This document shows positions 1 through 40,669 of a stretch of 40,669 nt of DNA, piece by piece. This stretch comes from Candidatus Aenigmatarchaeota archaeon (GTDB lineage Archaea > Aenigmatarchaeota > Aenigmatarchaeia > GW2011-AR5). How positions within the stretch are numbered: position 1 is the stretch's first letter; each line of letters opens with the position of its first letter. The notes under the pieces are model-generated. The model did no database searches and was not told the DNA's origin. It was given only the letters and a program-made list of their open reading frames with translations. The position numbers and the translations under genes were made by a program. The stretch is taken from the NCBI GenBank assembly GCA_018304605.1, contig JAGVVU010000009.1, positions 1 through 40,669 on the forward strand. Reading direction: 5' to 3'.

Positions 1-1367
1 CACTATCGCTGGGTCACTGGCGCGGAAAACAGAACCCGGAATCAGCTTTATCTCCGCCGGGCGCGTGAGACCCTCAATCTCCTTCTTCTTGAGTTTTTCC
101 TCCTCTTCCTTTGTCCATTTCTCATAGTCCTCTATAAGCCTGTAGATGATGTCCGACTGGAGAATCTTGACGCCCTTGTCCTTTGCAAGCGTTTCGGAGT
201 CTTCCGCTATTGAGCTGTTGAATGCGATGAGAACCCTGTAGTTATTGTTCTTGTTGACTTCCGCCTTGATCACATCCTTCTTCGTCACGTTGCCTATCGT
301 AGCCTCGCGGACCGGATATTTCTTGAAAACGCTTATGAGAGCCTCCAGACTGCCCAGCGTATCAGCCTTGAGTATGAGACCTTCCTCGTCCGTTGTTATC
401 TCGACTTCTTCCATTTCCTTTTCGAGATCGTCCAGCAGCTTCTCCGCTTTCTCGAACGTCTTCGCAGTCCTTATTGGAGACCCTGCGGTAACTGCGTCAA
501 GGCCCGGCGCAACTATCTTCACGCCTGCGGCGGCATATACTTCGTTGACGCTCCTGAACTTCTTCTCCGTTCTCATGTCCCTCATCGGCTCTGGCAGCAT
601 GAGCGCGCGTATCTTTGCGATCATCGGGCTTCTTCCCCCGACCACGAGAAAGTCGTTCTTTGCTATCGACCCGTCGTAGATTATCGAGTCTATCGTCACT
701 CCAAGTCCGGTCACTTCCTTGACTTCCAGCACCATCCCTTCGGATTTGTCCGTGCTGACAAGCTGGTCTTTGAGGAACGTCTGGGCAAGGCCAAGGATAG
801 TGACGAGCAGGTCTGGTATGCCTTCGCCTGTTTTTGCAGAAATCGGCACCGCAGCGACAGTCGTCTTGAAGTCTGTCAGTAGAATTTTTGCTCGAACATG
901 CCTTTCACTTCATCGCTCTGCGCGGCAAAATTGTCAAGGAAGCACTCCCCGCCTGACCAGCCGCTGATGCGGTCTATCTTGTTGACGGCTATGATGAAAG
1001 GCGTCTTCGTCCCCTTGAGTATATCGATGCTCTCGATTGTCTGGGGCATGAGTCCCTCGTTTATGTCGACTACAAGCACTGCCAGGTCAGCTATCGACCC
1101 GCCTCTTTTCCTGAGCGTGGTGAACGCCTCGTGGCCCGGTGTGTCGATGAAGAGTATGCCGGGAACGGTTATATCAAATTTGAACTTGCTTATCAGGGCA
1201 GTGCACATTCCTTTTACGATATCAGAAGAAATCTCCGTTGTGCCTATTGCTTGCGTGATGCCTCCGCTCTCTTTGGCAGCAACAGCCGTTTGTCTGATTT
1301 TGTCTAGTATTGAAGTTTTTCCGTGATCGACATGTCCTAAAATTACAATTATTGGCTGACGAAGCAT
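1..1367 (-). CDS. infB: Translation initiation factor aIF5B/IF-2; runs off the left edge; broken by a frameshift with missing codons at about 879
   Basis: N-terminus MLRQPIIVILGHVDHGKT, DTPGHEAF and NKID GTPase motifs. After ...FEQKFY-stop the -1 frame resumes with LTDFKTTVAAVPISAKTGEGIPDLL and continues to position 1. Confidence 0.93.
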
Positions 1368-1430
1368 AATTATCAACTCTTTTGTCTAAATTATCAACTC
1401 TTTTGTCTAAATTATCAACTCTTTTGTCTA
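1368..1430. repeat. Perfect 3 x 21 bp tandem repeat (AATTATCAACTCTTTTGTCTA) abutting the aIF5B start codon
   Basis: Units at 1368-1388, 1389-1409 and 1410-1430 read directly from the sequence. Confidence 0.95.
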
Positions 1431-1574
1431 AAAACATACTTTATTTCATTCCCCCGACTTGAGAAAAATATTTGACTTAATTATTTATAGTGAATCCCGT
1501 ATGAAGGATTCATATATAGTGCACAAGGAAACTAATATATTCAGGTCCTTATAGAGCTATAAATGGCATGATAC

Positions 1575-2204
1575 TCATTCGTTCTCTACATGTTTTTCTA
1601 TTCCGTGAACTTCATGGAATTCGTGCTCTTTGTACGCTTCTTTCTTGCCAGCCAGTATCATGAGTATCCTAAGGAGCAGCACCAGAAGCACGAAGCCGAA
1701 GAGAGCCTGCCCGATCTGTCGGGACACAAAAGCCCCCTTCTCAATGATTGTGAAGTGTATCAATACAAGGAAAAATGCTATGTACCCCACGCGCTGAAGC
1801 TTTTTCCATTTCGCATAGCCCATCCTTGCAATTGCTTTGCCTGTAGAAGTGGCAGCCATGAGCGTGAATATGGCGAATGCTACTATGCCTGAAATCGTTG
1901 AATAGAGATTTTCCGGGTCTGCTATCGTGCCAAATGCGATTATCAGCACGCCGGCGACGTGTATGGCCGCGAAAAGAAACCCCCACAGACCGAGAGGCTT
2001 CCTGTGGCGGAGCATCGGAAGGAACGCATCCGGTTTCATCCTGCTGAGCGGCCCCAGGACAAAGCACAGACCGATGACAAATGTGGCTGCTATCGCAAAG
2101 CTGTTGCTGGCGACGCCGGGAGAGAGCGGCCTCGCCCTTATCGCGACAAAATAGAACAGAACGAGAAGGAAAATTATCACCGGAACAAAATGTATCTTTT
2201 TCAT
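1575..2204 (-). CDS. Ferric reductase-like transmembrane heme-binding protein (MsrQ/YedZ-like)
   Basis: About 6 TM helices; RKPLGLWGFLFAAIH and WKKLQRVGYIAFFLVLIH resemble YedZ/MsrQ motifs. Confidence 0.75.
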   Translation of the reverse strand: MKKIHFVPVIIFLLVLFYFVAIRARPLSPGVASNSFAIAATFVIGLCFVLGPLSRMKPDAFLPMLRHRKPLGLWGFLFAAIHVAGVLIIAFGTIADPENLYSTISGIVAFAIFTLMAATSTGKAIARMGYAKWKKLQRVGYIAFFLVLIHFTIIEKGAFVSRQIGQALFGFVLLVLLLRILMILAGKKEAYKEHEFHEVHGIEKHVENE

Positions 2205-2253
2205 CAGAATTATTTTGAATTCAGCAATAATAAAGAATTATAGCGGCGTTATT

Positions 2254-2748
2254 CTAAATAATAAGGGAAAGTCTGGCTGCCATTGAAGAGTTTCTGGGCG
2301 CCCAAAGGATGGCGTCTTTCGTCTCAAACTTCTCAAAATAATCACCGTCAGGAAAGTCCTTTCCATGGACATATATGAAAGGCCCGGAGCGCCTCGGATA
2401 ACTTACGGGAAATTTGGTTACCCAGTCCCAAGGGAGAAGCCTTACTTCCCTCTCAACAACATTCTTTTCTACGTTTGACCTTATTCTTCTTGGTCTTATC
2501 CGAAGGTCGTACAGGAGAAATGCAAAATAAAGCTCAATACCTGGATAACGTTCTGGGAATCCGACAACTTGGTAATTGTCAACAGCATAATTTTGGTGCC
2601 ATCTGGCATATCTTCCTTTTAGTTCTATGCCGGTTGTTTCATCAAGAAGGTCGATTCCAAGTTCGTCATTTATCGGAATATCAAGGACTTCGCCAAGCCA
2701 TTTTTTATGTTTCTGCTCGGAAATTGTGGTGAATCGTCTTGGATCCAT
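2254..2748 (-). CDS. Hypothetical protein, possible PD-(D/E)xK nuclease fold
   Basis: 164-aa ORF with a GIDLLD...GIELKGR pattern. Confidence 0.45.
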   Translation of the reverse strand: MDPRRFTTISEQKHKKWLGEVLDIPINDELGIDLLDETTGIELKGRYARWHQNYAVDNYQVVGFPERYPGIELYFAFLLYDLRIRPRRIRSNVEKNVVEREVRLLPWDWVTKFPVSYPRRSGPFIYVHGKDFPDGDYFEKFETKDAILWAPRNSSMAARLSLII

Positions 2749-2856
2749 TTGAAAGAAATAGTTCAAGGGTATTAAAAGCGAGAGAAATTGGATTATGCCG
2801 GCTCATCATGACTCAGGGAGTTAACGGACTTAAATCAGCGATTCCAATGTTCTGCT

Positions 2857-3600
2857 ATGAAGAATATCAAGAGCTGGAAAAAAGAAGAGGCGGCAGCATT
2901 TGAGGGGTGGGATTTTTCTCATTTGAAAAACAGGACAGCCGAGGAGAAGCCGCCTTGGGATTACGCCGGCTTGGCAAGAAACCTGGTCAAAAATTCAGGA
3001 GCTGTGCTTGATATGGGAACCGGGGGCGGGGAGGTTTTTTCCTCGTTCGCGCCCTTCCGTAAGGCAGTTGCCACAGAGGGCTATCGCCCAAACTATTTGC
3101 TCGCAAGGAAAAGGCTCGGTCCGCTGGGCGTCAAGGTGGTGTATTTTGCGAATTCAACGACAAGAAAGCTCCCGTTCAAGAACGGGGAGTTCGACCTCGT
3201 CTTGAACAGGCATGATGCTTTCAACATCACTGAAATATTCAGAATTCTAGAAGATGGCGGCATATTTTTGACAGAGCAGGTTGGGAAAAATAATTTGACA
3301 GACTTGATGAGATTTTTCAATGCAAGACCGCAGTTCAACGTGGCCTCTTTCCAGCGCGTAAGGAAAGGGCTGAAAGGTGCGGGATTCAAAATAAGATTCG
3401 CTGAAAATTGGGAGGGCAAAATAGAATTCAAGGATGTGGGAGCAGTAGTTTATTTCCTCAAAAATATCCCTTGGGTCGTGAAAGACTTCAGCGTCGACAG
3501 GCACATGGAATATCTCTTAAAGTTGCAGAAAAAGCTTGAGAATGGCAAAAAGCTCGTTTTCAAAGAAAATAGCTACTTGATTCAGGCTGAAAAGCCATAA
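2857..3600 (+). CDS. Class I SAM-dependent methyltransferase
   Basis: VLDMGTGGGE motif I, LPFKNGEFDLVLNRH, and an FEGWDFS N-terminus. Confidence 0.85.
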   Translation: MKNIKSWKKEEAAAFEGWDFSHLKNRTAEEKPPWDYAGLARNLVKNSGAVLDMGTGGGEVFSSFAPFRKAVATEGYRPNYLLARKRLGPLGVKVVYFANSTTRKLPFKNGEFDLVLNRHDAFNITEIFRILEDGGIFLTEQVGKNNLTDLMRFFNARPQFNVASFQRVRKGLKGAGFKIRFAENWEGKIEFKDVGAVVYFLKNIPWVVKDFSVDRHMEYLLKLQKKLENGKKLVFKENSYLIQAEKP

Positions 3601-3623
3601 TAAAGATATGATTCGAATCACGT

Positions 3624-4246
3624 TCAGTGCTTAATGTTCTTCTCGACGACATCGATGATGATAGGAACCATTATGTCCGGTCCGCCGACCACTTCAATAT
3701 TTTGGACCATGCCTTTGTCTCCGTAGTATTCAAGTAGTGGCTGTGACTGGCGGACATACGTGTCCTGCCTGTCCTTTATCGTCTCGTAATTGTCATCCCT
3801 GCGAGCAGCGGCGGCAGGCGCAGCGAGCCCCGGTTTATGTCTGCGATGTTGTATATGTTCCCGCAGTTCTCGCAGATTCTTCTGGCTAGCGCCTTTTCGA
3901 TTATTATGTCCTCGTCAAGCTCGAAGTTGATTACTATGTCAATATCCGTCATCTCTTCCAGTGCTTTTGCCTGTTCCATCGTGCGAGGGAATCCGTCAAG
4001 AATGAAGCCTTTTTTAGCGTCGTCCTTCTCTATTCGCTCCTTGAACATCTTTATCGTGACGTCATCCGGCACGAGCTGCCCCTGCTTCATGTACTCGTTT
4101 GCAAGCTTTCCGAGAGGACTGCCCTCGGCCACATGCGTCCTGTACATGTCGCCAGTCGCGATATGAACGATGCCGAGCTTTGGCGCTATGCGCGATGCGT
4201 ATGTACCCTTGCCGCTCCCGGGCCTGCCAAAGAATATTATTCTCAT
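3624..4246 (-). CDS. adk: Adenylate kinase (bacterial-type, Zn LID); frameshift with missing codons at about 3803
   Basis: GRPGSGKGT P-loop, GFILDGFPRT and RRICENCG. After LPPLL the -1 frame resumes with RRDDNYETIKDRQDTYVRQSQPLLEYY and stops at TGA 3624-3626. Confidence 0.92.
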
Positions 4247-4310
4247 ACAAATCCTTTTTCTTGAAAAAAAAGTCTTTGTGAACCCAAAAAGAACCTGTGT
4301 TCCTAAAGAC
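4247..4310 (-). repeat. Structured leader repeat directly upstream of the adk ATG (copy 1 of 2)
   Basis: Near-identical to 17803-17868; contains the ACAAA-GA-CTTTTT...GAAAAAG-GA-TTTGT hairpin ending at the ATG. Confidence 0.85.
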
Positions 4311-4420
4311 TTTAATTTCGTATTATTATTTTGGGCGTTTTTGCGAACGCCAGTGAGCCTCCATTTAATATGTTTTCTTTTCCAGTAGGGGTTTTCTCTT
4401 TTCAAAAGAAAAGGCTTAAA

Positions 4421-4747
4421 TTAGTCCGTAAGCTCGATTTCAATATTGACTTCGCGCGGAATCCGGATTCTTGTTATCTGCCTGAGGACACGGTCATTTG
4501 CGCCGACGTCCAGGATGCGTTTGTGGATCCTCATCTCCCACGTCTCCCAGTTGCCGCCTCCGCCTCCCCTGTGCATCCCGTCGCCGCACGGAGTCTTCAT
4601 GACTGGTATGCGAAGCCTCTTCGTGGGAAGCGGTATCGGTCCCGATACGCCCACGCCTAGTTTCTGCGCAACGTCCTTTATCTCGCAGCAAAGATCATCT
4701 AGCATCTTTGGGTCTTTGCCTGTCAGTTTTATCCGGGCTGTGTTCAT
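4421..4747 (-). CDS. rps10: 30S ribosomal protein uS10
   Basis: ARIKLTG, GPIPLPTKRL and WEMRIHKRILD motifs. Confidence 0.97.
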   Translation of the reverse strand: MNTARIKLTGKDPKMLDDLCCEIKDVAQKLGVGVSGPIPLPTKRLRIPVMKTPCGDGMHRGGGGGNWETWEMRIHKRILDVGANDRVLRQITRIRIPREVNIEIELTD

Positions 4748-4807
4748 ACAGCTATTTAGTCGAACTGAAAGTATAAAAGCATTGGCATTTTAATTATTTG
4801 TGATCGT

Positions 4808-5050
4808 ATGCCTACGCTAAGTCTGTGGAAAAACAGGGAGACGACTCTTGTAATTGGAAATGTGGAATATCACGGAAGAGTTGTGAAGGGAGACTATACG
4901 CAGGATAGGGGCTTCAAGACTGAAAACACTCCAGAAAGATTGGAGCCAGGCTATGTATTTCAGACAGATGGTGGTGAGGAGATCAGATTATACACTAATG
5001 GGTCGCCTCGAGTAATTGCCGTGGACAGGCGTTTAGTCCAGGTAGATTAG
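4808..5050 (+). CDS. Hypothetical protein (80 aa)
   Basis: ATG-started ORF filling the gap between S10 and the glycosyltransferase; stop overlaps the convergent gene. Confidence 0.55.
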   Translation: MPTLSLWKNRETTLVIGNVEYHGRVVKGDYTQDRGFKTENTPERLEPGYVFQTDGGEEIRLYTNGSPRVIAVDRRLVQVD

Positions 5051-6525
5051 TCCCTGACTAGTTCGAGACCGGCAACACGGTTATCATCCAGGATGAAGCC
5101 TTTTCCGTTCGCGAAATTGCAGCTTTTTTCCAGTATACTGCTTGATGAGAACATCACAAAGCACGGATTGGTGTTTATGGAAATGTTGTATGCCCTTGAG
5201 ATTTTCTCGCTAAGCAGCAGCATGTAATTATGCTCGTACCTTCGCGGGGCGTTGCAGCCGTTGCCGAGCATGATTAAGTCGTCCGATTCGTAGATGACAG
5301 GAAATTCCCTGACAAAAGTCCTGTTCTGCGCCCACTCGGGCTCTGCTATGGAAGGAAAAAGGACGATTATATCGCCCTCCTCTACGCTCTTTCCGACAAG
5401 CTCCCTTCTCGGGAACGGCTCCGATGGCTGGCCAAGATAACTCATTATCGGCCATGCGTTTGTGAGCAGCCTGCAGTTGTCCAGGTTGTTTTGGCGCAGG
5501 ATATCGATTGAGTTTTGGTATTTTCCCCTCGACTCGTAGCCGCCATTCATCGAAAGGAAGTATCCCAAGTTCAGGGTCATGATGGCTATTACTACAATCG
5601 CTCCTAATCTCTTCCTTCCAATCCATTTCGCGCCTATTGAAGAGAAATAAGCCACAGGCAGCGCTATAGGGAAGAGATACCTCAGCTCCTTCGAGGGCGT
5701 TGAGACATATTGGTAAATTGACATTGCGAATATTATAATAAGAAGGACGCTCGCCTTTTCCCTGCAGAGAAACTTCATGGTTTTTGTTTCCTTGATTCTC
5801 CATTCTGAGATGGTTTTGTATAATCCTGCAACGAAGAGCGGCAGCAGGAATGATATTGCCGTTAGTATATGAACGATGCTCGCAGGCTGCGTGAAGTAAT
5901 GCCTGTACTTGAAGTTCAGCGCGTAGCTGTCGGCGAGCGAAGTGAGCATGTTACCGGTCGTCAAAAAGTTAAAGGCAAGCCAGAGGATTGCCGGGATCGC
6001 GAACAGTGCCAGCGCCGCCAGTATTTTTCTTGGATGTCTGTTCGAGAAAACAAGCGGCAAAAAGACCAGGAAATTGTACCTTGCAAGGCATGCGAGACCA
6101 AGGAACAGACCTGCTTTCGGGCTTTTCTCTAGAAGATAAACAAGGAACAGCCCAAGCAGCGCAAGTGAAAGAAGCTCGGCCCCGTTTATCATCCCGTAGA
6201 AGAGGACCATCGGCGAAAGCGAGAAAATGTAAAATATTTCCCTGCCTATCTTCATCCTGTCCGCGAGGCGGATGGTAGAATACAGGAAGAGCACAGACGC
6301 GAGTATTATGAAAATGTATTCGGAAATCGGGCTGGCTCCGAGCGCGTAAAGCATGAACGGCACGAGAGGCGGCCTGCTAATTTCATAATAGCTTCCCCCG
6401 TTCCAGTATTCGGCATTCGAAGCGTACGAAGCGAAATCCCATGATACGAATGAGTGCTGCCAGACGAAGAACAGTGTTGACAAGGCGAATGTTGCCGCAA
6501 GCAGCAATTCTTTCTTCCTTATCAT
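5047..6525 (-). CDS. GT-C fold polytopic membrane glycosyltransferase (PMT/ArnT-like)
   Basis: Many TM helices; WD and RPPLVP early loop, GLACLARY and KELRYLFP motifs; C-terminal soluble domain. Confidence 0.75.
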   Translation of the reverse strand: MIRKKELLLAATFALSTLFFVWQHSFVSWDFASYASNAEYWNGGSYYEISRPPLVPFMLYALGASPISEYIFIILASVLFLYSTIRLADRMKIGREIFYIFSLSPMVLFYGMINGAELLSLALLGLFLVYLLEKSPKAGLFLGLACLARYNFLVFLPLVFSNRHPRKILAALALFAIPAILWLAFNFLTTGNMLTSLADSYALNFKYRHYFTQPASIVHILTAISFLLPLFVAGLYKTISEWRIKETKTMKFLCREKASVLLIIIFAMSIYQYVSTPSKELRYLFPIALPVAYFSSIGAKWIGRKRLGAIVVIAIMTLNLGYFLSMNGGYESRGKYQNSIDILRQNNLDNCRLLTNAWPIMSYLGQPSEPFPRRELVGKSVEEGDIIVLFPSIAEPEWAQNRTFVREFPVIYESDDLIMLGNGCNAPRRYEHNYMLLLSEKISRAYNISINTNPCFVMFSSSSILEKSCNFANGKGFILDDNRVAGLELVRD

Positions 6526-6546
6526 GATAATAATTGAGCCTGAGAA

Positions 6547-6759
6547 TTATTTAGCTCCTTTTTTTAGTTGTCTGAAGTGCTCGCTGCTCAAATACTGGAT
6601 TTTTACAGAATCGTCATAAGGCGACCGTAGAACGGAGTCGATGGCATCCTCGGCCGAGAAAGGTTTTCTTTCTTCCATGTACATTTCGAGCTTTAGCCGC
6701 TCAGATTTGAAAAACGTGTCATGCCTTCTGCCCCACATGGACCATTTCATATTTGTCAC
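6547..6759 (-). CDS. Hypothetical protein (70 aa)
   Basis: ORF co-oriented between EF-1alpha and the glycosyltransferase; SD-like GGGGTGA near the start. Confidence 0.5.
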   Translation of the reverse strand: MTNMKWSMWGRRHDTFFKSERLKLEMYMEERKPFSAEDAIDSVLRSPYDDSVKIQYLSSEHFRQLKKGAK

Positions 6760-6875
6760 CCCAAATCAGAGTAAAAGAACTGTAAGTAGGCAAATTCGTT
6801 TAAAGAATAAAACAAGAACGAGGAATCCGTTCAGACTGCCGTCCTATGCAAATGCCCGCAAGCCGAATGAATTTG

Positions 6876-8141
6876 TTACACGACCACATCGATGCAGATT
6901 CCGGCAGCCACAGTCTGTCCCATGTCTCTTATTGCAAAGCGAGCCAGTTCAGGCATGTCAGACTGTTTCTCTATGATCAGCGGCTTCGTCGGCTTTATCT
7001 TTATTATTGCCGCGTCGCCTGTTTTCAGGTAGTCTGCATTTTCTGTGATGGCCGCTCCGGTCTTCGGGTCCATCTTCTTCACTATCTCAGTCACGGTGCA
7101 TGCCACTTGCGAAGTGTGCACGTGGAAGACAGGCGTGTACCCCTTGCTTATCACGGACGGGTGATTCAATACTATTATTTGTGCGGTGAATTCCTTTACG
7201 GGCTTTGCTGCATTTTGCGGGTGGCACGCCACATCGCCGCGCTTTATGTCGCCCTTGCCGACTCCTCTTACGTTGAAGCCGACATTGTCTCCAGGGAATG
7301 CCTCGTTTACCTGCTCGTGGTGCATTTCTATTGACTTGACCTCTCCCTGTGCGCCTGACGGGACGAAAACAAGCTTGTCGTTGACCTTCATCGTTCCTGT
7401 CTCAATCCTGCCCACAGGCACCGTGCCTACGCCGGTTATGCTGTACACGTCCTGTATCGGAAGTCGGAGCGGCTTTCCCGTGGCCTGCTCGGGGACCTTG
7501 AAAAGGTCGAGCGCTTCAACGAGCGTAGGACCCTTGTACCATCCCATGTGCTCTGATTTCTTAGCCACGTTGTCGCCGACATAACCTGATGTTGGCACAA
7601 ACTGCATCTCTTCTGTCTTGAATCCGATTCCCTTGAGAAGTTTGATCATTGCCTCTTTCGTCTCTGTGTACTTCTTCTCGTCGTAATTGACTGCGTCCAT
7701 CTTGTTGATTGCTACAATCATCTGGCCGACGCCCAGCACTTTTGCAAGATAAGCGTGCTCTTTCGTCTGCTCCTGGACTCCTTCCTTTGCGGAGCACACG
7801 AGGATTGCGCCGTCTGCCTGGCTCGTTCCAGTTATCATGTTCTTGACGAAGTCCCTGTGTCCGGGCGCGTCTATGATCGTGAAGTAGTATTTTGCAGTGT
7901 CGAATCTCTGGTGCATGATGTCTATGGTCACGCCTCTTTCTCTCTCTTCCTTCAGCCTGTCCATGATGAATGCGAATTCGAACGTCTCTTTTTTCAGCTC
8001 CTTCGCCAGATCTTTTAGCTTTCTCATCTGCTCGTCCCTGACGGCTCCTGTGTCGTAGAGCAGCCTGCCTACAAGAGTTGATTTTCCATGGTCGACGTGA
8101 CCAATCGTTACAAGATTCATGTGTGGTTTCTTTTCAGCCAT
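6876..8141 (-). CDS. tuf: Elongation factor aEF-1alpha
   Basis: [37 protein letters not shown] and [14 protein letters not shown] motifs; SD GAGGTG upstream. Confidence 0.98.
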
Positions 8142-8256
8142 TTTTCTGCACCTCATTCGTACAAGTATATTTTTTCATTGAGATTCTTTATTAAAAGAAG
8201 CTCACTTCTAAAACCTATAAACAAATCTTTTTAAAGGTTATTAATATCGTCTGCTT

Positions 8257-8796
8257 ATGGCACTGGCGCGATTGAAGAACGGAATATATTCGGTTAATGG
8301 CTGTCAGCCCGGTCCTTGCAGTAATCTTGTATTAGCCGTGCATCCTTACTATCAGTTCGACCCCGACAGCTTGGCATTCATGTCATCACCAAAGCTTTTT
8401 GATGAAAGCGTTGGAAGCTACATATATCTTGGGAGATTCGAGAGCCTTGCGAAAAAAGAAGATATGACTCTTGTTACATTCGAGGAGGCTGCCAGGATGA
8501 GCTTTACTGCGGAGCGTTACAGAAGGATAGGCAGACAGAATAATACATATTTTATAAAAACTATACAGGCCGGTCCTCAGCCGGCGGAAAATGAAGGAGG
8601 GCATCTTGTGGAAGTCCCGTGGAATGATGTCTTTGATTTTCTCAGGCTATTTGAGCCGGCTGATTCGACTCCAATTAGCTGCGTTGGTGGATATTACCGC
8701 GAAATTCCTTTTTTCAGCGGATGCTTAAATGATGCAGAATATGTCCTGAGAGAAGCAGGTTTGCCTGTGGAGGTCCTGAAAGAAATAACATTCTAG
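8257..8796 (+). CDS. Hypothetical protein (179 aa)
   Basis: Long ATG ORF with an AT-rich TATA-like upstream region; no motif recognised. Confidence 0.6.
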   Translation: MALARLKNGIYSVNGCQPGPCSNLVLAVHPYYQFDPDSLAFMSSPKLFDESVGSYIYLGRFESLAKKEDMTLVTFEEAARMSFTAERYRRIGRQNNTYFIKTIQAGPQPAENEGGHLVEVPWNDVFDFLRLFEPADSTPISCVGGYYREIPFFSGCLNDAEYVLREAGLPVEVLKEITF

Positions 8797-9146
8797 TGAA
8801 GGATTTTTTTCGCCTTCCTGACATCCTTCTTTATTTCTTTTGCCAGCTCGTTAGCAGAGCCGAACTTTTTTTCATCCCTGAGTTTCTTTACGATCTCGAC
8901 GCCGATGTTTTTTCCTGTTATGCTTCGCGAGAAGTTGAATATGTAGACTTCGAGCAATTTCGTTTTGCGGCCGAAGGTCGGCGCGTATCCTATGTTAGCC
9001 ACGCCCTTGTAGCGCCTGCCGGCGATGTCCACGCGAACTGCATAGACCCCGCTGAGCCTTCCGCTGTATTTCACGTTTGCCGTCGGAAAGCCGAGCTTCC
9101 TGCCGCGCCCCGCTCCTGATATCACTTTGCCTGAGATGATCTTCAT
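8793..9146 (-). CDS. Stand-alone riboflavin kinase (bacterial RibF C-terminal flavokinase domain)
   Basis: GRGRKLGFPTAN, GVY, NIGYAPTF, LEVYIFNF and LRDEKKF motifs. Confidence 0.9.
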   Translation of the reverse strand: MKIISGKVISGAGRGRKLGFPTANVKYSGRLSGVYAVRVDIAGRRYKGVANIGYAPTFGRKTKLLEVYIFNFSRSITGKNIGVEIVKKLRDEKKFGSANELAKEIKKDVRKAKKILH

Positions 9147-9215
9147 TGGGATATGCCCTTTTCACTACTATAGAATGGAGAATAAAAGCTTTTCTGTGAA
9201 GTAGTTTCGGTTTTT

Positions 9216-9839
9216 ATGTTGCCAAAAATTATTGCCGCGCTCGGGATTGCGGCTGTCATGGCAGGTCCTGCATCAGCGCAGGACAAGAAGATAGAGATGA
9301 CAGCTGAGGCTGTTGTGTCTGAAAACCGCCAGGAGTCATTCGTCAGGCCAAACATTTTCTACAGGATCGGCAACATGAAGGCTTACACGTTCTTTGAATT
9401 CTATCGCAGCGAGGAATATTTTGGCAAGACCATTATAGGAAAAGACATGTGGAAGGGCTTTGGGCCGACGGGTGAGTTGGTTGTCGGCTCCGATACCAGG
9501 AACAGGATTGGCGCTGGAGTGAAGTATTCGTTTGATGGCAAGAAGGCCGATTTTAGCTTAAAGTTCCTTCCGGCATGGTTTGACACGGGCGGGCATGAAG
9601 AGAGGGTGATGCTCGGATATTCGGGCAGCTTGGAACTCCCGCAGGATTTCGACGTTTCTGTTTTTGGAGAAATTGATGTGGATTCTCCACACGGGGCTGA
9701 ATGGGGTTACGGCGAGATATCGATAGGAAGGAATTTTGGCAAATTCAGACTCTCGTACAATCCGCTGCTGAAGAACAGGGATGATGGCATTTTGAAGCCG
9801 CGGATGGAGCACGCCGTCTGCGCAAGTTATAAGTTCTGA
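9216..9839 (+). CDS. Secreted protein with outer-membrane beta-barrel-like sequence pattern
   Basis: Signal peptide ending ASA/Q, alternating amphipathic beta-strands rich in Gly and aromatics, C-terminal ...ASYKF. Confidence 0.6.
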   Translation: MLPKIIAALGIAAVMAGPASAQDKKIEMTAEAVVSENRQESFVRPNIFYRIGNMKAYTFFEFYRSEEYFGKTIIGKDMWKGFGPTGELVVGSDTRNRIGAGVKYSFDGKKADFSLKFLPAWFDTGGHEERVMLGYSGSLELPQDFDVSVFGEIDVDSPHGAEWGYGEISIGRNFGKFRLSYNPLLKNRDDGILKPRMEHAVCASYKF

Positions 9840-10069
9840 ATATTCTGCATGAAAAACGGATATTCTCTTCTGTGCCTTATTGCAGACACCGTACCCGGAA
9901 ACGGCCTCCCGAGTTCTTCTGCGTGCCTGGCCTGGTAATCGACATCCAGTTCCTGTGCGCCCTGGAACTCCCTGTAGTCATCCATGACATCATGTGCTAC
10001 TTTGCCTGCAACATAGACAGCAGCGGCCCCGACCGCAACCCATTTTACAATGCTTGATGTTCTTGGCAT
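9827..10069 (-). CDS. Small hypothetical protein with N-terminal hydrophobic helix
   Basis: WVAVGAAAVYVAG segment; SD-like GGTGA upstream; directly downstream of EF-2. Confidence 0.55.
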   Translation of the reverse strand: MPRTSSIVKWVAVGAAAVYVAGKVAHDVMDDYREFQGAQELDVDYQARHAEELGRPFPGTVSAIRHRREYPFFMQNIQNL

Positions 10070-10114
10070 CTTTTCACCATGATTCTTTTCTATTGAAGAT
10101 TTTCAAAGAAAAGC

Positions 10115-12322
10115 TTAAATCTGCGGTATGTCCTTCGAAAGGCCTTTGCGCTCGCGAATCTTCTGTATCGTCGCTGTTTTCAGGTCTTCCGGGAGCCTCT
10201 CGAATCTCACGTCGACCAGCGAGTAGAAGCCCTTGCCCCCGGTTGCGGACTTCAGCTGTCCCTCAAACCCGAACATCTCAGCGACCGGCAGCTTTGACTG
10301 CACTATGGCCGCGCCCATCTCCGTCTTGACGTCGAGCACGGTGCCTCTCCTGTTCTGCACTTGGTTCATCGCGTTGCTCATGAGCTCTTCCGGAACGTCT
10401 ATTCTTATCACCTGGACGGGCTCGAGAAGCGTCGGCTTCGCCCTGAGAACTGCCTCTTTTATCGCGTCGCTCACAGCCGGCAGCACCTGCGCCGGTCCCC
10501 TGTGTATTGCATCTTCGTGCAGCTTCGCGTCTGTCAGCTTTATCTTTATGCCGGTGCACGGTTCGCCGCACAGCGGCCCATTGTCCATCACGCGCTCGAA
10601 CGCTTCCGTGACGAGCTCCATCGTCTCGCTCAGGTATTGTATGCCCTTTGTCACGTCGACAAGGCTGTTCCTGTTGAAAATGTCATATAGCTTTTTCGCC
10701 TCATCCCGGTCCATGCCCGCTTCCACGAGCTTTGGTATAAGCTCTTTCAGGTATTTCCTCACATTTTTCTCCTCTATCCTGCCGTCCGCGAGCGCCTCGT
10801 ACAATCCCGGTTCCATCGGCTCGACCTTCACGTAGAAGCGGTTGTGCTTGTTCGATGATTTCCCTTCCACCTCGGGACTTTCCAGCCTGACGGTTTCCCT
10901 GTATATGACTATGGGGGGCGACGTTGTCACATTCAGTCCCTTCTCCTTCAGGGGCCTTTCTATCTTGGCATCTATGTGAAGCTCGCCCAGTCCTGAAACG
11001 AGATATTCGCCCGTCTCCTCGTTTATCTTGATGGCGAGCGTCGGGTCTTCGCGGCTTATCTGCCTGAGAAACATTATCAGCTTCGGAAGGTCTTTCGGGT
11101 CCTTGCATTCTATCGACTTCGTGACGACAGGCTCGAACATGTGCTTTATCGCCTCGAACGGCTCTATCTCCCTTTCGGGATCGCAAAGCGTCTCGCCCGA
11201 GAATGTGTCGGTCAATCCCACTATCCCGACTATGTTGCCCGGGCTTATCTCGTCCATCTGCACGCGCTGCGGCCCTTTGTAGATGGAGACCTGCTGTATC
11301 CGTTTTGTCATGTGCTGGCTTACCAGGCGCACTTCCTGCCCCTTCCTGAGCGTGCCGGAGAATATTCTGCCCGTGGCAACAAGTCCTGCATGAGGATCAG
11401 GCACCACTTTTGTGATTATGATGGCAAGCGGCCCGTTCGGGTCCATAGCCAGCATGCTCTTTCCTATCTCGCTCTCAAGGGAGCCGTGCCAGACTTTTTC
11501 TATCCTGTATTTCTGCGCATCCGCCGGATTAGGCAGGTGCTTCACGACAGCATTGAGCAGGCCCCTGTGCAGCGGCGCCCGCCTCGAGAGCTCTTCATCA
11601 TTTCCGCTTGTCGTGTAGTCTATGATATCCTTGAATGTTATCCCTTCCTTTTTCATGTACGGGACGCTTATCGCCCATTTACGGTAGCCCGAGCCGAAAG
11701 CCACGGACCCATCGTCGACCTTTACCATGCATCCCTCTGCAAACTCTTTCTCGGCGTATTTCTGTATCAGCCTGTTTACCTGCGTGATGATGCCGACGAA
11801 TCTCTCCTGCATCTGTTCCGGAGTAAGCTTGAGCTCGCGTATCAATCTGTCCACCTTGTTGATGAAGAGGATTGGCTTGACGCGTTCGTGAAGGGCCTGC
11901 CTTACGACCGTCTCGGTCTGGGGCATCACGCCTTCGACCGCATCGGTAAGTATTACAGCACCGTCCACCGCCCTCATTGCCCGTGTGACGTCGCCTCCGA
12001 AGTCGACGTGGCCCGGCGTGTCGATGAGGTTGATGAGATAAGTTTCAGGATGGCTGACGCCTTTGGCGTCTGTCGTTTCGATATCATGGACCATGGACAC
12101 GTTTGCGGCGAATATTGTGATGCCTCTTTCCTGCTCCTGCTTGTCGAAGTCGGTGAACAGCTGCGTGCCTGCCAGCTGTTCGGACATCATGCCTGCCCCG
12201 GCTACCAGCGAATCAGTGAGAGTCGTCTTCCCATGGTCGATATGAGCGGCTATTGCGATATTCCTAATATGCTTCGGGTCCTTCATCAAATCCACAATTT
12301 CTTCAGATCGGTCTTTTGCCAT
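10115..12322 (-). CDS. fusA: Elongation factor aEF-2
   Basis: AHIDHGKTT, DTPGHVDFGGDVTRAMRAVDG and the diphthamide loop HEDAIHRGPAQV. Confidence 0.98.
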   Translation of the reverse strand: MAKDRSEEIVDLMKDPKHIRNIAIAAHIDHGKTTLTDSLVAGAGMMSEQLAGTQLFTDFDKQEQERGITIFAANVSMVHDIETTDAKGVSHPETYLINLIDTPGHVDFGGDVTRAMRAVDGAVILTDAVEGVMPQTETVVRQALHERVKPILFINKVDRLIRELKLTPEQMQERFVGIITQVNRLIQKYAEKEFAEGCMVKVDDGSVAFGSGYRKWAISVPYMKKEGITFKDIIDYTTSGNDEELSRRAPLHRGLLNAVVKHLPNPADAQKYRIEKVWHGSLESEIGKSMLAMDPNGPLAIIITKVVPDPHAGLVATGRIFSGTLRKGQEVRLVSQHMTKRIQQVSIYKGPQRVQMDEISPGNIVGIVGLTDTFSGETLCDPEREIEPFEAIKHMFEPVVTKSIECKDPKDLPKLIMFLRQISREDPTLAIKINEETGEYLVSGLGELHIDAKIERPLKEKGLNVTTSPPIVIYRETVRLESPEVEGKSSNKHNRFYVKVEPMEPGLYEALADGRIEEKNVRKYLKELIPKLVEAGMDRDEAKKLYDIFNRNSLVDVTKGIQYLSETMELVTEAFERVMDNGPLCGEPCTGIKIKLTDAKLHEDAIHRGPAQVLPAVSDAIKEAVLRAKPTLLEPVQVIRIDVPEELMSNAMNQVQNRRGTVLDVKTEMGAAIVQSKLPVAEMFGFEGQLKSATGGKGFYSLVDVRFERLPEDLKTATIQKIRERKGLSKDIPQI

Positions 12323-12521
12323 TTTTATCCCCCTTGATAATATTTTTTGGATTAGTTAATATAAAATGCAATTGCATAGAAAGCGGCAGCTATCCTGCGG
12401 CTTATTCATGAAATAAAAGAACAGCACCTTTCATATTTCTCATTGGTATATTGAAAGCAAAGGTTAAAATACGTTTTGTTTTCGGCTTATCTTTCTTAAG
12501 TTCATTTTACGTAGTATTCTT

Positions 12522-13217
12522 ATGGACGTAATCACCCAGCCGGAATTCATGGAATTGTACAAAAAAGGCGAACGAATATTTGAAAATAAATTCATGCAAT
12601 TTTTTGACGTTTCCAATATCGCGCTGGAAGGCATTGCATTCAAGAACTGCAATCTGTTTTTCTGCACGTTCAGGAACATTGTTTTAAAGAACGCCTCTTT
12701 CGAGAACTGCACGATATACAATGGCAGCTTCTATACAGGCAGCGCCGAAAATCTGATATTCGATAAATGCAGCATGGAGCTGACGCTTTTTGACAGTTTC
12801 CAGTTTTCGCGGACATCAATGAAAAAGTGCAGTATGCAATGGTGCGGGTTTCTTAATTCCAATGTCGCAAGCGTGGACATGTCCACATCCTCCCAGTTCA
12901 AGACAATTACTGATTTGTCCCAAGTGACTCCGGCTGACATAGATTACATAATATCGGTTGTCATGCAGAAAGTTGAGAGGCTGGATATGGATATGCGCCT
13001 GAAAGTCAAGGAAATAATAAGGGCGGATATTGAAAGGTACAAATTGGAGAATCCTGAGGAAAAGCAGGGCAAATATGGAACAGCTTCTTCAGATTCTGAC
13101 GCTCCGCTTACATACGGAGAAGTAAGGGGAGTTGTGGAATCATTTTTCTATGGCACGCAAAGTCCGTACAAAACAAAAAAGCATGCATACGAAACATCGG
13201 GCGCATATAAGAAATAA
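12522..13217 (+). CDS. Pentapeptide-repeat protein
   Basis: Five-residue periodicity (FKNCN LFFCT FRNIV LKNAS FENCT) in the N-terminal half. Confidence 0.75.
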   Translation: MDVITQPEFMELYKKGERIFENKFMQFFDVSNIALEGIAFKNCNLFFCTFRNIVLKNASFENCTIYNGSFYTGSAENLIFDKCSMELTLFDSFQFSRTSMKKCSMQWCGFLNSNVASVDMSTSSQFKTITDLSQVTPADIDYIISVVMQKVERLDMDMRLKVKEIIRADIERYKLENPEEKQGKYGTASSDSDAPLTYGEVRGVVESFFYGTQSPYKTKKHAYETSGAYKK

Positions 13218-13250
13218 AAGCGTCCTCCTAAAGATATATCTAGAGAAACC

Positions 13251-13724
13251 ATGGGCAGAAAGAAGATAAGGCTTCCGCTGATTTTTGTAGTAATAATTCT
13301 GATTGCTTACGGCGTGAATTCTTATGTATCTGACATGTCGCTGTCCCAGAAAGAAGAGAGCTACGTGACAAAAGTGATAGACGGCGACACGGTCGTGATC
13401 GGGGGCGGCCAGCGTGTCCGCCTGCTGTCCATAGACACGCGGGAGCGCGGGGAGAACTGCTACAACGAAGCCAAGCAGAGGTTGGAGGAGCTTGTCCTGC
13501 TGAAGAATATTACGCTGGAGCGGGACAAAGAAGACAAGGACCGGTATGACAGGTTGCTCCGCTACATCTATGTCGGCGACGAGATGATAAATATCCAGAT
13601 GATAGAAGAAGGGCTTGCCGTGGCATACATCTACGAGCCGAACGTGAAATACCGCTCTGCGTTTCTTGAAGCCGAGACCGCAGCAAGAGACGAAGGCGGA
13701 TGCGTGTGGACGAATTTGCCTTAA
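13251..13724 (+). CDS. Thermonuclease (SNase) family protein with N-terminal membrane anchor
   Basis: VIDGDT, VRLLSIDTRE and DRYDRLLRYIY motifs. Confidence 0.92.
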   Translation: MGRKKIRLPLIFVVIILIAYGVNSYVSDMSLSQKEESYVTKVIDGDTVVIGGGQRVRLLSIDTRERGENCYNEAKQRLEELVLLKNITLERDKEDKDRYDRLLRYIYVGDEMINIQMIEEGLAVAYIYEPNVKYRSAFLEAETAARDEGGCVWTNLP

Positions 13725-13757
13725 TATACTTTATTCTACAACTAATCGCGTGATAAA

Positions 13758-14732
13758 ATGCCTGAAGGAAAATTCGGAAAATATTCTTACGAGCTGATAA
13801 AGCCGGAGCAGAAGGACAGGATCCTCAGGGACCTCACGAAAAAGTACCTGCACGACAGGAAGGCGAGCATCCACGGCATGTGCATCGAGCTGCTTACAGA
13901 CAGCAACGAGTTCAAGGAGATGTGGGAGGACAATTTCTTCCATATCAACGACGAGGTAAGGCCCCACGGCAGGATAGTGGCTGTCAGGGACGAGAACCCC
14001 GAGGTCCGCGTGCTGTACGAGCCGGCTTCCAAGACATGCTTCATAATAAACGCGGATTACTACGGCTGGGTCAAGAGCTTCGCTCTTGGGGTGGCAGCCG
14101 ACTTCCTCGAGGAATATGTTTCGATACACAGCCGCTTCTCCGTGCACGGGTCCTGCATCGATTTCTCCGGGCGGGGAATAGCGCTGATCGCGATGTCCGG
14201 GGCGGGCAAGACGACGCATTCCTTCGGGCTTCTCCTGCTGGACAAGGCAAAGCTCATCACGGACGACTGGTTCTTCGTCAAGCTCACCAAGGATGATGTG
14301 ATTGCATACGCTTCGGAACGCCAGAGCTATATAACTGACGACATAGGCAAGATCTGGAAGATCTTTGAGCCGCTGGTCAAGGATACCAAGCTGGACAAGA
14401 AGGGCAGAGGAATAGCAAATATAGAAAATGCCCTGGGCACTTTCAAGAAAAGAAGCCTGACGGTTGTCCAAAAGGTGCTCTTGATGAAGTCTGATCCGAA
14501 CGACAAGACAATACTGAAAAAGGTCTCTGTAGACGAGGCGATAGAGTATCTCGTCGCGAACAACTTCTGCAACCCGTACCAGATGGTGAAGGATGAACGC
14601 AAGCTGGCGCTACGCATAGAATTCTTCCGCGAGATGTTCAGGAACACGGAAGTCTACATGTTCAACAACAACAAGGAGCTGCCGATAGAGGAGACGCACG
14701 GCGCCCTGCGGGAGCTTGCAAAGGAATTGTAG
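13758..14732 (+). CDS. HPr kinase/PEP carboxykinase-like P-loop protein
   Basis: VHGSCI...LIAMSGAGKTT Walker A followed by LITDDW. Confidence 0.7.
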   Translation: MPEGKFGKYSYELIKPEQKDRILRDLTKKYLHDRKASIHGMCIELLTDSNEFKEMWEDNFFHINDEVRPHGRIVAVRDENPEVRVLYEPASKTCFIINADYYGWVKSFALGVAADFLEEYVSIHSRFSVHGSCIDFSGRGIALIAMSGAGKTTHSFGLLLLDKAKLITDDWFFVKLTKDDVIAYASERQSYITDDIGKIWKIFEPLVKDTKLDKKGRGIANIENALGTFKKRSLTVVQKVLLMKSDPNDKTILKKVSVDEAIEYLVANNFCNPYQMVKDERKLALRIEFFREMFRNTEVYMFNNNKELPIEETHGALRELAKEL

Positions 14733-14759
14733 ATTTAAGCGTACGATATAATTTTTCTT

Positions 14760-15470
14760 ATGTTTCTCGACAGGCCGATTCTTGCCATTTTCGCGCATCC
14801 CGACGACGAATCTTTTATCGTTGGGGGCGCGCTGACATTTGCCGCGAGGAAAACACAGGTTAAGATTATTGTTGCAACACGCGGCGAGAAGGGAAAGCGC
14901 TACATTGATTATGAAATAGGGGACGAAAATCTTGCCGCGATGCGCAGAAGGGAGCTTGAGGATGCAGCAAAAGCTCTGGGCATCAAGGATTTCATTGTTT
15001 GGGATTACAAAGACGGGCAACTTGACCAGGCTGATGAGAAAGAAATCGTTGCCAGACTAGTTAATGAAATACGCGCTTTCAGCCCGGAGAGCGTTCTTAC
15101 ATTCGGCCCAGACGGTATGACAGCTCATCGCGACCATATCGCTATAGGGAAATTCGCAACGAAAGCTGTTGCGCAGCTCGGAAATGTGGAATTGTTTTGG
15201 GTTGCGAGGCCGAGGCATGTGATTGAAAGCAATAAGTGGCATCGAAATGGGGCCCAATATACAAAAGCTTCAGAAGTGCCTTACAATGACGATGAGTTGA
15301 TTCGCATAGATGTAAGCGATGTTATCGATTCCAAAGTGAAGGCTATTTCCTCCCACGCAAGCCAGGGACCCGGAAGATATCTGGCTTCTGGAATGAAAGA
15401 ACTTATCAGCTCCGAATACTTCTACAAAGTCAAAGAAGAAATTCTCAAGAGTTACAGATATAGTGAATGA
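14760..15470 (+). CDS. PIG-L family N-acetylglucosamine deacetylase
   Basis: AHPDDE, TRGEKG, HRDH and HASQ motifs. Confidence 0.9.
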   Translation: MFLDRPILAIFAHPDDESFIVGGALTFAARKTQVKIIVATRGEKGKRYIDYEIGDENLAAMRRRELEDAAKALGIKDFIVWDYKDGQLDQADEKEIVARLVNEIRAFSPESVLTFGPDGMTAHRDHIAIGKFATKAVAQLGNVELFWVARPRHVIESNKWHRNGAQYTKASEVPYNDDELIRIDVSDVIDSKVKAISSHASQGPGRYLASGMKELISSEYFYKVKEEILKSYRYSE

Positions 15471-15554
15471 CATAATATTTCATACAAAACTGATGCCATT
15501 CACATATAGCACTGACAAACTATTATGTACAACAACTTTTGTCAGATGCTATAG

Positions 15555-16289
15555 TTACCTTGCGCCGCTTGCCTCGCGCTCTATGCGCTCTTTCTCTTTT
15601 ATCGCAAAACTATCGGCTGAATTCTTGTATGCCGCCATAAGCTCTTCTGCCAAGGCATCTGCCAGCGGCTTCTTCTTGTTGAAGGAGCGGCGATACGCTG
15701 ATTGCGCGAAGAAGCGGAGCGTCTTGTCGACGCGCCTTTGCGGCGCCGTTATCACTGATTCGCGGGCCATTATGCTGCCCAACTGATACGAGATGACTTC
15801 CTCGCGAAGGGCCGCGTTTTCTATCGCCTTCACCAAAACCTCGATAGGATTCTTGTTTTCCTTCTTCTCTATGATTTCCAGCGCCTTCTCGACTACGCCG
15901 ATGACATTGCTATAATTTCCGCCAAACTTGCCGGAAGTCAGCTTATGCTTCTTTCCGGTGTGCCCGGAAACGGACATTTTCAGCGCAAGCCGCTCAGTGA
16001 TGTGCATCCTTGACTTGTGGAACCTTCCGCGCTGCGTGCCGGCTGAGCGCGGCAGCATCTTCGGGTCAAGATTTATGTAGCCCCTGAGGCTCGGGTCGTT
16101 AACCGGGACGTTTGTGTCCCATCTGTTGAAAAGCTTTACAGTGAAAACGTGCTTTTCCCTTTTTCTGACGGGCTTTTGAGCCCTTTTCCTCGGTGCGCCG
16201 TATCTTGGCGGCATGCTCTTGCCGTATCTTGGAGGGCCCCTTCCTGCGTCTCTTTCCTCTTCTTCCATCCTTGTTCCTCGTCTTTCCAT
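15555..16289 (-). CDS. rps7: 30S ribosomal protein uS7 with N-terminal extension
   Basis: NPIEVLVKAIENA, APQRRVD and KEKERIEREASGAR motifs; start at 16289 or 16268. Confidence 0.96.
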   Translation of the reverse strand: MERRGTRMEEEERDAGRGPPRYGKSMPPRYGAPRKRAQKPVRKREKHVFTVKLFNRWDTNVPVNDPSLRGYINLDPKMLPRSAGTQRGRFHKSRMHITERLALKMSVSGHTGKKHKLTSGKFGGNYSNVIGVVEKALEIIEKKENKNPIEVLVKAIENAALREEVISYQLGSIMARESVITAPQRRVDKTLRFFAQSAYRRSFNKKKPLADALAEELMAAYKNSADSFAIKEKERIEREASGAR

Positions 16290-16385
16290 AATAATTACTC
16301 TTTGATTTTTCAAACAAATATTTTCTTTTGGCTTAATGATTTTTCTTTAATATTCTTTTCCAAGATTTTCTTTCTAAGAAAAGCC

Positions 16386-16811
16386 TTACTTGAGCGACTT
16401 CTGCTTCTTTCCTGTCCTTATCGCTTCTAGCGAAACATCATTGACCTTGATCACCGCGTATTTCACGCCGCCCATGCTGCCGACGGAGCCGCCCTGGCTG
16501 CCGCCTATGCCCTCGATTACGACCTGGTCGTGCTCCGAGACGTGGTTGATCGCGCCTGTTCTCGGCACGTGCGCGGTCACCTGCTTTCCGTTCTTGATGA
16601 GCCTTACGCGCACGCACTTTATCAGGCCGGAGTGGGGCTGCTTTTGCTCCACGACTCGCTTCTCCAGCACGATGCCTTTTGCCTGTGGAGCGCCCTCCAT
16701 AGGGTCTTTTTTCTTCTTTATCTGCAGAACGCGATTCCTATATTTAATCTGCTTCCACTTGTATCTCTTCCTGTCCTTTTTCAGTTTCCTTGCTGCGAAT
16801 TCTCCTGCCAT
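16386..16811 (-). CDS. rps12: 30S ribosomal protein uS12
   Basis: [20 protein letters not shown] and [16 protein letters not shown] motifs. Confidence 0.96.
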
Positions 16812-16848
16812 TATCAATCCCTTTCTTTCAGACCCTGCCTTCAATATT

Positions 16849-17019
16849 ATCTTAGATTCATTGAAAACTGCCATCTTCAGATGGCAGATGAAACACAATG
16901 AATCTGGGATCCCATCTTCCAACACAAGAATGAGCAAAGCTCATTCCGTGCAGGATGGCTCTTCGAGCCATCCTTGCAAACCCACGACTTTAGTCGTGGG
17001 ATATAAGGAAGATGTGATT
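16849..17019 (+). repeat. Multi-hairpin structured non-coding element, copy A
   Basis: Homologous to 28212-28433 and 28096-28211; nested stems with compensatory changes; contains CCCACGAC-TTTA-GTCGTGGG. Confidence 0.9.
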
Positions 17020-17140
17020 TTACTTTCCTAATTTGAAAGATAAACTATAAAAGCGAATTTTTATCTTTGCGAATGCCAGTGAGCAAATTATAATAATTCT
17101 TTTTTGATTGAGATTTTTTCTTTTGAAGAAAAAAGCTCAC

Positions 17141-17545
17141 TTATTTCACCTTGAGTTCTTCCATGTCGAACAGCCGCTGCAGGAACTTGTTTATTATTTT
17201 TATGTTCTTTCCGCCCTTGCCTATCACCTTTGCCTTGTCGTTCGGCTTTATCTTGACGAATACAGTCTTCTCCTTCACGGAGAATTCCTGCACGCCCGGT
17301 ATTATGTTCTTTATGAACTCCTCAAGGCCCTCCGAATACTCGAAGACCTTTATGCTCTTCTTGAAGACACGCTCGGCGTTCTTTATCTTCGAGCCGTTCT
17401 TTCCGACGGTGGAGCCGTACTGTCCCTGCGCTATGACGAAGTATATCTCGTCACCCTCGCTTATCGCGTCAACGACAGAAGAACCAGTCAGATTCTGGAA
17501 TAGGCTTATTGACTGAATTGTATTCTGGTCAAGCGTTACTTTCAT
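17141..17545 (-). CDS. nusA: Archaeal NusA-like KH protein
   Basis: Two KH motifs (VGKNGSKIK, IGKGGKNIK); canonical position after L30e. Confidence 0.93.
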   Translation of the reverse strand: MKVTLDQNTIQSISLFQNLTGSSVVDAISEGDEIYFVIAQGQYGSTVGKNGSKIKNAERVFKKSIKVFEYSEGLEEFIKNIIPGVQEFSVKEKTVFVKIKPNDKAKVIGKGGKNIKIINKFLQRLFDMEELKVK

Positions 17546-17556
17546 TGATTTTCCTC

Positions 17557-17802
17557 TTATTTTAGTTCTGCATAGATGTCCGAAAAGCCCACCATTGCCA
17601 CAGGAAAGGGCTTTCCAAGCTTGGTTCCAAGCTGCGTCTGGTCGCCCTCGAACACGTCTATCTTGACGTTCCCGAGCTTTGCTGTCGCGCTCTTTGGGCA
17701 GTTCTTCGCCACTATGACCTTCTTGATGGCGCCGCTCTTCACGCCCCTGCTTATTTCCTTCGCGCCTATTATCATTTTTGTGTCTTTCGATTTTGCAGCC
17801 AT
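17557..17802 (-). CDS. rpl30e: 50S ribosomal protein eL30
   Basis: IIGAKE, VIVAKNCP and LGTKLGKPF motifs; canonical position after rpoA''. Confidence 0.88.
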   Translation of the reverse strand: MAAKSKDTKMIIGAKEISRGVKSGAIKKVIVAKNCPKSATAKLGNVKIDVFEGDQTQLGTKLGKPFPVAMVGFSDIYAELK

Positions 17803-17868
17803 ACAAATCCTTTTTCTTACGAAGAAAAAGTCTTTGTGAACCCAAAAAGAAATGATGTTCCTAAAGAC
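17803..17868 (-). repeat. Structured leader repeat directly upstream of the L30e ATG (copy 2 of 2)
   Basis: Near-identical to 4247-4310, in the same position relative to the start codon. Confidence 0.85.
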
Positions 17869-17988
17869 CCGCCTTCGTGTATATTCTGTTTTATTTCATA
17901 TTTTATAATAATTTTCTTTTGGACCCAGAGACCCTCTTTAATAATTCTTTTCCGAGGTTTTCTTTCTAAGAAAAGCTCAAGAAAAGGC

Positions 17989-19116
17989 TCACTCTTTTAT
18001 TTTCCTCATCTTCTTCATCTTTTCCATATCAACGGCAAGCTGGACCATTCCGGTGCCCACAGGGGCGATTTGCCCGACAAGTATGTTCTCTATTATTCCC
18101 TCGAGCTTGTCCTTCTCGCCGTAGAAGGACGCGTTGACCAGATGCTTCTTCGTTTCCTCGAAGTTCGCTCTCGCGAGCACGCTGGCTTTTTTCCCCGACA
18201 CGCCGTATCTGCCTATGTCCTTTATCGTGCCGTCAAACGTCATCATGTCCGCAAGCAGCATGAGGTGCCTTACGTCCACGTCCAGTCCCTGCTCATCCAG
18301 CGTGTCTTTGGATTCGAGAAGTATCATGTTCCTCGCGGCTTCCACGCCGAGCACGTCATAGACCTGGTGAATGTCGTTCGTCTTCGTCCTCGCTATGTCG
18401 ATGCCATCCACTCGCAGCACTTTTTTCAGGTTGGTCCCGGTCGTTTGTATTATCCAGTCCTCGTCTTCCTTTATGACGACCACGTTGTCGATGCCCTTTA
18501 TTCCCGCCGTGTGGAGCTTCATGAGCTTGTTCTTTATCTTCCTGAGGTTCTTGACGTTGTCTTTTTTCGGCTTTATGCAGACGTTCTTGCCCCTGACCGT
18601 CGTGTCGCAATCCTTGATGTGCTTCTCGAGCAGCTCCTTCACCTCGTCCTTGTAGCCTTCTTTCTCGAGCTCCAGCTCTATCTGCATGTTGACAAGGTCG
18701 ATGGAGTCGTAAACTATTATGTCGCTCATCTTCAGCGATTTTATCTTGCCTGCTATCTCCTTCGCCTTTTCCTTGCTGTTGTACTCCTTGTTCAGGTAGA
18801 TTGTCATGTTCTTCTCGAACGTCTTCCTCGCATCGAATATCTCTATCAGCCTTGGCAGGCCATGCGTGACCTTGGACAGCCTGTCGCTTTGCGAAGCCAT
18901 CGTGTAAGAACGCATCGTCATTTGCGTCGCGGGCTCGGAGATGCTTTGCGCCGCAATGATCCCTATTGCCTCGCCCGGCTCGTACTTGTATTTCTCGATG
19001 GCTTTGACCAGCATGGCGAGCTTCTCTTCCTTCTGCTTTCCCGTTACGCCGTTCTTCTTGCAGTATTCCTCGAAGTCCCTCATGACTTTATTCGGCAATG
19101 CTAATATTTCTGGCAT
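17989..19116 (-). CDS. rpoA2: DNA-directed RNA polymerase subunit A'' (Rpo1C)
   Basis: [38 protein letters not shown] and ENILVGQ motifs. Confidence 0.97.
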
Positions 19117-19118
19117 AA

Positions 19119-19322
19119 TTATTCACCTTTTTTGACTAATTCAAATATAGGAAATTCTGCATTATCGTCCTTGGTTATTTCTCCTGTAAAAACCAAATAA
19201 TGAAGAACAGAATCCACGTCTGCATGAGGCGCATATGCTTTTATCCCGTCTCGCGTTCCAAAGCCTAAACTTAATGCTTCATATACCACGTCGATATCAC
19301 CTGACGAAAGGGTTATAGTCAT
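19119..19322 (-). CDS. Small hypothetical protein (67 aa) between rpoA' and rpoA''
   Basis: ATG ORF with 1-2 nt spacing to both neighbours; visibly more AT-rich than they are. Confidence 0.6.
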
Positions 19323-19323
19323 A

Positions 19324-21813
19324 TTATTCTAGCACCTTCCCAACATCGACCTTGCCCGCATCGCTCTTTGCAGGATCGATGCCGTCCTCCCCTGCGATGA
19401 ACTGGATGATATGGTTCTTGCTGTCCCTGACCGTACCGTCATACTCCACCCTCAGGTCTTGCAACGCATTCACAAGCCTTCGTTCCATGTATCCGGAGTG
19501 CCTTGTGTGCAATGACTTGTCCATGAGGTTTTCCCTGGAGTTCATGGCGTCGAAGAAGAATTCGAAGGGATCGAGGCCCTTCTTGTAGCCATGGCTCACG
19601 AATCCGCACGCTTTCAGGCCCAGGTCGCCCGGCTTGAAGTGCGAAGTTGTCCTGTTCAGGAAGCCGCGATGGATACGCTCCCCTTCCAGAGCCTCCTGCC
19701 CCACGAAGGCGCACATCTGCGTGAGGTTGACGAAGCTGCCTCTTGCTCCCGTGACGGCCATCATGACGGATGAGTTCAGTGGAAGGTCCGCCTTGACTAT
19801 CTCCCCCGCCTCGTTTGACGCCATGCCTCCCATCTGAAGTATCTTGTTCTCGAATATCACGTTCCTCGTCAGTCCTACTGTACCCTCTATCTTTCCGGCG
19901 CTGAAGTCCTTTACCAGCTTCTCTGAATTTGTCTCGAATTCCTCCACGGCTTTTTCTATCTTCCTCTTTGCCTTCTCGGATATGTTGGTGTCAGCGACAG
20001 ATATGCTGAAGCCTTTCTTTGTCACTACGTCAAGGACGAGCCTCGTCATCCTGTCCAGGAATATTCGCGTGGTCTCGCTGCCGTATTTCCTCTCCATCGC
20101 GTCGATCAGCTTGCCCGTCTTTTCGCCCAGCGCATCGTCATCAATCACGCCTTTCTTGAGAACGCCGTTCTTTATTACAACCATTTCGTCGTCGAATCCG
20201 CTGCTGTAGACGGACGACTTGAATTCAAGATTGAGGTCCTTTGGAAGGAGCATGCTGAATATTTCTTTCCCTGTGTATTCCTCTTTCGCCTCGAAATCCT
20301 CTATGCCGACGGCGAAAAGCAGTTCTATCGCTTCTTTTCGCGAGAACTTGGCCTCCTTGCGGGTTAACATGTATGCGCCCGTCACGTGGTCGTGCTTCCC
20401 TGTTATTATCGGAGACCCGTACCTTGGCGACCTGATGTGCTTCTCGACGAGCATGAGCATCTCGGCCTCTGTCTGCGCCTCCTCTGTCTGCGGCACGTGC
20501 AGGTTCATCTCATCCCCGTCAAAGTCTGCGTTGTAAGGTATGGTCACCGCAAGATTTATGCGGAGCGTCTGGTAAGGCATGATGCGCGCGCGGTGCGCCA
20601 TCATCGACATCCTGTGCAGCGAAGGCTGCCTGTTCAGGAGCGTTATGTCATTGTCCATCATGTGCCTCTCGACAACGTAGCCGACGTCGAGCTCCCCCGA
20701 TATGTCCTTCTTGTTCTCGTCCGTGATTTTCTTCCTGATCCCGTCCGAGCGTAGAATATAATTGGCGCCGGGATGCACCTTCGAGCCGTTCAGCACGAGC
20801 CCTTTCAGCTCTGCGATGTTGTTCTTGGTGACCTTGATTTGCAGCGTGAGCTCCTTAGCTATGTCCATCGGCACGCCGACCTCGTTTATGGATATCCTTG
20901 GGTCAGGCGAGATGACGGTACGTGCCGAGAAGTTAACGCGCTTGCCGGACAGGTTTCCGCGGAATCGTCCTTCCTTCTTGCTCAGCCTCTGCATGAGCGT
21001 CTTCAATGCCCTTCCTGACCTGTGCCTTGCAGGAGGCAGCGTGGATATTTCGTTGCTCATCAATGTAGAAATATGATACTGCAGCAGCTCCCATATGTCC
21101 GCTATGATGAAGTCGGGCGCGCCTATCTCAAGATTCTTGCGCAGCCTTTCGTTTATCCTGACAACATCCACGAGCTTGTGCGTGAGGTCGTCCTCTGACC
21201 GCTCGCCGGTTTCCAGCGTTATCGACGGCCGCACGGTGACAGGCGGGACCGGAAGTATCGTGAGCACGAACCATTCGGGCCTACCGCCGCTTATCTTCAT
21301 GAGCTTGACGTCCTCGTCGGTCATTCTTTCCAGGCGCTGCCTGACTTCCTCGCTAGTTAGCTCGACTTTTCCTTCCCTGTACGAGGTCGGCTTCTGGAAT
21401 TCTATGTCCTTCTGCTTCTCGCCGCAATGAGGGCAGGTGCTTTTCTTTTTCTTGTATATCTCATTGAGGGGATTCTTCATCTCCTTCAATACTTCGTCAT
21501 CGACAAGAGGCTTCGAGCACTTCCTGCATATCGTTTTCAGCATCATGTATATTTTCTTTCCGTAGAGCGGGTGGACCACAGGCTTGATGAGCTCCAGATA
21601 TCCGAAATGGCCGAGGCATTGCCCTATCGTGCCGCCGCAGGTCCTGCATCGCAGCCCGGGGTCCACGACGCCAAGATGCAAGTCAGTCAGCCCGCCGTCT
21701 ATAGGGTATCCGTCCGGGTCGTACAGCTCGGCATGCTCTATCTTGATCGCCGACATCTCCTTGATGAGCTTCGGCGACATGAATCCGAATTCGATGCTTT
21801 TTATTGATGTCAT
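19324..21813 (-). CDS. rpoA1: DNA-directed RNA polymerase subunit A' (Rpo1N)
   Basis: Catalytic YNADFDGDEMN, GRFRGNLSGKRV and CRTC...GHFG Zn motif. Confidence 0.98.
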   Translation of the reverse strand: MTSIKSIEFGFMSPKLIKEMSAIKIEHAELYDPDGYPIDGGLTDLHLGVVDPGLRCRTCGGTIGQCLGHFGYLELIKPVVHPLYGKKIYMMLKTICRKCSKPLVDDEVLKEMKNPLNEIYKKKKSTCPHCGEKQKDIEFQKPTSYREGKVELTSEEVRQRLERMTDEDVKLMKISGGRPEWFVLTILPVPPVTVRPSITLETGERSEDDLTHKLVDVVRINERLRKNLEIGAPDFIIADIWELLQYHISTLMSNEISTLPPARHRSGRALKTLMQRLSKKEGRFRGNLSGKRVNFSARTVISPDPRISINEVGVPMDIAKELTLQIKVTKNNIAELKGLVLNGSKVHPGANYILRSDGIRKKITDENKKDISGELDVGYVVERHMMDNDITLLNRQPSLHRMSMMAHRARIMPYQTLRINLAVTIPYNADFDGDEMNLHVPQTEEAQTEAEMLMLVEKHIRSPRYGSPIITGKHDHVTGAYMLTRKEAKFSRKEAIELLFAVGIEDFEAKEEYTGKEIFSMLLPKDLNLEFKSSVYSSGFDDEMVVIKNGVLKKGVIDDDALGEKTGKLIDAMERKYGSETTRIFLDRMTRLVLDVVTKKGFSISVADTNISEKAKRKIEKAVEEFETNSEKLVKDFSAGKIEGTVGLTRNVIFENKILQMGGMASNEAGEIVKADLPLNSSVMMAVTGARGSFVNLTQMCAFVGQEALEGERIHRGFLNRTTSHFKPGDLGLKACGFVSHGYKKGLDPFEFFFDAMNSRENLMDKSLHTRHSGYMERRLVNALQDLRVEYDGTVRDSKNHIIQFIAGEDGIDPAKSDAGKVDVGKVLE

Positions 21814-21818
21814 GATTA

Positions 21819-24800
21819 TCACTCTTCAACGTTCACCTTCGGGTACATTCCAAGGCATTTCAATTCATCAAGCATCAGCTTGAAGGCATAGCTCATTTCT
21901 ACTTCTATTATCTTGCTCTTCTTGCACACCGCGCAGAACTTCTTCCCTTTAGTGAAGTCCTCCATCGCGACGAGTCCGCACTTGTCGCATATCGGGATCT
22001 TGTACTTGTCGCTGCTGAAACGTTCCTTGAGCAGCAGCGCGGCGCCATGCGCGATCAGGCAGTCCTTCTCCATCTCCCCCAGTCTCAGTCCGCCCTGCTT
22101 CGCGCGGCCTGCCGTCGGCTGCTTTGTCAGCAGCGTTACAGGACCTCTTGCCCTGGACTGTATCTTGTTGGCGACCATGTGGTGAAGTTTTTGATAGTAA
22201 CAAGGCCCGACGAGTATCCTCGCCTCGAGCATCCTGCCCGTTGTTCCGTCGCACATCGCCTCTTTGCCGTCGTCCCTGAATCCTGATTTCTTCAGCATGT
22301 CCCTTATGTTCTCCTCGCTCACTTCGGCGAACACCGACGAGTCGACTTCGTTCCCTGTGAGTGATGTTACCTTCGAGGCTATTATCTCCAGCAACTGTCC
22401 CAGTGTCATCCTGCTCGGTATTGCGTGAGGATTGATGATTATGTCAGGCGTTATGCCTGTGCAGGTGAAAGGCAGGTCTTCTTCAGGCACGATCAATGCA
22501 ACGACGCCCTTTTGTCCGTGTCGCGAAGCGAACTTGTCGCCCAGCTCTGGGATTCTGTCGCTGCGCACGTTTATCTTCACCAGCTTGTTGCCGCTAATGG
22601 TTTCCGTGATTATGACATTGTCGACTATTCCTTCCTCGCCGTGCCGTATCGTCTCGCTCGTTTCTCGCCTGTTCTCTGTCTCGACCATGAAACTCTCCAC
22701 AGGTCCAAAGAAACGCAAAGGCGAGACCTTTCCTATGAGCACGTCTCCAGACTCCACAGGCGTCTCGCGGTTCACTATCCCGTCCGCGCCGAGATTCGCG
22801 TACGCTTCTTCCGTCCTGTAGCCGTTCACTGACTTGTCCGGTATCTTTATCTCGTCCTTTTCTATTCCCCAGTATTTCTTCTCTTCCGTGGCATAACTTC
22901 TGAAGAATACCGATCTCCCAAAACCCCTCTCGAGCGTTGCCTTGTTGAAGACTATGCCGTCTTCCATGTTGTAGCCGTTGAAGCTCATTATCGCGATGGT
23001 TATGTTCTGTCCCTGCGGATGATTGTCCATGTCGGACTCGTGACCTACCACGGTGTTGACGAGCGGGACCTGCGGATATATCAGAACGTCCGATTTCGTG
23101 TCCGTTCTCATCAGGTAGTTTGTCGCGAAGATGCCCAGCGATTGCCCGGACATCTTGGCGCCGAAGTTTACACGATCCCCCCTGTTGTGCGCGGCAAACG
23201 GCACCAGCGAGGCTGAAAGCCCGAGAATGACGCCAGGGTCCACTTCCATGTGCGTGTGCTCCTTTGTTATGCTCTCCTTGTTGATCGCAACGTAAGAATT
23301 ATTTTCCTCTTCGGCGTCCAGGTACTCTATGACGCCCTGCTTTATCAGGTCCTGCCATTTGATCTCCGCCGCCTCCAGCCCCCCCACGTGCTTTTCTGTC
23401 AGCAGCGACTTTCCGTTCTCTACGACTATCATAGGCCTCTGGAGCCTGCCCGAGTCCGTGTTGATGTGGATCTCGTCGAACCCGTGGGAATAGACTATGC
23501 TTATCTGCGGGTCGATATGCCCGCTCCTTCGCTTTTGCCTCAGCTTCTGGATGAACTCGTCGGGCTTGGCCGACCTCCCCGCGATTTCCCCGTTGATGAA
23601 TACGATGGTTCCTTCCTCGCCCACTTCCTTCTTCACGAATTCCCTTATGTTGTCGATGTCCTTGCTCGTTTCCGTTATCGCCGCGAAGAGCGCAAGGTAC
23701 TTGCGCAGGCCTATGTTGACTCCTTCGGGCGTCTCTTCCGCGCAAAGCCTTCCCCAGTGCGTGGCATGCAGAGCCCTCGCCTCGAAGTGCTCCTGGGAAG
23801 CGGACAGCGGAGAGATCACGTTTCTCAGATGGGCAATTGTTCTTACGTGGTTCGTCCGTTCAAGGCGCTGGCAGACACCCGTGCGCCCGCCAATCCACTG
23901 GCCGGTCGCCATGTGGGATATTATTCTCTTCGTGAGGTAGTCGCTCTCGACGATCGATTTTATCGAAGGCATCTTGCCTCTCTTCACGAGCTTCTGGTAG
24001 GAATAGATTATTCTGGAAACCAGCCCGTACTTGCCCAGCAATATTGACCTGAAAAGTATCTCGAGGAAGTCTGAGACCATGCGGAGCCTCTTGTTCTCGT
24101 AGTGGTCTATGTCCTGTTCCTTCGCGTCGTGCAGCCCGACCTTGAGTATTTTTTTGACGACCTGCGAAAGGTATAACGCCTTTTTCATCCTGTCGGCCTT
24201 CTTCTGTCCCAGGTGAGGGAGCAGGTACTTGTCCATGATGTCCGTTATGCGCTTGTCCCGGTACTCCTTCTGGGGTATCCTCAGCTTCTTGCCGATATAT
24301 TCTTTGGCATCTTCAGGGGTGTTGACCTCGAATTCGTAAAGATTGAAGTATATTTCCTGCCTCTCGGCATCTGTGGACGCGATCGCCTCTACGATCTCCT
24401 TGTCAGTCTCCATCCCCAGCGCGCGCAGCAGCACGACCACTGGCAGTTTCTTGAGGTTCGCAAATGATATGGCTATTGTCCCGCTTTTGCGCTCCAGCGT
24501 GTGCCTCTGGACGAAGCCCGATGATTCGCTGTTTATGCGGGCCGTCTCGTTTTCCCCTTTTATTTCTATTATTGGCCTGTTCGAAAGCACCTCTTCCACC
24601 ATGACTATTACCCTTTCCGTGCCGTTGATTATGAAATAGCCGCCCGGGTCGTGGATTTCAGCATGATAGGCAGGTCGCCGAGCTTGACCTCCTGGGGTTC
24701 CTGCTCGACTCCGTTGATGACAGGTACCATCTCTACAAAAATCGGTGAAGAATAAGTAAGGTCCCTTATGCGCGATTCAGTCGGCGTTATCGGCCTTGTG

Positions 24801-25024
24801 GCGCCGTCGGCTTCCTTGACTACGGGCTTCGGTATCCTGACCTTGCCCAGCTTTATGCGGAATTCGGCCAGTTCAGGCGTCTCCAGCTCTATCTCGCCGA
24901 TCTCGTCGATTATTTTCTGGACGCGCACGTCGATGAACTCGTCGAAGCTCTTGATCTGGTGGTCGACGAATCCGACGTCGTGCTTGAACGACTTCAGGAG
25001 CGTCTTGTAATCTCTTGTGTCCAT
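21819..25024 (-). CDS. rpoB: DNA-directed RNA polymerase subunit B (unsplit Rpo2); frameshift with missing codons at about 24653
   Basis: The 5' part ends at GDLPIMLKS and the -1 frame resumes with HDPGGYFIINGTERVIV. Also GDKFASRHGQKG and GGLRLGEMEKD. Confidence 0.95.
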
Positions 25025-25162
25025 TTTATCGACTCCGTGATGTAAGTGCCAGATTTTTATCCGCTTTTTGTAATATGTTTCTGTTACAAAGCTTTGCTTT
25101 GCGACACACATCGAGCAAGCTCGATGATGTTTTGATTGAAATTTTCTTTTCCAAAGAAAAGT

Positions 25163-25417
25163 TCATGCCACGACCCTGTAATAGTTGTACTCCTCTGCCA
25201 CCAGGGAGTTTCTTGTTATCTTGATGACATCGCCTTTCTTGCCCTGAAGGATTTTCACGACAGGATCGTCTTCCTTTATGCGCGGGAACTGCTTTGGAGA
25301 AACATTGAGGCTTTTCATGAGCTCCGCCTTCTCGTCGCCGCTGAGTATCTGGTGCTTCGGAACGAGATTGCTCTGGAAAATGTCTATGTCAGTTTCCTCT
25401 TTTTTCTTGGTTGCCAT
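25163..25417 (-). CDS. rpoH: DNA-directed RNA polymerase subunit H (Rpo5)
   Basis: LVPKHQIL, FPRIKEDDPV, GDVIKITRNS and YYRVV motifs. Confidence 0.96.
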   Translation of the reverse strand: MATKKKEETDIDIFQSNLVPKHQILSGDEKAELMKSLNVSPKQFPRIKEDDPVVKILQGKKGDVIKITRNSLVAEEYNYYRVVA

Positions 25418-25472
25418 TCTTTTCACCATGAGCATATCAGAGTCGTCCCTCTGGACTCTAATTTTTTCTTTA

Positions 25473-25679
25473 TTATATAGAGTGAATCCTTGACTTTCTG
25501 AACCCCGAAACTGTCTTTTCAATCCTGTACATTGTTATTTCCTGAATGTGTGACAATGCTTCAGATTTTCTGAAAAATTCCCCTTCATCCCTGATAAGCA
25601 TTTTTTGCCTGTTTGTTACTATCTCGAACCAGCAGGCGTCATACCTTCCTAAATTATCGAACTGCAAAATACCAACCAT
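25473..25679 (-). CDS. Small hypothetical protein (68 aa)
   Basis: ATG at 25679 preceded by GGTGG; lies between tRNA-Lys and rpoH. Confidence 0.45.
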   Translation of the reverse strand: MVGILQFDNLGRYDACWFEIVTNRQKMLIRDEGEFFRKSEALSHIQEITMYRIEKTVSGFRKSRIHSI

Positions 25680-25694
25680 TCGTCCACCGATTTT

Positions 25695-25781
25695 ATAATA
25701 TTTTCTTCTTTCCGCCAGTGACTGACGCTTTAGCGTCTTTCTGCTTGGCTTTCTTCTTTTCCTAAAAGAAGAAAGGGTTAA
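25695..25781 (-). repeat. About 85 bp hairpin repeat just 3' of tRNA-Lys (copy 1 of 2)
   Basis: Reverse complement aligns with 28014-28097 (TTAACCC-hairpin-GCCAA...GACGCTAAAGCGTCAGTCACTGGCGGAAA...ATATTAT). Confidence 0.85.
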
Positions 25782-25782
25782 A

Positions 25783-26005
25783 TGGGCCCGACGGGATTCG
25801 AACCCGCGACACCCGGCTGTCTCTGGATGACGCAAGCTGCATGACGCCTTTGGCGTCTCCTTGCCTTGCGTCCGGCTTTCTTCATCCTCGGTGCCGCATT
25901 TTTCCATGCTGTCACCATGGATGTAAAAGGCCGATGCTCTACCAGGATTCTCCAGCCTTTCTTCTGGCATTCTTTCCAAGAAAGGACTGTCTGAGCTACA
26001 GGCCC
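25783..26005 (-). tRNA. tRNA-Lys(UUU) with introns at 15/16 (25947-25990) and 37/38 (25819-25923)
   Basis: Spliced form GGGCCTGTAGCTCAG|CCTGGTAGAGCATCGGCCTTTTA|AGCCGGGTGTCGCGGGTTCGAATCCCGTCGGGCCCA folds as a cloverleaf; relaxed BHB motifs at both junctions. Confidence 0.9.
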
Positions 26006-26006
26006 G

Positions 26007-26201
26007 CGCCTCGGTCGGGATTTTCAGGCAATTTCTAGGTTCGCTGGCGTTCTTTTCCGCCGGCGCTTTTCTTATAGAAAAGGGCCGTTTGAACCCGAGT
26101 CAGCGGCGTGACAGGCCACTATGCTAGGCCAGTTCGCACACCTTTTCAGCTGCATTTTTGGTGCAGCTTTTTTCCAAAAAGGTGCTCTACACCACCGAGG
26201 C
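26007..26201 (-). tRNA. tRNA-Asp(GUC) with introns at 15/16 (26132-26186) and 59/60 (26021-26087)
   Basis: Spliced form GCCTCGGTGGTGTAG|TGGCCTAGCATAGTGGCCTGTCACGCCGCTGACTCGGGTTCAAA|TCCCGACCGAGGCG; strict BHB (TTCA/TGAA central helix) at the T-loop intron. Confidence 0.9.
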
Positions 26202-26343
26202 AAGTATGATCTAAGAAGGCTTCCCAGGAAAGTCTTCTGGCTAATTGTTAATGATTTAATGGAGATTTTACAGTCCTTCATCTGGTTTGTTAGTTTTCAA
26301 GAAAATTTGGGTAAATGTCACGCTTCCACCGGGTCAATATTAA

Positions 26344-26459
26344 TGGTAAGCGACGTATAAACTTTCCCAAGCTCTCGCTTAGTACTCATTGTATCGCTGG
26401 AGAGATTCACTTCCAAGTTCGAAATGGGTTTGGGTCTACCCTCTCCGCTATGGCCGCCA
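26344..26459 (-). rRNA. rrf: 5S rRNA (stand-alone, upstream of tRNA-Asp and tRNA-Lys)
   Basis: Reverse complement TGGCGGCCATAGCGGAGAGGG...CCCATTTCGAACTTGGAAGTGAA...CCAGCG...AGTACT..GCGAGAGC..GGGAAA...GTCGCTTACCA matches 5S landmarks and length; ends approximate. Confidence 0.85.
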
Positions 26460-26521
26460 ACCTCTCGTTATTTCGATAAAAAGAGATTTAAAGATTACAA
26501 TTTGCGCCGATTTGCGTATTT

Positions 26522-26749
26522 TTAACGAGAATGCATTTTGTATGCTATTTTGACCCCAGGATATGTGAGAAATGCTCTTGCGTCTGTGAAATTCCTGGGC
26601 TGTGAGTTCCAGTTTTCGTCAAACATTCTCTCTGTATAGCCGTGACTTGTGAATACCCGGCCAAAAGCGTACCCCGCTGCCAAATGAGGTGCCTCAACTA
26701 AAGCAGCTGTTCCCAAAGCAACCAAGGCACCTTTGACGAATCTGTTCAT
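26522..26749 (-). CDS. Small hypothetical protein with N-terminal hydrophobic segment
   Basis: 75-aa ATG ORF. Confidence 0.5.
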   Translation of the reverse strand: MNRFVKGALVALGTAALVEAPHLAAGYAFGRVFTSHGYTERMFDENWNSQPRNFTDARAFLTYPGVKIAYKMHSR

Positions 26750-26882
26750 AATTATCCCTAAAATACTACAACCAACTTAAGGATTACTCCATATTTATAT
26801 GGTATACCTCCATGCACAGAAACCTATTTAAACTTTTGTTACTAAATAGAGGTTACAATACGGGTCAATTACGGTGTGTGTC

Positions 26883-27257
26883 ATGGTAAGCGATATTGTA
26901 AAGGATTTTGTAGGCAGTTTGTTTGTAGAAAGGGCCAAGGAACCAGGCCACGAAGGCGCCTTTGACAAGGGTGTTGCGGATTACTTCAGAGCCGGAAGCG
27001 GATTAAGGTATTCGCTTGATGAGGCACTGCCAACAGTTGTGAACGAGAGATTGCCGGAATTCGTAGGTCATGACGAATCGATTGATGTATTTAGATTAAG
27101 AGCATATTTTAGAGGGATAAATGCCTGCGTAGATCTTTCAAAACTGCATTCCGTTGGGGTCAAGTTTGAGGATGCAGAAACAGTTTATTTGGAAAAGGCG
27201 TTGGCAAGCATGAGAAGGCAGAAACCGCGTGATGGTGAATCAACGGAGTTGAGTTGA
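26883..27257 (+). CDS. Hypothetical protein
   Basis: 124-aa ORF closely followed by the next gene. Confidence 0.55.
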   Translation: MVSDIVKDFVGSLFVERAKEPGHEGAFDKGVADYFRAGSGLRYSLDEALPTVVNERLPEFVGHDESIDVFRLRAYFRGINACVDLSKLHSVGVKFEDAETVYLEKALASMRRQKPRDGESTELS

Positions 27258-27259
27258 GC

Positions 27260-27466
27260 ATGAAAGTCAAATCAAGGATGTCAAGGGTAAAGGGATGGCT
27301 TACCCATGAGGACATAGAGCTTCTCGAGGAAGCCAGCAAGCGCCAGCTCAAGTACCCGAAGAATCCGGCAAAGAAATACAACTGCAAGTCGTGCAGCTAC
27401 ACGTGGCTTTATCATTCGCTGAGGTGCCCTGTTTGTTCTTCGGCTGAGACGGAGCAGATAAAGTAA
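27260..27466 (+). CDS. Small Zn-ribbon protein
   Basis: CKSC...CPVC motif. Confidence 0.6.
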   Translation: MKVKSRMSRVKGWLTHEDIELLEEASKRQLKYPKNPAKKYNCKSCSYTWLYHSLRCPVCSSAETEQIK

Positions 27467-27516
27467 GAAATTCTGTTTTCATAAATTATTTTATTCCCGA
27501 ATTCCATAATTATTCT

Positions 27517-27630
27517 ATGAAGATGAGGACTATAGATAAAGGGCTCGTGCGCGAAATCATCCTTATCGGGCTTATAGTGTTTTTCATACTCTTCTTTCTT
27601 TTACTGCTGAATTACAGGCCGGTTTCTTGA
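27517..27630 (+). CDS. Putative 37-aa single-TM microprotein
   Basis: MKMRTIDKGLVREIILIGLIVFFILFFLLLLNYRPVS, translated by hand; below the ORF-track cutoff. Confidence 0.45.
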   Translation: MKMRTIDKGLVREIILIGLIVFFILFFLLLLNYRPVS

Positions 27631-27667
27631 AGTTTTAAATATTAACAAAATGCCTATTGTATAATTC

Positions 27668-27821
27668 CCCCTGATAGCTCAACGGTAGAGCGCGCGGCTG
27701 TAGTTTTTTGCATCCAGGACAAAAGCATTGTCTTTGCAATTGACACCAGTATGTGCTCGGCAGTCACCGCGAGGTTCTGGGTTCAAATGAGAGATGGACT
27801 CTGAAAATCCCAGTCGGGGGA
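27668..27821 (+). tRNA. tRNA-Tyr(GUA) with introns at 37/38 (27704-27765) and 59/60 (27788-27807)
   Basis: Spliced form CCCCTGATAGCTCAACGGTAGAGCGCGCGGCTGTAG|ACCGCGAGGTTCTGGGTTCAAA|TCCCAGTCGGGGGA; archaeal C1-G72 pair; BHB-type junctions; TTTTAAAT box about 30 nt upstream. Confidence 0.92.
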
Positions 27822-27834
27822 TTATAGTGATAAT

Positions 27835-28017
27835 ATGAAAATAGAACTCGTCGACATTGTAGTGGCCGTTTTGGCAGTCTTCTTCCTGGCCGCATACTTC
27901 AGGCTTGGCACTGCGGCATTCTTGTACGTCGTAGTCCTGCTGGTTCTGGCCGAAGTTGTCGTGCTGCTCAGGTTCAAGAAGGAGCGCGAGGTCAAGCAGC
28001 CCGAATCGATGCCTTAA
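27835..28017 (+). CDS. Small two-TM membrane protein
   Basis: 60-aa hydrophobic ORF 13 nt downstream of tRNA-Tyr. Confidence 0.55.
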   Translation: MKIELVDIVVAVLAVFFLAAYFRLGTAAFLYVVVLLVLAEVVVLLRFKKEREVKQPESMP

Positions 28018-28097
28018 CCCTTTTCTTTTTGCAAAAGAAAAGCCAAAGTTGCACGACGCTAAAGCGTCAGTCACTGGCGGAAAAGAAAACATATTAT
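28014..28097 (+). repeat. About 85 bp hairpin repeat starting at the stop codon of the upstream ORF (copy 2 of 2)
   Basis: Homologous to the reverse complement of 25695-25781. Confidence 0.85.
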
Positions 28098-28211
28098 CCT
28101 AGAATGCATTGAATACTGCGGTCTTTAGACCGCAGATGAAACTCAATGCATTCTGGATGCCATGTTCCCAGATACCCCATGGCTTTAGCCATGGGTTATA
28201 AGGAACATATC
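28096..28211 (+). repeat. Multi-hairpin structured non-coding element, copy C (minimal, divergent)
   Basis: Same two-domain scaffold as copies A and B, with compensatory substitutions. Confidence 0.8.
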
Positions 28212-28433
28212 ATCTTAGATTCATTGAAAACACACGGCTTTAGCCGTGTGATGTGGGAAAAGCTTTGCTTTTCCTGCACAGAAAGACTTTCAGTCTTTCT
28301 TGTGAAACATAATGAATCTGGGATCCCATCTTCCAACACAGGAAGGAACGAAGTTCCTTCCGTGCAGGATGGCTCTTTGAGCCATCCTTGCAAACCCACG
28401 ACTTTAGTCGTGGGATATAAGGAAGATGTGATT
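28212..28433 (+). repeat. Multi-hairpin structured non-coding element, copy B (largest)
   Basis: Shares long identical blocks with 16849-17019 and has two additional hairpins. Confidence 0.9.
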
Positions 28434-28670
28434 GTGGGCTCACTGACGTTCGCAGGGCAGAGCGAACCAAAATTATAATAGGTTCTTTTTCCCTTACATG
28501 CAGAAACGCAGTTTCTGCTGCACAGCAAGAGCTTGACTCTTGCTTGTGAGGATTTTTCTCCGTTCAAAGAAAGAGACTTATAGCATTTCTCAATAATAAT
28601 GGAACTTCTATTAAGAAATTCTATATGGAAAGAACACCATAATATGCTCCAAAATTAATGTTCTTTGCTA

Positions 28671-28832
28671 TTAGTTGTTTTCATTAGAATTGTTGACGTA
28701 TTCCAGGATGCTTTTCGTCAATCCGACCTTTCCTATCTTCTGCTTGCACGCGAAGCATATCCATCTGTTGCCGACCCTGTCCACCAGCCGGTTCCTTTTG
28801 CATTCAACACATTTTGAGATGGAGATTTTCAT
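28671..28832 (-). CDS. Small Zn-finger-like protein (53 aa)
   Basis: CVEC...CFAC motif. Confidence 0.5.
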   Translation of the reverse strand: MKISISKCVECKRNRLVDRVGNRWICFACKQKIGKVGLTKSILEYVNNSNENN

Positions 28833-29033
28833 TATTATGAATTGATTTTCCGCGTTAATAAAGATTTTTTGCAAAGATCTTGCATTCCTTTGTGTTTCTA
28901 TATGGAATGCGGGATGTTCAAGGACTACAAAATTTGCGATAGTCCTTGACATTCCAGAATTTTTCGCGTTTTTTAGACGGAAAAATCTTTCAATAAACCG
29001 GGAGGATTGCAAAAAAAGCCGGCTTTTGGCGGT

Positions 29034-30458
29034 TTATTTCTTCCTTTTCAGGACGCCTTTCTTTTCGCCGTAGTTTTCAGTCTCGATGCCTATGCTCGTG
29101 TAGGGGGACCTGATTTCCATCTCTTTCTTGCCCCTGTGGAAGCTGACGGAAGCCTGCGGCAGCCTAATCCTGCCATGGACGCCGAAGACAGGCATTATCT
29201 TGTATGAGAGAATACGCTCCTCGTTCTTGTGTATGTCCTTTATCTTCCAGACCAGCTCTGTTCCAGCCGCCGTTTTTTTTCTCGCAGGCTTCGGCCCCTC
29301 GCCTTCCTTTATTTCGAAGACCGAAGGCACGAAATCCTTTACCGTGGCATTCTCCACCTTCTTGCCTGTGGAGTTGGCTATTTCCACGCCGACTGTGAAT
29401 TCCTCGCCTTCCTCGATGAATTTCTTCTCAAGTATGAATTTTTTCACCTTGATTATCCTGACCTTGAAGAAGAATACCCAGCCTGCTATCAGGATGACTA
29501 TGATGAAGAGGAACAGCGGCGAATAGTCGACCCTGAACGCCATTGTCCTTGACTCGCCGGGCTTTATGTCCTTGAGCAGCCAGGCGAACTCGCTGCCTTT
29601 CATCGTAGTGGGCTGCTCGCCTGAATAGAAAGCCGCGTCAAGCCCGGAAAGCGTTTCCGTGAGCAGTGCATCGTCCTCGCTGTTGCCTATGTTGGTGACT
29701 GTCGTTGATTTCTTGTATCCGAACACGAGTGGCTCCTTCTTGCTCTCCTTGGCAAACTGGGCCTGGCTGAGCACTGTGAACGTCCTCGTCTTTTCACTGG
29801 TCTCGCCTTCCGCGCTCACCATGGTCAGTATCGTGTACAAGCCCGATTCGGAGCGGGGTGGCAGGGTGAATGTATAAGTGAAATTCTTTGTCTCGCCCGA
29901 ATCCAGACTGTCGATGTTCTGCTCGAATTCAATCAGCTTGGAGGAGGGCGCGCTGATGGAGGATGTCACCCTTATGTTTTGCACGGTCCTCGCCTTGTAG
30001 TTCTTGATCGTGGTCAAGATCACGATCTGGCTCGTCGGCGTGAAGTTTCCCGAGATTATGACCCTTTCGACGTCAACGATGTCCAGCTTGTTGATATTTA
30101 TGAATATGAATTTTTTCTGGGTCTCCCCCGAGATGAGCGACTCTGCCAGCAGGCTGATCCTGTATACGCTCGGCTGGGTGTCTGCCGAAGGGGTCACGAA
30201 GATGCGGAGGTCCTTCGTCTCGTCACCGTTGAGCCTGATGCGTGTGGTGTCCTGCGTTATCCAGGGTTTAGGGTCAAGTATGGTGAACTGTATGTCCTCG
30301 GGTATCCCGCTGTCGACCCTGATGTCTATCTGCCTGGAGCTGCCTATGGCGACGTTTATGGTTTCGTCAGGCACCGTAACGATGAATGCGAAAGAGGGCG
30401 CACTGAGCAGCAATATCGCCATGACGAAGAAAGCGTATTTCGTTCTCACTAGTAACAA
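29034..30458 (-). CDS. Membrane-anchored surface protein with Ig/CARDB-like domains and a C-terminal DUF11-like domain
   Basis: Signal peptide, beta-rich repeats (LDSGETK, IKPGESR), internal TM helix and VKDFVP...ELVW motif. Confidence 0.7.
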   Translation of the reverse strand: MLLVRTKYAFFVMAILLLSAPSFAFIVTVPDETINVAIGSSRQIDIRVDSGIPEDIQFTILDPKPWITQDTTRIRLNGDETKDLRIFVTPSADTQPSVYRISLLAESLISGETQKKFIFININKLDIVDVERVIISGNFTPTSQIVILTTIKNYKARTVQNIRVTSSISAPSSKLIEFEQNIDSLDSGETKNFTYTFTLPPRSESGLYTILTMVSAEGETSEKTRTFTVLSQAQFAKESKKEPLVFGYKKSTTVTNIGNSEDDALLTETLSGLDAAFYSGEQPTTMKGSEFAWLLKDIKPGESRTMAFRVDYSPLFLFIIVILIAGWVFFFKVRIIKVKKFILEKKFIEEGEEFTVGVEIANSTGKKVENATVKDFVPSVFEIKEGEGPKPARKKTAAGTELVWKIKDIHKNEERILSYKIMPVFGVHGRIRLPQASVSFHRGKKEMEIRSPYTSIGIETENYGEKKGVLKRKK

Positions 30459-30533
30459 CCTTATAATTCTATTCTGCGCCTCGCTATATAAGCATTACGA
30501 ACGTGATTTTCGCGTGATTTGGAAGAAATAGCC

Positions 30534-30803
30534 CTATTCTGTCTCCAAAAGGTCCCTGAATTCGGGATGTTTTCGTACGAATTCGTCGACGTATTCGTTG
30601 GATGAAGTTATTTTGAGCCCGTTTTTCCTGGCATGCTCGAAAGCCGCAGTGCAAAGCTCATCAGCAACTTGGCCGTTTGGCGCGGTCAGGAAATGCAAAT
30701 TCAGGCAGTCGTTTATCATCGTATAGGCAAGCAGGCACTCTTCCCCTTCCGCTTCTGTCCAGAATTTCTGCCCCATGTCGTCGTGCTCTATGTTAAGATG
30801 CAT
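30534..30803 (-). CDS. Small GNAT-like acetyltransferase (YjdJ-like)
   Basis: IEHD..GQKF, VADELCTAAFEHARKNGLKI and YVDEFVRKHPEF patterns. Confidence 0.7.
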   Translation of the reverse strand: MHLNIEHDDMGQKFWTEAEGEECLLAYTMINDCLNLHFLTAPNGQVADELCTAAFEHARKNGLKITSSNEYVDEFVRKHPEFRDLLETE

Positions 30804-30860
30804 TTTTACCCATAGAAGAGTATATTAATAACTTAAATAAGTTCTCGAAAACATCTGCCC

Positions 30861-31223
30861 ATGGGCAAGCGTTATCTGACTATTGAAGAATCTGCTCAGG
30901 TATGGCCGCACATGAAATGGATGGCTCCATTACCTGGTGATTCCCAAGAACGTGTTGCGGTATGGGCAACTACTCACACTGATCCGGATTTACGTGCTAG
31001 AGCTCTTGAAGTTCTGGAAGAACGAGGCTACAAAGGAGTTGAACAGCGAGATGGTATATTATTTCTGGGACTTCCTCTATACCTTTCACGAGCATTTTTA
31101 GAAGCTGTTGAAGAAATAGCTTACCGTCTGAATCCAGGTACACGTCCAGAAAAACCCATCTTTCAATCGCTCTCTGACAATGAAATTCCTGACGTGTATG
31201 TGGCATTGCCAACAAAAAACTAA
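30861..31223 (+). CDS. Hypothetical protein
   Basis: 120-aa ATG ORF with a TATA-like upstream region. Confidence 0.55.
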   Translation: MGKRYLTIEESAQVWPHMKWMAPLPGDSQERVAVWATTHTDPDLRARALEVLEERGYKGVEQRDGILFLGLPLYLSRAFLEAVEEIAYRLNPGTRPEKPIFQSLSDNEIPDVYVALPTKN

Positions 31224-31226
31224 GAT

Positions 31227-31544
31227 TTAAGGCGCGATCCTTTTGCCGGTTTCGAGGTCGATGACAGCGATGACCTTTGGAGTGCAGGTCTTCGCCGCAT
31301 TCATGATGAGGTGCGGCTCCGTCGTCTCTATGTCCTTGAAGAACACGCCCTTCTGAAGCCCTTCCCCCTCCTTGCTGTCGACAAGTATTGCTTTGAACTC
31401 GTCGTCCAATTTGAAATCATACGGGTCCGAGAGCAGGCAGTGTCCTGAGGACAGGCAGCCTTTCTTGTTGTAGATTATCCTGAGCTTGAATGTCTTGTGC
31501 GCCGCCCGCTCGTGCTCGTATGTCTTGTCCATTATCTGCGACAT
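31227..31544 (-). CDS. Single-cluster ferredoxin (probably [3Fe-4S] type)
   Basis: CLSSGHC...P..F and AAKTCTPKVI motifs. Confidence 0.7.
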   Translation of the reverse strand: MSQIMDKTYEHERAAHKTFKLRIIYNKKGCLSSGHCLLSDPYDFKLDDEFKAILVDSKEGEGLQKGVFFKDIETTEPHLIMNAAKTCTPKVIAVIDLETGKRIAP

Positions 31545-31651
31545 AAATATCTGCTAAGTATAGAGGCAAAGACGATTTATAGTTGACCCAGAAAAGAATC
31601 TGGACATGTTCTGGGTCAACTTATAGCGCTCAAGTAAGTATAATATCCAAA

Positions 31652-32491
31652 TTATTTACTTGGAGCACTATAAACCTTCCTTATTTTCGCCACGAAAAAT
31701 CCGCCTGTATTGTTATGGAACGGGTATATGCGCATGCATCTCTCGAGCCGTGGATCGTACTCTTTGCCTTCCCATGAAGTCAGTCCGTTTGCGTGGTTTA
31801 TCTCAACATCAATTCCGTCCAATTCTGCATCTTTGTTCTTTTTCAGCAAAGTATCAATTACATCTTCGTTTTCCTCGGGCCCGAAGGTGCACGTTGAATA
31901 GACGAGCGTCCCGCCTTTTTTCAATATTTCAAATGCATGCAGTACAAGTTTTTTTTGCTTCTTCGCCAGCAGTTTGATTCGTTTTTCCGACCAGTGCTCG
32001 AAGATCTTGTCGCGCTTGTTCACCATTCCTTCGCCGCTGCACGGCGCATCGAGCAGGATTTTGTCAAACTCGCCATCGATCTTGCGCCCGGACTTGTTGA
32101 TCACGTCAGCGCTAAGTCCGTACTTGTTCACTACCCAGCTAAGGCGCTTTACCCTGAACCTGCTTATGTCATTGGCAGTGATATGCGCCTCGTTGTGCGT
32201 CATGAAGGAAAGGATGAACGTCTTTGTTCCGGGCGCGGCGCACATGTCAAGTATCTTGTCGCCGCTCCTTGGTTCTAGCGCAAGACACGGCACGAGCGAT
32301 ACGGGGTCAAAGATGAATGCATCTTTCCTGTCAAAATCATCAGGAACATAATATGCACACCCACACCACGGGACTTTTTCCAGGCTCATGGGTTTTCTGG
32401 AAAGCATGCACTTTCTTGTTCTGCCCTCGTAGATATTCGCATTCATCCCGAGCTTTTGCAAGCTCTGCCCGAGTTTCTCTGGTATTCGCAT
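31652..32491 (-). CDS. RsmB/NOP2-family RNA (cytosine-C5) methyltransferase
   Basis: LDMCAAPGTKT, FDKILLDAPCSGEG, VYSTCT..PEENE and GFFVAK motifs. Confidence 0.93.
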   Translation of the reverse strand: MRIPEKLGQSLQKLGMNANIYEGRTRKCMLSRKPMSLEKVPWCGCAYYVPDDFDRKDAFIFDPVSLVPCLALEPRSGDKILDMCAAPGTKTFILSFMTHNEAHITANDISRFRVKRLSWVVNKYGLSADVINKSGRKIDGEFDKILLDAPCSGEGMVNKRDKIFEHWSEKRIKLLAKKQKKLVLHAFEILKKGGTLVYSTCTFGPEENEDVIDTLLKKNKDAELDGIDVEINHANGLTSWEGKEYDPRLERCMRIYPFHNNTGGFFVAKIRKVYSAPSK

Positions 32492-32520
32492 GCTGGTATT
32501 TTTACGGGAAAATTAAAGAA

Positions 32521-32772
32521 CTAGCGTTTGTTTTCTTTTATCCACTTGTCTATCTTGTCTTCAGGCGTCCTTCCGAATTCCATGCTGACGCCCGCCGCGC
32601 ACATGTCAGTCTTGAAAGTCTCTATTATTTCGACGTCATTTTTGTTTTTGGCGAGGTCTTCGTCGTCGAAAATGTCGTAGCGTCCTGCATGCGCTCCCTT
32701 GGTCCATTTTATCTTGTGCCAGGTCCTCTTCTGGACAGAGCCTTCGTGAAGCGCGTGCATATCGTCTGTCAT
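32521..32772 (-). CDS. Hypothetical protein (83 aa)
   Basis: ATG ORF with host-like codon usage. Confidence 0.55.
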   Translation of the reverse strand: MTDDMHALHEGSVQKRTWHKIKWTKGAHAGRYDIFDDEDLAKNKNDVEIIETFKTDMCAAGVSMEFGRTPEDKIDKWIKENKR

Positions 32773-33172
32773 AGGAAGAAGTAGCCAGGAAATGCTTAAT
32801 AGACTACTGGCCGTCTGGATTATAGCTGACCAACTTAATATTCAAGTATTACACAAGTTGGTCACATATAGTAAACCAAGTTATAATATCCGGGTTATTT
32901 ACTGGGTTAACTATAACTATAAACACGCTAGTGAAATCGGAAATATATGGATGATGGATTTAGCGACCAGACACATTGCTATAGGTTTCACGTAGGTAAA
33001 GATCTTGATCATTTTGATTTCCCCGGATCAGTTATAGCTCTACAAGGAAACAATCTGGATATATTACTTCCTTGTGAGCTATCTGTGAACCCACAAACAT
33101 GTCCGGATTCTTTTGTGGGTTCACTATAAGGCAAGAACTGTCTAGGAGATAATTTCTTTCAGATAAGGGGAC

Positions 33173-33406
33173 TTACCACAAGTCCGTGAGCGTGACCTTC
33201 ATTTCCGTCTGGTTGTCGTGGATTATCTTCAGCCTGACGGCGTTCATGAACGGCTTGTAGTCGTTTTTCCCGATAATTTTCATCGCTTTTTCTTTCAGGA
33301 CATCTATGTCGATTATTTCCGCCTCTATCATGCCCGCTGTTATCCAGTCGTACCCCCCGAACATTGCATTCGCGGGACCCCATACCTGAACTAGCACGGA
33401 ATGCAT
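33173..33406 (-). CDS. Hypothetical protein (77 aa)
   Basis: Co-oriented within a run of small minus-strand genes. Confidence 0.5.
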   Translation of the reverse strand: MHSVLVQVWGPANAMFGGYDWITAGMIEAEIIDIDVLKEKAMKIIGKNDYKPFMNAVRLKIIHDNQTEMKVTLTDLW

Positions 33407-33427
33407 GGGAACAATTATGCTGCAAGT

Positions 33428-33754
33428 CTAAAATAGCCTTAAATTAGCCGAGAGCTTGTTGAGTTTTTCAGGCTCCTCGGGACCGACGACCAGGGCAGTC
33501 TGCATCGGGTCCATGTTGTTCTTGTCGTTGGTGGCAAGAAAGTGCTTGAGCCCGAATTTCTCTGCGTTGTACCATATGCCCCAGAGCGTCTGGATGTCTA
33601 TGACCTGGACCGGCACTGTTTCGACGCTGCCCATCTTTTTCTTGCCGAACATGCCTATCTGCCCGGATGCGCCCAGGATTGCAGAAGATGTCACTTTTAT
33701 AAGTTGGGAGGGGTCCTTCTCGAGCCCGTTCACGAATATCACTGCCATTTTCAT
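33428..33754 (-). CDS. Pth2 (peptidyl-tRNA hydrolase 2)-like protein, divergent
   Basis: MKMAVIF start and C-terminal TALVVGP...LNKLSANLRLF match Pth2 ends; internal catalytic motifs not evident. Confidence 0.55.
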   Translation of the reverse strand: MKMAVIFVNGLEKDPSQLIKVTSSAILGASGQIGMFGKKKMGSVETVPVQVIDIQTLWGIWYNAEKFGLKHFLATNDKNNMDPMQTALVVGPEEPEKLNKLSANLRLF

Positions 33755-33804
33755 GGGAATAAATTGATGAATAGAATTAAAAAGACGCGGCTGGCTGCAT
33801 GCAG

Positions 33805-34137
33805 TTAGAACTTGAAAACCAGCCTTAGCCCCGCCAGTGCGAAGCTCCAGAAAAGCAGCAGGCCAAAAACGACTGCGTACGGCTTTATTGCCTCCTTCCA
33901 AGTCTGTTCCTTGAGCATGTTCGCCACGAAAAAAATGATTGTCAGCAGCGAAAAGCCCGCGACGCTGCCGATGAACATAGAGAGAACCTGGTCCTGGACG
34001 TCTGAGGTCGTAAAAACGAAAATTCCGGTCAGCACCACAAGTATTGGGAGTACTACCTTCTTCTTCAGGCGGTTGACTTTCCTGTGTGTCCTCTTAATGT
34101 CCTGCTTGGCTTCAGAAAGATTTTCCTTGATTTCCAT
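33805..34137 (-). CDS. Small three-TM membrane protein
   Basis: Three hydrophobic segments. Confidence 0.6.
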   Translation of the reverse strand: MEIKENLSEAKQDIKRTHRKVNRLKKKVVLPILVVLTGIFVFTTSDVQDQVLSMFIGSVAGFSLLTIIFFVANMLKEQTWKEAIKPYAVVFGLLLFWSFALAGLRLVFKF

Positions 34138-34266
34138 TTAGTCTTTCATCTCCTGGCAGAAGCTGCACGTCCAGTGGTCAAAGGAGCCCAGCGGCGTTTT
34201 AACAGGCCTCTTCTTCATCTTTCTCCCGCATATATTGCAGAACATCTCTTCTTCCTGGTCTTCCAT
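34138..34266 (-). CDS. 42-aa Zn-ribbon microprotein
   Basis: MEDQEEEMFCNICGRKMKKRPVKTPLGSFDHWTCSFCQEMKD; stop abuts the next ATG. Confidence 0.6.
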   Translation of the reverse strand: MEDQEEEMFCNICGRKMKKRPVKTPLGSFDHWTCSFCQEMKD

Positions 34267-34271
34267 GATTA

Positions 34272-34509
34272 TCATCCTATATAGTGCGCTTTTTTCTCCC
34301 TGGATTTCCGTGGCATCGAGAGGCCAAGGACATCCGCCATGATTAATATGAAATCTGCATTATTTAGCCATTTGTCAAGCAGCTTCCTGGTAAAAAGGTC
34401 AGTCTGGTCTTCCGTAAGATTAAATTCCTTCGCAAGTTCTTTCCTGCCGCCCGCCCTGCTGGCAAAGCTCGTTGATGACTATCTTTTTCAATTCTAATAT
34501 GTCCGTCAT
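34272..34509 (-). pseudogene. Small hypothetical gene apparently split by a frameshift at about 34464
   Basis: MTDILELKKIVINEL then, in the +1 frame, ASRAGGRKELAKEFNLTEDQ...KAHYIG-stop; that frame has a stop just upstream of the break and no ATG near its 5' end. Confidence 0.45.
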
Positions 34510-34561
34510 TGATAAGCTATCCATTAACGATTCTTAAAGCCTTGTTTTCTATTCTTATCTG

Positions 34562-35419
34562 ATGGCAGAACCGAAAGGCTTCAATGAGCTGGTGAAGCTG
34601 GCAGCAAAAGAAAGGCCGGCAAAGCCGAAGAGCACAGGGGAGATTTGGAACAGGTTTCTTTTCATAGTTTTCATGGGCGGCAAGCGCAGCGAGCCCGAGA
34701 TAAATTTCCTGATCAAGATGCTTGGTCCGCTGCTGGACAAAGAATATGTCAGGAAGACCGACGGGGAGGATTGGAGAGAAGCTGTTGATAACGCGATAAA
34801 CGAGCGCCTGGCAAGGATAAAGGACGAGGACATACTTGTCATGCTGCAGGAGTTCCAGAAGGAGATCTTCAGGATAAGCGCCTCGATCAAGGGGGGGGCG
34901 CGATTTTTCGAGAAAAACAAAATGAGCCCGGAATTTCTGGATAAGATTCTCCAGAGCCGGGAGTCGACAAAAGAGTTCATAGAAGACCTGGTGAGTGACG
35001 AGGACGTCTCCAATATAAAGTACACAAAAGTCATAATCTGGCTGCACTCTCTCGGCTATGCGGATGACTTCTGCCCGCCGAGCTACCAGACGAAGAGCTT
35101 CATCAACGAGGTTTACGGCTACTATCAATTCTACGAGGACGACAAGTATTTCATGAAGAAGGTTGAGGAATTCTCAGAGGATGTGAAAAAGAAGACCAAA
35201 GCGACCGTGCGCGACATAGCGATGGCGATTTTTTATTATGTCACTCTAAAGAGCATGCTCCCGCAGCGCTCGCCTGAGAAGAAGAAGTTCACACCGGAGA
35301 CACTGATCAAGTTCCTGAAATCAAAAAAAATAACGCTGAAAGTGCTTTCAGAAAGGCTTGCAGATTTCGAAAAAAGGGAAGACCTGATGCAGAGCCTTTA
35401 CGGTTTCCTGCAGAAATGA
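34562..35419 (+). CDS. Hypothetical protein, possibly HhH DNA-glycosylase-like helical fold
   Basis: 285-aa ORF with host-like codon usage; NIKYTKVIIWLHSLG...FCPPSYQ loosely recalls an HhH-GPD region. Confidence 0.5.
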   Translation: MAEPKGFNELVKLAAKERPAKPKSTGEIWNRFLFIVFMGGKRSEPEINFLIKMLGPLLDKEYVRKTDGEDWREAVDNAINERLARIKDEDILVMLQEFQKEIFRISASIKGGARFFEKNKMSPEFLDKILQSRESTKEFIEDLVSDEDVSNIKYTKVIIWLHSLGYADDFCPPSYQTKSFINEVYGYYQFYEDDKYFMKKVEEFSEDVKKKTKATVRDIAMAIFYYVTLKSMLPQRSPEKKKFTPETLIKFLKSKKITLKVLSERLADFEKREDLMQSLYGFLQK

Positions 35420-35442
35420 TTGGCTTCAGGCATCATTGAACC

Positions 35443-35931
35443 TCAAATCCTGCAGGTCTTCCCGTGTTTCGCGTAGTAATCCTGGTGGTAATCCTCGGCA
35501 GCCCAGAATTTTGATGCTTTGATGATCTTGGTCGCGATCGGCTTTGAATGTTTTTTTTGTGCCTTCTCCTTTGACGCTTCAGCCATCCTCTTTTGCGCTG
35601 CTGTATGACAATATATTGCTGATCTGTACTGGCTTCCCACGTCAGGGCCCTGCCTGTTCACCTGTGTCGGGTCGTGGATCTTCCAGAATAATTCGAGCAG
35701 TTTTTCATAGGAAATTTTTTTCGGGTCGAACTCGACAAGCACTGCTTCGGCATGGCCGGTCTTGCCGCTGCAGACATCTTCGTAAGTCGGTTTCTCGAAA
35801 GAACCACCGGTATAGCCGACGATCGTCTTGACAACTCCTTTGGCATCCTTGAATGCAGCCTCAATGCCCCAGAAACAGCCGGCAGCGAAGGCTGCTTTCT
35901 CGGGCTTTGATTTAGATAAACCCAAATACAT
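35443..35931 (-). CDS. msrA: Peptide-methionine (S)-S-oxide reductase MsrA
   Basis: GCFWG, GYTGG, TGHAE, RQGPDVGSQYRS and AEDYHQDY motifs. Confidence 0.95.
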   Translation of the reverse strand: MYLGLSKSKPEKAAFAAGCFWGIEAAFKDAKGVVKTIVGYTGGSFEKPTYEDVCSGKTGHAEAVLVEFDPKKISYEKLLELFWKIHDPTQVNRQGPDVGSQYRSAIYCHTAAQKRMAEASKEKAQKKHSKPIATKIIKASKFWAAEDYHQDYYAKHGKTCRI

Positions 35932-36544
35932 CACCTTTGTCAAATCGAACCTTCTTGTTTTTTGCAAAGTCATCCGCGCCGCGGTAACCTATCGGGCACA
36001 ATACGACGGATTTCAGACCGGATTTTTCCAGTTCCAGGATCTCGTCGAATTTTCCGCGCTCGAAGCCTTCCATGGGGCAGCAGTCTATTCGCTTCTGCGC
36101 ACAGGCAGCCATGAGCATGCCGAGCGCTATGCAGACCTGGCGGCTGGCCCACTCTTCCCGCTCCTCGTGGGACTTGGACTTCATGACTGCATTCATCCTG
36201 TCCTCGTATGCTTTCAGGGATTTTCTGGTAACGCCGCGCACCTTGATTATCGATTCTATGTATTTCCTGATGTATTTCCCGTCAATGTCAGTGCGCGCGC
36301 AAAGGACTATTAGGTGGGAAGCGTCGGTCACCTGTGCCTGGCCGCGCGCGCGAGGCCGCAGCTTTTCGCGAATCTTTTTGTCTGTTATGACGAGGAATTT
36401 CCACGGCTGCAGTCCGTATGATGACGGCGAGAGCCTCAGAACCTCAAGGAGTTCATCAAGGTCTTTTTTGGATACTTTTTTCTTCGGGTCGAATTTTTTC
36501 GTGGCGTACCGCCAGGTCAAGTCGTCGATTATTTTTGATTTCAT
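35912..36544 (-). CDS. Nitroreductase-family NAD(P)H-dependent oxidoreductase
   Basis: WRYATKKFD, LSPSSYGLQPWKF and DCCPMEGF motifs. Confidence 0.92.
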   Translation of the reverse strand: MKSKIIDDLTWRYATKKFDPKKKVSKKDLDELLEVLRLSPSSYGLQPWKFLVITDKKIREKLRPRARGQAQVTDASHLIVLCARTDIDGKYIRKYIESIIKVRGVTRKSLKAYEDRMNAVMKSKSHEEREEWASRQVCIALGMLMAACAQKRIDCCPMEGFERGKFDEILELEKSGLKSVVLCPIGYRGADDFAKNKKVRFDKGDVFGFI

Positions 36545-36603
36545 ATTTACCACTCTATGCATAACAAAGAAATAAATATGGACTGCCTGTGAATAAACAG
36601 AGT

Positions 36604-37065
36604 TCAATCTTGTGAATTTATGATGACCCTATCGCCTATATGGGGCGTTTTCCAGGGGTATTTAGGAAATTGATCTGCAGATTCATATAATTCTACCCAA
36701 AAATCAGTAAGACTTTGGCTTTGCGGAGTTACATAAAGTGCACCGATTTTAACATCCGACCCTCTTTGCCTAAATTCTTGAGCTATGAAAGCAGGTCCGA
36801 TTCCTGTAGGAAGATCGTCTTCAACTATCAGGATTCTTTTGCCCGATATACTTCCTTGAACATCGTATGCTAAACGCCTACATTCTCCAATACGTTCTAT
36901 ATCTATTGGTCTGACATCCTTTATTCCAAAGTATTTGGCAACTATTGCGCCTGGAATTAGGCCGCCTAGCATAACAGGGCAGATTACATCTGGTCTGTAA
37001 GGCGCAGATTTTTCAGCCAGTGTCAGCATGTCCGCATGATATTGATTCCATGTCTTCATTTTCAT
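36604..37065 (-). CDS. Type I phosphoribosyltransferase
   Basis: MLGGLIPG, PRPP-binding ILIVEDDLPTG and YPW motifs. Confidence 0.85.
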   Translation of the reverse strand: MKMKTWNQYHADMLTLAEKSAPYRPDVICPVMLGGLIPGAIVAKYFGIKDVRPIDIERIGECRRLAYDVQGSISGKRILIVEDDLPTGIGPAFIAQEFRQRGSDVKIGALYVTPQSQSLTDFWVELYESADQFPKYPWKTPHIGDRVIINSQD

Positions 37066-37102
37066 TGGACTAGGATGAAGTAAAAATATTAAAAGAAATC
37101 AG

Positions 37103-37234
37103 AGCCCCGTTCGAGAGTCGAACTCGAGACCTCTTAAGGAGAAACGTGAAAACACGGTTTCTTTACCTTACCAAGGTTTAGCGACCAAATTCGAGCGAAA
37201 TTGGCTAGCGCTCTTCCAACTGAGCTAACGGAGC
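37103..37234 (-). tRNA. tRNA-Thr(GGU) with introns at 28/29 (37178-37206) and 42/43 (37134-37163)
   Basis: Spliced form GCTCCGTTAGCTCAGTTGGAAGAGCGCT|ACCTTGGTAAGGTA|GAGGTCTCGAGTTCGACTCTCGAACGGGGCT; perfect 4-bp central helices AGCG/CGCT and AAGG/CCTT with 3-nt bulges. Confidence 0.9.
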
Positions 37235-38014
37235 ATTTTGCAGTATGAGTTTTCTATCATCATAGCTTAAAAACTGTTTACAGAAACCGTATTTTTTCCA
37301 TAGCTGTAATTTTATTAAATGTTTTGGACTCCTAAACCCAACTTCTTTAATCCACATGTTTAGATTTTCTCTGCCGTTTATATCAATCTTGATTCCATAA
37401 GTATATTTATTATTTCTTTTATCAAGATTTTTGGTATCACAGCAGGTATATTTTATTCCTATATTTTCTAGTATTTCTAAAATCTGAGTTTTTAGAATTC
37501 TATTAGTAGAAACAAATTCTCCTGTTATTTTAGGGTATTTTTCATGTCTAAAGACTAACGAGAAATCAGTGTCTACTATCCCTCCAAGGCATGATTTTTG
37601 AAACTCTAAGTCAGACTCCATTATAATTTTAGGGATTTGTATTCTGCCATTTTTACGCCCATTTGATAGACCAAGAGAATTAAGTTTGAAAGTTGTTATG
37701 GCTTTACTTTTTATGACTAGTTGAATTGTGTTCTTAGTTGATTCATAAGGCGATAAGCTCTTATTGTAGAGACTTTTGATGATAGGAATTAAAACTGTTT
37801 TATAGAAATCATACTCATTTTTAAGGTCTCCAGAATACGTGACCATATATAATGTTCCATCAATTCTTCTATAACATGAAATATGGCCATCACCAATATG
37901 CGTGCCAGTTTCATAACATAAGTCATTTGTTAAAATCTGAGGAGTTCTTATTCCAATCCTTATGTCATTTTGGCTAAATTCAACTTTAGAAATATCCAAT
38001 TCAATTGAACGCAT
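37205..38014 (-). CDS. Free-standing double-motif LAGLIDADG homing endonuclease-like protein
   Basis: Motifs CYETGTHIGDGHI and SCLGGIVDTDFSL; IGF-like VGFRSPKH tail; much more AT-rich than flanking genes. Confidence 0.82.
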   Translation of the reverse strand: MRSIELDISKVEFSQNDIRIGIRTPQILTNDLCYETGTHIGDGHISCYRRIDGTLYMVTYSGDLKNEYDFYKTVLIPIIKSLYNKSLSPYESTKNTIQLVIKSKAITTFKLNSLGLSNGRKNGRIQIPKIIMESDLEFQKSCLGGIVDTDFSLVFRHEKYPKITGEFVSTNRILKTQILEILENIGIKYTCCDTKNLDKRNNKYTYGIKIDINGRENLNMWIKEVGFRSPKHLIKLQLWKKYGFCKQFLSYDDRKLILQNAPLAQLEER

Positions 38015-38066
38015 TGAGACAATAAGATAAAGAATCTATTAATTCTTTCTGTCACAACTTGAATCC

Positions 38067-38432
38067 ATGATAAAATACCATCACGCGCCGGACATCGAGG
38101 ATAGGGCAAAATCAATCGGCCAGAAAGTCGGCATAATGCATGATTTCTCGCGGATAAAATTCGTGCGAAGCACGGGCAGCCAGGCCACGCGCACGCTTGC
38201 CAGATGCCACGCTTTTCCGCGCGTGCTGCAGGCTGCGCTCGGCATGAAGGCGCATTATGTCATCGAAGTGATTTCAGAGCAGTTTGACAGGATGAGTGAG
38301 GAGCAGCAGACAAAGACTATAATACACGAGCTGATGCACATACCGAAATCGATGGGCGGCGGATTTCGCCACCACGATTATGTTTGCTCAAAAAATATAG
38401 AAAGGATGTACAGGATGCTGAGGGAGAATTGA
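38067..38432 (+). CDS. Putative zinc metallopeptidase (phage metallopeptidase-like)
   Basis: TIIHELMHIP HExxH motif, ARCH and FRHHD. Confidence 0.75.
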   Translation: MIKYHHAPDIEDRAKSIGQKVGIMHDFSRIKFVRSTGSQATRTLARCHAFPRVLQAALGMKAHYVIEVISEQFDRMSEEQQTKTIIHELMHIPKSMGGGFRHHDYVCSKNIERMYRMLREN

Positions 38433-38671
38433 TGGGGATGAAACATGGACCTAGGCACGTAAGGAATATAAAGGAGTTGGAACGGCTGAAACCTTCTGAT
38501 GGAATCGTATACATTAACAGGCACAACGGCAGCGTAATATGCAGTGTCAATGACCCGTATCATAACTGGTTCGTCAATGTGCCACAATACGCCTTTGATG
38601 CTGTATCAAAAGGCGGCGCGGCAACTGTCGAAGAAATAAGAAATTATATCAGGGATCATCCGCAACCTTAA
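38432..38671 (+). CDS. Hypothetical protein (79 aa)
   Basis: ATG overlaps the upstream TGA (TGATG coupling). Confidence 0.55.
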   Translation: MGMKHGPRHVRNIKELERLKPSDGIVYINRHNGSVICSVNDPYHNWFVNVPQYAFDAVSKGGAATVEEIRNYIRDHPQP

Positions 38672-38673
38672 CC

Positions 38674-38979
38674 TTACTTTGCATTGTCCGCTTTCGCTTC
38701 CTTTTTCGCCGCGTCCTTCATCTTCGGCACGGTTATCTTGAGCTTGCATTTCTCGCAGTTTATGCTGAAGGGCCTTTTCCACGGCTGCTCCGAATAAGCA
38801 GAATGTCCGCACTCAGGGCATGTGTATTCCACCATTGCTGTTGTGCTGTTTGGTGGAACAAGGACGCGTATCTTGCCGCCCGGCTTTCCTGCTTTGCTCT
38901 TCACGTCACGCCATGTATGATAGCCGCATTCCTTTGGCTTAATATTATTCTTTACAACATAGTCCTGAATTTTTCCCAT
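38674..38979 (-). CDS. Zn-ribbon protein
   Basis: YTCPECGH...CEKCK motif. Confidence 0.65.
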   Translation of the reverse strand: MGKIQDYVVKNNIKPKECGYHTWRDVKSKAGKPGGKIRVLVPPNSTTAMVEYTCPECGHSAYSEQPWKRPFSINCEKCKLKITVPKMKDAAKKEAKADNAK

Positions 38980-39028
38980 GATTATCACTTGTTACATTGA
39001 TGACTGATTATTTATACTTTTGTTTGCT

Positions 39029-39835
39029 TCATGCAACTTCACCGGCCAAAAACGCGAAAACACCGATGACGATGCCGATCAGCACGAGTTTGGAGCTGTA
39101 TTTCACCGGCACTGCCGCCGATGCGAGGAATGCTATGTCCGCCATCAGCACGAAGAACAGGTAGGTCATCCCGAGCAGACCAAGCAGGTAGGGAACGAAG
39201 CTGAATATGACGGCAACTGTCAGGAACACGTTCGCGATTATCCTCGCATTCGAGACTCCCAGCTTTATCGCCACGCTGTTCTCCTCATATCTTCTGTCAG
39301 CCAGTGAGCTGTCTATGTTTTTGTAGATTTCCCTTCCCGCGCCTGAAAGGAATGCAAAGAGAGCAAGCGGCAGCGCAGGCAGGTGATTTCCAGCAGCAAG
39401 CCCGCCGAAAAAGAAGGCTAAAGCTGCCAAGCCGCTGATGACCAGGTTTCCTATCAAGATCGTCCGCTTAAGCTGTGCAGAATAGACAATCAGCAGCCCT
39501 GAAGCGATGGCTGCCACGGCAAGTGTGTCAAAATTAATGAAATATGCGAGCGCGATGCCAGCGGCGAACAATATTCCCGACAAGGCAAGCGTTTTTCGCT
39601 TGCTTGCTTTCCCTCTTGCAAGCGGCCTGTCCGGCCTGTTAAGCTTGTCAGATTCCGCGTCGAAATAGTCATTTGCTGCAAAGCTGCCTGCCGCTATGAG
39701 AAAAGCAGACAGAATGGCCAGTATTGCGTTGAGTTCCGGAATGAGCGCAGAGCCGGCGATTAGCGTCCCAATCCAGACGGCTGCGGCCGCTATAATGCTC
39801 CTTTCCGGGCGTATTATCCGCATATACCCGATCAT
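39029..39835 (-). CDS. UbiA-family prenyltransferase, likely digeranylgeranylglyceryl phosphate synthase
   Basis: IIRP, NDYFDAESDKLNRPDRPL, YSAQLK..LIGNL and GREIYKNID motifs; multi-TM. Confidence 0.85.
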   Translation of the reverse strand: MIGYMRIIRPERSIIAAAAVWIGTLIAGSALIPELNAILAILSAFLIAAGSFAANDYFDAESDKLNRPDRPLARGKASKRKTLALSGILFAAGIALAYFINFDTLAVAAIASGLLIVYSAQLKRTILIGNLVISGLAALAFFFGGLAAGNHLPALPLALFAFLSGAGREIYKNIDSSLADRRYEENSVAIKLGVSNARIIANVFLTVAVIFSFVPYLLGLLGMTYLFFVLMADIAFLASAAVPVKYSSKLVLIGIVIGVFAFLAGEVA

Positions 39836-39868
39836 GCTAACAATTTGGTTCCCGTGCTTAAAAAAGTG

Positions 39869-40669
39869 CTAGGCAGCCAGTTCGGGATCGCGGCTGATCC
39901 GGTCGAAGAAATCAGATATATGACCGAATACATCTTCCATTTGCTTGTCTGTCGGCCGCTTGTAGAATTCATCCAAGTGCACCAGTTCAGTTTTCGCGCC
40001 GTTATTTTTCATCATCTCTGCCGCCTCTGTCGCATCCTTATAATCGACATGGCCATCGCTGGATGCGCAAAGGATTTGCGTGGGAGTCCGGTATTCTGGC
40101 GCGGATTTGATGGCATCGAACAACGACGAATCATCGTCTATCATTCTTATCAGATTAGCCTGATCCACCAGCGTGAAGACATGCAGTTCGGGTCTGCTGG
40201 CAAGGGTCACCGGCACTGCGAGAGCCCTCGCATACGGCGTCTTCGATATCGTGTAAAGGGCCTGATGCTCTCTTATGTATTTCCCGAGCCTTTCGGGCGG
40301 CTGCACAACGGCAACGGCGGCAAATCTTTTTTCCTTGTCAGTCAGCGCAGCCTTCAGGAGGCGTTCCCCGCCGAAGCTGTGACCGATGCCGAAAAAGCAC
40401 CTGAACTTGTTCCGGGGCTCTGATTTTCCTATCTCATTCCTCAGCCAGTCGATCGGGTAATAAACAGCGTCTATCATGGTGCTTTCAGTGAAGTGCCTGC
40501 CATCGTCCCAGTCTGATATGACAGCAAGCCTTCCGCTTTCAGCCGCGAGCTGGCCCATCCTTTCGTATGTTTTCGGAGGCCTTCCAAAGCCGGAGTACAT
40601 CGCGATGGCGTAATCACTGATAGAATCAGGAACGTAAAAGACAAGCCTCTGATGCCCGGGTTCTTTGAG
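39869..40669 (-). CDS. Alpha/beta-hydrolase fold protein (5' end beyond the window)
   Basis: GIGHSFGG nucleophile elbow; frame stays open to the right edge. Confidence 0.65.
   Translation of the reverse strand, partial: LKEPGHQRLVFYVPDSISDYAIAMYSGFGRPPKTYERMGQLAAESGRLAVISDWDDGRHFTESTMIDAVYYPIDWLRNEIGKSEPRNKFRCFFGIGHSFGGERLLKAALTDKEKRFAAVAVVQPPERLGKYIREHQALYTISKTPYARALAVPVTLASRPELHVFTLVDQANLIRMIDDDSSLFDAIKSAPEYRTPTQILCASSDGHVDYKDATEAAEMMKNNGAKTELVHLDEFYKRPTDKQMEDVFGHISDFFDRISRDPELAA

Follow-up and report, generated by a model that had tools for sequence, protein, structure and literature searches.

The window, that is, the whole 40,669-nt stretch of DNA that was analyzed, contains three copies of a structured repeat, which we refer to as A, B, and C. 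Copy A is located in the spacer between nusA and S12, antisense to both genes and 36 nt before the start codon of S12, and copies C and B lie in tandem. Each copy consists of a left-end domain and a right-end domain, which contain the subterminal hairpins HP1 and HP2, respectively. The coordinates are given in Table 1. The copy boundaries were fixed using the conservation of the ends across the family and two tandem junctions, and they differed by about 2 nt from those in an earlier note on this DNA. All three copies described in that note were present, all of the stems and hairpins that it quoted were found, and its counts of terminal hairpins (two in C, four in A, and six in B) were correct. 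Copy C scored 127.7 bits with the covariance model, and a composite copy that is 87% identical to B was present in genome G010.

Table 1. Positions of copies A, B, and C and of associated features in the window
Feature	Position	Strand	Description
TTAT	16847..16850	+	Immediately 5' of copy A; interpreted as target/left cleavage motif, outside the element
Copy A, 168 nt	16851..17018	+	Left-end and right-end domains with one nested double-hairpin module
HP1 of A (CTGCCATC-TTCA-GATGGCAG)	16868..16887	+	17 nt from the 5' end
Nested double-hairpin module of A, right-end domain	16925..16978	+	Boundaries ambiguous by 2 nt (CA)
HP2 of A (CCCACGAC-TTTA-GTCGTGGG)	16981..17000	+	18 nt from the 3' end
TTAT	28094..28097	+	Directly 5' of copy C
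Copy C, 116 nt	28098..28213	+	Basic two-hairpin form; last bases TCAT
HP1 of C	28116..28135	+	
HP2 of C	28176..28195	+	
Copy B, 219 nt	28214..28432	+	Adjoins the terminal TCAT of C on its 3' side; two nested double-hairpin modules
HP1 of B	28231..28250	+	
Module in left-end domain of B	28254..28304	+	Ambiguous by 2 nt (TG)
Module in right-end domain of B	28339..28392	+	Position as in A; orientation opposite to that of the left-domain module of B
HP2 of B	28395..28414	+	
Stand-alone double-hairpin module	28505..28557	.	Spacer of C/B, outside any element copy

The copies of the element in the window range from 116 to 219 nt, which is too short for a transposase gene. In spite of this variation in length, the spacing in A, B, and C was 17 to 18 nt on the 5' side and 18 nt on the 3' side, and the length variation was confined to the stretch between the two TTTA-loop hairpins. 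Similar results were observed in a larger set of 24 copies: the distance from the 5' end to HP1 was 17 nt in 21 copies and 18 nt in the other 3, and the distance from HP2 to the 3' end was 18 nt in 20 copies. HP1 and HP2 form a direct rather than an inverted doublet. On the + strand of the element, the loops were T-rich (TTTA or TTCA) in 64/70 copies for HP1 and 57/70 for HP2, and a flipped TAAA loop was found in 4/70 and 8/70, respectively. The bases immediately 5' of HP1 and HP2 were AAAC, AAAA, AATA, CAAA, GAAA, or GATA.

The sequences flanking the copies were then compared. The 5' flank was T[T/C/G]AT in 67 of the 70 analyzable copies, which came from six genomes; specifically, TTAT was found in 57 copies, TCAT in 7, TGAT in 3, CTAT in 2, and AAAT in 1. 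Among 31 metagenome copies, several of which represent the same loci as in the assembly that contains the window (G000), the motif was present in 30 (TCAT in 16, TTAT in 11, and TGAT in 3) and the remaining copy had CTAT. The 3' end of the element itself is (G/C)AT. At the two tandem junctions that we identified (C to B, and a second one on contig C31), the downstream copy began exactly after the ...TCAT of the upstream copy, and the 5' motif was replaced by the upstream element's own final four bases. No duplication was found across the element in the aligned flanks (24 + 57 copies). In the case of site A, comparison with genome G009 showed a 3-nt TTA ambiguity that was compatible with a duplication or with none.

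These data bear on the idea that the copies are classical MITEs moved by a DDE transposase that recognizes terminal inverted repeats. The copies are small and dispersed, their insertion sites are AT-rich, and the outer stem of each domain resembles an inverted-repeat pair. However, the flanking bases are not duplicated, the asymmetric ends have loops of fixed polarity, and there is no terminal inverted repeat: the 5' end (CTTAG, CCTAG, CTTGA, and others) and the reverse complement of the 3' end (ATCACATC...) have only ATC/GAT in common, even with flank bases included. We therefore give a MITE hardly any credence.

The hairpins that distinguish A and B from the basic form came as pairs, and the pairs belonged to a separate double-hairpin mini-repeat family that also occurs alone in spacers. 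The limits of the module in A were set against short forms that read CCAACAAACCC, and the resulting frame is common to the stand-alone modules. In the case of the left-domain module of B, the frame was ...CTGCACAG-stem-CTTGTG, and the module recurred at the same position on contigs C26, C30 (1734), C35, C40, and C47. Small repeats had also inserted into the HP2 loop on contigs C36 and C47. The suggestion that the element grows by acquiring hairpins was thus right as a description, but the units acquired are pairs of hairpins from this mini-repeat family.

Folding of the C and B region as single-stranded DNA yielded -102.8 kcal/mol for the + strand (z = -20.4), and none of 100 shuffled sequences matched this value. 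For copy A, the energy was -48.0 kcal/mol (z = -10.4; 0/200 shuffles matching). Covariation was examined in 24 full-length short copies, which are paralogues of one assembly and are also the copies from which the structure of 41 pairs was derived: 91.4% of the cells were paired compared to 73.4% in shuffles (0/500 reaching the observed value), and only 30 to 44% were paired when the partners were slid. Both sides had changed in 26 of the 41 pairs, and the HP1 and HP2 helices both covaried. Covariation in the stems, as proposed from the sequence of the three copies, was strong in this set.

G-T wobbles in the stems had also been taken as a sign that the + strand is the folding strand. The T.G pairs were real, but they were limited to two inherited columns (19/24 and 17/24 copies); mismatches outside these columns comprised 19 G.T and 25 A.C cells, which indicated no strand bias. 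As DNA, the minus strand of the C and B region folded as well as the plus strand (-106.1 versus -102.8 kcal/mol). When the copies were folded as RNA, the + strand was marginally the more stable one in 16/24 (mean difference, -0.3 kcal/mol). If TnpA acts on the top strand, the orientation of copies should be tied to the lagging-strand template. In this regard, 8/10 loci located before 354 kb on contig C1 of G010 were on the + strand and 6/6 located after 379 kb were on the - strand. GC skew on this contig was weak, there was no switch in gene-strand bias at 354 to 379 kb, and orientations on contig C4 of G046 were mixed.

One reading of the folding data is that the copies form a structured ncRNA family that acts in cis or in trans, with helices under selection at the RNA level. 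Consistent with this reading, four helices carry compensatory changes, the folding energies are very low, unpaired motifs (GAAAC, ATGAA, and the TTTA loops) are conserved, and two conserved T.G pairs allow pairing on the + strand only. Several results argue against it. No Rfam family matched the copies: in the window, only 5S passed the gathering threshold, and in a search of positions 27950 to 28650 the best E values were 0.46 to 0.87, with scores far below gathering. An H/ACA-like candidate, SNORA15 (E = 0.46; 19.9 bits versus a gathering threshold of 47), was dismissed as a chance match. The copies showed no uniform orientation relative to neighboring genes (5' side, 27 in the same and 18 in the opposite direction; 3' side, 24 and 21, respectively; based on rough gene calls), and in the nusA-S12 cluster copy A lies in antisense orientation. 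Moreover, there was no G.T excess beyond the two inherited columns, loops flipped, deletion forms retained just the two ends, presence or absence varied among congeners, and there was no TnpB that would need an omega-RNA. We consider an ncRNA family very improbable, and the earlier note's proposal of an undescribed one is not supported by the Rfam searches, the orientations relative to genes, or the mismatches.

The distribution of the element also differed from that of a three-copy family. In the assembly, 79 nhmmer matches formed 46 clusters (about 44 sites) on 27 of the 63 contigs, and nearly all of the copies were intergenic. Covariance-model matches were found in 31/44 genomes and 13/19 genera of the same archaeal family, which probably belongs to the Aenigmatarchaeota, and they numbered dozens per ~1 Mb, reverse-strand shadows included. 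Outside the family, the model matched only 2 of the 128 genomes that were sampled from the class, once in each. No match to the element was found in plasmids and phages by blastn, and a search of viral contigs for two end patterns yielded 0 matches.

To infer mobility, we compared insertion sites and copies. The nusA-S12 spacer, which was the one orthologous site open to comparison, was without the element in 7/7 congeners, and both flanks aligned. A metagenome search for empty alleles of the C/B site, using the exact 27-nt left flank, returned 0 matches. Strain-level indels between contigs of G000 and G010 were considered as element polymorphisms and discarded, as they were N gaps or assembly differences in coding regions. 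Near-identical copies occupied different flanks. Among the fetched copies, which were the best-scoring ones, the nearest neighbor was at least 97% identical for 12/14 copies in G041, 16/17 in G046, and 10/24 in G000. Copy number among congeners ranged from 0 to dozens, with bursts of identical copies.

A single Y1_Tnp gene (81.5 bits; 152 aa) was found in the whole assembly, which is a mixed bin, so that its status as the only tnpA refers to the bin. The gene is located on contig C30, where a 55-nt one-hairpin copy of the element lies 152 nt upstream of it and a CCAGCCAC-TTTA-GTGGCTGG hairpin follows it. The protein has homologs among solved TnpA structures, with which its HUH motif and Tyr align. 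It scored 89.3 bits on the IS200/IS605 equivalog model NF033573 (cut-off of 55) and 24.9 bits on the REP-associated tyrosine transposase model NF047646 (cut-off of 80). The right end of this resident tnpA (a hairpin plus TAGTTCAC, 8 nt) was unlike the right end of the element in spacing and end sequence. A search for TnpB in the assembly yielded no PF07282 match above the cut-off (best, 16.6 bits) and no PF01385 match.

In relatives, the left ends of tnpA-bearing insertion sequences (ISs) read arm-AGAAAC-hairpin-(A/G)ATGAATT-arm', and several of the right ends read GAAA-hairpin-...GGTCAT. When the left ends were folded, an outer stem formed around the hairpin. The ends of the element match those of the relatives' ISs in architecture and in short motifs (GAAAC-hairpin-ATGAA and ...TCAT), and the outer stems are probably a lineage trait of IS ends because the same stems are present in the left ends of the family's tnpA-bearing ISs. 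No autonomous IS with the element's own ends was detected by nhmmer with the element profile among 20 + 29 tnpA loci of relatives. The only adjacencies at tnpA loci were the element copies beside tnpA on contig C30 of G000 and contig C126 of G009; one weak nhmmer match was traced to the end of a different IS. Likewise, 41 metagenome stretches with the T3 left end contained a single TnpA-like open reading frame, located 2.5 kb away, and 6 of 37 distinct metagenome stretches were chance matches in unrelated DNA.

The presence of the element and that of tnpA showed no clear association over the 44 genomes: 14 had both, 17 had only the element, 4 had only tnpA, and 9 had neither. The 17 of 31 element-bearing genomes without Y1_Tnp at E <= 1e-5 are incomplete assemblies. 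G046 had only Y1 remnants of 33 to 35 aa, G041, G024, and G010 likewise counted as TnpA-less, and near-identical copies were present in both G041 and G046 despite the lack of an intact Y1 gene.

The transposase data also bear on whether the copies are REP/BIME-like, that is, domesticated repeats that are maintained by the host with a RAYT-like Y1 protein and serve as structural sites in DNA or RNA (e.g., for protein binding or transcript ends). The single Y1 gene of the assembly adjoins a repeat copy, the repeats are nearly all intergenic, their architecture is mosaic and modular, and their structure is kept in 13/19 genera and in the 17 genomes with no detectable Y1 gene, as might be expected of such repeats. 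However, the Y1 protein scored far below the cut-off of the RAYT model and well above that of the IS200/IS605 model, the foot of the hairpins lacks the GT[AG]G, 0 to 2 nt on its 5' side, that serves as a criterion in PMC6006769, the hairpins are direct and not inverted doublets, and copy number varies among congeners from 0 to dozens with bursts of identical copies. Domestication of this kind seems quite improbable to us.

The copy number, the empty site, insertion next to T[T/C/G]AT with no duplication, the fixed spacing, and the tnpA near a mini-copy indicate that the element is probably a mobile element of the IS200/IS605 type. The same results, together with the end motifs, support the earlier note's alternative of a non-autonomous, single-strand-folding element linked to HUH Y1 transposases. 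Specifically, A, B, and C are probably copies of a palindrome-associated transposable element (PATE), a gene-less derivative of the IS200/IS605 family. On this reading, the structured repeats are a known kind of selfish DNA rather than a new RNA system. PMC3119063 already describes gene-less IS200/IS605 derivatives, deletion forms of these with a single palindrome, and the insertion of small repeats into them, so the claim that this is the best candidate in the window for a new system is not supported.

In the mechanism that we propose, domain 1 would be the left end and domain 2 the right end of an IS200/IS605-family insertion sequence. The top strand would fold as single-stranded DNA, and a Y1 HUH transposase (TnpA) provided in trans would bind both subterminal hairpins. 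TnpA would cut 3' of the flanking TNAT and 3' of the terminal GAT, and the single-strand circle that it released would be pasted 3' of another TNAT. This "peel and paste" route is established for IS608, as described in PMC3201880. The long covarying outer stems enclose each hairpin and set both presumed cleavage motifs beside the central GGGAT/CCC junction. The extra hairpins are nested copies of the separate ~50-nt double-hairpin mini-repeat, and the one-hairpin mini forms probably arose through a deletion that joined the two subterminal hairpins, which resemble each other.

It is also conceivable, though unlikely, that the family is more than a set of decaying IS ends and represents a lineage-wide, self-organizing system of hairpin cassettes, with a mobilizer that is a non-resident or unrecognized enzyme, or with template switching. 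The idea builds on the following: the cleavage motifs are locked in covarying stems that join the left and right ends at GGGAT/CCC, single hairpins are swapped wholesale within conserved 5- to 8-nt frames, the places where double-hairpin cassettes are inserted are fixed, and copy bursts occur in genomes without an intact Y1 transposase. If such a system exists, the mobilizing enzyme would come from a co-resident strain, a host, or a virus, or would be one not yet recognized; alternatively, a template-switch mechanism would both diversify and repair the hairpins.

The PATE interpretation accounts for a conspicuous class of structured DNA between the genes of DPANN archaea with very small genomes and guards against false ncRNA calls. 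For annotation, the two-domain covariance model marks the sites of the element and its precise ends. The family also provides a clean natural data set on the evolution of IS200/IS605 ends, which spans many subfamilies whose stems carry compensatory changes and whose spacing is fixed, along with a loose TNAT target, one-hairpin deletion forms, and nested mini-repeats. In addition, the puzzle of PATE activity with no intact resident transposase, known from Haloquadratum, is repeated here in an unrelated archaeal lineage.

Among known systems, the PATEs of Haloquadratum walsbyi are alike in several respects of architecture. As presented in PMC3119063, they have near-terminal palindromes, no terminal inverted repeats, and no target duplication, and they far outnumber transposase-bearing elements. 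The 52-bp terminal-only forms in Haloquadratum, which arise via repeat-mediated deletion between the two palindromes, are paralleled by the 55-nt copy on contig C30, and small repeats (SMR-A) enter the Haloquadratum PATEs, palindrome included, much as small repeats have entered HP2 loops here (PMC3119063). New insertions in strains without an intact IS200-type transposase are a further parallel in the same account. In contrast, the host here is a ~1-Mb DPANN archaeon and not a haloarchaeon, each hairpin lies within a 10- to 15-bp covarying outer stem, the domains abut at GGGAT/CCC, and the nested repeats are ~50-nt double hairpins rather than the ~110-bp SMR-A (PMC3119063).

IS608 and ISDra2, as outlined in PMC3201880, share a subterminal hairpin at either end, insertion 3' of a specific tetranucleotide that lies outside the element, a right cleavage site (predicted here) that consists of the last four bases of the element itself, and the lack of duplication, and the assembly encodes a homologous TnpA. 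The distances between hairpin and cleavage site are fixed in both cases, at 19 and 10 nt in IS608 (PMC3201880) and at 17 to 18 and 18 nt here. Unlike IS608 and ISDra2, the element has no internal tnpA, its TNAT target is looser at position 2, its hairpins have perfect 7- to 9-bp stems with a TTTA loop and no bulged T seen in HP1 or HP2, and its cleavage motifs are paired into long stems.

The REP/BIME/REPIN elements associated with RAYTs are similar in that, by the description in PMC6006769, they are intergenic, multi-copy mosaics of hairpins with a single Y1 gene beside a repeat. They differ in that the Y1 protein here fails the RAYT model, the hairpins are direct and lack the GTAG/GTGG foot (PMC6006769), and the repeated entity is a whole two-ended unit with defined termini. 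Finally, the PATE-like elements of Geobacillus stearothermophilus reported in PMC10055086 are minimal, gene-less IS200/IS605 ends for which a single tnpA is the predicted source of mobilization in trans. Those elements often carry an omega-RNA for TnpB, a protein not found in this assembly, but, like the elements in this study, they were identified with covariance models of the ends (PMC10055086).

Inspection of the window bore out the sequences of its three structured copies (A, B, and C) as first read. The copies themselves stood, but their boundaries had to be moved by about 2 nt on the basis of family-wide conservation and two tandem junctions. Copy A was located in the spacer between nusA and the ribosomal protein S12 gene, antisense to both, and the tandem C+B pair was flanked by a 60-aa ORF (+) and a 113-aa ORF (-). 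As single-stranded DNA, C+B folded at -102.8 kcal/mol (z = -20.4) and copy A at -48.0 kcal/mol (z = -10.4).

The idea of a three-copy element, put forward in the earlier note, gave way to 46 clusters (about 44 sites) across the window's assembly. Specifically, blastn searches with A, B, and C as queries yielded 31 loci. Seven short forms were used to build a profile, which gave 79 matches that merged into these clusters on 27 of the 63 contigs. Almost all clusters were intergenic, and the plan of the element was constant across subfamilies, in which the outer-stem and hairpin sequences varied. The assembly (0.97 Mb, 48% G+C, 82.6% complete) was a mixed bin: 20 of the 63 contigs contained stretches at least 94% identical to the related genome G010, 12 of these matched G010 nearly end to end (97-100%), and other contigs showed only 70-90% identity. 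Therefore, counts for this "genome" are per-bin counts. The G010-like contigs held two of the 46 clusters (C59 and C62), and the window contig was not G010-like.

Coordinates of features in the window and on contigs of its assembly (C-numbers followed by a colon are contigs of that assembly; L-numbers are fetched loci)
Feature	Location	Strand	Remarks
Copy A	window 16851-17018	+	168 nt; TTAT directly 5'
Copy C	window 28098-28213	+	116 nt; TTAT directly 5'; ends TCAT
Copy B	window 28214-28432	+	219 nt; begins right after terminal TCAT of C
nusA	stop at 17141	-	flanks copy A
Ribosomal protein S12	start codon 16809-16811	-	flanks copy A
5S rRNA gene	window 26345-26461	-	stand-alone, 68.9 bits; the only rRNA gene within the 40.7-kb window
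21-nt unit	window 1368-1432		repeated perfectly three times in tandem; given as 23-nt copies spaced 21 nt apart (AATTATCAACTCTTTTGTCTAAA)
Tandem junctions	window; contig C31		C then B; T4 copy then T1 start (T1, T4: subfamilies)
Lone module	window 28505-28557		in spacer
HP2-loop block	C36:10665-10893; C47:4478-4715; L245, L275		L245, L275 from metagenome
HP2-loop remnant	C30:31353-31450		
In-frame TAG	C40:5531; C53:5401; C30:1734		by eye
Second family	C13:3114-3178, 4987-5049; C22:19888-19952; C28:7005-7069; C44:43298-43362, 43967-44031; C48:4820-4882; C51:815-970; C54:8860-8875		
Third family	C27:7390-7473; C28:4347-4366; C34:3858-3875		
GTGAACCC...TTCTGGGTTCAC-TATAAA repeats	window 4263-4310, 17821-17868; L031 1337-1384; C29:1006-1060; contigs C36, C47; C49:10317-10400		
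Contigs with at least 94% G010 stretches	C6, C15, C20, C22, C32, C33, C37, C39, C41, C43, C45, C48, C50, C52, C55, C57, C58, C59, C61, C62		

A four-helix structure, with HP1 (the subterminal hairpin of domain 1) inside helix P1 and HP2 (that of domain 2) inside P3, was scored on an alignment of 24 full-length short copies. Paired cells made up 91.4%, compared to 73.4% after columns were shuffled (none of 500 shuffles reached the observed value) and 30-44% with slid partners, and 26 of 41 pairs showed changes on both sides, in copies that were paralogues and from which the structure itself was derived. This result showed that pairing was kept and says nothing of what keeps it. The + strand had been proposed as the folding strand on the basis of wobble pairs, an argument that proved weak: 36 of the 55 G.T cells fell in two inherited columns (a TT/GG step near the P1 base), 19 G.T versus 25 A.C cells were found elsewhere, and the minus strand of C+B also folded as DNA (-106.1 kcal/mol). 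As RNA, the + strand was marginally more stable in 16 of 24 copies (mean difference, -0.3 kcal/mol). Taken together, the three tests (mismatches, RNA energy, and DNA energy) gave no clear answer on the folding strand. Loop sequence was a better marker of polarity; among 70 analysable copies from six genomes, HP1 in 64 cases and HP2 in 57 carried a TTTA or TTCA loop on the + strand of the element, and the flipped TAAA loop was found in 4 and 8, respectively.

The 5' tetranucleotide was TTAT in 57 of 70 copies (TCAT in 7, TGAT in 3, CTAT in 2, and AAAT in 1). Among 31 copies on metagenome contigs, several of whose loci were shared with the window's assembly, it was TCAT in 16, TTAT in 11, TGAT in 3, and CTAT in 1. 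Elements ended in GTGAT, ATCAT, TTCAT, or CTGAT, and the following base was unconserved. At both tandem junctions, the downstream copy started exactly after the upstream ...TCAT; therefore, the tetranucleotide belongs to the flank and not to the element. No duplication of flanking bases was seen in the flanks examined and no terminal inverted repeat in the copies examined. The distance from the 5' end to HP1 was 17 nt in 21 of 24 copies and 18 nt in the other 3, and that from HP2 to the 3' end was 18 nt in 20 of 24. In A, B, and C, these distances were 17-18 and 18 nt, and the stretch between the hairpins was 93, 144, and 40 nt, respectively. According to the available part of PMC3201880, IS608 has subterminal hairpins at fixed distances from its cleavage sites and inserts 3' of a tetranucleotide outside the element, with flank DNA neither gained nor lost. 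The fixed hairpin distances, insertion 3' of a tetranucleotide, and unchanged flanks of the element together constitute the IS200/IS605 signature. In several copies, the element start C-TTAG after TTAT supplied the upstream ORF with an in-frame TAG, and two HAD-hydrolase-like genes apparently had the element within their coding sequence, toward its 3' side; both readings were made by eye.

The hairpin counts first reported for C, A, and B (two, four, and six) were confirmed. In short forms, domain 1 read ...GATGAAAC... and domain 2 read ...CCAACAAACCC... with no block; B carried a 51-nt block at the domain 1 position, and A and B each carried a 54-nt block at the domain 2 position. Each block was a hairpin pair in a shared frame, roughly ACAAGG-stem-CCTGYACAGG-stem-CCTTGT, with stems that varied from copy to copy and one bulged T per hairpin. 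Thus, C, A, and B corresponded to a base element plus zero, one, and two nested modules, respectively. The module frame occurred 42 times in the assembly (both strands counted), in some cases alone in spacers and in others within a different repeat family. A further two-hairpin block (CGTACG...GGCGACTC...CGAGT) was found between the TT and TA of the HP2 loop, and one HP2 loop retained only the 5-nt CGAGT, which looked like a deletion remnant. Hairpin stems were replaced wholesale inside conserved frames, and the composite B form was present in G010 at 87% identity with one stem replaced. In the case of the insertion at contig C30:1152-1293, shared with locus L262, an 8-nt duplication (GTGTGGGT twice) in the 3' arm of HP2 was found only in the window's assembly, and this difference is a small within-population hairpin polymorphism.

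In the empty-site comparison suggested for the nusA-S12 spacer, the element was absent from each of seven other species of the genus, with both flanks aligning. The exact empty-site sequence was ambiguous by a few bases because these congeners were only 75-82% identical there. Within genomes, near-identical copies sat in unrelated flanks. Among the fetched copies, which were the best-scoring ones from a covariance-model search, nearest neighbors were at least 97% identical for 12 of 14 in G041, 16 of 17 in G046, 10 of 24 in the window's assembly, and 3 of 6 in G014; in G010 (8 copies) and G024 (10 copies), none reached this level. By covariance model R1, 31 of 44 genomes and 13 of 19 genera of the taxonomic family carried the unit. 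A single genome gave at most about 55 matches, and such counts exceed the number of loci because reverse-strand shadows are included. When 141 genomes of the class were sampled, 7 of 12 other family members matched, and outside the family 2 of 128 matched, with one match apiece. On G010 contig C1 (L205-L226), orientation was clustered, being + in 8 of 10 loci before 354 kb and - in 6 of 6 after 379 kb (5 runs versus 9 expected); a weak cumulative GC skew maximum lay at 350-380 kb, and gene-strand bias did not switch there.

One Y1_Tnp (HUH transposase, TnpA) gene was found in the window's assembly, on contig C30 (81.5 bits), and no TnpB was found there. The 152-aa TnpA passed the IS200/IS605 equivalog model (89.3 bits; cut-off, 55), failed the REP-associated model (24.9 bits; cut-off, 80), and aligned with the solved TnpA proteins of Sulfolobus, ISHp608, and ISDra2, with H-x-H and Tyr in place. 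Located 152 nt upstream of the gene was a 55-nt element copy with a T1 5' end, one hairpin, and the usual 3' tail. Its hairpin was chimeric, with an HP1-type 5' arm and an HP2-type 3' arm that produced an A.G mismatch, as deletion between two similar hairpins would give. CCAGCCAC-TTTA-GTGGCTGG followed the gene. Across the family, Y1_Tnp was present in 18 of 44 genomes; both element and tnpA were found in 14, the element only in 17, tnpA only in 4, and neither in 9, in assemblies that were incomplete and in which IS copies often fail to assemble. G046 (5 contigs, 93% complete) had Y1_Tnp as 33-35-aa remnants only and three subfamilies of near-identical copies, an example of the copy bursts seen where no intact Y1 gene is present. 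This distribution weakened the simple account in which the resident TnpA moves the elements.

The G002 orthologue of this tnpA was 89% identical, occupied a different site, and had a GCCCAC-TTTA-GTGGGC hairpin inside an 8-bp outer stem at its left end. At the left ends of other tnpA-bearing ISs of the family, the sequence read arm-AGAAAC-hairpin-(A/G)ATGAATT-arm', and the right ends of several read GAAA-hairpin-...GGTCAT. In the element, domain 1 was arm-GAAAC-HP1-(G)ATGAAAC-arm' and domain 2 was arm-AAA-HP2-...-arm'-(G/C)AT. From these resemblances, we interpret domain 1 as corresponding to an IS left end and domain 2 to a right end. The tnpA loci of relatives and the metagenome stretches examined yielded no parent IS sharing the element's ends, and the right-end geometry of the element differed from the resident tnpA's own end. 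At L071 640-1970 (G009 contig C126), two same-orientation element copies bracketed an apparent toxin-antitoxin pair, consisting of an AbrB/SpoVT-like and a PIN-like ORF (names by reading the sequence), and a tnpA on the opposite strand.

The assembly also contained other hairpin repeats. A second family (about 10 copies, one tandem pair) had a CTGCGGGC-TTTA-GCCCGCAG hairpin followed by a long stem enclosing an ACGACC-TGAA-GGTCGT hairpin, the same design principle as the studied element in a different sequence. In a third family, (ATA)CTATGGGC-TTTA-GCCCATAG(TAT) and TACGGCT-TAAA-AGCCGTA hairpins were inside a long stem. Repeats of the type GTGAACCC(A/C)(G/A)AA...TTCTGGGTTCAC-TATAAA, perhaps a further mini-element or a block resembling a promoter, were often joined to the double-hairpin module, and one was located between the 55-nt copy and tnpA on contig C30.

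The limited literature searched yielded no report of such repeats in Aenigmatarchaeota. The other near relative of the element is the REP/BIME type with its RAYT enzyme, and we consider this reading very unlikely, as three defining features set out in the available part of PMC6006769 did not hold here. Our best explanation, which we consider likely, is that the element is a non-autonomous derivative of IS200/IS605 of the PATE type (palindrome-associated transposable element), in which double-hairpin mini-repeats are nested. In this reading, which enzyme acts, which strand folds, and what the outer stems may do are inferred. The accessible portion of PMC10055086 describes PATE-like elements of Geobacillus for which mobilization in trans is predicted. 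The PATEs of Haloquadratum, as described in the part of PMC3119063 available, lack inverted terminal repeats, have near-terminal palindromes, produce no target duplication, are too short for a transposase, and are linked to IS605-type transposons. They also include 52-bp terminal-only forms generated by repeat-mediated deletion between both palindromes, serve, palindromes included, as the preferred insertion site of small mobile repeats, and show strain-specific insertions though the IS200-type transposases of one strain are all pseudogenes (PMC3119063). Each of these listed features has a counterpart in the element described here.
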